From: Eledone cirrhosa
Lineage: Eukaryota
Direction of reading: 5' to 3'
Assembly: GCA_964016885.1 (NCBI GenBank)
Contig: OZ024741.1
Span: forward strand, 392,584,001 to 392,648,000
Length of the DNA: 64,000 nucleotides
Positions 1 through 64,000 of the stretch are shown here, in pieces (within the stretch, counting starts at the first letter, position 1; every line of letters starts with the position of its first letter). Position numbers and translations under genes: made by a program. The notes below the pieces were generated by a model. The model did not search any database and was not told the origin of the DNA. It saw only the letters and a program-made list of their open reading frames with translations.

Positions 1-257
1 TTCTCAGTCAGGTGAATTATATATATATATATTAGCTACATATAAAAATGAGAAAACTCACCACTAGAACAGCCAATAAAACAGCTAAATGCTGTCAAAG
101 ACAACAATGGGAAAAAATGCCACAGGACAGAGACGAGTGGTCAGTGGTCAACAAAGAGACAATCCTTGAGGTGGGTGATAGGCAGATGAAATATAGAAAA
201 GATTGAGAGAGGAGGAGGACAGGGAGAAGTGTGTTGGCACACAGAAGTGATTGGAAG

Positions 258-304
<47 letters not shown>

Positions 305-604
305 TACCTCCCATGCCCTAACACGCCACCTACATTTGATCACACCACCCTTCTCCCATGCTTTTACACCCCTGCCTCAGTTCCCAGTTCACACTGTAAA
401 GCGGTCATGTAGGTGTCACAACAAAAAGCACCCAGCAGACACTGTAAATGTTTTTGCCATTAGTAAGGGCATCCAGCTGTAGAAACCAAGCCAGAAAGAG
501 TACTGTATGAACAAGACATAGTCACCTGACCTGACTTGCCTCAAATGGGACAGTCTGTCTAACTCATGCCAGCCTGGAAAATGGACATTAAACGATAGTC
601 CCCT

Positions 605-1212
605 CTATATATATTGTATTTTAAAGAGCCCAGGAAAACTCTTTCCTTTGAGCTCATTGAATTACAGGATTTTACGCGAGTCCATTGCTCCATTATTTTA
701 CTTGATATTTGTTCCTTGCGTTCTCTCTGCTGTCGAGCACCATAAATTGAATGGTATAGGCTGCCATTTCTAGCAGCTTGTTCTGTTCATACCACCGGTC
801 ACTGCCTTGTGTACGTATTTCCCTTCTGTTTACACGTGCGACAGGTGGTTACTATAGTTCTCTCTTTAGTAGTGTGGACAATATCGGTCTTTGCACATGC
901 TGATGACCCACTGGGCCGAATTGGAACCCATTATATGGCGAAACAATCTCTTAGGGAGTTTGTACAAGTGTGATTTAGTTATGAGGTTGGTTTCTCATTT
1001 TCATTTATCCTTTTAATTATTATGTTTCTCCTAAACCTCTCTTAGCTTATATTCTCTTCACGCTGGTGGTTTAACATCCTGTAAATGAAAACACACTCTC
1101 CAGTGTTTTTCCTCCCTATATATATTGTATTTTAAAGTGCCCAGGAAAACTCTTTCCTTTGAGGTCATTTAATTACAGGATTATACGCGAGTCCTTTACT
1201 CCGTTATTTTAC
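605..1212 (+). mobile_element. Non-coding HHR-bearing element, about 1.2 tandem units of 511 bp (retrozyme or PLE pLTR-like)
   Basis: About 97-bp direct repeat at 605-701 and 1116-1212; one HHR inside; no ORF; ends in (TA)n. Confidence 0.65.
892..972 (+). ncRNA. Type I hammerhead ribozyme
   Basis: tgcacatg-CTGATGA-ccca...tggc-GAAA-caatctcttagggagtttg-TA-caagtgtg. Stems I-III pair with a few mismatches; GUA triplet; C-C mismatch at the base of stem II. Confidence 0.7.
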
Positions 1213-1711
1213 TATATATATATATACACCCTTGCAAGCAGGGAAAAGCGGACGTAAAATGATGATGATGATGATGATGATACACACATACAATGGGCTT
1301 TCTTGCAGTTTCCATCTACCAAATTCATTCACAAGGAATTGGTTGGCTGAAGACTATAGTAAAATATACATGCCCAAGATGCTGTGCTGTGCCATTGAAC
1401 TTGAAACCATGTGGTTGTGAAACAAAATGCTTAACCACACAGCCATGCTTATGTGTGTATATCTAATTTTACTCCTGTCCAAAACCTCTGTTGTTTATCT
1501 TGTGTCCTGTTATGTCTTATAACTTAGTGGTTCAACAAACAGAGATCGATAAAATAAATAATACAGTCAATGTAATTGACTAAACCATTGAAGGTGTTGT
1601 CCAAGCATGGCTATAACTCAATAACTGAAACCAGTAAAAGAAAAACGGTATGTATACACTTATCTTTATTGATTGCAATAAACATCTAAACATATAATTT
1701 TGGAGTTTTAC

Positions 1712-1845
1712 CTAGTCACATGATCAACAAGTTTTGTCTGCAGCAAAAGATCTCTTCCAGGAAGCAAATTGTCACAGATTAGATTTTGGTTTGTACGGAC
1801 AGCAATACCATTACCAACACACAAAGATCGAAGTACATCCAGAAC
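1712..1845 (-). CDS. RyR: RyR exon: [44 protein letters not shown]
   Basis: 134 bp; cttacag acceptor, gtaaaa donor; phase 0 to 2. Confidence 0.96.
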
Positions 1846-1925
1846 CTGTAAGTAAATGCAAGAAAACAACATTAAAAATTATATTGATGTTTGAATTTCT
1901 ACCTTTGCATTTCTTTATAGTTAAT

Positions 1926-2140
1926 GATTGGCAGTATCGGTAGAGGGTCGGACGCCAGGCGGTGGATTGGCAGTATCGGTAGAGGGTCGGACGCCATGCT
2001 TTCCAGCATAGTTACGTCCCTTTACGATCTGAGTTCAAATCCCGCCGAGGTTGACTTTGCCTTTCATCCTTACGGGGTCGATAAAATAAAGTACCAGTAA
2101 TGCACTGGATAACTGCTGGCCTTGTGCCTAAAGTAGAAAC
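1926..2140 (+). mobile_element. tRNA-derived SINE family A, with duplicated 5' head
   Basis: A box TGGCAGTATCGG and B box GAGTTCAAATCC; central gactttgcctttcatccttacggggtcgataaaataaagtacc; near-identical copies elsewhere in the window. Confidence 0.85.
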
Positions 2141-2606
2141 AGTTATCTGAGATAATCAATATTTGAAAAGATCGGATGGTCACAACTTGAATACCTTTAA
2201 CTATGAGTCTAGGACTAATTCACAACTGCAACCACAACATAGATTTCTTTTCTTTTTTACTCGGTGTGTAAGAGGAATTGTAAGGATTAGCACCACAAAG
2301 AGCACCCAACTGTAAAATATTGCTTCCAAAAGACCCCCATAATCTTCAAGAAGGCTGTTGGGGGAGGTTGAATTGCTAACCCCTACTTCAGCAGGGGAAA
2401 TAGTTTGTGTTGTTGATGGATATTTCACAGATCTCTGTCCTGTAAAACGTTTTTATTTGGATGTGCTTATATAATTAAAATACCTAATGATTTAAAGAAA
2501 CAAATACGAAAATTGTATATGTGACTTTTGAAGGCCATGGCGTTAGATTACAATACAAAATAACATTCGTATTTAAAATAGTACAAAAAAGAAACTAAGA
2601 AAATAC

Positions 2607-2725
2607 CTTTGGGTCTCTTCCATGCTTATCAATGAGTGAGATGATAGTGACAATGTGTTTTTCTTTGATCATGTTTAGTGCCTCAGGACTGTCAATTAAC
2701 ACACAATGAAGGACATCAAGAACCC
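2607..2725 (-). CDS. RyR: RyR exon: (G)[39 protein letters not shown]
   Basis: 119 bp; tttag acceptor, gtattt donor; phase 1 to 0. Confidence 0.96.
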
Positions 2726-2990
2726 CTAAAATATAGTTTAATACAGTTTAGAAATTTAAGAGAAACTTCTTTGATATAAATTTCTTGTAATTTTACACAA
2801 AAAGGAATTTAAAAACAAAATGATGTGTTTCTTTTCCTCAGAGAAATCTTATCACCAGAAAGAAGGTGATGAGTAAATGATAAAACACTGAAAACAAGGA
2901 TAACACTTGGAAAAAAAGAAAAGAAAGAAAAACATGAATAGTTACATTCACATTAACTGTACAGTGTTAATTGTAGATTATATATATATA

Positions 2991-4472
2991 TTTAGTTATA
3001 GATGACAAACATTAAATGGTAAATATGAGTTTAGATCTTTTAAAAATATTTTACGGAGACAGATATACAGGGTAAATTTGAAAGGAAATAAAAAGTGAGA
3101 GGGAAGAAAAAGTAAAAGTTTATAGAGAAGGTTTAAATATAACCATAATTACACTGAGGTGTATTAAAAAACTGGAGAATAATAAATCTTTCTTGGAGAA
3201 AGATGTTTGATTTTCCTTTTTTTTAAATTGATTTTTACAGTAGCTTAGTATATTTGTCAAAACACTGGTTTCTTCACTTATATCATCATAACAAAGGCAA
3301 TTCTTTGCTAAAAAGTCTAAAAGTCTATGAAAGTTTAAAATGGCTTAGAACTGGCAGAAAAAAAACTTATTTTGAACAAAAATAGCAAATTAAAGTTGTT
3401 TTGGGTCTAAAACAAGTAAAATTCATTGTAAAGTCTAAAATATTTAAAATATAAAATATTGATAAAATCTTATTTGAAATAGTGATAATTGTCAGAACTT
3501 TGCTTTCAAAGAAAACATCTGATGTCTTAAGATAGAAAATAAATTCTAAAAAAAGAAAGAAAGCAATTAACAAAATCAGTTGGTCAAACAATTTCCTATG
3601 GAATTAAAAGAAATCAAAAGAAATGAAGCTGGTAAAGCTAGAATCAGCTGGCACCTTCCTCGCCATTCTGCTCTCAACGAGGTCATCAAGCATGGCTTGG
3701 ATGCTGCATATTTCCCCTCCCAGCTCAAGCTAGCAGGGCTGGACTGAAGGGATGGCAAAAGGCCAGATGGCTTGACCATCTTCCTGTTCCACGGTGGTAA
3801 ACCCCTTATCTGGAATGCCACATGCAGTGATACATTCCCCAGTGGCAACCTGGTCCAGTCTGTGACTAACCCAAGCTCTAGGGTACATTCTCCAAATATC
3901 GGTCGCTCTCTGACAGACTTGCGGAGAAGAGACTTCTGGTGTCCTTGGCCCTAGGGCCACCTCTCTACTCACCATCATCGGCACAGAATTGGCTACCTGC
4001 AGGTGTGAGCCTTGCGAGCTGGATTGGCTCTTCCAGCATGTCTCTCTCACCATCCTCCAAGGAAATGCCTTCTCTAATCTGTCCAATAGTGCCATGCAGC
4101 AGCTAGTGCATGGGCCACCATTTGCTCACAATAGTGAAATATAGGTAGAGTGGGAGAGATGGAGGTGGTGATAGTGAGGGTTTGGTTCTTTTGTGATCAG
4201 ACCTGGTGTATATATATGTGTATATAAGAATATATACACACAAGCACAACTATACTTATAAAGGGCATACATAAAAAATGATTTAAAATGTTATAATTAT
4301 AAAAGTGTTTAAGTATGTCTATATACACACACAGGTGTATAAGATGCATGAACTCATATAAAAGTGGTGATAGAGTATAGCTAAATTTATATAGATATAT
4401 ATGCATACACTACACACACACACACATATATATACATATATATATAAATATATATATATGTGTGTGTATGAG

Positions 4473-4503
<31 letters not shown>

Positions 4504-4567
4504 CTGTATATATATATATATATGTAGATAAATCTACCAAAATGTACGGTAGTGTCCAATCCGTATG

Positions 4568-4644
<77 letters not shown>

Positions 4645-5766
4645 CATATATATATGGTCAATATAATGGTGATACTGCCAAATAGCCAAATTGTCAGTTC
4701 TACAGCCAAAGTCTCAAAGGGAAATGAAATGGAGACACAAATCTAGTATAGGTTGTAAACCATGACTTACATATACATACATAAATGTATATATACACAC
4801 ATGTACATACACACACACACACATATGTATATGTGTGTGAGAGAGAGAGAGACAGGAACTCATTACTGCTATTCTATGCAACAAAGATGGATATTTTCCA
4901 TAATCCTTATTTATATTTTACAATAATGATTCAAGTTATTGTTGATATTCTGCATGAGAAAGCCTCTCATTACTACTATCAGATGCTGCTAGGTGAAAGT
5001 AGGTAAAATATGAAAGCTACTTTATTCCAATTGTTTTCATGTGATAGGTGTTGCACATCTCCTTCACAATTGTGATTGCACTTGAAAGGCCCTTTTCAAA
5101 GATATTGGATCCCCACTGAGCCTATAGTCACACAATGGGGCAGTTGGATCAAAGCAGCTGAATATTATGATAAAAATTTATCCTGTGTTCATGAGGTAAT
5201 TAATGGAATTAATGAAGGAGGAATTCTTGTGGAAAAAAGCAAAACAATGTGTCAATTGCCAACAATAGAAGTGAGTTTCACACAGATAGTGTGATACTAT
5301 TTATCACTGAAGGATTTAATAAAAAAAATTGGAAAGTTCACAATATTAAATTGAGGAAGCATTTTAAAGTCTCATTAGATGGAATTTTGTCAAAGATCCA
5401 TGCCAAATAAAAAAGTATCTGAGCTCTAGTTTGCAGGAAAACAATCTAGGATGAATTTGCCGAATGGAAAACTCATCAATATCTCCCATGGACTACAGTC
5501 TATTATTTAAGTGTCAACCTACATCAGCTAGTGAAGACAGTTTTGTTTTCTCCTGAGAATGTGAAATTTTATACTGCAGCAATATATATGTAAATAATTC
5601 TGATTTTCTCATTTGATGTTGATTTTTTTAATGAATAATAAAGATCTTGAGATAAATTTTATATCTTTAGGTCTATATAAGGTATAAACACTTTTTAAGG
5701 TCTAAAAATAAGGTCTATAATCTAAAAATTTTAAGGTCTAAAAAACATTGCTTTAATCATAACTAA
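2991..5766 (+). mobile_element. Degenerate hAT-like DNA transposon relic, interrupted by a CRE fragment and microsatellites
   Basis: 5076-5294 gives PTEPIVTQWGSWIKAAEYY, resembling the P-x-x-TRWGTW motif of hAT-like transposases. Possible short TIRs ttagttat...ataactaa; subterminal aggtcta repeats. Confidence 0.45.
3655..4100 (+). mobile_element. CRE-clade (REL endonuclease) non-LTR retrotransposon 3' fragment
   Basis: RHSALNEVIKHGL...RDGKRPDGLTI..GKPLIWNATCSDT...LGPRA...LFQHVSLTILQGNA, with stops and frameshifts. Confidence 0.75.
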
Positions 5767-6456
5767 AAGGGCAACTTACTCATTTACATCACTATTACTT
5801 CTGTCATCTACTTTCCATATTTACTATCAAGTAAAGCAAACTGTTTGAACATTAGGTAGGGAAATCTCTGATGTAGACCTAAAAAGGTTTCTTAGTGGGT
5901 CAGTTTTTGAAAAATATAAGTAAATGAAGATTTGCTTTCACTGATATTCTCATGTAAAAATACCATAAAAGAAGTTTATAAAGAAACTGATAGTAGACAT
6001 GATATCTGAGGTTATGACAGAACCGAACATTAAGATAATTTCTATTATCATTCTTACATTGCTTGGAAGCAGGGGTGAGAAGCTGACAAAGTGGAAACAA
6101 ATACAGTAGATCTGTTTATTATAATTCTACTACAGAACTGATTGAATTGAGGTGTAGTCAGTAGAAGTATTTTCTACAAAACTCCAAATTCCTTTGGGAA
6201 GAGACTAGAATCTGGGATAGTGCAAAAGCTTCCTGAACATTTTCCAGCTGTGTTATAGACACTATTTGTTTTTTGTATGGAGCAATTAAGACTGGTTGTA
6301 AACCACTAAGGATTTGTTTGCAAATAAATCTTAGTAGTGCAGAGGATGTAAAGTGATATGGCACAGAATATATAACTGAGGGTCATTTTTAAGAGAAATT
6401 TATAATATAAAAGATAACAATGAAATAGTGAATAGCAACACTATATTGTAATATAC

Positions 6457-6558
6457 CTGTAGATGATTGTTGACTCTCTAGTCTGCTTACTAACCAATCC
6501 AGTCTGTAAGACTGGGCAAACTGAGAACAGTTTGCACGATTTCCACGAATCATTGCAG
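6457..6558 (-). CDS. RyR: RyR exon: (A)AMIRGNRANCSQFAQSYRLDWLVSRLESQQSST
   Basis: 102 bp; ttttcag acceptor, gtatat donor; phase 1 to 1. Confidence 0.95.
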
Positions 6559-7677
6559 CTGAAAATAAAATTAGAAATTTACTAAAAATTGTTCTCAAAT
6601 TTACTTTGGTAGAAAATCCATTCAGTTACAAAGATCCATTAGTCTAGGAAACTGATATTAACAAAATAGCACAGAAGTAACTTGCTACAGTTAATAATTT
6701 TATTAAACTGTAATCTAGAGTATATATGACAATTTATGCATCAAGATCGTTGCTGATTTAGAAGGATAACATACTTTTGCATTCTCATAGTTAGCCTGAC
6801 CACTACTTGGTAGAAGTGCTATTTAAATTGCCAAGAGTTCATAATGTCTTTCTATCATCACCTTTCTGTGGATGAGAATCTAAATTCTAAGAATGGCAGA
6901 TGTCAAAAATAAAATCTGTTTATTAGTAAACACATAGCTAACCTACAACTAAAGGGACTCTAAATATCAAATGAAGGAGCAAGCATCTGAGGTTGCTGAA
7001 GTAATGTAGATAGAAGGATACCATATTCTATTATTCTTTTACTACTTTTAGTCATTGAACTGTGACCATACTGGAGCATTGGTTCCAATCATTGGACTGG
7101 AGATATCCTGGGATATTGATTTTAAAGTTTTAATCAATTATATTGATGCCATTACTTTGGTATGATTTATCAATCTTAGAAAGAGGAAAGACAAAGTTGC
7201 TCTAGACAGAATTTGAACTCAAAACAAAGTTAGATATAACTAAAATATGATAAGGTGTATTCAACACTATCTAGTCTTCCAATCCACTAACAAATATAAT
7301 ATTATATGAAATATATAATATTATACAAAATATATTCCTGTCAATGTAGCATTGAAACAGTGCCAATACTTTCAATTATGAATATTAGACAGTATGTGTA
7401 TAAGAATCCTTTTGACAACATAGAGTATAATGAAATATGGGGTTAACTGATTCAGAAGAAAGGGATTTTGTTATTAACATTGAAATGATAATTTCAAAGA
7501 CCAAAGAATAAGATACATAGACGATAATTGTGTAGCCCTACCCCACTCCAATCCTTATTATATAAATCAGATTTCCATTCTCAGACAATCATAGAACATA
7601 TAGAAACTAATATAAATTGAAGAAATAAATAAACAAAAACATCAATACAGTATATGAGTCAATAGAAATCGATTTAC

Positions 7678-7813
7678 CTAACAGTAGGTAAAGATAACTT
7701 GAAATGTCGTCCCATTTCTCAGCTGCTTCTTCTCCAGCATAGTGAGCGAAATGTCTACGGCTTTTGTATTGAATGAATTTATCAATTGTTTCAAGTACCA
7801 ATGCAATCATTCC
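7678..7813 (-). CDS. RyR: RyR exon: GMIALVLETIDKFIQYKSRRHFAHYAGEEAAEKWDDISSYLYLLL
   Basis: 136 bp; cttcag acceptor, gtaaat donor; phase 0 to 1. Confidence 0.95.
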
Positions 7814-8544
7814 CTGAAGTAAAAGAAATAATAACTAATTGTGAACAAAATAAAAAACAAAAACAGAATGAAAAATAAAAATAGAAGAGTATATCTAAGA
7901 GATGAATAGTTTATTTATTATCCTTTTATTATTCTAATAATTGAACAGTGGCCATGCTGGGACTACCTTTCAGGGTTCTACTTAATCATATCGACCTCCA
8001 ACATTTTGTCACATAATTTATCTTATTGACAAAAACATGGCAATGTCAACTGAATATAAGTGACTGCAATGAATAGATATACAACAAAGTATTTTTTATT
8101 TGACACACTGATTTTTCCCCACACTATGACAACTCATACATGTACACATGTACACACACATGTATTTACGTACATATACATACAATACACTTCTGCACAA
8201 TCTCTGTTTAAAAATTTCTTTTACAAGGCTTTGGTTGATTTGTAGTTAAAAACACTCGCCCATGGTACTGTGGAGTAGGATTGAATTCAGAAACATATGG
8301 TTGAGAAGCAGCCTTCTTAACAAGACAGAAATGCTCTTATACACAGGAGGCAATTCCTTATTGTAACAATACAGACAGTTACAACTAATTCAATTTAATC
8401 ACTGATGTAAAAGTATATATATAATATTGAATGCTAACATTTTTTATTTAGGTTAATTACTCAATTGGCATTGAGAAATATTTATTGAAAACAAAGTTAT
8501 TCTCTTGTAAGGAACATTACAAAGCATTATCAGAGCAATATAGT

Positions 8545-9980
8545 TTTAACATGGAATTAAAGAGAGAGTATTAGCGGAACTGATTAGAGAAAGAGTCAAA
8601 TTAGATGAGATGCAGTTTGGTTTTGTGCCCCGGAAAAGTACAACAGTTGCCCTCTTCTTAGTGAGGCAACTACAAGAGAGGTTCTTAGAGAAGAATAAGC
8701 CACTATACTTAGCTTTTGCTGACCTAGAGAAGGCCTTTGATAGGGTACCCCGATCTGTCATCTGGTGGTCCCTAAGGAAACCAGGTGTTGAGGAATGGCT
8801 TGTGAGGACAGTGCAAGTTATGTACAGGGGTGCTGTCAGTAAAGTGAGAATAGGAATGGAGTTTAGTGAGGAATTCCAGATACAAGTAGGTGTACATCAG
8901 GGTTCGGTCCTCAGCCCGCTCTTGTTCATTATAGACCCCCAAGTCATAACAGAGGAGTTTACGACTGGCTGCCCATGGGAACTTCTCTATACTGATGATC
9001 TGGTTGTTATAGCAGAATCAGTAGAGGAGTTAGAGAATAAATTCTGGCTATGGAAACAGCAGTTGGAATCAAGAGGCCTGAGAGTCAACATAGCTAAGAC
9101 AAAAGTTTTGATAAGTAGAAGAGAGGACAATACTCTGATTCCATCGGGGAAATGGCCATGTTCAATATGTAGGAAAGGAACTGGCGTAAATTCCATAAAA
9201 TGTACGCAATGCAGATCTTAGGTACACAAGAGATGTAGTGGGATAGCAGGCAAACTAACAGGTAGGGAAAACTACATATGCAGTAGATGTACAGGGAAAG
9301 TTGGCAGTAGTAATCGCAGTGATAGACACATTTTTCCAATGCAGGTGGGTTCTATAGAAGTGGTTGATAGCTTCCGGTACCTAGGTGATCAGATTAGCAT
9401 GGGAGGGGGGTGGTTCCAAGGCCAAATTATCTAAAATAAGGATGGGTTGGAAGAAGTTTAGGGAGCTGTTTCCTCTGTTGACAAAGAAGGGTTTCTCTCT
9501 GCGTACGAAAGGACAGTTATATGATGCCTGTGTGAGATGTGTGATGCTGCATGGTAGTGAGACATGGGCAGCAACTGCAGAAGATATGCGACGGCTGGAG
9601 AGAAATGAAGCAAGTATGCTCCGTTGGATGTGCAATGCCAATGTGCGTGAATGACCAAGCATAGACGAGTTGAGAAAGAAACTGGGTATAAGAGGGATAA
9701 GTTGTGGTGTGCAGGAGAGAAGGCTGAGATGGTATGGACATAGAGGATGACCGCTGGGTAAAAAAGTGCCAATAAATCCCAGTAGAAGGAAGACGCAGTA
9801 GAGGTAGACCACAAAAAACATGGGCGGAGGTGGTGAAAGCAGACCTCAGATCGCTGAAACTCATCGAGGAGATGACGAAGGACCGTGACAAGTGGAGAGA
9901 TGCTGTGCTGAATAGGACTCGTCCAACCCTTGCAAGCAGGGAAAAGCAGACGTAAAATGATGATGATGATGATGATGATA
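8545..9980 (+). mobile_element. 5'-truncated RTE-clade LINE (RT plus 3' tail)
   Basis: QFGFVP..STT, AFADLEKAFDRVP, GVHQGSVLSPLLF, LLYTDDL; stops and frameshifts; 3' end cccttgcaagcagggaaaagcagacgtaaaa(tga)n. Confidence 0.92.
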
Positions 9981-11146
9981 TTCAAAATGCTAAAGATAAA
10001 ATGAAATTCTATTTTGCAATAGAAAGAAAAAAAAAAGCAGCCATGCACTCCGTCCACAAAGAAAAAAAGATATATATATATTTTAAAAAGAGCATGACAA
10101 CCTACTCATATATCAAGAAAACAGTCTTACATATCAAACTCCCTAAACATGAACAACTGACAACAAACCTCAAAGTTACTATCAAAGTTAAACCTCACAA
10201 TCTCTGTTAAAATTACATAGCCACTTGACATATATATAAAATTGCTATTAGTTAATTAAATCCTTTTGCAATCACAAATTCAGTGTTCGATCTTTCTGCA
10301 TGACATCTTTTGCTATTATCTTATATCATGGCATTGGGTCAATCCAAGCCTTATAAATGAAACTGGATAGATAGCAACTGTGAAAGTCTGTTGAATTGTA
10401 ACTGTGATCCAACAGCCCAGCCTCATCATGTATTGTGTAATGCTGTTTTGGGCAGAGAATTACATTAAGAGTGCATGTCTGTGGAATACTCAGTCACTTA
10501 CATGCTAATTTAATGTGTAAGTAGCCCAGTTGATCAAACACTTACATGCTCTTTCTCAAAACTGAAGGAGGGTCCATCGTATATAACATTGAAAACAGAG
10601 AATCTCAAACATTATGCTTCCACTTTAGAGCAGGGAAATACTTTAGCTTTGATCAGTTCCAGACTCTATACAAAGGATATGTTTGACCTGTTTAGATGGT
10701 ATTGATGCTACACACATAAACATCATAGACTCAGTCCAAAAATCCTTGATTTAACCGATTGGTGGAAAAACTTTACAATGAGCGGCTCAGAAACATATTA
10801 GCTAAATCTCTCTCAAACAAGAGAAGAACACATTAGATAATAAAATCTAAAATGGAATAGTCATGACTGGAATACTTTTGATCATAGATCTGCTCAGTCA
10901 GAATTCAGTTTAGGTGAAACAACAGCAAAATCAACTGTTTATTTTTCTTCGCCTTTTCTTCTGGCATTCTTTTTCTCTTAATAATGTATATGTGGATTTG
11001 AGATATTAATAATGAAACCATATGAAGGAAATTATAATTACATGCAAGGTAAGTTTTTAAAATATTCCTATAATTTCTTGATTAATAAAATCTCTAGTAT
11101 TTCAGAATTACTAAAACACATGTTGGCTATTATTTCTAAAGCTTAC

Positions 11147-11211
11147 CTCTTCTTGGAACAAATCTTGGCGATTTCTCAAAGCTTTGAGTTTGCTTTGCCT
11201 TTCTTCATGCT
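11147..11211 (-). CDS. RyR: RyR exon: (E)HEERQSKLKALRNRQDLFQEE
   Basis: 65 bp; aaacag acceptor, gtaagc donor; phase 1 to 0. Confidence 0.95.
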
Positions 11212-12149
11212 CTGTTTAAAAAAATGTTTGAAATTTGAGTGTATATACACATGAATAACAAGAAAATTTAAAGTAAGTAAATTTATCTCTATTGCTTTCA
11301 TCAATGAGTATTCCGATGTTTTATAAACTAAACTACTTGCTCGATTACTTAGCATCTTAACATGTAAGTGGCTGAGATTTCACAGACATGTGTACCTTTG
11401 GTGTAATCTTTAAGCAGAATCAGCACAGCATAGTATATGACAAGGCTGGACCTTTGAATTACAGGTACAATCCATTTGACAGACTGCTGCACAGTTTTCC
11501 CCCACCCATTCACTCTTTAGGCTCAAGTCAACCCATGACAAAAGACACTTGCGCAAGGTGCCAAGCAATGTGATGGATCCTGGAACCTTGTTAACCCTTT
11601 GTTCATGCTGCAGACTTAGAACATTTATTTCCCATTTATTGAAAATCTTTGAATACTTTGTTGAGCTTAGAATTTTACTAATTAAAAAAAATCCTGCAAC
11701 TACAGAAATACTCCACTTTTGTTGAAGAGGTCTAATAAGACTAAAGCAAGCCTGAACTTCTCACTATACCTACCAAAGATCAGACTAACTCTCCCCTACA
11801 GTAAATTTTTAATCAATTTAAATTCAGAAAACTCCTCACTTGTCATATGTTGTGCTTTCCATAATATTTAGCAGAGATTCTCTGGTTAGATGTCCTATCA
11901 CCAATCACTTTACAGCATGGATTAAGTGCATATTATCATCCTGTGTCAGATTTTATTCTGAGTGACTGCTTTCTTAGATGAGTGGCCTTTTCTATGACTC
12001 ACTAAGTTCACATTTATCCTGTGTATATATTCAAATATGTCTTGCAGGTCAAACAACCACATATTGTTAATGAATAAGAGACATGTAATACATTTCTTGA
12101 AACTCTTAATTGATACTGTCTTAATTATTTAGTTAACATTTCTTTGGAG

Positions 12150-12331
12150 TAATGTTATTTTATAGAGTGTGTAGCTTGGAGATCAAAGAGTTGTTGCAGT
12201 TAGAGCCACAACTTTTCCAAATTGAGAGATCACAGCTCCAATTCTATGGACATGTAGTTAGAATGTCTCAGAGAAGAAGAAGAAGAAGAAGAAGAAGAAG
12301 AAGAAGAAGAAGAAGAAGAAGAAGAAGAAGA
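12150..12331 (+). repeat. RTE 3' fragment ending in (GAA)n
   Basis: QLQFYGHVVRMSQ followed by about 20 GAA units. Confidence 0.6.
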
Positions 12332-12342
12332 AAATTTCTTAC

Positions 12343-12467
12343 CTTCATCCTCCCCAGGTTGAGCAAAATACTCGATTAGATCCTCTAGACTTTTCAGGAC
12401 CTCTTCCAGAGTTATTCTGGACCAGGCATGACTTGTTCTTCCTTCAGTCTTAAGGGAGTCCAATGCC
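12343..12467 (-). CDS. RyR: RyR exon: (K)ALDSLKTEGRTSHAWSRITLEEVLKSLEDLIEYFAQPGEDE
   Basis: 125 bp; attatag acceptor, gtaaga donor; phase 2 to 1. Confidence 0.94.
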
Positions 12468-12554
12468 CTATAATTGAAAAAAAAAACCCATTAATATTTA
12501 TGTGTGTGTGTGTGTGTGTGCATGAATATATACACATACATGCACAGCTGTCTA

Positions 12555-12835
12555 TGGGAAATTCTCTATGTAGACCATTGATCTAGTCATTATAGCTGAT
12601 TCCATAAAAGAACTAGAGAATAATTTCAAAAGGTTTGAGAGTAAACTTAGCCAAAACTAAAGTGCTCGTTAGTAGAAAAGAAGGTTGGACCTTGATTCTC
12701 CCGGGGAAGTGGCCCTGTTCAATATGAAGAAAAGGAGAAGGCATAAATAAACTCTTTATAATATACACAAGGTAAATCTTGGCTACACAAGAGATGTAGT
12801 GGGATATCATGTAGACTAACAGGAAGACTAACACA
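12555..12835 (+). mobile_element. Degenerate RTE RT fragment
   Basis: Similar to 8970-9260 (GLRVNLAKTKVLVSR..GKWPCSI). Confidence 0.7.
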
Positions 12836-14356
12836 GTTATTTTATATTACAGGCTGAATAGTTGAGGTGTATAACCCAAGGAAACTTAAGTAACTGTATA
12901 TGTCACTGTTGTAACTAATTATACTTAACTCATCCTATGGACTGAGTGCTCTTACCCTTGGATATTTCTACCAAACCTATATATATATATTCACACTCTC
13001 ACACACACACATATGGGTGAATTATATTTTTATATTTAAGGGAACGTGTATGATATAATTTTATCTAAAATAGAATTTAGAATGATAGAAATGCTTTAGA
13101 TGGCACAGCTTTGAACTCAATGTTTTACTGTTCAGTTTGATGCTTCACTCTTCTGATTGCAAATTCGGTTTGGGTTGACTTCATCTTTCACACTTGAAGA
13201 GTTGATTATTCAAAAATCAATAATGAAGAATTTGGAAAGATTTAGTAATATAGCTAACTTTCACATTATTAAAGTAGTATTTGAAACATAATTTAATAAA
13301 GGTTTTTAATGATAACTAATCTCTTGAAAACTCAGGTCACAAGAATCACGGGACAGATTTTATGAGCAAAACCAACTGGCAGGGGATCCTGCATAGACCT
13401 TGAGCAGGATGGTTGGATAACATCCACGAGCTCGGTTAGTCTCACTTGGGGGTTCAGCTGGATCAGTTGGAAACAGTTGTTCCTGATTGGACCGTCTGAA
13501 AGGTGTGTTTCATAACTCTGCTCCCATGACCCTCTCAGGAATAAGTGGATGAAGAAGAAGACATATAACGATGGAACTGTTTTAGATAAATACGAATACT
13601 TTAAAATAAGAATAAACATTTAAGTATTTGCTAGGTAATTCTAGAAAAGTTAGAACAGAATCTGCATAGGTCTCACTAAAAGATAAGATATGTCAATTAT
13701 AGACAAATATTTGGAGATTAAGTTAAAATTAGTAACACTGTATGAAAATAACTTTCATATGGATATAACTGTGTGTAAATTTGTAAGGACAATATTTTTA
13801 TGATCCGTTAAGTTCATAATGTTATACTTCTTGGTGAAGAAGATTCCATTTATATTTTTATATTTGTTACATTTGTTTAGAAAATGTGTTTTATGATGTA
13901 GATATGACAAATGGCAAAGTATAAATATACATAATATAAAATAAATGTACTAAATACTTCATGAGTTTATGCTAATGTTGTGTGTATCTGGTTTAGAATT
14001 GCTACTTAATATCCTTGCATATCATAAATGGTGATTAAAATTGTTGGCATGATGAAAGGTATTCCTTGGAATATGAAGCCTGCCATGGGGCCTGCAAAGC
14101 TAACATCTGCTTTAACAGGGAAATTGCCTAAAAATGCTTGTTATTCATGAGTTTATATTGATAAAATTACATTAGATGATTTTGAAGGCAACTTCACACA
14201 AAAATGTAAACCTAAATAATATGCTAGTGTATTGTGAAGAAACTAATGCTATCACACTAATATATTTCAGACTGTGCATTGGCAATCTAAGTTTTAGTTT
14301 AACTCCTCTCTATATTACAAACTTAATTCATAAAGAAAAGAAGGACTAAAACATAC

Positions 14357-14478
14357 TTGTTGAATCTATGGAAGAGGGACTGACATTTCCTGATAACTCT
14401 AGCAGACCGAGATTCTTCTTCTTGGGCTCTGCTCAATGTAAAAGCATCATCCATGTGTCCTTCAAGTAACAGCACTGC
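14357..14478 (-). CDS. RyR: RyR exon: [40 protein letters not shown]
   Basis: 122 bp; ttttcag acceptor, gtatgt donor; phase 0 to 2. Confidence 0.96.
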
Positions 14479-15513
14479 CTGAAAAGATATACATTTTCTT
14501 CAAATGAATAAGATTATATCATAGTTTTTAATGATAATTTGCAAGTTTAAATTTGAATAGAAGAGTTAATAAGTTTCTGTTAAGGAAGTCATTTTAGGGT
14601 AGTGATATGCTGCAATATTTTGTAATCATTTCGAATGAAATATAAACAAGTAAAATAATAATAGTTTTATGTTTTGTAACTTTACAAAAATTCAAATATT
14701 CTTAAATGTTTATGATGTGAAGGCACTAATGATGGAGAAATATTCTAAGACTGTTTACATTTTTATTTCTTTTATTCTTTAACTCTTAATATCCTGTACC
14801 AAATAAGCAAGTCATTACTGAAAAGTACAGAACAGTACTCTGTCTGCATAAAATTAAATATTAAAGTATTTACTGAAAATTTTTACAACAATCTGTCCAC
14901 CAGTAAAGTTACTATAAACATTTGAATTAATAAACCAAGTTTTAAATATTTTCTGCTAAATAATTTCAGAATGTCAAGACTTAATAGTGCACTGCCTTCA
15001 ATGATTTAGTAAATATTAACCAAAGTACTTCATATTCATTTTATAGATTTTGAAGGAGGAAAGAAAGTAAAGTTGACAGGATGTAGAAGAATGTAACTGA
15101 TACATATTGAAATACCACAAGGTATTTTCATTTCATCCACTATTCCAATACACCATTCTATACTGATATATACACAACACACACGTGCATGCAGGCACAT
15201 ACAAATGTATCTGGCATACTTCAACACAGTTTCAGTTTATTAGGAAGTAATGTTGATTACCCCATTCTTATGGCAAAACAATTTCATTTGAGAATCAGAT
15301 TCAGAGTATGAAATATTTTTAGGAAGAATACTGAAACCAGTATTTATTGGATTTAAAAAAAAATGGTTTATTATATTTATCTGGAGGAAGAAGTTATGTT
15401 CATAGCCGTTATAGGCCCTCTGAAGTTATGGCAGGAGAAACAACTAAACTTCAATGTTTTATTGTATTTAGTTTAGTGGCTTATGTTTCTGAGTTTAGAT
15501 TGTATTCGGTTGA

Positions 15514-16395
15514 ATGGTATCAATGCAATAATTCCAGTCATACACCAGATGGGCTCCATGGTATCAATGCAATAATTCCAGTCATACACCAGATGGGCTC
15601 CATGGTATCAATACAATAATTCCAGTCATACACCAGATGGGCTCCATGGTATCAATACAATAATTCCAGTCATACACCAGATGGGCTCCATGGTATCAAT
15701 ACAATAATTCCAGTCATACACCAGATGGGCTCCATGGTATCAATACAATAATTCCAGTCATACACCAGATGGGCTCCATGGTATCAATGCAATAATTCCA
15801 GTCATACACCAGATGGGCTCCATGGTATCAATACAATAATTCCAGTCATACACCAGATGGGCTCCATGGTATCAATGCAATAATTCCAGTCATACACCAG
15901 ATGGGCTCCATGGTATCAATACAATAATTCCAGTCATACACCAGATGGGCTCCATGGTATCAATGCAATAATTCCAGTCATACACCAGATGGGCTCCATG
16001 GTATCAATGCAATAATTCCAGTCATACACCAGATGGGCTCCATGGTATCAATACAATAATTCCAGTCATACACCAGATGGGCTCCATGGTATCAATGCAA
16101 TAATTCCAGTCATACACCAGATGGGCTCCATGGTATCAATACAATAATTCCAGTCATACACCAGATGGGCTCCATGGTATCAATGCAATAATTCCAGTCA
16201 TACACCAGATGGGCTCCATGGTATCAATACAATAATTCCAGTCATACACCAGATGGGCTCCATGGTATCAATGCAATAATTCCAGTCATACACCAGATGG
16301 GCTCCATGGTATCAATACAATAATTCCAGTCATACACCAGATGGGCTCCATGGTATCAATGCAATAATTCCAGTCATACACCAGATGGGCTCCAT
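15514..16395. repeat. Minisatellite, 20 x 44 bp
   Basis: Unit atggtatcaatRcaataattccagtcatacaccagatgggctcc; only one variable position. Confidence 0.97.
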
Positions 16396-16430
16396 TAACT
16401 AAGGAAAAACAGGTGAAATATTTACATTAC

Positions 16431-16598
16431 CTTTTTCTCTTCTACTCTCCCCACTCCTCGTTTCTTGGTTTCATAGGTCATATATGACAACCATAGTCCT
16501 GATGCGCAGTGCTGGATAAAAGTCATGGAATCTCCATATTTGATATCTGCTTTTCCCATGCCTTCATCTTCTCTTCCTTCACTCTGTTTTTTCTCATC
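16431..16598 (-). CDS. RyR: RyR exon: DEKKQSEGREDEGMGKADIKYGDSMTFIQHCASGLWLSYMTYETKKRGVGRVEEKK
   Basis: 168 bp; gtatag acceptor, gtaatg donor; phase 0 to 0. Confidence 0.96.
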
Positions 16599-17485
16599 CT
16601 ATACATGTTGCAGAAATAGAAAAATTGAAATGATTAGAGTGATATTTTAAAGAAAATTTTATTTAAAAGTTTAGTATTGTGAACTGTTCAAGAGGCTGTC
16701 ATTTTTTAAAGATGAAACATTATAGTATTTTAATTTTCAAACTTGACACATGCAATAAAAAGATTGTTTTTAAGTTTTTAAATGCTAGAGGGCAATCATT
16801 GTAGAATGATAAAAAGAAGACATTCATAATTAGCTTTCAATACATTCCTAAACGATTGATGGTGATGATATTATCATGACAATGATTGTAGTAGTGGTGA
16901 TATGCTGCTGCTAATGGCAGGGATGATGTTGATAACAGCAGAGGTGGTTGCACCAGCAATAATATTGGAGTAGCAGGGTTGATGGTAGATGTAATGGTAG
17001 AAATAAGGATAGTAGCAACAGTGGTAACAGGCGTGAGGAATATTGATATATTTCCTCTGTATAGCTTTTGACAGGGTGTCCCACTCCATAACCTGGTGGA
17101 CTCTAGGGAAACTAGGGCGAGACAAATGGCAGTACAAGCCATGAATTGATGTGCAGTCAGCAAAGCAAAAGCTAGCAATTTGTTTAGTGAGGAATTTAGC
17201 CTGATGAGAGTCCACTGGAGCTCTAGTCTTCTCTGTAAAACATTTGGTATTAGTAAGGGTATCCAGCTGTAGCAACCAAGCCTAAACAGAATGGACAAGC
17301 AGGATTTGGTCACCTGTCTTGTCTGGCCTCAGAACATGACAATCCTTCTAAACATGTAAGCATGAAAAATAAATGTTAAATGATAATTATGATGATGATT
17401 AGAGTACAGTTGGATCTTCTAATTTTATATACTTGATTTGTATATATAAAATCCACTCTCTAATGATTATTAAAAGTCTGTCATG

Positions 17486-17754
17486 AACCTGGAGGCTCAT
17501 CAGGTCGGTGCTTATCCTCGTTTTTGTAGCATTAAGTGACTGAGAGTGCACGACTTCCCCCTGGACAGGACACTAGTCCATTGCAGGGTTAAACCTCCAG
17601 CTAATGCTGATACTCATTTTCAGCTGAGTATACTGGAGTAACATGAAATGAAATGCTTTGCTCAAGAACACAATACACAACCCAATCCAGGAATGGAACA
17701 CACAACATTATGATCATTAGTTCAACACACTTACCACTAGGCCACATGCATCCA
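17486..17754 (-). mobile_element. tRNA-derived SINE (head and core related to family B, different tail)
   Basis: Minus strand tggcctagtggtaag A box; tgttcttgagcaaagcatttc core. Confidence 0.7.
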
Positions 17755-18422
17755 CTTAATGATGATTAAGGTCTATATTATCTTTTATTTTATTTCGGAA
17801 TTTCCTGATTGCATTCATACAATACTTATCTATACTCAACATTAAAGTGGGAGAGTCAAGAATTCTTTCTTTATTTATTTCATATTATTTATTTTCTATC
17901 ACAGTTTGTAAACAATAATGTCATTGGTTATAAGTTTTTAATAGACCTATCTCTGGTTCAATTCATTTATCATGACAAGAGTGACAAGGGAATGTCTGTA
18001 ATTTGATGCAGGACAAATATTGCAAGCACTGGGACTTCAGTTTTTTTACCTGATGTTTATATCCTTTGCTGATGTACATCAGTGAAAGACACACACTTAT
18101 ACACATACACAGTCACACACTTACTCACACACTCAGACACATACATACACAAGCACAGATGATGAGCTTCACAGTTTCCAGTCACAAGTTATTGATGAAT
18201 CTGAAGCAATGCTAGAATTGATACTTGCTATTCGACTGGAACCATTCAACTGGAAAGTGAAGTTTTAGACCATACACTCAATGTCTTCTTTTAGTTCATA
18301 TTTAATAAAATTGTAAAAATATTGATATTTGTTTCCTGTATGGATCTTTTAGTTATGTATTGTTTTATGTCCTAAACAATTTGAATATTTGCTGTCTAAT
18401 TAAACATCAACAAAAGACTTAC

Positions 18423-18579
18423 TTTAGTCATCAAAAGAAGAAATGTGGTTAGCTCTTCTGTAGCTCGATTTCTGTGAACTGTTACCACTTGGTTATCACT
18501 ATGTATAGACAAATATCTTCCAGAGGTAATGTGTCGAATGCGGCATTGGGAACCCCAGCCCAAGAATCCTCCAGCCCAC
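18423..18579 (-). CDS. RyR: RyR exon: (K)WAGGFLGWGSQCRIRHITSGRYLSIHSDNQVVTVHRNRATEELTTFLLLMTK
   Basis: 157 bp; actag acceptor, gtaagt donor; phase 2 to 0. Confidence 0.96.
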
Positions 18580-19099
18580 CTAGTAAAAAGTTAATAATTC
18601 ATTAAATCAGCTTCATTATTAACTTAAAGTAAAGAACAGATTCTTAAAATAATGAACAGAATAAAATAACTGAATGGATGTTTCTTTACTAACATCATTC
18701 ATATATAAAAAAAAGTAAGTCAGTCTAAAGCTATATTAATATGTTTAGTGTATTGTTTATTTATATATATTTTTTTACAGCAAATACATTTAAGAATATA
18801 TTTTTGAATATTTTTTATTATAATTTATTTTAGTTCAACACAAGCTTAATATAAAATTTGATTGTGCTAATTCATGTTTTCAATATCTGGTCCTTGCATA
18901 TATAGTGTTGGTCTTTGAAATTGTGACTGGCTGACAATATCTGCATGTGGCCTCTGTTGGCAATGTTGTGGATGCACTACTTGGAGCTTGCTTAACTCAA
19001 CTTGGCTGTAAACCTCAGCACAAGTAGTAAAAGTCAATTAGAAATAACTTATTATATAGCAAAAAGTAAGTTAAAGCTAATGAATAAAAGCAAACTTAC

Positions 19100-19174
19100 T
19101 TTGTTCTGATGTGTTCTAACTGCCATAAAGATCTTGCATGGCTACAAACTGCACCAGTTTCATACATCACTGCA
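19100..19174 (-). CDS. RyR: RyR exon: (N)AVMYETGAVCSHARSLWQLEHIRT
   Basis: 75 bp; cttcag acceptor, gtaagt donor; phase 2 to 2. Confidence 0.95.
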
Positions 19175-19475
19175 CTGAAGTTATAACACATTTTAGTTGA
19201 AATGATTCAAATATTATGGTAAGAAAAATAAAACAAAAGGAGTAAAAGTCTGAATCAGATGAAATTATATTTCATCAATGTGATTAAAAGGATTAAATTG
19301 TAGTAACCAATATGTGGTAGATTGCTTAATACCAATTTGACATTAATTGTGTTGTATAAAAAAATAAATGTTATATCAGGTATAAAATAAAGTACCATTA
19401 ATAGATTATGATGTTTTCAAATCATCTAGAAAGGTGTAAAAAACAGAGTTGAGTTCAGAAATAAGTCAAACTTAC

Positions 19476-19569
19476 TTATCCTCATTTTCACTTCCTGATC
19501 GTGGTATTGTTAGGCATTCATCCATATGACCGTGAAAAAGTCTCACAACATCTCCTCCAAATACAAATC
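19476..19569 (-). CDS. RyR: RyR exon: (G)FVFGGDVVRLFHGHMDECLTIPRSGSENED
   Basis: 94 bp; ttag acceptor, gtaagt donor; phase 1 to 2. Confidence 0.96.
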
Positions 19570-20434
19570 CTAAGTAATAAAATATACATACAGAAAAAAA
19601 TTTCACAGGAGGATTAAGATTCTAACAAATTATATTTGATATATTTGGCAACTTAACATGAAAATAATAATCCCCCCCCTCTCTCTTTATATACTTAGTT
19701 CACTACTGTAATGGCGAATTTATGCCAGAGCAGTAGGTTCATAGCTGACCTGTTCCAGAGAGGCCAATTCCTTGCTGATAAAGCATTAGTCCGGGGCCAG
19801 AAAATCAAATTTTCTACCAAATTGAAATGGGTTTTCTCACTATTTAACGTATTAGTGTACACTCTGTTTTCCTTTGGTTGGTATTCTAATGATTCTGACT
19901 TAATTAAATCATTGAGCAGTTTTAACTAGCACCAGCATGTGTTCCCTGTAAATTGGTCAGTCCTGGCTTACCTACTCTTTGATGTGATATCACATGTCAC
20001 TGAAAGTTAAGGATTACTACTACACCACTTATGTTCATCAACCTGATGTACTAGCTAGCCATACAGAACTTTTCAGTCCAGCGAGGTGAACCCCCAGTGA
20101 AGATGCGGTTCTTGCCAAATTATGTAATGCATCCTAACATTACCTAATTTCTGCACATGGTAGTACCATTCAGACCACCACCGGCAGAAATATTGTAAAC
20201 ATCTTTAAGGAAAATAAACTTCTTGGTGAAGTTTGTGAAGATTTTAGTATGGTGAAGGCAAGAAATGTTTGATAACTACATACATTTTATAAAAACATAT
20301 TTATTGCCTATTTGATTAACACAAAATGTTGCTTAAGCCTTACATATTGTTTCTAATTTCTAATTGTCTAATTCTCTGAATGTAAAATTATTTAAATAAA
20401 TATATGAAATGTAGAAAGACGAAATGAAACTTAC

Positions 20435-20531
20435 CAAGAGATTTTAATCTGATAGCTCCAGAACACATAGGAACCACTGTCCATAATGTTTGTTGGAAAG
20501 ATGCAATCACACTCACCCCATAACCAATATG
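20435..20531 (-). CDS. RyR: RyR exon: HIGYGVSVIASFQQTLWTVVPMCSGAIRLKSL(G)
   Basis: 97 bp; ttcttag acceptor, gtaagt donor; phase 0 to 1. Confidence 0.95.
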
Positions 20532-20769
20532 CTAAGAACAAAAACAAGATATATTAGACAATACATTTAAAAGTAAAAGCTATTTGAAAATGTTTTCAAT
20601 ATATATTTCTCAGATTTTAACATATTCATTTGTAATGGGGTGTTTACAATGACAGTAATAACATAAGATATTTCTATATCTAAATTTCAATTTCAATAAT
20701 ATCTTAATGCTATGACAACAGACATTATATATCATTTCATGTACAAATTTAAACATTTACTTAGTGATT

Positions 20770-21250
20770 CTGTTCAGAGACGTGCAACCAAGCGAATACC
20801 TTCCATCAGACATCTACCATATTCTGAGCGCCTTGCTTTCCTGGGCATGGATTCATTGAAGCTCCGACGCCTGGCAACTGACTTGGTAAACACCCACAAA
20901 ATTGTTAACCATGTTGCCAACAACAACCCTGAGTGCCTTTTCGATTTCCATGTGTCTACCACACGTGGACATGCCCACAAAGTCAGAAAACAGCACAGTT
21001 CCCATGACTTTCGGAAACATTTTTTCACGCTCAGAGTTGCTGAAGTATGGAACAAACTACCTACATCAGTTGTTAGCTGTCGAGACACTGCATCCTTTAA
21101 GGCCTCCATGGTTCCAGAGATCCGCCAACACTACAGCTAACACATACACACATGTACTTCCCTGACATTTGTGTATTATTCTATGTACTATACATACACC
21201 TTTGACGAGTTGTAGTGCACCTGAGCACTTTACACAATAATTTCATTATT
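20770..21250 (+). mobile_element. CR1/L2-group LINE 3' fragment
   Basis: VQRRATKRIP..LPYSERL..L..RR..DL, TRGH, FFTLRV..WNKLP. Confidence 0.85.
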
Positions 21251-22185
21251 ATGTGTATATATCATTATTATTATTCCTTCAAGAAATAAGGTGAAGTCTA
21301 TGCTTTGCTGATAAGGTTATAATAAGACAAATACATGTTTAAAGTTATCTCCTGTGCTTGCTGAAATATTTCTTCTCCTCCAGCTGAATTATGCTACATT
21401 AAATGTGTTTAACATTAAATTATTGTTTTCCATGAAGTCATTGAGTTATTTATTCCCAAGACAATTTTATTTTTCTATGCTAACCACTACACAATCTTGA
21501 ACATTTATATCAGGATTTTATCATCAATACTTTTGCAAGAAAGGCTAAAACATATAAGGCTAAAACATATGTAGTATTGTCACCTCTATTACATGTGATC
21601 ATTAAAGAATTACAACCGTCCAAAAAATCATTCTTATTTCTTCAACATACTTTACTGTACCAAAGATTTTTTTCATTTTCTACTATACATAAAGCTTTGT
21701 CTCATTAACTTTACTTGGAAATTACATTAAGGATACACATGTCTGTGAGGTAGTTAATTACTAATATGTTAAATCATGAGCTGGCCATTCAGTTGATAGA
21801 ACAACTGAATTGTAGGTATATAAACACACACCCATACACACACACAGACACACATATATAAACAGGTATATACACACCCACATACATCTGTATATATATT
21901 TATGTGTGTGTATATTTCTAACAAGAATAAGGATATCATGTCTGAAAAATTTTCAGAGAAGTGCCATATCACCTGTAAGGAAAGCTCTAAGAAATATTCT
22001 AAGGAATAATTGCGAGAATTTATTATAAAATGAAAAAAACGATTGAGATATACAATTAACAGGAGATAATTTGTAAAAGATGTAAGAACATATGATTCCA
22101 AAAGGCAGCATATCTAAATTGTAAATACCTGACATTCAGTAATTATATATATATATATAGAATATTTATATATATATATATAGAA

Positions 22186-22243
<58 letters not shown>

Positions 22244-22753
22244 TAACAAATTACCATTACGGGATCTCCTGAAATTCAGAAGATACCGTTAAGAGTGAAA
22301 GCAGCGATTCTTTGCTTAAACTTTAATCTGTTATTTTAATAAATATTTACTCTAGGGTTCTTATATATTTGATATATATTTATCCTTATCGAGCCCTCTT
22401 TGGATTTTAGTCTTCACATTTATTATTATTACTATATATATATATATTTCTGTAACGACCTTTGGTAATGGAATAATTATATACATAAATATATATATAT
22501 ATATATATGACTATAACTGTTTCATTTGTAAGAAATCATCAGGAATGAAACAGTTCTAGTCCTGTAGAAGCCATTTCTATATTAAATTTTGTATATATTC
22601 TACTAATGTATTGAGTACGTCACTTACTGTGGTTACCCCTGATTAAAACCGGGACTCACACACACACATGTATATATATGTGTGTGTGTATATATAAACA
22701 CACAAACACATATTCACATATATACAGAGATATACATATAATGAATAAATTCA

Positions 22754-22900
<147 letters not shown>

Positions 22901-23478
22901 TCATTATTATCAGCAACCATACAAATTACTAATAGCTTCATCTGATGAATTAGGTTTATTTTACAAAGAGTTTAATTACATTTCTGCCTAAAAACTTTTG
23001 TTATCAGATATTAGAATCATTAAGTAATATATTTTGATTTAAATAATTGCAACTATTATTGGCTCAATTGCACTGTTTTGGAGACATGTCATTGTTGTTT
23101 AGCTGTAGGACAGTGGTGATAGAATTGATAGACATCATCAAAGATATTGGTGACTTTAGGAATAATTACATATTAATTAGAAACCATAGATCTTGAATTA
23201 TTTTGTGACATGAAATGATTACACTGGTCAACAAAATTTTACTTTTTTTTCTGCTGACCTTTAGTTTGAAACCTGTTCATCAGTAATTTGAGGCTCCTAA
23301 GTTTAAAAATGACAATACCTTTTTCTATCATGTGGTGGGAGTGTTAAAAGCGATGGGAGCTCTACAGTATGATCCTGATGAATGGAGATTACTTTTTGGT
23401 GACTTAGGTTTTGCTGTTGTTTTTAGCTAATTTTAAGGTGTTGATTCCAAATATGGCATCCATTTATCTCCAGCTATG

Positions 23479-23517
<39 letters not shown>

Positions 23518-23518
<1 letters not shown>

Positions 23519-23687
23519 TTGAAATAAAATGAAAACGAAATTTCATTTCTCACTCTTATAATAAGCGTCCGCTAAACTGATACGTGCATATATGTATGTG
23601 TACCTGTATGTATATATATATATATATATATGCATGCTACTGTACGTCTGTATACATATATGTATGTACGTATACACACATACTTAC

Positions 23688-23692
<5 letters not shown>
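23518..23692 (+). mobile_element. Dispersed fragment of the 466-bp HHR repeat family with an inverted 5' piece
   Basis: About 23518-23560 is the reverse complement of array sequence taagagtgagaaatgaaatttcgttttc; about 23569-23692 matches directly; both flanks are (TA)n. Confidence 0.8.
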
Positions 23693-23750
<58 letters not shown>

Positions 23751-23773
23751 CATAGATAGCTGGAAATAAATGG

Positions 23774-23824
<51 letters not shown>

Positions 23825-24576
23825 CAAGCACAAATGATATATATATTTGTTTGTTTTTAGATGATTATATGAAAATCAATGCTGTAACTTTCTACTAATA
23901 TCTCTTAATTTACGAGATTTATAATATGAATGTTATAAATGATAAAGGCCATTTCTTAGGAAACTAAATAACTTAGAACTAAATACCTAATACGTTTATG
24001 CATTCCAACTGATAATTACTTTATTTGTATTAGTACAAAGGATACAGATAATTATAGGTTAACTTTAATTAAGTATACTTAAATTCTAATATATGACAAA
24101 CATTACCTGCAGAAATTCTATAGTTATTTTGAAAACTATCATATTTGTTACGTTATAGAGAATCATGAAATACCAAATTTATTTTTAAATTGTAGTTTTC
24201 CTAAAATGTCTGATTCTGAAGATGGGTTTAAGTTCACATGGGTAATACTGAAGATGTAGGCTTAGAAGAGAACATCATCAAAAACTATATATTTTTATAC
24301 ACTTAATCACTTCTACAGTGAGAGCTGTTATCTGTTATTTTTATCTTTACATCAAAAAGTGGACAATTATGGAATGAAGCCAAAGACATAATATATCTAT
24401 AATATTATTCTGCTCCAGTACAACTACATTGGTAATGCTTTAACAAATCTTAATACACTGTACTACCTCCCTATTTTCAGATTAAAGAAAAGTGCATATG
24501 GATGAACAGATAGTTTAGTAGCTGTTCTACTGAGCTGTAGATTAAAAGATATCCGTGATATATATGTATGTATATA

Positions 24577-26180
24577 TATGAGGAAAAGAATTTTAAAATG
24601 CAGCTGGAATCTTTTAAGAATATCTGGTTACTTTACCATTTCACAGTTCTTATGATTATCAAAAGTAAAATTAAGATGGAGAGTTTGTGTTTCTACTGTG
24701 GTGTCTCACATCTAACTGGAGTTCGAAAATTCTTTCTGTTTTATACAAGAAAAGTGGCTCAGATTGCTATTTGTTTAAAATACAATTTTGTTGGTTGATG
24801 GCAGTCATATGATTTTTGCACCAGAAAATGTGGCTCAAAATTGCTATTTGCAATTTTATTGGTTGAAGAAGAGAAGAAAAATTGTAGTGTTCTGGTTCAG
24901 TGAGTATGGCCAATGTTAGATTTTAAGGTGTTAATTTTCGGAATTTCTATTGTAGTAGACTCGCAAACAATTGAATTTACAAGGAATTGGTTTATATGTC
25001 TCTATCCTATGGTGATGAAGATAGTGATGGCGATGGTGATGGTGATGGCAGGGTATTAAGGATTTGTGCATGTATGTGTGTGTGTCTGTGGTGGATACTG
25101 AATTGTATTTTGTGTATGTGTGGGAATAATAGTTGGAAAACAAAAATATTGCATTTATGTGCATATGTGTGTGTGTAGCAATAGTGGTTTATTACCTTAA
25201 TAGCATCACTAATAAAATTGATTCCTTTAGAAAAATGGTGAAGGATGTTATGTGTGTGTGTGTGTGTGGATGACTTACATATTAAGATATTAAAATATTA
25301 AAAAATTTAAGTATATTAAAGTATATTTAACTTTGGCCTATATTTTCCAAATTGCTATTTGTTTAAAATGCAATTTTGTTGGTTAGACAATGTAATTCTT
25401 GCACCAAAAATGGATGGTCAGAAAATAAAACAAGAAAAAGAAAGTTGGAGTAAAATTGATTCCATTGGTAAAATGGAGAAGGCAAAATATGTGTGGGGTG
25501 GATGGGGAGGGGTTTAGCATGTTAAGCTATTAAAATATTAAAGTATATTAAAGTATATTTAACTATGGTCTTGTCTGGACAAAGATAAAGTGGGAAGACT
25601 TGGAATTTGGGAGACTTATGTTTTTGCACATAAGTCTAAATGTCCACTGAGTGGTATCTGTCTTGTAGTAGTTTCTAGTAATTGTTGGCAATGAATTGTC
25701 ATTTTGTTTCTGAGGGTGAGTTTACTTTGCCCTATCTAATCTTCCCACTTTATCTTTGCCCAGACAAGACCACAGCTAAATATACTTTAATATACTTTGA
25801 TATTTTAAAATGCTAGCCATCTGCCTCCTCCACACACATTTTGCCTTCTCCGTTTTACCAACAGGATCAATTTTACTCCAACTTTCCTTTTCTTCTTGTA
25901 TTTTCTGACCATCCATTTTTGGCACAAAAATTACTGTTCCTAATCATGTGATTGCCATCAACCAATCAAATTACAATATAAACAAATAGCAATCCGAGAC
26001 ACTTTTTTTTGTATAAAAAAAGAAAGAATTTTCAAACTCCAGTTAGATGTGAGACACACCATAGTAGAAACACAAACCCTCCATCTCAATTTTATTTTTG
26101 ATAATCATAAGAACTATGAAACTGGTAAAGTAAATATTCTTAAAAGATTCCAGTTGCATTTTCAAATTCTTTTCCTTATA
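24577..26180. repeat. Large diverged inverted repeat with internal partial tandem duplication
   Basis: 24577-24830 pairs with 25920-26180; 25350-25598 pairs with 25740-25990. Confidence 0.85.
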
Positions 26181-26269
26181 TTTTTGCCCATGTAGGACAT
26201 TTAAAAATAACCTTACTTTATTATATATATGTATTTTCTGCTTCTTTCATTCCTTTTGTTCCTTATGGA

Positions 26270-26680
26270 TGAGAGAGCACTATTCCACATAGTTGCAAGC
26301 TTTGTCATAGGCCTTCTAACAGGCTAGGCCAGACATATTTCTATCAACTTCTTTCTCCACAGACTTCAACCAGGTTTAAATGGATATGTCTTATTTCCTT
26401 CACCCTTCTTCTAACTTCCATTTGCAAAAGGCCCTCCCTGGTCTCTTCATGGACATGCTTAGCACATGGCTAAGTATCTCCCACTGTTGTACAGTGAAGA
26501 TATTCTGCAGATTACTCAGCTTGGCTCTTTCCATGACCACCTCATTTGTGATGTGATCACACCAAGAAATCGTAATTATAGCTCTAAAGAAAGTCTATTA
26601 AAGATATCTAAAGTTGTGTAGATTCTATAGGTCTTTTTCCATGTCTTGCAAGTATATATCCTTGTTGGCACAGCATATCC
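26270..26680 (-). mobile_element. Old RTE-type LINE 3' fragment
   Basis: Minus strand resembles the RTE C-terminus (WCDHITNEVV..., GRP); heavily decayed. Confidence 0.5.
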
Positions 26681-27018
26681 ACAAAACTATATAGACATCA
26701 ACATGTAATAATATCAGAAATGAGATTGATGATATTTGCATCAGTACTAAATGTCAGTCATCCTTGCAATACATAACACAATTCAAAATATCTATCTATC
26801 AACCAATTGCATAACAAATAATGTAAATAATATAAATCTTGTTTCCTGAATAGATTATGCCTTTGATTTCCTTAAGAAAAAATTGTTTAAATCCTTACAT
26901 GTGTAGACATAGCAGAATATTGTTATAGATCTTATTATTGATCTAGAGTATAACATTCAATAATTTTTATTCTATTTTTCTAAAACAATAATTTTATCTT
27001 TAATAATTGATAATGTTG

Positions 27019-27651
27019 AAAGAGATAGAAGGCTAAACAATGCAAAATGGACTGTAAGATGAGGTAACGAAAAGTAAAAGACCTGGTAATCTTTGTTTTG
27101 TTTTGTTGTTCTTTTATTTGTCCAATATTTCGAGACCTAAAAGTCCCTTCATCAGGGTTTAAGGGACTTTCAGTGGATAACATTCCAATTTCCTCTCTTT
27201 GGGATAAAATTTTAATTTTGATTAAAAATATTTCTAAGTCGTTTTCAAGCGTTTTTTTGCAAATAAATAATAGATTAGAACTCAGCACACTGTACTTGAA
27301 GTAAAAAGACACAGCCACAGGCACACAAACTAAACATTTCATAAAAAAAAGAAAATTGATTTCGCGAAATACTATATTGGCACTTGACGTCATTCACGTG
27401 GAAACCATCGGAAAACGCTTGAAAACGACTTAGAAACAATTTTAATCAAAATCAAAATTTTATCCCAAAGAGAGGAAATTGGAACGTTATCCACTGAAGG
27501 TTCCTTAAACTCTGATGAAGGGACTTTTAGGTCCCAAAGTATTGGACAGATAAAAGAAAAAGAACAAACAAAACAAAACAAAGATTACCAGGTAACTTTT
27601 CATTACCTCATCTTACAGTCCATTTTGCATTGTTTAGCCTTCTATCTCTTC
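27019..27651. repeat. Fold-back element (about 235-bp arms) with a PLE-type HHR-like motif in each arm
   Basis: 27019-27254 pairs with 27412-27651; left arm minus strand reads CTGATGA-agggac-ttttag-gtctc-GAAA-tattgg. Confidence 0.75.
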
Positions 27652-30410
27652 CAATGTTATATATTATATACAATGCTTCAAGCAAACTATAACATTTATT
27701 AATTGAATTCTTTGTTTTGATTTTACTGAAAATAAATTTCCTATTCTTTATCTTTTAATATGTTTAGTAAACTTTTCACTTTTAATTAAAACTTGATATA
27801 TAATTGTTTGATTTAAAAGAAAACAAAAAAAAAAGCACTGGTTAGAATATCGTAAATGACATTTATTCCAAGAAAACATCACCATTTTCATTGATATTTT
27901 CAAAAGGACATATAATATCTGACTGGGAAAAATAAACCCAATATATTTTCACATTTATGAAACATTTGCTGCAACAAACATCACGAAAGCACAAGTGGAA
28001 ATTAAGTAATCAAAATCTATCTTTTACATGAAAGTTGGAAATCAGATCAGTTTATCATTCAAAATGATACAGCAACTGTAAACGCAGCAAAAAGCAGATG
28101 AGAAATGGAAAGAAACATATAGAGTTTCATTCTCAGACACGTGACAAAAAGTTCCTGTACTAATAATAACAGAAGAGAAAAGCAACAGCTAGCCCACCAA
28201 ATAAGAACATTAGAAAACAAGAGATTGAAAGGACCTAAATAGATGTCATTACTTTCAGTTAAAACAATAAAAATAAAAATAGATAAGAGACAATGATAAT
28301 AATGAAAACCATGGTAGAAAATATAACATGTTACATACACACACAAAGAAGAAAGTAAATATTTAAAAAAATAAACAATGAAAACGCAGCTGGGTGGTAA
28401 CATGAATAAAAAAAGCGATAAAATAGTTGCCATATTGCTTGTATATGACCGAAGAATGAATGCAAGCAAATGAAGGATTTATATATATATATATATATAT
28501 AATATCTGGTTCAGAAATCAAAAGCCAATATAGGAGAAAAAAGAAGTGAGGGGAGGGATTTCTGTTAATGAAATAAAAAAAATGAATTGTTAGCTGAAGC
28601 AATTATTTGTAATATTGTATTCTTATGAAGCATTAACCTATATAAAAATATAGATTTCAAAATTGACATCTAGTTATCTATTAGTTATACTACAATTATC
28701 TATTGGTAAATAATTGCAAGGGCAATCAAGATCTTCTACAATAACTTTTCTTTCTTAGTATCAGAAAGTAACTTTCAATGAAATAGCTAACAATACTGAT
28801 GAACATTTAAAAACATTTTCATCACATCTAGTTTTGTAACATTGAAAATGATGATGATGATGATGAAAACTAACCATAAAGCTTGTTATTTTGACTAAAG
28901 AATAAATGAAAAGTATTATAAGGATCTTAAACTACCAAGTTTGCTATGTTTCTAAAACATTTTTATTCTTTTGTTTACAATCTTAAATTCTCAAACATCT
29001 CTAGGAATTTTTCCTATAACAGAATCTCTAATGTAAACTCTGGAATCTGATGAAAATACTGATAGCCTGTGTCAGCAACAATTAGTCAATAAGAGAGGAA
29101 TTTGATAAGTTGAATTGCTAACATTTTAGTTATTGCCCCTCATCTGAGAATTATTAAAGAAGAAAAGTGATGTTGTCACTTGAGCTGGAGATAAATAAAA
29201 ATGGGAAAACATGTATCACCTCTAGCTAACCATGCTTTAACTTTGTTAGCATTTTCAAAAAATTAGTTCAATTGTATATACATAACTCTCAAGGCAAATA
29301 GTAGTGGTTTACAAAAAGATGAATCAATTCAACCAATATATGTGAAGTGAAATATGAGTATCATAAGGAGACAAGAAATATTATTGTTTGGGGCTGTACC
29401 CTTCGTGCTCCACTTTATACATAATTTCTTAATCTTCTCTGGTCACATTCTTTTACATATCCTCACCTATTTCCTCTTAACAATATTGATCCTACCAAAT
29501 GCTATTTCAATTTATACATTAACCCCTTAGCATTTACATTACTTTATATATACTATTATATTTTCATGGTAAAGGCTTTACCACACATAATTATCTCACA
29601 TAATATTGAATCTATGAGATTTTGATATTATTTATTTTGAGAACAATACCTTAACATCAGTATGAGTGGCCAGTTACAGCTGGTTTGAACAGAAAGAGGT
29701 GAGAGAATTCTGGCCAAATACAGCCTGTTTAAATGCTAAAGGATTAAGAACTGATTATATGTTATAATACCTTATCCTACAGATACTCTTAATGTATTTG
29801 ACTACATCTTTATCAGATTATTATGTGTACTTGATGATAGAGTCCATGTTTCTGGCGGTTTTGAGATTTTATTCTCAAATGTTCATTTTGCTAAATTATT
29901 TTGGAATCATGTTGTTGCTATTATCAGGTCCCAAGTTAGCTATAATCCGATAGATAGATAACTAGAGTGGTTCCAGATGTGACTATCCCATCTCCTTTTT
30001 AGACATTATGACTATAAAATAAATTGCCAAATGTGTCCTTTGTTTTTAAAGAAATAGGCTCTAATTTGAAAGGAATTTGGTTACTACTTCTAGCACCATA
30101 TAGAAGCCTAAATTGGTAATTATGTTATTTTATATGGTGGAACCTATTTTCATGAACTAGTATCTATAGGCAATAGCCAATAATCTGATATGAAATTATA
30201 TCTATCTATCTATATACATACACATATATATATATATAACCACACTGTAAACGTGGTTGGTGTTAGGAAGGGCATCCAGCTGTAGAAAACCCGCCAGACA
30301 GTCCTATGCGAGCAAGACAACCACTCTTGCCTCAAGTAGGAAAACTCCCGTCCAAACCCATGCAAGCGTGGAAGATGGACGTTAAACGATGATGATGATG
30401 ATATATATAT

Positions 30411-31695
30411 ATTGTTATACTTGGGGAGAGTCATATTTGTGTAATAATATTGCCAGAATTAATAACAGAACACACTCACTGTTTGGTTGGTTTTCGCTTC
30501 TGTGTCTTTTATATCGGTTAATTTAATTTATTCGGTCCTCAATGTTACCATTGACTGACCAACGGTCAAAAATACAGATACAATATAGACACAAACACAT
30601 ATATATAGTCTAACAAAGTTCTTTCGTTGCACATCTGCAACATCGTCAGTGGTGCTATTATGTTTCCTCCCGTTGTATTGTATGCCTACGCCATCTTTAT
30701 TTAGTCTGTTTATTTGTTTATTTTTTTTTTTTGTCTTCTCTGTGCATGCGTTTGCGTGTGTGTATAGTGTTTTGTTTGATGTGTGTTTGTGTTTGGGTAA
30801 CTGTGTATTGGCTATTGTATTCTATCTTAGTTTACTAGTGTGTGTTTATATGTATTTGTTGTTATTGTGCTTGTGTATGTATTTATTTATTTATACTTCT
30901 CTTAGGTCAGTGTTGTTTGTTTGGGTGTTGTTATTCCATTCATTTTTTCTGTTTAGCCTTGGCCTTCTAAGTTCTATTTTGCTGGCCTCTCTGATTTGCC
31001 TATCTGCTAGGTCATTTCTATGTTTAGATATTATTCTAATTTCTATGTTGTCTATGTTACCGTCGTGTTGTTGGTGGCATGTTCGTGTAGTACTGAACCG
31101 TTTTTTCGTCCTTTTACTTCCCCCCAGTGTTGGTCTATCCTTTCACCTATGCTACGAGCTGTCTCGCCTATGTATGTTGTTGTCATGTTTCTGCAAGTAC
31201 CCTCTGTACATCTTATGCTATAGACTACGTTTCTAGTTTTACAGTTTATCCGGGGTTTACTTTACATATAATACATTTCCTATTAGTACAGTGGGTTTTC
31301 TTAAAAGGGTAGGTTTTGCTGATCAGGGATTTTATGGTGGTTCCTGGCTTTTCTACCACCTTAATCTTTAAGTGGGTCTTTCTCAGGGCCTTTCTACACT
31401 GGTTAGCTAATTTCCCTCCAGGGGTAACGTCCACAAACATGACACTTTGGTATCTCTGGTTGTCGTACCATGAGGTGGCTTTCCCTATCTTATGTCTAGT
31501 CCTATCTAAGCTATTCCATGATTTGCTCCTGTATAATGGGCAAATTCCTTTCATGTCCAGTTCTATGAGGGTCTTATACTTCTCTGTGGCTCCTTCGTAT
31601 ACTCTGATTCTGTCTCTTTGGTTGTAGCCAGAGAACTGCATGCGGTTGATGAAGTGTTGGATGTGTCTTTCCATTTCTGTTGGGTCGCACATGCA

Positions 31696-31697
<2 letters not shown>
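30411..31697 (-). mobile_element. 5'-truncated Penelope-like element, family B (RT C-terminus, GIY-YIG, pLTR)
   Basis: RMQFSGY, SVMFVDVTPGG, IKVVEKPG, VVYSIRC..YIGETARSIGERI.QH; both ends in (TA)n. Confidence 0.9.
30614..30651 (-). ncRNA. Minimal type I HHR in PLE-B pLTR
   Basis: ca-CTGACGA-t-gttgca-gatg-tgcaac-GAAA-gaac-TT-tg. Confidence 0.7.
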
Positions 31698-31738
<41 letters not shown>

Positions 31739-31740
<2 letters not shown>

Positions 31741-31902
31741 CGAAGGAAGTGTGGTAAGGAACCAGATGGACCAAAACGCACCAGAGTACTCAATACTTTG
31801 AGTGGGTAATAGGAAAAGGTTCAGAACCCCGACAGCAGAGCTCAAGAAATAGCCGTTGAAATGGCTTGAGCTCTGCCGTTGGGGTCCTGAACCTTTTCCT
31901 AT
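31739..31902 (-). mobile_element. Short pLTR-like insertion with inverted end (same family as 59211-59408)
   Basis: 31809-31846 pairs with 31865-31902; shares the gtattgagtact..ggttccttaccaca..ccttcgttat end. Confidence 0.75.
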
Positions 31903-31958
31903 ATATATATATATATTTCTTAGACAATATAATTTGTTATAAAGCTAGGAAAGCAGAG

Positions 31959-32045
31959 GTGATGATGATGATGATGATGATGCTGGTGATGATAATGATG
32001 ATGATGATGATGTTGATGATGATGATAATGATGATGATGATGGTA

Positions 32046-32085
<40 letters not shown>

Positions 32086-32101
32086 GGTTGATGATGATGA
32101 T
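31959..32101. repeat. Imperfect (GAT)n microsatellite
   Basis: Direct reading. Confidence 0.95.
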
Positions 32102-32452
32102 AAGAATAGTAGTCGGTGGTGCATTGGCAGAAGTGGTAGAGTGTTGGACAAAATACCTTGTAATATTTAGTTACAACCCTTTCCAGGGTCAATAAAATAT
32201 AATACCAGTCATATACTGGGTTGATTTATATTTCTATAATACATCCTAGATTAGTTCTTTAGTTTGTTTTAGACATCAGAACCACAGCCATGCTGGAGCA
32301 TTGGCTAGATCTGAATGGAATTATAATAACTGTAAGCTTAGTTCAGTTTCTTATTAGGGATAATTTGGATAGACTTTCATTTGAATTCTCTAAAAGGTGA
32401 CAAGACTTGTAATATTGTATAGCCCCAGGTAAAAGAATGACATTAATGATAT

Positions 32453-32631
32453 GTGGATTGGCAGTATCGGTAGAGGGTCGGACGCCATGCTTTCCAGCAT
32501 AGTTACGTCCCTTTACGATCTGAGTTCAAATCCCGCCGAGGTTGACTTTGCCTTTCATCCTTACAGGGTTGATAAAATAAAGTACCAGTAATGCACTGGG
32601 TAATTGCTGGCCTTGTGCCTAAAGTAGAAAC
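32453..32631 (+). mobile_element. SINE family A copy with target-site duplication
   Basis: Near-identical to 1958-2140; TSD attaatgatat on both sides. Confidence 0.9.
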
Positions 32632-35600
32632 AATTAATGATATAAGTAAAATGTAATATCTATAAGTGGAAATGTACCAAATCATTTGATTGTTTAATGC
32701 AGTAATAGAAATATGTCTATATTACTAGAACCAGCCAAGTTCTCAATTTTCTATTTCTGGTGTTACAATTTCTATGTTTAACTCCTCAAATTAGTGAATA
32801 GAACAATTTCTCTTAGATACATCACAATTTCATGCATTCAACCTTTTGTCATTGGGACTCAGTATGCCAGTGAGTGATTCTATATATTCCTTCTTTCCTG
32901 TCTTTTTTAGAGAGGAAGCACTGTTTTCTGCTCCTAGCAAATATTTAAGCACTATCTTCTGCTATTTACATATACCTTCTTCCAAGCACAGCCCCTTATA
33001 TTTTCATTTTGTTTTTTGTTTCTTTATACAACTATGTTATGAAGATAATTGAAGCCTGGGTCTTAAGTGTAAAGTCGTTAGTCTCTCACGTATCAAATGT
33101 TAGTAACCCTCTAAACCATTAACGTTTTCATTACCATATTTCTAATGAAAGACACTGCATATGGTTTTCAAATAATCAAGAATTTTGAGTGATTTAGTAA
33201 TATAACTAACTTTCTCATTTTAGGCTGGTATTTGGAACATAGCTAAACATAAGTTCTTATATGAAATCATGTTAGAAGGATTTTAGAACACTTAAAAATA
33301 TACAATTTTGTATTGTAGAACTAGGGGTGGTTTCAGGCAGTCTGGTATCATAATAGTTATGTTAGGTTTAGTGGTGTATTCAGTTGTATCTCGCTAAATA
33401 ATATGGGAAGAGAAATTACATATTTCACTTGAAAATTAAAATTGGCCATAATAAATTTAATAAACATACACATTTAATAACGATCGAATCTAAACTATGT
33501 TATACTTAATTAACTGGTTATTCATAACAATATTACATGACTACTTTTACTAGGTTGTCTTCTCTAAAGAATTAGCAATTTCATTTTCATATCTTACTGT
33601 TTCATTGTATTAAGAAACAACTATGGCTCTTGTTTATAAATGAAGTGCACAGCTTTCTGCACTGAAGAATATGTGTACTATTGGGGAAAAGTGTTTTCAT
33701 CTTTTGTTTAACTAGTGCATTTCCTATTTAACAATTAATTTGGATTAGAGCTATTCTCGAAATAACTTCTCTGCAGAATTCTTTATCTGTTGCCTAATAC
33801 CTATAAACAGATAACCTGGTTTACACTTTAAATTAATGGAAGAACTGTAACAGAATGTTGAAATTTGAGAACAGTTTAAGTAGCTCAGCATGAAGATTCC
33901 AGAGAGTAACAGGAACAAGAAGGGGTACAGCTTATAAATTAGGCAATGCACCTTCTTGTTACTACAATCATTCTCAAATTTCAACAGCTTGTTGGTTCTT
34001 TTCTTGAAGTAACATTGCTTGTGTATCAGTAGTTTGGAAAGCAGCATATGTTTAATTCTACAGTAATGACTATAAGAATAAAATGACAAGATAAAGTAAA
34101 AAGTAGACCATTAGCAAAAACTATGATTTACTCTTTCTCTCTCTTCAAAAGTTTGCAGTCCTGCATTTTGACACATGAAATTCATCAAAATTTGTTTCAT
34201 GTGTAGTTCATAAATTGTAGCTTGGAGAGCAGTGTTAGTGTTTTAATCGTTAGTATACTAGCAGAATAGTTACTTTCATAAGGATTCCAGATCATGGTCT
34301 CTGATTAACTGGTCTGATAAAGTTTTAATCTTGTTTCTTTCTTTAAATCACTGCTCCTGACTTTACATAAAATGATTGCTATTGATACACAATCACTCAG
34401 CTCTTAACTAATGGACATATAATCAATACAATATCTATTTCATTACAAATCTACAACAAAGACAGCAAAACTGCCAGCTAATGAGAAATTCGCACTTTGT
34501 CTATTTATGAATATAGACATAATAGCTTCCACTCACCAGCAAAATTACTAATGTCATTGCAATCAACTAATTAATAAAAAACAACAACAAAAAACAAAAA
34601 AAACTCCAATTAAGAGACAAAGTGAAGAGAATGGAACAAACTAAATGAATGATAAACATAAATATAAACAATAATAAAACAGAAATACTGACAATTTTTC
34701 AAATCAACTCATAACCATAGCAGAGACACAAATACAAAACTGATAGAAAACATTAATAACATCATATTAGTAACATCACATTACATGCTGTGATCAAACA
34801 TTGAACAATGCAAAAAAACATTCCCATTGATCACTTCAGCATGATCAGCCATTGCAAACATTGAAATGTGGAAAACAATTTTTGCATCCTTTATATTAGT
34901 ATATATCATCTGGACTTCTTCAAAGGCTAGAAACGTTTAGATGTCAATGTCTGTTGTTTTTTACATGATTTTCAGCTTCCATTACTATCTCTGCAATGCT
35001 TTCAACCTCTATCTTCATATATAAGATTGATTACATAAGAAATAAACTTTTATCAAATATCCTTTTTTCCACCAGAGATGTTAGCTAATTATTTCCTTAT
35101 TTTCCAATATTATCTTGCCAGCAACAATGAGTGATTATAGTAATTCTATATCAAATAGTAGCTCTCTTTTATTACATATGCTGTATAAGGGTGATGACTG
35201 GCAGAATTGGTAGAGCAACAGACAAAATGCTTTGCAGTATTTAACTATGCCCCTTCACATTTGAGTTTGTATACTGTTTTGGTTCACTTCATCCTTCATC
35301 ATTCTGGTCAATAATATATGTACCAGTTAACTACCAGATTTGATTGAATCAACTGTCTTCCGCCAACATCCAAAGCCTTGTGCTGATGTTAGAAATAATT
35401 ATGTAATATACAATATTTGATATCTCTATATCATTTATTAATTATTGCCCTAGAAATATTAAATTGAACCCATTCAAAATGGGCATTAAGCAGTTATGAT
35501 GATGATGATTATATTGGCATATCATGTACGTGGTATTTCAGTAACCCTAAATATATATGATGTTCCTTTAATTGTATCCACTAACAATCATTTCTTCTCT

Positions 35601-38563
35601 TGTCTCTCATATTGTATCCCCAGTCCCTGCACAGACCCAGAACATCACTCCACTGGAATTTTTCCCATCCATATTTTTAATGTAGCATCAACTTGTTACT
35701 GTTCATGTGGAACATTAACTGCACTAATCTCACTGCTCTTGGAAAACCTGCAAACCCCTTTCTTACAGATCAAATCAATAAAAGAAATATGGATTATTAT
35801 GCTTAGTATAAATGGTATAATTTACAAAATTAGTTGAACCAAACAAACATATCACCATGCTCTTCAGTGTTATTACATGCTGGAACATTATATAATGCAT
35901 TTCATTCAATATTTTTTCAAAGGGTACAATCTATTCACACAACTTTCTATATTACCTACCCTAACTCTCTATATTAAAATACTATACATTCAAAGATATT
36001 CTCATGGTCTGCCAAATTAAACTATCCTTAATTCTATAAGACTATTGTTTACCAAAACAACATCTCAATACAAAAACAAATGTATAACAGTAGTATCAAC
36101 TCACACTTCTAGAAATTTTTTGGAAGACATAGGGTACAAAATGTTTTCACCTTATCTGTCAGTGCATCACATACAGGATGACTGAATTTATAGTTTTACT
36201 AGATGAGAAGAGCTTCATTCTTTATTTGTTATATCTATTGATCAACCACATGTCTTCAATCAAACCAGCTTTTAACAGCTAGTCAACAGATTTAGAAAAA
36301 TGTTCTTAATGAAATTGAGTGGAATTGATTGTTAGATTAAAGCAGACCCTTTTGGTTTGTAGACCTAACATGATGTCCAATTTAGCACCAACACTTGAAT
36401 CATTGGCATCTTTATTGGAGTCTAATCTGTTGTAAGCATTAAGACTATGTATCTGATGTAAGGATAATTTGATATCTTGATACCATACTTTTTACTGCTA
36501 TAACTAATGAGTTGTGGTTTCTTTCTCTTCTTTTTGAATGACACGAAAAATAAAAAAAAGATGGTTGCAGCCATGATGCTAGGATTATATGGTCAATTAG
36601 AATACATATTGTTACTGTATATACAGTAACAATAATAATTTTAGCTTGAATATTCAACAATGATTTCACACATGAAGTTATCATAAATGTGCTTAATTCA
36701 GACAGCCAAGCAATCATTGAACAACCATGATCTTTTTTCTAACTTTCAATGCAATACTAACAAAGTTAATCCAATATTTTATGACAATCAGATATGTTGT
36801 TTTAAAATGGTTTTTGTACAATTATAATAAACCTTTTGTAAAATCCTAGGGGATTACTGCTCAATATGTCATTTTCATTGTGAAATTTATGTCTTAAGCC
36901 ACTAGGTTTTAATTTAAGTATGAATACTTTCCTAGAACCAGAAGTAGTCATTGATCAGTTAGTGTAAATAGGTTGGTCAATAAACTGAATAACATATTTT
37001 TCTGTTACTCATTTAATCTAGAAAAATATTTAAAAAAACATTTATACTACATTTAAAAGCAGTTGTATTTTCTTTACTACTTTTTTTTTGCATTTTGTAT
37101 TGTATTATATTTATTTATAAAAAAACTATTGAGGGTAATAGGGATTAAGTTTACATTTGGGTGGTAATGGCAGTGCCTTAATAAAATACTCAGTAGATGC
37201 CATGAAGGCTCTCCAGTCATAGAAACCATGGTGCAAATGGAATATATGTGCAAGACACAATCATCTGACAACCCATCTAACCTATGTAAGCATGGAAAAT
37301 AGACATTCAATGATGATGATGATAATGAGAATGTTGTTTGGGGATGATCAACAATATGTTTCATTTTATAGATTTTTGGATCAGGTCATTCTTGAGTGCT
37401 ACTGGTAGCATGTAACCCACTACAACCAGTCTCATGGTCGGGTCATCGGCGACTAAACCGTCAACCCCACCAAGTTTACTTGGTGAAGAGGGGGATTTTG
37501 GACACCCTGCAAGACTACAAACAAAACAAAAGCTGACAAAGGGCAGAAGAACTCATAATAGTCAACAGCCATCTAAAAAAAAAAAATGACAAATCAATGG
37601 ATGGCAGTAGTTCCAGTTCCACGCATCGGAAGACTGGTGTAGTGGTTCTTAGAATAATGCGGCTTTGCAGATGATCAATGCAAATTGACAATGGAAAGGC
37701 GCTCCTGCTTGAGTTAGAAGAGAACTATTGACTTTCAGGAGAAGCACCGACCATTGATTGTATTCAGCAACCGAAACAAAACAAAATATAGATTTTATCA
37801 GAAAGATCAAAGATATTAAAATATGATATGTTATGAATCTTTGGGTTTCATTAAGTTGAATATAATTAATTTATTTATAGATAAATAGGTAGCATATTTG
37901 AATATCTTTGATTTTTCTGAAAAATTCTATAAAATAGAACATATTGTTGATTATCCCCAAACAACATACTCATTATCATCATGGGGGGGGGGGGGGGGGG
38001 GCTTCTTTTCTGAGTGAAGGAATGACTGTATAATGCTTGTGTGTGACATATCATATTTCATAGTAGAGAGACATGGACTCAGAATGTGGAGGACATATGA
38101 AGTGATTGGAAAAGAATTGAATCATATTCAAATGAATAAAGTCCAAAAGTTATTCTAGGAAGCATATTTGATTATCTTTGAAAGAGGACGACAGGCCAAA
38201 GTGAAACTCTCACCATTACATGATTGCATGTTGACCTTTCAGAGTCCAAAGCAGCAAATCATGTAACAGTGAGATTTTCACTTTGGCCTGTCGGCCTCTT
38301 TCGGCGGTTACAGCGCCTTTCTTTACTTCTTAAAATTCTTAATTTTGTTGGTTATTTTCTTTGACTTGTCAACCCAGCTTAACTTTTGTAATCGGTTGTA
38401 AATAAAACTTGTAAAATATTATAGTCTCGTAATATTTTCTACAAAACCTACAACCGAACAACTACTACTTCAACAAACATTCACTTTACGGCTAACTTTG
38501 TCTCTCTCTCATTTAACAAACGTTACGTTTCTCACTATAACAAATAACAACAATAAAACAATA

Positions 38564-41000
38564 AAACTGCTGTTGCTACACCTTCCGGTGCACTCAAGTT
38601 TTTACGCAATGCTGCCAGTACCTTCCAGCGATTTATGGACGAAGTCGTCCGTGATTTAGACTTCACATACTGTCACATCGACGATATTCTCATCGCGAGT
38701 GCTTCACCTCCGCCAACTGTTTCAACGATTTAGGCAGTACCAAGTTCGTATTAACCCTACGAAGTGTATTTTTGGCGCTGCTTCACTCGTCTTGTTGGGC
38801 CACGTGATTAACTCTGAGGAAATATCCCCACTTCCTGAGAAAGGGAAGGCTCTTCAGGAACTCCCTCCGCCTACTTCCTTGTGACAGTTGTGGCAGTTCC
38901 TGAGCCTCCCAAATTATTATCACTGGTTTATTCTGCATTGCGCAGAACACTTAGCTCCACTGTCTGATCTCTTACATAACAGAAAGAGGAAAAATGAACC
39001 AATCGCTTTGGGTCCCATGCAGCTTGAGGCATTCTCCAAAGCTAAACAGAATTTAGCAAACGCATCTCTGCTTGCACACCCTGTGTCTGGTGCCCAGTTT
39101 TTTCTGGTTGGGGGATGCATCAAACACAGCTGTAGGTGCAGTATTGCAACAGCAGTTTTAGGAATGTCTGCAGGATTCACAGTCAAATTTCGAAAAAAAT
39201 GGTACATCCATGAAGAGAAGAAGCCAAATCCTGAATGTGAGGGATCGGATAATAGTCAGGCACAGTGATCGAATTCAATCTCCGAAAATCTCCAGTGCGA
39301 CGCCAGTATCCGGAACCATATGCAGAGGTGAGGCCCACAGACTGGAAGAAGGATGAACGATACCCAACTGCAGCATATAATTAAACTCTGCCTTAGCCGC
39401 TTTCAATTTTTCTGGAGAGAGACGACACAAGCGTGAAGAACTGGAGCACCCTTAGTCTCAATAAAATGCTTGGTAGAGTGAGTAGGAATATCTACCACAA
39501 AGTTCAGATTAGTTAATTCTGGAAAGGAATGTAAAAGCGCATGATAAGGGTCATCAAAAGCAGCGTTGAAGAAGACTGGAGTGATGGACTGGATTACTAA
39601 TGTACGTCCAGGCACAGAAAGAGCCGTAGTCGCGTCCAATAAACGACGTGTCTGCATATCAACCATAAGATTATAATGATGCAAAAAAGTGGCACCCAGT
39701 ATAGGATAGGGCAAATCTGCTATGGTGAAATCCATGTGAAATCCCTACGTAAATTCAGGTCCAAAGAGCGAGAGATTTGTCCATACGTAGGAATAGCAGA
39801 ATGGTTGATGGCTTGTAGCAAAATCTGTGAGAGGAGGTTTCTCTTTCAAAAGCTTCAATGATCAAATGCTGCACAACGCACCTGTGTCAATGAGACAGCG
39901 TGCGTGAGAGAAGGAACTCGTGATAAAAAAATGCACAACTGTTCGCGTAAGACGGCAGAGAAGATGCCGTGCTCAATTCTCTTCGTTTCCCTGTTTGACC
40001 AAAGGAACAAGGCTGGATACACTTATGAGCCACAGCTCCAAAACGCCTATGATACCAGCATAATTGCAATAGCGAAGGTCGAATACGACGATGTGACGAT
40101 TGCGAACGATTTCGAAACCGTTGTCAGGGAGATTGTCACCGGGAGAAGCGTAGGAGTTGCACCTCTTTTGTTAATTCTCGAATGGCCTTAAGTGCCTCAG
40201 TGGGCGATGTAGCATCTGTAGATACCGATGCAATTGGCGAAGATGAAGAAGAATTTGCTGTGAGTCGCGTCGGGGTAGAAGTTGTGTTGACATGTCAAAC
40301 AAAAGAACAAACAATATTAAATGTTCTAAGTATTGACACGATTATTGACATTATTGCACATGAGGAGTTGTTTAGCTTATTGTTTAGCAGTGAAATAAAA
40401 GAAACGTTTTTTCTCCTCTGTTCTTACTGCCAAGGGAAGCAACCCTTATAATATCATTAACAATGGGAAGCAACTCTCTACCAATTTATATCGATGACGT
40501 CCGAATTTGGCATGCATAAATAGAATCTTATTTTCTGGCCAATAATATATATTCGGTTACTCCATCTTTTACTCAGTGCCATTCCTGCTTCCTTAACGCC
40601 AGCTGTTAAGAATTTAATCACTGACCCATTCATTGCCTGAAGCAACTTACAACAGCATAAAGAAAGAAATACTTCAGCTTCAGCATACCTCTATTTCAGC
40701 TGAAAAGAAGTTCCGTACTTTGGTAAACGATGAGCATATTGGCGATCGTCGGCCTACACAGCTCTTGCGTAGAATGAGAGAGCTTTCAGAAGATTCACCG
40801 GCAGACCAGACAGTATAATGATAAAGCAGTTGTTTTTCTCAAGGTTGACACCTAATGTGCAGGCCATTTTGGCACTAATGATGGAGACCAGTTCGGCGGA
40901 TCAACTAGCTTCGTCCGCCGATAAGATCGTAGACTATACCGGCTACCAACTACACCACTACTAACAGCAGCAGAAGCAACAAGGCCGACAACTGTGGCTC
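38564..41000. mobile_element. Rearranged Ty3/Gypsy LTR retrotransposon relic
   Basis: Plus 38564-39155: RT/RNase H (NAASTFQRFMD, HIDDILIAS, KCIFG, DASNTAVGAVLQQ). Minus 39145-40300: gag knuckle CWYHRRFG..HKC..PC, protease LIDTGA, RT N-terminus PADIPKTAV. Plus 40460-41000: gag N-terminus IGDRRPTQLLRRMREL. Confidence 0.85.
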
Positions 41001-41279
41001 CATCAGCAGCAACTGACGCAACAGTGACAGCTTTATAGTTATATCACCGCAACTACCATCACAACGGAAAGCAGTATCACCTACAGCTTCTGGTAATACA
41101 TTTACCACTATGGCGACTACCACAGCTTCGACACAGCTACAATGATGTCCCCAGCGACTATCACAACAGCAGCTGCAGCATCATTGACAACAAGTTATAT
41201 TACAATTAACTTATATTCTTTTCTTATTAATGTTATGCCAAACCCTGCTAAACCCTCATCTGGTGCATTTACCAAGATA

Positions 41280-42200
41280 TGAGCTGCAAGAACGCCCACA
41301 CCGACCAACTGTCAGAGACTCTCAACGTGAAGATCGGAGTCTGTCAGGGATGCTTGCTGCCACCGTTCCTCTTCCTCCTGGTCATTGACTGGATAGTGAA
41401 AACCACGACAACAGATAAAGTGGACACCCTAGGCACAATTGGATGACCTCGATTTTGCTGATGACCTGGTAATCTTGTCACACAGTTACAACCAGATACC
41501 TTACACTTGGAGATCATGTCAGCTGGAACAGGGCTCAAGTTAAACAAGAAGAAAACCGAGCTGATGAAGGTCAACTGTTGATGGAGAGCCCATCAGAGAG
41601 GTGGAGTCATTTGTCCACCTTGGTAATTTGGTTGACCGATGTAGGGGAACCAAACAAGACATCACAGCAAAGATTGGCAAGAACAGTGCCCGTCATGCTA
41701 AATAACATCTGGGCATCAAAAGAGATCTGCCCAAGAACTAGACTTCGCATCCTCAACTCCAACACGAAAGCAGTACTGCCGTACGGATGTGAAACTTGGA
41801 GGACAACAAAGAAGACGCAGCAGAAGATTAAGATATTCTTCAACACCTGTCTGAGGCACATCCACAACATCAAATGGCTGGAGAAGATCAGAAACAAAGA
41901 TCTGTGGGAGTGAGCGGGACACGAACCAGTGGCAAAACAGACTCTGCAGAGGAAGTGGAGCTAGATTGGATGTACCCTCAGGAAACCAGTATCCAACAAC
42001 ACACACCAAGCCCTAACTTGGAACTTACAAGATAAGAGGAGGGAGGTGGCCTTGTGGCAGCTGGAGGCACAGCACTGAGGCTGAATTAAGAAAGCTGGTA
42101 GCCAACTGAAGTGATGTGGTGAGAGCAACTCAAGATTGTGTACAATGGCAGAGGATTATGGCCTATTCTCCACAGAGAACGATGGGACTGAATGAATGAA
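41280..42200 (+). mobile_element. RTE/BovB-like LINE 3' fragment
   Basis: LDDLDFADDL, RLRILNSNTKAVLPYGCETW, FFNTCLRHI; (gaat)n tail. Confidence 0.8.
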
Positions 42201-42226
42201 TGTATTAAGTACATACACCTCATGTT

Positions 42227-42285
<59 letters not shown>

Positions 42286-42291
<6 letters not shown>

Positions 42292-42895
42292 ATAATTTGG
42301 GAGGGTCATGTTGCCAATAAAAACACGCGCACCTGTTAGTTTTCACTTCAATTTATTATAAGTTTCCGGTTGGTTGGTTTGATAACTGGAAGGTTGTTTA
42401 TATATTTTCAAAGCTCTTTCGTCACACATTCTGTGACCTCCTCAGTGACTAGATTTTTATTTTTTGCATCTCTCGTTTGTTCTGTCCTACCCCATTAAGA
42501 AGGTGAGAAGCAAAAAATAAAAACCTAGTCACTGAGGAGGTCACGGAATGTGTGACAAAAGACCTTTGAGAATATATAAACAACCTTCCGGTTATTAAAC
42601 CAACCAACCGGAAATTTATAATAAATTGAAGTGAAAACCAACAGTTGCGTGTGTTTTTATGTGCAGCATGACCAAAGTATGACAATATCTGTTTCACACA
42701 CATTTTCAGATAAGAAGTCTCGCAACTCAAATTCAAAAACGAATTGGAGGAATAACAACACACCCAGGAGCTGGACATATCGATGTATTGACGGAGTAAA
42801 ACACACTTCAACAACACGTGTACCTGTCTTTTCCACACCAATTCGGACTGCCTGAAGAGATCACAACCAATGATGGCTGTCACCGAAATATATAT
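42286..42895. mobile_element. Inverted pair of PLE family-A pLTRs; right copy runs into the ORF 5' end
   Basis: 42286-42452 pairs with 42525-42688. HHR 42408-42449 on minus has an intact core CTGAGGA..GAAA; HHR 42528-42569 on plus has GAAA changed to AAAA. Confidence 0.85.
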
Positions 42896-44949
42896 AGCAG
42901 TCATTTTTAATTTATAGTAAACAAAGCCAAATTTTGCATAATTAACTTAATTATTTTATATATATATATACACACATGCATACCCCACATTAAATATACA
43001 TATGTATATATACACACACAAAACGTGTAGTGGCATCTTGGCAGGTTGATAGAGAAGGAGTTGATATGTTAGAGATGCACAAGAGTAGCTAACAATAATA
43101 GTAACTAATTCATAGCACACTATAGTGTTTTGAACATTTTCAAATCTAATGTGTAAAATAGACCTTGGTTTTGGCAATAAGCGTTGAATAGCATGCTGAT
43201 TAAATTAATGAGTAAATGGATGAGTATTCAACAGATAAATGTACCCATCACATAATTCTCAAGGAGATTTAATGTGACACTGTGTGTGATAAGCCTGACC
43301 TCTTGAATTACAGGTACAGTCCATCTGATGGGTATCTGATGAGTTTCCAAATAGTGTCTGCCTACAAAATTTCATTTACAAAGTAGGTAATTCTATGTTG
43401 TGTCTGCTCCACAATGAGTCTATTAGAGGAGGTCTCTACTAATTGGATAGTAGCCTAGCATGGTGTTCAGATCATGATTCTCACCATCTGAGTCTAGAAT
43501 TAGTTTATAGTTAATGTATGTCTTATCGTTTTTTGTGTTTCTCTGGATTTTTACATACAACTACTAGTTATTATTGCCTTCCTTTGAATAATAGTACAGT
43601 GCTAGGTTTACATAATTTAAATAGACCCTAGAATTAAATTGAACCCCATACATGCAATATTGGGATGTGTGTATATGAAATATAGGATCATTTTAATGAC
43701 ATAAAATATCCTTTGGATTTATATTGCAAATGTGGAAATATTGTTTTAAGATAAATACTAGTTCCTAAACAAGAGTGAAATAGTGAATTCATCATCACAG
43801 ATAGTGTTACTGTTAAATACACATCCAAGATAAGCTTACAAAAATAAATGATCTGACTAAATGACAAAGATTTAATCACAAATACACTTCACCTCTCTAT
43901 TCTTTATCAGAGTCAATGTCCTAAACTGGTTGTCTGTGGTGTAGCAACTATCATGTTAAAATCTATAAGAAAGAATGAGAATCAATCTGTTGAACAATTC
44001 TTTCTTTGCTTCATTTATGGCATCACATTGGCAGAGTTAGGATGCCAGTGTTCTAGACTCTAATCCCACTGAAGTCAACTTTGCCTTTCATCTTTTGCTT
44101 GGTAAAGTATTAGAGTCTCGCTCTCTATCTCTCCTGACTTTACACAACTCCTCTTAGCACACTCACTCCCACAGTGATACTGTGAACCCTAATATTGCCA
44201 TTTCTAACTGTTCATACAAGTTAATTTTTTCACATACTTTTGCCACACCAACTTTTCTAACACTATTGATCTACAATCATGCAAACTGTTAGAAAAAAAC
44301 AGCCAAACCTTTCTCAAATTTCACCATAAGATTGAAATAATTGATGAATATACTGAATAAAGTAATCCAAGATATAAGGTTTGCCAGAAAAGAAGAGATG
44401 GTAATCACAAAAAGCTATAATAGTTGAACAGCAAGAACCATGCATTTAAACTTGAAGCAAGGAAACAACCTGAAAATGATAGCTTTCCTAAGCATCAAAT
44501 AACAAATATTTAGAAAGGAAAGAACTCACAAACAATGAACTCACATATACATATATCACACACAACACAAAACATCGACAATTTATATAAACAAATCATA
44601 AATCACAAGAAAGCATAACAACAAAGATTGGAAGTGTCACTATTATTTCCCTTGTCACATTCGTAGTTTTGCATAGAATGTAAACAGTAAATGTACACAC
44701 AAACACACCACATAGAAAACAAACATCAATAACCAAAGTAATCAATATAAACAAAGCACCAAAAATCTAAACATATGGCAATATAATATGCTAAAGGCCT
44801 CACAAAACACATTTATAGCACGAGATCATCACATAATTTCATAGTTTCACTCTGGGAAGATTGCATATGCCAAAGCAGATAACTCCTGGGATGCAACTCA
44901 ATGACTTGAAGATGAAGAGATCATGAAATGATTCAAAATGGAGGTCAAG

Positions 44950-47025
44950 AATCATCATCTCCGTTTTACGTCCATTCTTCTACACTAGCATGTTGAGGGC
45001 AATGTTAGGTCGGGTGACCTTGTCTTGTTCATACGGGAACTGATTTGGTCTTGATTTCTACAGCTGGATGCCCTTCCTAATACCAACCTCATTTACAGTG
45101 TGGGCTGGGTGCTTTTTTGTCGTGACACCTCCATGACCACTTTGCAGTGGGAGGGGATGGGGGCATATTGTCTATATGCTTCAGCTTCGGCTTGTTCCCA
45201 AATGAAGTTGGGTCTTCTGTATTAATGCGTGAAGCCAGAAGTCACGGTCCTGTATCATTGCCATTGAGGGGTGTAATTAGGCAAGGTTAGCTTTTATCAC
45301 CTCATCCCAGGTCTTCTTGGGTCTCCCCACTCCATGGCTTCCATCAACTTTTAGTACTCTGCACCTTTTTAGGCAGCTGTCATCCTTCATACGCATCACA
45401 TGTCCATACCAACGCATCCTCCTCTCCTGCACACAACATTTGATTCCTCTTATGCTGAGTCTCTCTCTCAGTTCATTTATACTTTGCTATTCGCGTATAT
45501 TACTATTACACATCCATCGGAGCATGCAAGCTTTTTTTCTTTCAATCTACACAAGTCTTCTACACACAGCGCCCAGGTCTCACTACCATGTAACATTACT
45601 GTTCGTATGCACGCATCATACAGTCTGCCTTTCATTTTGAGGGAAAAGCCTTTTGCAGCTAGCAGTGGTATTAGCTCCTTGAACTTCTTCCATTCCGTTC
45701 TTACCCTGGTTACTGTACTTTCAGAACACCCACTTCCACTGCTAATTTGGTCACCTAGGTAGAAGAAGCTGTCTCTACTGTTTCTACAGAGCCCTCCCAG
45801 AGTTTGGTAGTGCTTGTTTCCTATGGCTGTTTACTGCTTACTGTCCCAGTGCAGCTGCTACATGTAACGCCTACGTACCTAACTAAGCTTCCTGAGATCC
45901 CACTACATCTCTTGTGTACCCATAGTTTGCATTTGGGGCAGAGCATGGAATTCCTACCTACACCTTTCCTACATACTGAGCAAGGCAATTTACCTGAGGG
46001 GATCTGGGTTCTGTTTTCTTGTCTACTTACGAGGACCTTAGTCTTTGACAGATCGACTTTGAGACCCCCTCTTTCTAGTCCCTGCTTCCATGTTTGGAAT
46101 TTCTTCTTTAGTTCCGCTATAAATGTAAGGTCATATGCATACAGAAGTTCCCATGGGCACCTGGTCTTAAACTCTTCTGTTATTGCTTGCAATACTATAA
46201 TAAACAGGAGAGGGCTAAGAACAGAGCCCTGGTGGACACCAACCTGTATGTTAAATTCCTTGCTATAGTCATTGTTAACCCTAACTTTGTTGACTGCACC
46301 CTTATACATGGCTTGTACGGCTTTCACTAGCCATTCATCTACTCCTAATTTTCTAAGAGCCCACCAGATTATAGCACGGGGTACTCTGTCAAAGGCTTTT
46401 TCCAGATTGACAAATGCCAGGTAGAATGGCTTACGTTTAGCTAGGTACTTTTCCTGTAGTTGCCTCACAAGGAAGAGAGCATCAGTGGTGCTTTTTTCTT
46501 GGCACAAACCCAAACTGCATCTCATCTAGATTTACCTGGTCCCTCAGCTTGATACCTCTATAGTTTCCTCTATCTAGTGCATCTCCTTTACCCGTGTAGC
46601 AGTTGAGAATGATGCTGCTGCGCCAATCCTATGGTATGATACCCTCTAGTATTACCTGGTTAACAATATGTGTGGTTATGGTGTGACCTACCAACCCAGA
46701 TGCTTTCAGCATCTCGGCAGCTATACCCGATGGACCGGTTGCCTTCCCAGTCTTCATATCTTTAATTGCCTTATGCTGCTGCTGACTTGTATTACTGGTC
46801 CCTCTATAGGGTCCACTTGGGGTAGGGTCTCTTTCTCCCATGCATTCTCCTCATTTAGTAAGCTTTCATAATGGTTCTTCCAAGCAGCTTTCTTCTTGGC
46901 ACTTGTGAGGGCAAGCTCATCTTTATCATTCCAGACACACTTCTCGCCAATGACATCACAATTTTCTGTAACACAGTGCCTCACAATCCTGAACACCTCC
47001 TGTTTCTGGTCCTCATGCTGCAAAA
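44950..47025 (-). mobile_element. 5'-truncated RTE-clade LINE
   Basis: KAWKNHYESLLN, GKATGPSGIAAEMLK, AFVNLEKAFDRVP, GVHQGSVLSPLLF; (tga)n tail at 44950. Confidence 0.92.
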
Positions 47026-47029
47026 ACAT

Positions 47030-47112
47030 ATTAACATAATAAACGTACATATCACCTCCAACCTCAAATATCATTATAGTGGAGATTTCAATATACACAA
47101 CTCATCCTGGTA
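47030..47112 (+). pseudogene. APE-endonuclease remnant of an older LINE
   Basis: GDFNIHNSSW motif; flanking A/C-rich decayed sequence. Confidence 0.4.
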
Positions 47113-47124
47113 AATAAAAATAAT

Positions 47125-47301
47125 TGTTTCTACATTTGGCACAAGGCCAGCAATTACCCAGTGCATTACTGGTATTTTATTTTATCGACCCTGTAAGGAT
47201 GAAAGGCAAAGTTAACCTCGGTGGGATTTGAACTCAGAATGGCAAGGGCCGTAACTCAATGCATCAAAGCATGGTGTCCGACTCTCTACCAATACTGCCA
47301 A
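47125..47301 (-). mobile_element. SINE family A copy with target-site duplication
   Basis: Reverse complement of family A; TSD taaataaaaataat. Confidence 0.88.
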
Positions 47302-49689
47302 TAAATAAAAATAATATTAATAACACAAAAGAAGTCACAATACAATCACAACTAAACTTCCTTTACAATGTGAATGTTTAAGATGTAAAGTTTACATCTT
47401 AAACAAACCACAGAAACACAACCATATACCTCCCCATAACTACAACAATGCCACACCAGAAATCATCTTATGCTCCACATATCTAACTAACAACTCTATG
47501 GCAAGGAATCCTCCAATTGACCACTGCATATCATCACAGCATACACATACGTCAATGAAAGAAATAAAATGAAAATTCATGAATAAATGAGGGAGTCTCT
47601 GCAATATTATTTGACCAGTCAAATCATCCTCAACTTACACCCTTCCATTTTGAATAAGGAGAGACATATTTGATATGGTAGGCTTAAATCTGCAACATCT
47701 AAAAGGAGAATACGATTATCTCTGGGATGCCTTTAGGCATAAGTCGGCTCAGTCAGGAGTGCTCAAGAGCTAAGTAACAACAAACACATCAAGGTTCACA
47801 GAAATAAACAACACCACAATAATTAACATAGTTGCTACAGTACACATTCAATAAAACAATTGCAAGTGCTTCCAAACAGAAATACATGTTGCAAAGCAAC
47901 ATAAAAACTACAACCACAATTACACAATTGAAACAGCCAACTTGAAAAAAAAAAAAAAAAAAAAAAATTGGCTCAAATGCAATACATCAAGATTACTCAC
48001 AAAAGAGATAAAACTCAGTATAAAAAAATCTAAACAATGAGGTAAACAAAATATATCATAAAAAAAAAAACTAGTTGATGTTTGCATCCAACATAAGCCA
48101 CAAAACAACTAGCAAGATATAGAATGTAATTAGATGCAGCGATAATGTTAACAATGGTCCATCACAATAAGAACTTAGCTGAAAACTCACATTCCAACAA
48201 ATAAATATCTTTTGAAAATATTTTTTGAATACCAGCTGCCAAAAATGGCACAGAGAGGATAATTATGACTTGGGCAATTTCTTCCAATCAGACAACAGAA
48301 AGCAATAAAAACATTCAAAAACTTAAAGCTCCAGAGACTGACAAAACCACAAACATACACTAAAAGACCCAAGACTTGATAAACTCATACAGTACTTGTG
48401 AAACAAATGTAACTACTCATACTGGCACTAACAAATTATCACAAATAACAAATCTGGAAGCTAGACAAAATGTTTAAGTGAAGCAGCATCATACAAACAA
48501 ATCACAATCATATGCCTATGCACATATTTCATAAAAGTTCGTCCATGATATGATTAATCCACACATTCTTCTCAACAAATCACATGGATTCAGATTCTAC
48601 ACACAATCACTTGACAAGTCTTTCTTTAAAAAAATGACAAGATGCCTCCAGCTACAAAAGACCCATTCTAAATACCACTGACATTGACAAAAACTTGGAG
48701 TCTATCCACAGCAACCAATTTATACACAAAATACACATCTTCTTAAGAAATAAACAACAATAGTGGCTACCAAAATACTTCACAGGCCGCTTTCTTAACC
48801 ACCCAGCTATGTTTACACATAAACACACTTATCTAATTGATGAAAGACCAAGATTTTCTTTATCTGCCACTTCTTTGATCTGTTTCAATTGTGCCCAGAA
48901 GAATGGTTTTGGACTAGGAGTCATGGCATGATATGCGACTCGACGAAGCATGCTTCTGTATTTTTACTATATATATTTATATATATTTATATATATAGAT
49001 ATATAGCAATCTATATATATATATATATATATATATAATCATCATCATCACCATCATCACCACCACCAACACCACCGGTAGAAAAGCAGCCAGAAATAGT
49101 CCTATACGAGCGCAACACGGTCACCCGACCCAGCTTGCCGTCTAACCCATGCTAGTGTGGAAGATGGACGTTAGATGATGATGATGATTATGATGATGAT
49201 GATGATGATTATATATATATGTGTGTGTTACATTGATCATTTTCATTAAGGATTTTTCATATTATTTTTATTAGTCCTTTATGCTTAATTTAAAACAGTA
49301 GCATTCCTAAATCCAAGTGTATATTAACCTTTTACGGGCCCTCACAACCCCTTTCAGAATTAGAATAGTAATACTAGTGGTGTATTGGTCATATGTTTAC
49401 ACACACACACAAGTATAATTTATATGAACGATTATGAAATACATGTAAAATACACGGTTATGGTCGTCTTGAGAAGTGAAAAATAGAATAACGTATGACA
49501 AAGAAAACAAAATAATAGTGGGGATGAGTGTAGCTCTTCTGTGCTGATATTTGGTAAGAGAGGTGGCTATATGCACAGACTGTTTTCTACTAGGACATTT
49601 TGGAACTCTTTGTTGCTGGTAGATTTGTCCCTTGTATTGCTGTATCAGTTTCATACCCACATTATAAAAATAGCCTTCAGTTGTTGTTA

Positions 49690-49980
49690 ATGTGAGGTTT
49701 CAATCTTTTTTAACTCTCCAATGTTTTGTTTGGTGACCTCAAGGTAACTTTGATATATTGGATGTGATATTTTTGCATGTGTTTTTAACAGAAGAAGCAT
49801 TCATGTAGATGTGTTCTTTGATATGTATGTATAGTTTGTAGTCAATGCTTCCAGTGTATGAGACACCATATATGTTGCGTGTTATTTTGTACACCCATAC
49901 AATATGTTTACTTTGTGGATGGAGCAATTAGTGTGTATGTGTTATTATTGTGATGGGTCAATCCTTGGATAAGAATTTCT
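49690..49980 (-). mobile_element. Decayed GIY-YIG fragment of another PLE family
   Basis: VWVYKITRNIYGVSYTGSIDYKLYIHIKEH; an approximately 92-bp segment is duplicated at 49578-49670 and 50158-50249. Confidence 0.6.
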
Positions 49981-50496
49981 TCACTAAGAAACTAAAGTGA
50001 ACTAGTTGTTTTTTCACCCCCTCCCTACAGATCACTTTCCAGAGTACTGTGGTGTTCCTCTCATTGAGGTTTGGGGTAGCACATGCCCTCCCTTGGAGTG
50101 TGCACTTTCTTTAACTGTGTATTAGAATTCTGACATTTAGGGATGGACACTGTGTAGCTGTTTTCTACTAGGACATTTTGGAACTCTTTGTTGCTGGTAG
50201 ATTTGTCCCTTGTATTGCTGTATCAGTTTCATACCCACATTATAAAAATTATTATATTGGCCACTAACTGAAACATTGGAAACATTTGACTCAAAGAGGC
50301 CATTCTCATTAATACATTGAGACCTCACAGTAACAGCAGATATGAATTGCATGAAGCTGATTGGTTAAAACAACTATACCAATCTGTGCATGCATCTCCT
50401 CTCATCCAATATCTGTGTAGAAGATATCTGCTCATCCAAACCATACACCATTTTCCTTTATTTGAATGGGTTCTAACCCTGAAATATGAAATATAT

Positions 50497-52353
50497 GGTA
50501 TGCCTGACCGATTTAACTCACTCAATATGCAAATTAGGCTGCTCAGCCGTTAATTTTCATAAGGAAAGTATATACTTTCGAACGTTCAACTATCTGGCAG
50601 ATGGGTAAACGGTGCTGATGATAGCTAACAAGCTTGAAACTAGTACATCGTTCCTGTGTCAGTGTTGAACAAAAAGGTGACGTGGTTGCCTTAACACCGT
50701 ATGGCATAAATTCAGGCTGTTCAGTTTGTTTACAAACGAACAAAGCGACGTTAGCGCCGCTAAACTGATACGTGCATATATGTATGTGTACCTGTATGCA
50801 TATGTATATATATATGTATATATATATATATATGTGCATGCTACTGTACGTCTGTATACATATATGTATGTACGTATACATGCATACTTACATTTAAGTA
50901 AGTGCCATACTAAGAGTGAGAAATGAAATTTCGTTTTCATTTTGTTTCAATTTATCGTTTTCGGTATGCCTGACCGATTTAACTCACTCAATATGCAAAT
51001 TAGGCTGCTCAGCCGTTAATTTTCATAAGGAAAGTATATACTTTCGAACGTTCAACTATCTGGCAGATGGGTAAACGGTGCTGATGATAGCTAACAAGCT
51101 TGAAACTAGTACATCGTTCCTGTGTCAGTGTTGAACAAAAAGGTGACGTGGTTGCCTTAACACCGTATGGCATAAATTCAGGCTGTTCAGTTTGTTTACA
51201 AACGAACAAAGCGACGTTAGCGCCGCTAAACTGATACGTGCATATATGTATGTGTACCTGTATGCATATGTATATATATATGTATATATATATATATATG
51301 TGCATGCTACTGTACGTCTGTATACATATATGTATGTACGTATACATGCATACTTACATTTAAGTAAGTGCCATACTAAGAGTGAGAAATGAAATTTCGT
51401 TTTCATTTTGTTTCAATTTATCGTTTTCGGTATGCCTGACCGATTTAACTCACTCAATATGCAAATTAGGCTGCTCAGCCGTTAATTTTCATAAGGAAAG
51501 TATATACTTTCGAACGTTCAACTATCTGGCAGATGGGTAAACGGTGCTGATGATAGCTAACAAGCTTGAAACTAGTACATCGTTCCTGTGTCAGTGTTGA
51601 ACAAAAAGGTGACGTGGTTGCCTTAACACCGTATGGCATAAATTCAGGCTGTTCAGTTTGTTTACAAACGAACAAAGCGACGTTAGCGCCGCTAAACTGA
51701 TACGTGCATATATGTATGTGTACCTGTATGCATATGTATATATATATGTATATATATATATATATGTGCATGCTACTGTACGTCTGTATACATATATGTA
51801 TGTACGTATACATGCATACTTACATTTAAGTAAGTGCCATACTAAGAGTGAGAAATGAAATTTCGTTTTCATTTTGTTTCAATTTATCGTTTTCGGTATG
51901 CCTGACCGATTTAACTCACTCAATATGCAAATTAGGCTGCTCAGCCGTTAATTTTCATAAGGAAAGTATATACTTTCGAACGTTCAACTATCTGGCAGAT
52001 GGGTAAACGGTGCTGATGATAGCTAACAAGCTTGAAACTAGTACATCGTTCCTGTGTCAGTGTTGAACAAAAAGGTGACGTGGTTGCCTTAACACCGTAT
52101 GGCATAAATTCAGGCTGTTCAGTTTGTTTACAAACGAACAAAGCGACGTTAGCGCCGCTAAACTGATACGTGCATATATGTATGTGTACCTGTATGCATA
52201 TGTATATATATATGTATATATATATATATATGTGCATGCTACTGTACGTCTGTATACATATATGTATGTACGTATACATGCATACTTACATTTAAGTAAG
52301 TGCCATACTAAGAGTGAGAAATGAAATTTCGTTTTCATTTTGTTTCAATTTAT
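50497..52353 (+). repeat. Tandem array of about 4 x 466 bp, one HHR per unit (retrozyme-like satellite)
   Basis: Units start at 50497, 50963, 51429 and 51895 and appear identical; last unit ends in (TA)-rich sequence. Confidence 0.95.
50608..50652 (+). ncRNA. Type I HHR, unit 1 (also 51074-51118, 51540-51584, 52006-52050)
   Basis: aacggtg-CTGATGA-t-agct-aaca-agct-t-GAAA-ctag-TA-catcgtt; 7-bp stem I; palindromic stem III ACUAGU; GUA triplet. Confidence 0.88.
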
Positions 52354-52527
52354 ATTTATATATATATATATATAAATATACATATTGTATATTTATATAT
52401 ATATGTATATAAATATACATATTGTATATTTATATATATATGTATATAAATATACATATTGTATATTTATATTTATATATATATATACATATTGTATATT
52501 TATATATAAATATATATATATATATAT

Positions 52528-53650
52528 ATCCACCGTATGCAGTTCTCTGGTTACAATCAGAGAGATAAAATCAGAGTATATAGAGGAGCCAGAACCAAAT
52601 GGGAAAAAATAGTAAATAATGATACAAATGGGACCTACCCCTTGTATAGGAGCAAGTTTTGGAATAGAATAGAAAGAACTAGGAATAAGGTTAATAGAAT
52701 AAACTCATGGTATGATAGCAATAAATACCAGAGTGTAATGTTCATCAATACAACCCTTAGAGGTGAACTAGCTTACAAATTTAGAAGGGCTCTAGATAAA
52801 CTTAAACTAAATATTAAGATAGTGGAAAAACCAGGTACCTCCATAAAAACACTTATTAGTAATACATACCCCTTTCAAAGACCTCCCTGTATAGATAAGA
52901 AATGCATAATCTGTAAACTAAGCCCCCTTATTAACTGCAAAACTAGAAACATAGTATATAGCATAAGATGTACATAAATGTAAAGATAAGAATATAATGT
53001 ACATAGGTGAGATAGCTCGTAGCATAGGAGAACAATTAAATGAACACTAGTGAGAGCTTCAAGATAGAAAAGACTCATCAGTACTCCACCAGCATGCTAA
53101 AATAGAAAATTAGAGAACATAGAAATAAAAATAAAATCTACACACAGAAAAGACGCAATGTTTAGACAAATCACAGAGGCAATAAACATAAATGAACTCC
53201 AACCAAAATTAAATAGAAAACAGGAATGGAATAGTAACATCACAACTTACAATTAAGAACAAAATGAAAACGCACACACATAGAACAAACAACTAACTAG
53301 TAACATGTAAATAAACAAATAAATAAACAAATAAAAACACACACAGACACCCGGATGTAACACATGCACAAACTAAGCACACAACACACACCAAAACAAG
53401 ATGGCGTAGGACAGAACAAAGGAGAGACACAAAACAGAAAAAAGAATCCCTGGTCACTGATGAGGTGACAGAATGTGTGACGAAAGAACTTTGACAATAT
53501 ATGAACAACCGTCTGGTTGTGGAACCAACCAATCAACCGGAAATTTATAAATTTTTTAAAATTGATAATTTAATTTATAATAAATTGGAGTAAAAGCAAT
53601 TGGTGCGTGTATTTCTTATTGGCAATATGACCCTCCTAAAGTATAACAAT
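52528..53650 (+). mobile_element. 5'-truncated PLE family A (RT C-terminus, disabled GIY-YIG, pLTR with HHR 53453-53495)
   Basis: ORF 52537-52977 RMQFSGY...; HHR gtca-CTGATGA-g-gtgaca-gaatg-tgtgac-GAAA-gaac-TT-tgac. Confidence 0.92.
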
Positions 53651-53668
53651 ATATAAATATACATATAC

Positions 53669-53734
<66 letters not shown>

Positions 53735-53739
<5 letters not shown>

Positions 53740-54290
53740 TTAGTTAAGCAAAACAAGACCACAAATTTCACAAGGAAGACATTATTAAAAGATTGTCAAC
53801 ATATTTAGTTTGATGTAAGGAATGTAGAGAATAATAATAATAATAATATTAATAATAATAATGCCCGTTTACAATTGTTTCGCTACTCCGTACAATATTT
53901 CTGGTCATCTGATCCATAAATATTATACGGAGTAGCGAAACAATTGTAAACGGGCATTATTATTATTAATAATAAAGGGCGGTGGATTGGCAGTATCGGT
54001 AGAGGGTCGGACGCCATGCTTTATAGCAAAGAGTTACGGCCCTTTATGGTCTGAGTTCAAATCCCGCCGAGGTTAACTTTGCCTTTCATCCTTACGGGGT
54101 CGATACAATAAAGTACCAGTAATGCACTGGGATAATTGCTGGCCTTGTGCCAAAAGTAGAAAGAATTATTATTAATAATATTATTATTATTATTCTCTAC
54201 ATTCCTTACATCAAACTAAATATGTTGACAATCTTTTAATAATGTCTTCCTTGTGAAATTTGTGGTCTTGTTTTGCTTAACTAATGAATA
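53735..54290. repeat. Fold-back centred on an HHR stem II hairpin, interrupted by a SINE A copy (53977-54164)
   Basis: 53735-53900 pairs with 53918-53975 plus 54165-54290; right arm contains gtagc-GAAAC-aatt-GTA-aacggg. Confidence 0.85.
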
Positions 54291-54466
54291 TTTCCAGCTC
54301 TGCGCACCTAACCTCTGCATGAACCCAGCCACCTAGCTGCTTTCTACTGCATATTGCACATTGAGCACATGCCTTTACGCTTTGGCTTCTAACTAACTCA
54401 CCAATCTTTCCTCTCATATCTCCTCTACTATCTCAATCTCTCTCTTTAAGATTGGTTACTCTTGAA

Positions 54467-54534
<68 letters not shown>

Positions 54535-54675
54535 ATATTAAATAAATGGAAAGTATATTTATAAAACCATATTTATTCTATTATATATATATATAATAGA
54601 ATATATATATATAATAGAATAAATATGGTTTTGTAAATATAGTTTCCATTTATTTAATATCATTGAATACTTACT

Positions 54676-55049
54676 CCATTGACTGACCGGCGGTCAAAAA
54701 ATAATAGAGATACAATATAGACACAAACACATATATATAGTTTACATAATTTACATAAATCTTTCGTTACACATCTGCAACATCGTCAGTGGTGTTATAT
54801 TCATTGTTCCTCCTGTTGTGTTGTATGTCTACGCCATTTTTTTTGTAAACTATATATATGTGTTTGTGTCTATATTGTATCTGTATTATTTTTTGACCGC
54901 CGGTCAGTCAATGGCAACATTGAGGACCGAGTAAGTTAGATCGCAGATATAAAAGACAGCGAGAAGCGAAAACCAACCAAACAGTGAGTGTGTTCTGTTA
55001 TTAATTCTGGCAATATTACGCAAATATGACCCTCCCCAAATATAACAAT
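54676..55049. mobile_element. Inverted pair of PLE-B pLTR pieces; HHR at 54754-54791 on minus
   Basis: Minus strand ca-CTGACGA-t-gttgca-gatg-tgtaac-GAAA-gatt-TA-tg; plus copy 54844-55049. Confidence 0.85.
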
Positions 55050-55108
55050 ATATAAATATACATATATGTATATTTATATATATATATATATAAATATACA
55101 TATATGTA

Positions 55109-55164
<56 letters not shown>

Positions 55165-55265
55165 TAATAATAAATTTCTTTGCTTAAACTTTAATCTGTT
55201 ATTTTAATAAATATATATACATATATACATATATGTATATTTATATATATACATATATGTATATT

Positions 55266-55300
<35 letters not shown>

Positions 55301-55305
<5 letters not shown>

Positions 55306-55666
55306 ATATTAATAAATGGAAACTATATTTATAAAACCATATTTATTTTATTATATATATTTCAAGGGCAACCAAGGCAAATTATGGTGTGCTTTCATCA
55401 GATAAAATACAGATTTGTTTTATAAATAAATATTGACATACCCGAAAAAAAAAGATAACCTTAACGGTTGGAGCTTCCTTGAGATTGGAGACAATATTTT
55501 ATTGAAGGTAATACAAAGTTATGAGTGAGTATGCAAATGAATGATAAAACAAATCTGTATTTTATCTGATGAAAGCGCACCATAATTTGCCTTGGTTGCC
55601 CTTGAAATATATATAATAAAATAAATATTGTTTTATAAATATAGTTTCCATTTATTAATATATTGT
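55301..55666. repeat. Fold-back with about 122-bp arms; HHR at 55344-55409 (minus) and 55558-55623 (plus)
   Basis: tattttat-CTGATGA-aagcgcacc..ggttgccctt-GAAA-tatata-TA-ataaaata; related smaller fold-back at 54531-54665. Confidence 0.85.
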
Positions 55667-55824
55667 GTATTTACTCCACTAATTTGTTGAGTGCTTGTTG
55701 AATCCCAACAAATTAAATATAACCTCTGCATATATATATAACTTTTATTTATATTTTTTTTTGCCCGTTAAACTTTTGCCTTTCTTGAGGAGATTTTTCA
55801 AATATTTCACAGTGTTTTAAATTG

Positions 55825-55892
55825 CTTTGTCTGACGAACGAGTGAGAACGTTTCTTGTATTCGTCTTATTCAGGAAACCTCTGGTAATGAGG
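55825..55892 (+). ncRNA. Aged type I HHR
   Basis: ctttgt-CTGACGA-acgagtgagaacg..cgtcttattcag-GAAA-cctctgg-TA-atgagg; many G-U pairs. Confidence 0.5.
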
Positions 55893-55920
55893 TAATTATA
55901 TTGTATTGTTTATTATACAT

Positions 55921-55954
<34 letters not shown>

Positions 55955-55967
55955 TGTATATTTATAT

Positions 55968-57935
55968 ATTGTTATACTTTGGGAGGGTCATGTTGCCAAT
56001 AAGAAACACATGCACCAGTTGCTTTCACTCCAATTTATTATAAATTAAATTATAAATTTCCTGTTGGTTGGTTGGTTCCACAACCGGACGGTTGTTCATA
56101 TATTGTCAAAGTTCTTTCGTCACAAATTCTGTGACCTCATCAATGACCGGAGATTCTTTTCTTTGTCTTGTGCCCCTCCTTTGTTCTGTCCTACGCCATC
56201 TTGGTTTTGTGTGTGTTGTGTGCTTAGTTTGCGCATGTGTTACATCCGGGTGTCTGTGTGTGTTTTTATTTGTTTATTTATTTGTTTATTTACATGTTAC
56301 TAGTTAGTTGTTTGTTCTATGTGTGTGCGTTTTCATTTTGTTCTTAATTGTAAGTTGTGATGTTGCTATTCCATTCATGTTTTCTATTTAATTTTGGTTG
56401 GAGTTCATTTATGTTTATTGCCTCTGTGATTTGTCTAAACATTGCGTCTTTTCTGTGTGTAGATTTTATTTTTATTTCTATGTTCTCTAATTTGCCCTTA
56501 TTTTCTATTTTAGCATGCTGGTGGAGTAATGATGAGTCTTTTCTATCTTGAAGCTCTCACTAGTGTTCATTTAATCGTTCTCCTATGCTACGAGCTGTCT
56601 CACCTATGTACATTATATTCTTATCTTTACATTTATGTACATCTTATGCTATATACTATGTTTCTAGTTTTGCAGTTAATATGGGGGCTTAGTTTACAGA
56701 TTATGCATTTCTTATCTATACAGGGAGGTCTTTGAAAAGGGTATGTATTACTAATAAGTGTTTTTATGGAGGTACCTGGTCTTTCCACTATCTTAATATT
56801 TAGTTTAAGTTTATCTAGGGCCCTTCTAAATTTGTAAGCTAATTCACCTCTAGGGGTTGTATTGATGAACATTACACTCTGGTATTTATTGCTATCATAC
56901 CACGAGTTTATTCTATTAACCTTAATCCTAGTTCTTTCTATTCTATTCCAAAACTTGCTCCTATACAAGGGGCAGGTCCCATTTGTATCATTATTTACTA
57001 TTTTTTCCCATTTGGTTCTGGCTCCTCTATATACTCTGATTTTATCTCTCTGATTGTAACCAGAGAACTGCATACGGTGGATGAAGTGTTGTATGTGTCT
57101 CTCTAGTTCTTTGGGGTTGCACATGCGGGCCACGTTTCTCATCACCCGTACTAAATCCGCAATCAGTATGTTGATTTTGGTATGGTCCGAAACAACTGAG
57201 TTTCGGTGGATCAGGTATTTGGAAGTCATGGGTTTGGCATAATGGGAATGGAGGATTTGTTTTTTGTTATTAATGGTATCTAACCAGATCTCTGTGTCTA
57301 GTACAGGTAATCGATGGTTGGGGTGTTTGCTTGGGTAGTCTATAGTAACTTTAATACTCTGGTGGATTGAGTTAGCTATTTGCTGGATGCTTTCCATGAT
57401 GTTTTTCTCTAATTCCTGACTGTTCTCTAGTGGGGGTGTTTTTATTACGATGTTTATATCATCAACGTAGCGGGAGTACATAATCAGGGTTAAGAGGTTC
57501 TTGTCTTCGAATTGTTCTTTAAGTTTTTTGTCCAACCATACCAGGTTAGCTATGTCACCTGCAATACTAAAGCCAATGGCTGCTCCCTCCTCTTGGGCAT
57601 ATGTTTTTCCATTAAATTTGAACATATGTTCCTTAAGGGTTAGTTTTATACTGGCCCCCACTGCATGTGCAATCATTTTCTTTAGTTCATGATGGTTTTC
57701 AGGGACAATATATGAACAACTGTCCGGTTGTGGAACCAACCAACCAACCAATCAGCCAAGCGGAAATTTATAAATAATTTTAAATTTATAATTTAATTTA
57801 TAATAAATTTGGAGTGAAAGCAACTGGTGTGTGTGTGTTTCTTATTGGCAACATAACCCACCCAAAGTATAACAATATTGGTTTCAACACACGTTTTCAG
57901 ATAAAGAATCTTGCTAAACAAATTCAGAAACGAAA
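55968..57935 (-). mobile_element. PLE family A: 5'-truncated RT-GIY-YIG body (55968-57703, minus) with inverted pLTR (57704-57935, plus)
   Basis: QEEGAAIG, YSRYVDD, RLPVLD, RMQFSGY, VYSIRC..YIGETARS; HHR 56105-56147 with C3 changed to U; both ends in (TA)n. Confidence 0.93.
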
Positions 57936-57964
57936 TATATATATATATATAAATATATATATAT

Positions 57965-58366
57965 AACTTTGATAACATTGATGGGTTTCGGCCAGTATTG
58001 GCCCAGGCCATATCTAACTTAATAGCACCACCTGGCGAGGTCTTACAAATCAGTGTTTGGGCACCATGGCCCTCTCGAGCAGAGAATTATTGTTTACGGG
58101 GGCATATCTGGGTGTAGGAGGCTTATCCGGGATTTCTTGAATGAATTTATCCAAAGACTCCTTGAACTTGATGTGGTCTGTCTCTGCTTTGATGTGTCTT
58201 GGTGTAATGTTAAAGAGTGCAGGGCCAATTGAGGTGAAATAATTGTGCCGTATTGTTGTTATGCGATGCGAGTGAGATGTTTGTCGTGGGTGGATAACAC
58301 GGCGCCCAAGCCATGGGTGTACATTAAAGGTGATGCTAACATCATTTGGGCAAAGCTGATGGAATA
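57965..58366 (-). mobile_element. CR1/L2-group LINE 3' fragment
   Basis: [14 protein letters not shown]....[17 protein letters not shown]. Confidence 0.7.
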
Positions 58367-58429
58367 TTATATATATATATATAAATATACATTTATATAT
58401 ATATATATAAATATACATATATGTATATT

Positions 58430-58465
<36 letters not shown>

Positions 58466-58593
58466 TACATATATGTATATATATATATATATATATATAA
58501 ATATACATATAAATATACATATATGTATATATATATATATATATATATAAATATACATATATGTATATATATATATATATATATAAATATACA

Positions 58594-58639
<46 letters not shown>

Positions 58640-58713
58640 TACATATATGTATATATATATATATATATATAAATATACATATATGTATATATATATATAT
58701 ATATAAATATACA

Positions 58714-58758
<45 letters not shown>

Positions 58759-58794
58759 TTATATATATATATATATAAATATATATATATATAA

Positions 58795-59170
58795 ATGGAG
58801 GCACATGGCTTAGTGGTTAGAGCATTGGATGGAGGCACATGGCTTAGTGGTTAGAGCATTGGCCTTGCAATCAAAAGGTTGTGAGTTCAATTCTCAGACC
58901 GGGTGATGTGTTGTTTCCTTGAGCAAGACACTTTATTCACAATGCTCCAGTTTACTCAGCTGTAGAAATGAGATGATAGGAACTGGGATCCATATCATTC
59001 CACTGCAAAGTGGTTGTGGAGATGCCACGGCAAAAAAGCACCCAGCACTCACTGTAAATGAGGTTGGTGTTAGGAAGAGCATCCAGCTGTAGAAATCAAG
59101 CCAGAATCAGTTCCCGTCCCACCCTTGTAAGCAGGGAAAAAGCGGACGTTAAATGAAATGATGATGAAAT
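58795..59170 (+). mobile_element. tRNA-derived SINE family B (also 60937-61252 and 63296-63643)
   Basis: A box TGGCTTAGTGG, B box GAGTTCAATTC, ccttgagcaagacacttt core, RTE-like 3' tail plus (tga)n. Confidence 0.9.
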
Positions 59171-59210
59171 GATAATAAATATACATATATGTATATTTAT
59201 ATATATATAT

Positions 59211-59408
59211 ATAGGAACAAGTAAGACCCCGACGGCTGAGCTCAAGCCGTTTCGACGGCTAATTCTGGACGTCCAGAATTAGCCGTCGAAACGGCTTGAG
59301 CTCAGCCGTCGGGGTCTTACTTGTTCCTATTACCCACTCTACTACCCTAAGTATTGAGTACTTTGGTGCGTTATGGTCTACATGGTTCCTTACCACATTT
59401 CCTTCGTT
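59211..59408 (+). mobile_element. Perfect 120-bp palindrome (59211-59330) holding the 3' half of an HHR, plus pLTR-like tail
   Basis: Centre ggac|gtcc; right arm GAAAC-ggct-tgagctc-agcc-GTC-gggg. Confidence 0.85.
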
Positions 59409-59577
59409 ATATATATATATTTATATAAATATACATATATGTATATTTATATATATATATATATAAATATATGTATATTTTTATATATATATATATATAT
59501 ATATGCTAGCATGGAAGAACGGACGTAAAACGGTGATGATGATGATGATGATGATGATATATATAAATATATGTATA

Positions 59578-59629
<52 letters not shown>

Positions 59630-59953
59630 TACATATATATGCATATTGCCCTACGGTTCTTATATATTTGATATATATTTATCCTTATCGTGCCCTCTTT
59701 GGATTTTAGTCTTCAAATTTATTATTATTACTATATATATATATACATATATATACATATATAAATATACATATATGTATCTTTATATATATATATATAT
59801 ATAAATATACATATATGTGTATTTATATATATATATATAAATATACATATATGTGTATTTATATATATATATATATAAATATACATATATGTATGTATAT
59901 ATATATATATATATACATATATGTATATATATATATATATATATACATATATG

Positions 59954-59984
<31 letters not shown>

Positions 59985-59985
59985 G

Positions 59986-60016
<31 letters not shown>

Positions 60017-60017
60017 G

Positions 60018-60048
<31 letters not shown>

Positions 60049-60079
60049 GTATATATATATATATATATATACATATATG

Positions 60080-60110
<31 letters not shown>

Positions 60111-60198
60111 GTATATATATATATATATATATATACATATATGTATATATATATATATATATATACATATATGTATATATATATATATATATATACAT

Positions 60199-60636
60199 AT
60201 ATAAGATCAAAAGATGGTTAAAGGAGTTCAATATATTTTATTATGCGCATTTCAAAAACAAACATCATCAAACAATAATATTTGTGTTTTCATCAGATAA
60301 AACAGGAGAACATGATATGAAGGCTAAAAAAACACTTGTTGATAGTGCAGTTTTAAATCAACATATGATTGATTTAAATGATATGTTGATTTAAAACTGC
60401 ACTATCAACAAGTGTTTTTTTAGCCTTCATATCATGTTCTCCTGTTTTATCTGATGAAAACACAAATATTATTGTTTGATGATGTTTGTTTTTGAAATGC
60501 GCATAATAAAATATATTGAACTCCTTTAACCATCTTTTGATCTTATATTATGCATACTCCAGTCCCACAAACTGTAGAGTGCTTCTTATCCGATATCTGC
60601 ATTGCTTTATTGTACTACAATAAAACTCACCTCCTA
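60199..60636. repeat. Fold-back with 168-bp arms and 14-bp spacer; HHR at 60236-60302 (minus) and 60445-60511 (plus)
   Basis: ttttat-CTGATGA-aaacacaaatatta..tgatgtttgttttt-GAAA-tgcgca-TA-ataaaa. Confidence 0.9.
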
Positions 60637-60652
60637 CATATATATACATATA

Positions 60653-60694
<42 letters not shown>

Positions 60695-60728
60695 CATATA
60701 TGTATATATATATATATATATACATATA

Positions 60729-60764
<36 letters not shown>

Positions 60765-60776
60765 CATATATGTATA

Positions 60777-60810
<34 letters not shown>

Positions 60811-60826
60811 CATATATGTATATACA

Positions 60827-60872
<46 letters not shown>

Positions 60873-60874
60873 AA

Positions 60875-60936
<62 letters not shown>

Positions 60937-61255
60937 GAGGCACATGGCTTAGTGGTTAGAGCATTGACCTTGCAATCGAAAGGTTGTGAGTTCAATTCTT
61001 AGACCGGGTGATGTGTTGTTTCCTTGAGCAAGACACTTTATTTCACATTGCTCCAGTTTACTCAGCTGTAGAAATGAGATGATAGGGACTGGGATCCATA
61101 TCATTCCACTGCAAAGTGGTCGTGGAGGTGCCACGGCAAAAAAGCACCCAGCACTCACTGAGGTTGGTGTTAGGAAGGGCATCCAGAATCAGTTCCCGTC
61201 CCACCCTTGCAAGCAGTGAAAAAGTGGACGTAAAATGAAATGATGATGATGATAT

Positions 61256-61288
<33 letters not shown>

Positions 61289-61936
61289 AATATACATATA
61301 TGTTCATTTATATATATAAATATATGTATATATAAATATATATTTGATATATATTTATATATTTGATATATATTTATCCTTATCGAGCCCTCTTTGGATT
61401 TAGTCTTCAAATTTATTATTATTACTATATATATATATATATATATATATTAAGGATACTATTTATGGTTATGTATATAATAAAACCTTTTATAGTTATA
61501 TATATTTTAAACCCTAAATAGTGAAAGACTGTAATTAATTACTATCTTATTACCAGTAAGATAAATAGCTCAATGTAACAACATCAATATATTTATATAT
61601 AAATATATATATAAATTATATATGTATATATATAAATTATATATATATATATCAATTATATATGTATATATATATATATAAATTATATATATATAATTAT
61701 ATATATATATATATATAAATTATATATATATATATAAATTATGTATATATGTAGAGAACAAAACGTTGAATAATGCTGCTAATTTTAGTGGCAATATCAA
61801 CATGTTTATAATATACAGCTATTATCTGCGACCTGATTTTGCATGTGTGTCATTTTAATGGCTTGACCGCATGCGTTGGGCAGAAAGCAAATTATTTACT
61901 TACTATGGGGCTTGCAACCTTATGGTGTGGAAATAG

Positions 61937-62017
61937 GCTGTCTGAAGATTCATTTCTTTCCATTGGAAATTCTCTGGATTTCCAATCTTTCGGAATGATG
62001 AAACCGTCGGTAACAGC
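61937..62017 (+). ncRNA. Type I HHR with long stem II, in an approximately 345-bp insert within (TA)n
   Basis: gctgt-CTGAAGA-ttcatttc..attggaaatt/gatttccaat..ggaatgat-GAAA-ccgtcgg-TA-acagc. Confidence 0.85.
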
Positions 62018-62091
62018 AATGGAACAGGTGATTATTTGAATCGTTTTTTAATTTATTTAGAAAATTGTTTAATAACCGCTTGCTTCGCTAC

Positions 62092-62126
<35 letters not shown>

Positions 62127-62135
62127 TATATATAT

Positions 62136-62182
<47 letters not shown>

Positions 62183-62205
62183 TATATATATATAAATTAT
62201 ATATA

Positions 62206-62684
<479 letters not shown>

Positions 62685-62754
62685 TATATAAATATGTATA
62701 TATAAATAAATGTAAGTATGTATACGTACATAGATATATGTATAGAGAGGTACA

Positions 62755-63250
62755 GTAGTATGTATATATATACATACTACTGTACGTCTGTATAGATATA
62801 TGTATGTACATATACATACTTATATTTAAGTAACAGCTGTACTAAGAGCGAGAAATGAAATTTCGTTTAATTTTTTTCCATTTATCATTTTCGGTGCACG
62901 TGGCCGATTAACTCACTCGATATGCAAATTAGGCTGCTCAGCCGTTAATATACATACGGAAAGTATATACTTTCAGACGTTCAATCATCTGGCAGGAAGG
63001 TATTCGGTGCTGACGATAGTTAATAAGCTTGAAACTAGTACATCGTTCCTTTGTCAGTGTTGAACAAAAGGGCAACGACGGTTGCTAGACACTACGGCTT
63101 AATTCGGGATTTTTGTTTACAAACAAACCGAGCATTATAATAAATGCTCGGTAAATCCATACGTACATATATATATGTGTGCATGTATGTATATAGATAC
63201 ATACTACTGTACGTCTGTATACATATATGATTGTACATATACATACTTAT
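62755..63250 (+). mobile_element. Diverged partial-tandem copy of the 466-bp family; HHR at 63005-63045
   Basis: cggtg-CTGACGA-t-agtt-aata-agct-t-GAAA-ctag-TA-catcg; catactactgtacgtctgtat recurs at 62773 and 63200. Confidence 0.85.
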
Positions 63251-63889
63251 ATTACTATACATATATATATATATACATATACATATATACATTTATGGAA
63301 GCACATGGCTTAGTGGTTAGAGCATTGGCCTTGCAATCAAAAGGTTGTGAGTTCAATTCTCAGACCGGGTGATGTGTTGTTTCCTTGAGCAAGACACTTT
63401 ATTTCACATTGCTCCAGTTTACTCAGCTGTAGAAATGAGATGATAGGGACTGGGGTCCATATCATTCCACTACAAAGTGGTTGTGGAGGTGCCACGGCAA
63501 AAAAGCACCCAGCACTCACTGTAAATGAGGTTGGTGTTAGGAAGGGCATCCAGCTGTAGAAATCAAGCCAGAATCAGTTCCCGTCCCACCCTTGCAAGCA
63601 GGGAAAAAGCGGACTTAAAACGAAATGATGATGATGATGATGATATATATATACATATATATATACATATATATATATACATATATATATATACATATAT
63701 ATATATACATATATATATATACATATATATATATACATATATATATATACATTTATTTATATACATATACATATATATATATACATATATATATACATAT
63801 ATATATGCATATATATATACATATATATATGCTTATATATATATATATACATATATATATGCATATATATATACATATATATATGCATA

Positions 63890-63921
<32 letters not shown>

Positions 63922-63947
63922 CATATATATACATATATATATGCATA

Positions 63948-63979
<32 letters not shown>

Positions 63980-64000
63980 CATATATATACATATATATAT

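What the first reader, a model, noticed from the sequence alone, without database searches (positions are those of the whole stretch)
54844..57935. Two inverted pLTRs start at the predicted ribozyme cleavage site
Seen: family A predicts cleavage at GAAAGAACUU|UGACAAUAUAUG, and the inverted piece at 57704 starts GACAATATATG, within 1 nt. Family B predicts GAAAGAUUUA|UGUAAA.., and the plus piece at 54844 starts TGTAAACTATA after a T run. Inference: these junctions record HHR-cleaved RNA 5' ends copied to completion, with both target strands priming. This would be genomic evidence of in vivo cleavage, in family A at a weak CUU triplet.
Basis: partly seen in the sequence, partly recalled or inferred. 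Interest (0 to 1): 0.75.

Follow-up and report, generated by a model that had tools for sequence, protein, structure and literature searches.

The report
Rare ribozyme cuts in Penelope junctions
The two mirror-image joints are ordinary head-to-head insertions of Penelope-type jumping genes and singly are likely chance, but across this genome 24 joints of one family are centred on the predicted cut site of its hammerhead ribozyme, which likely records rare self-cutting in living cells, while hundreds more are centred upstream, at the likely start of the uncut RNA.

Summary
Both junctions are real head-to-head Penelope-like (PLE) insertions. Family A's arm starts 1-2 nt after the predicted cut.

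I ran the genome-wide test. Family A shows no peak: 2 of 34 inversion junctions at 0/+1 against 4.0 expected, and 52 of 74 arms read through the site. In family B, single arms at the site are enriched no more than at control TG positions. Palindromic junctions, where both arms start together, do peak: 24 at the site against 7 in four control windows. They occur in CUU and UUA variants, and in the duplicated lineage at the second site (4 against 0). The same signature gives 459 hits just upstream of an ATGGCG (YY1-like) motif, the likely transcription start. In 56 of 60 two-armed insertions exactly one arm has the tail.

Reading: both strands prime, most templates are uncut, and about 0.3% of family B arms come from ribozyme-cut RNA. 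The two window junctions are not evidence by themselves. Earlier scan notes report cut-site peaks in other genomes.

The parts
55966..57703 (-). Family A long arm: 5'-truncated PLE (RT, linker, endonuclease remnant, 3' pLTR), no tail, ending in a TA run
56636..57703 (-). Open frame remnant (356 aa) with the RT core (YVDD) and a CX4CXXC linker; weak Pfam RVT_1 hit below the cut-off
56095..56151 (-). Family A minimal hammerhead motif in the long arm (C3 changed to U in this copy); predicted cut before 56108, triplet CUU
57704..57878 (+). Family A inverted arm, starting at +1/+2 of the predicted cut
57879..57934 (+). Tail of the family A inverted arm, followed by a TA run
54669..54843 (-). Family B minus arm; starts in the A run just upstream of ATGGCG (54837-54832), the genome-wide 5' end hotspot; breaks off before the pLTR 3' end
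54744..54797 (-). Family B minimal hammerhead with a 9-nt duplication; first UUA|UG site before 54755, second before 54746
54844..55050 (+). Family B inverted arm, duplicated lineage, starting at the second TGTAAA; TGT (54844-54846) is microhomology; no tail
52528..53655 (+). Further family A copy with an intact hammerhead core (53449-53505; predicted cut before 53492)

Best explanation
These are head-to-head insertions of two Penelope-like retrotransposon families, likely made when both target strands prime copying and the two copies are joined at their ends, and the two joints in this window likely fell near the ribozyme site by chance although a small class of family B joints elsewhere likely records true cutting.

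Shown: arms face away from each other; joints carry short microhomologies or a few extra bases; nearly always one arm has the tail and the other does not; most arms read through the hammerhead; joints where both arms start together cluster massively just upstream of ATGGCG and, in family B, sharply at U1.1.

Inferred: the element's protein primes one copy at the tail end and one at the pLTR end, from opposite strands. When both copies run off the same RNA 5' end, the joint is a palindrome. That end is usually the transcription start. Rarely (about 0.3% of family B arms) it is the end left by hammerhead cleavage, plausibly after two RNAs in one complex pair through helix III and both cut. In the duplicated lineage the cut would move to the second UUA.
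For: Tail pairing: 56 of 60 two-armed junctions have exactly one tail, 30 expected.

Family A: 52 of 74 position-ordered arms read through the site, 1 starts in -3..+2, 21 start downstream. Of 34 inversion junctions in -2..+10, 2 are at 0/+1 against 4.0 expected; best-fit cleavage share 0, upper bound 13.5%.

Family B palindromes: 15 at the site for three variants, 13 with an arm at U1.1. A fourth variant adds 9 element events, all including U1.1 on both arms. Six of the 24 are blunt 0/0 joints and none is +1/+1. Controls gave 1, 2, 1 and 3 events, all on self-complementary words. P = 1.3e-6 for 15 of 22.

The events differ in flank, centre and lineage. Five belong to lineages seen only with CUU (L404, L405, L409, L412, L416). 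The peak stays on U1.1 in the variant that is 1 nt shorter downstream.

Validation of the marker: 459 palindromic joints just upstream of ATGGCG, control 0.

Literature: the anole protein cuts and extends both strands and starts at two sites bounding the tail; its ribozyme cuts only with protein present (PMC11167929).
Against: No RNA was seen cut; no RNA data were available.

Single arms at U1.1 in family B (16 of 77, about 6 expected) are matched by equal peaks at control TG positions (13 and 10 of 73, about 5 expected). The estimated totals are about 91 arms at 0 and 96 at -33. So only the palindromic class is site-specific.

In the duplicated lineage the palindromes sit at the second site (4) and not at the canonically folded first site (0). 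This needs an alternative fold, whose active register costs 4.5-9 kcal/mol against the perfect 14-bp duplex. It fits a downstream-sequence cause equally well.

Family A has the same CUU core but gave 1 palindrome.

Six of the 15 events have one short arm, which is not two-strand priming.

In the anole no RNA-seq reads began or ended at the site (PMC11167929).
Confidence: 0.6

Rival explanations
1. No cleavage is recorded. The palindromes at U1.1 come from a local feature, such as the enzyme stalling at the folded or paired ribozyme, or a signal in the sequence just downstream (TG..CTATATATAT). All other joints near the site reflect a preference for TG starts and microhomology.
For: TG starts are favoured in the control window too. 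The duplicated lineage follows the downstream context (4 against 0). Family A, with a different downstream sequence, shows almost nothing. Two of 15 events sit on the helix III near-palindrome.
Against: Four control centres with T|G context gave no blunt or insert-type palindrome at the T. Ends fall at 0 rather than -1, where a helix III stall would leave them. The peak does not shift in the variant 1 nt shorter. Predicted helix III duplexes of the common variants are weak (+0.2 and +2.4 kcal/mol).
Confidence: 0.27
2. One reading: both window junctions are cleaved RNA 5' ends copied to completion, including family A at CUU.
For: A starts at +1/+2. B starts at the second TGTAAA, where the duplicated lineage has 4 palindromic junctions. 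A has a tail/no-tail pair.
Against: A lacks U1.1 and its family has no peak. B lies on a 3-nt microhomology. Both are asymmetric, the class with no site-specific excess. I put A at about 10% and B at about 25% (inference).
Confidence: 0.08
3. Position 0 is a minor transcription start or a cut by a host nuclease, not a ribozyme cut.
For: Any fixed RNA 5' end gives the same signature (inference).
Against: The end coincides with U1.1 in four variants. By eye, 8 of 12 family B-type events listed at the upstream hotspot have an extra G before an arm, as a cap would leave, against 1 of 24 directly before U1.1. A formal G test in family A was not significant (6 against 4.9).
Confidence: 0.05

Closest known systems
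Endonuclease-bearing PLE insertions with an inverted 5'-truncated pLTR and an optional tail (PMC8557442, passages; PMC3846280, passages)
   Same: Head-to-head inverted copy at the 5' end, tail at one end only, microsatellite targets, palindromes at inverted junctions.
   Different: The passages read do not map junctions to the ribozyme cut or to a start site. PMC3846280 reads the junction palindromes as self-priming on an antisense template. The tail here is about 56-60 nt rather than 30-40.
Neptune-type PLE (CX2-5CxxC linker; PMC8557442, passages)
   Same: C-terminal GIY-YIG-like domain, CX4CXXC linker, cysteines and histidines placed like the CCHH motif, TA-repeat targets.
   Different: No tree was built, so the clade is assigned from motifs only.
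Poseidon_Ac of the green anole (PMC11167929, parts 1-2 of 4 read)
   Same: Both strands cut and extended; two start sites bound the tail; uncut RNA is the main template; ribozyme needs the protein.
   Different: No reads at the cut site were found there; here a rare genomic class ends exactly at it.
Minimal dimeric PLE hammerheads (PMC4209133, parts 1-2 of 4 read)
   Same: Core, extra base between 9 and 10.1, G10.1-C11.1, short helix I, self-complementary helix III.
   Different: That paper states that in vivo evidence is absent. Here U17 is the common state, and one lineage has a duplication that lengthens helix III.
R2 elements with an HDV-like ribozyme (PMC3774820, abstract and outline)
   Same: Genomic 5' junctions reflect the ribozyme cut site.
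   Different: In R2 the cut defines the element's normal 5' end; here it defines well under 1% of ends.

Membership tests
EN+ Penelope-like element | Reverse transcriptase domain | tested here: met
   YVDD motif; Pfam RVT_1 E 0.008 and 0.018, below the curated cut-off
EN+ Penelope-like element | C-terminal GIY-YIG endonuclease with CCHH | tested here: inconclusive
   Motif-like residues read by eye in family B (VVY..C..C..YIGET..R..H..H..E..N); no Pfam hit
EN+ Penelope-like element | pLTR, inverted 5' copy, optional tail | tested here: met
EN+ Penelope-like element | RT groups with PLE/telomerase RTs in a tree | not tested
   no tree built
Neptune clade | CX2-5CxxC linker between RT and EN | tested here: met
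   CX4CXXC in both families
Neptune clade | Phylogenetic placement | not tested
   no reference set used
Minimal type I hammerhead of PLEs | CUGANGA and GAAA core, bulged base, G10.1-C11.1 | tested here: met
   Rfam gave no hammerhead among the 150 of 193 matches listed
Minimal type I hammerhead of PLEs | Helices supported by compensatory change | tested here: met
   91.7% of 60 cells paired, 3 of 12 pairs change on both sides, only 5 related sequences; helix I is 2 bp in family B
Minimal type I hammerhead of PLEs | NUH triplet | tested here: met
   CUU in 109 family A and 33 family B motifs, UUA in 34 family B motifs among those counted; NUH rule from PMC3884650 passages; the weakness of U17 is recalled
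Minimal type I hammerhead of PLEs | Self-cleavage at the site | not testable with these tools
   only the indirect genomic signature

The most novel reading that the evidence does not exclude
Palindromic head-to-head junctions are a genomic read-out of PLE RNA 5' ends. They map the transcription start (hundreds of events just upstream of a YY1-like motif shared by several families). They also show that minimal hammerheads, even with U17, cut in the germ line, probably two RNAs at once inside a protein dimer. A 9-nt duplication has moved the cut by lengthening helix III.
Probability: 0.45. Interest if true: 0.72.

Novelty: new member of a known kind. Interest (0 to 1): 0.52.

Why it matters
[quoted passage not shown] Five searches listed no paper mapping PLE junctions to the cut site; subscription papers and supplements were not seen, and Lünse et al. 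2016 was not held. If the reading holds, any assembly with many copies can be asked where the RNA starts and whether the ribozyme cuts. The answer here is that cutting happens but is a side path, not the source of the inverted structure. It also names exact constructs to test.

Tried and rejected
Rfam scan: no hammerhead among the 150 of 193 matches listed; the listed matches were microRNA-like hits in TA repeats and two tRNA-like hits. Folding single motifs gave z-scores from -1.16 to +0.60, uninformative.

The first junction pattern was off register and returned mostly point variants; it was replaced. That filter is blind to some palindromic joints, hence.

The raw excess at -2 in family A (8 of 34) is explained by a microhomology-weighted null (4.9 expected, P 0.11); without the weighting P is 0.023. 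The single-arm excess at 0 in family B was rejected as site-specific because control TG positions peak equally. The -115..-86 hotspot in family A anchor arms alone is not significant after scan correction (13 of 54, P 0.12); it rests on the inversion arms and. The cap-G test in family A was negative.

Partner labels were spoiled by references that held inverted arms, and tail calls by TA runs; both were redone.

Rows dropped: 32 of 100 listed rows judged small indels by eye and not fetched. One search, an 11-row tandem array counted once, and deletions or duplications removed., 3 matches counted as 2 loci., 15 rows of one unrelated tandem array and L438. One search, the one hit (L473) is not an element.

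No RNA holder was listed. Laying contigs of three runs added nothing.

Full report
Setting. The window lies in a 3.0-Gb, TA-rich genome. Two PLE families are involved. Family A has at least 2,835 pLTR ends and family B at least 15,253, counted as exact 19-mer hits. Both encode an RT followed by a CX4CXXC linker; a GIY-YIG-like region was read by eye in family B. Both carry a minimal hammerhead motif in the pLTR. Position 0 is U1.1, the first base after the predicted cut.

The observation. Junction A (57703/57704) joins a long arm truncated in the RT to a short arm starting GACAAT. U1.1 is absent and 1 nt is shared with the partner, so the start is +1 or +2. The short arm has the tail and the long arm does not. 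Junction B (about 54844) belongs to a lineage with a 9-nt duplication. The plus arm is identical over 207 nt to three copies that all carry the duplication, and it groups with that lineage (leave-one-out accuracy 36 of 37). Its partner starts just upstream of ATGGCG and breaks off early.

General anatomy. Among family A loci I found 123 head-to-head junctions. Fifty have microhomology or overlap, 13 are blunt and 60 have inserted bases. Where both arms reach the 3' end, 56 of 60 pairs have exactly one tail, against 30 expected. The published account (PMC11167929, parts 1-2 read) has the protein cutting and extending both strands and starting at two sites that bound the tail. I infer one priming at each site from opposite strands. 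Simple fold-back cannot build junction A, because the short arm extends further 3' than the long arm.

Family A test. Of 74 distinct arms taken in genome order along contig 1 (from the first 100 of 2,835 hits), 52 read through the site, 1 starts in -3..+2 and 21 start downstream. A targeted pattern listed 100 of 124 genome-wide hits; 68 were fetched and 34 were inversion junctions in -2..+10. Their counts were 8, 2, 2, 0, 5, 5, 1, 3, 2, 3, 2, 1, 0. A null fitted to 72 junctions elsewhere expects 4.0 at 0/+1 (2 seen) and 4.9 at -2 (8 seen, P 0.11). A fixed start at 0 would put 81% of its calls at 0; the best-fit share is 0, upper bound 13.5% of 34. One palindromic junction lies at the site. Scaling from family B would predict a few, so this is inconclusive rather than negative.

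Family B, single arms. Most variants have the same CUU site as family A, and UUA occurs in a subset. In the site window (100 of 166 hits listed, 77 arms kept), 16 start at 0 against about 6 expected. The control window -35..-20 (100 of 418 listed, 73 kept, tallied by eye) peaks as strongly at two TG positions, 13 and 10 against about 5. Arms favour TG starts in general, so a single junction at 0 proves little.

Family B, palindromic junctions. I then asked where both arms start together. At the site there are 15 events for three variants, plus 9 for the fourth after dropping an unrelated array and one non-element (one of the 9 has a gap above 10). Twenty-two of the 24 have an arm at U1.1; the other two sit on the helix III near-palindrome. 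Six are blunt 0/0 joints, several carry TA or longer inserts, three are 0/+1, and none is +1/+1. Four control centres searched with the same design gave 1, 2, 1 and 3 events, all on natural self-complementary words. For 15 of 22, P is 1.3e-6. Flanks, centres and lineages differ. Variant calls from downstream sequence were right in 40 of 41 leave-one-out tests. Five events are in lineages seen only with CUU. About 48 arms among more than 15,000 is roughly 0.3%.

The duplicated lineage. It shows 4 palindromes at the second TGTAAA and none at the first. The duplication creates a 14-bp self-complementary stretch (-9.0 kcal/mol, against about 0 for the short helix) that ends at the second UUA and would bury the first site. 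The active register needs a bulge and costs 4.5-9 kcal/mol. So the cut may have moved, which would put the window's B junction on the real site. The same result is expected if the signal follows the downstream sequence and not the ribozyme. This is the main unresolved rival.

The dominant end. In family A, 21 of 78 unselected inversion arms start in -112..-84, and 12 of 20 near-symmetric junctions lie in -111..-88. This zone surrounds CAAGATGGCG at -95. A palindrome search just upstream of ATGGCGTAG gave 459 events and a control of 0. That count pools several families, includes some tandem repeats, and covers only part of the zone. CAAGATGGC is the YY1 site that fixes initiation in mammalian L1 (PMC5381506, passage). 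Drosophila Penelope has an internal promoter (PMC2377424, passages). I infer that this is the transcription start, so the typical completed template still holds an uncut ribozyme. No promoter or RNA test was possible.

Mechanism committed to (confidence 0.6). Two copies are primed from opposite strands at the two start sites and end-joined. They stop at independent places unless both run off one RNA end. That end is usually the transcription start and rarely the hammerhead cut. Pairing of two ribozymes in one protein dimer would explain why cut-site ends come in pairs; this step is inference from the dimer models in PMC4209133 and PMC11167929.

Known and new. The architecture is known (PMC8557442, PMC3846280, passages). 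Junctions that reflect a ribozyme cut are known for R2 (PMC3774820, abstract). For PLEs I found no such report in five searches. I also read part 1 of 5 of bioRxiv 10.64898/2026.07.22.740005 and passages of PMC6765202 and PMC3884650. Supplements were not read, and Lünse et al. 2016 was not available. Earlier unchecked scan notes report cut-site peaks in other genomes and no concentration in one window of this genome; they are not counted as support.

Verdict. The two window junctions are weak evidence, about 10% (A) and 25% (B) likely to be cleavage products. The general idea survives for family B as a rare, sharp class. Interest 0.52.

Noticed in passing
genome-wide, upstream of ATGGCGTAG; window 54832-54843: 459 palindromic junctions just upstream of a YY1-like motif shared by several PLE families; several listed family B-type joints have an extra G before the arm, as a cap would leave.
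   Followed up: partly
window 54746-54764 (-): A 9-nt duplication turns the 6-nt helix III word into a 14-bp self-complementary stretch. A pattern covering this lineage and its non-duplicated relative has 4,345 hits.
   Followed up: partly
family B control window -35..-20: Arm starts favour TG dinucleotides 2-3 fold beyond a microhomology null; unexplained.
   Followed up: partly
L408 (G000:C4:326560395): A family B palindromic junction whose short arm continues into inverted family A sequence, suggesting a switch between families in one insertion.
   Followed up: no
L420 (G000:C4:91056293): Family A junction with repeated restarts around the predicted cut site.
   Followed up: no
L188, L189 and two more rows: The same internal deletion of the stem II 3' strand recurs in four family A copies.
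   Followed up: no
window 42281-42709: A third head-to-head insertion of an A-related family; its arms start near -92 and -74, not at the cut.
   Followed up: partly
window 52528-53655 and 55963-57082: Two family A copies 97% identical over 783 nt face each other tail to tail across a stretch of nested short fold-backs.
   Followed up: no
window 50497-52353 and 15514-16395: A perfect 4 x 466-nt tandem array and a 20 x 44-nt array.
   Followed up: no
window 27110-27163 (-): A further CUGAUGA..CGAAA motif unrelated to families A and B.
   Followed up: no
G000:C3:327036212-327062026: A tandem array of about 1.7-kb units, each with a short hairpin that matched the palindrome pattern; not a PLE junction by its centre sequence.
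   Followed up: no
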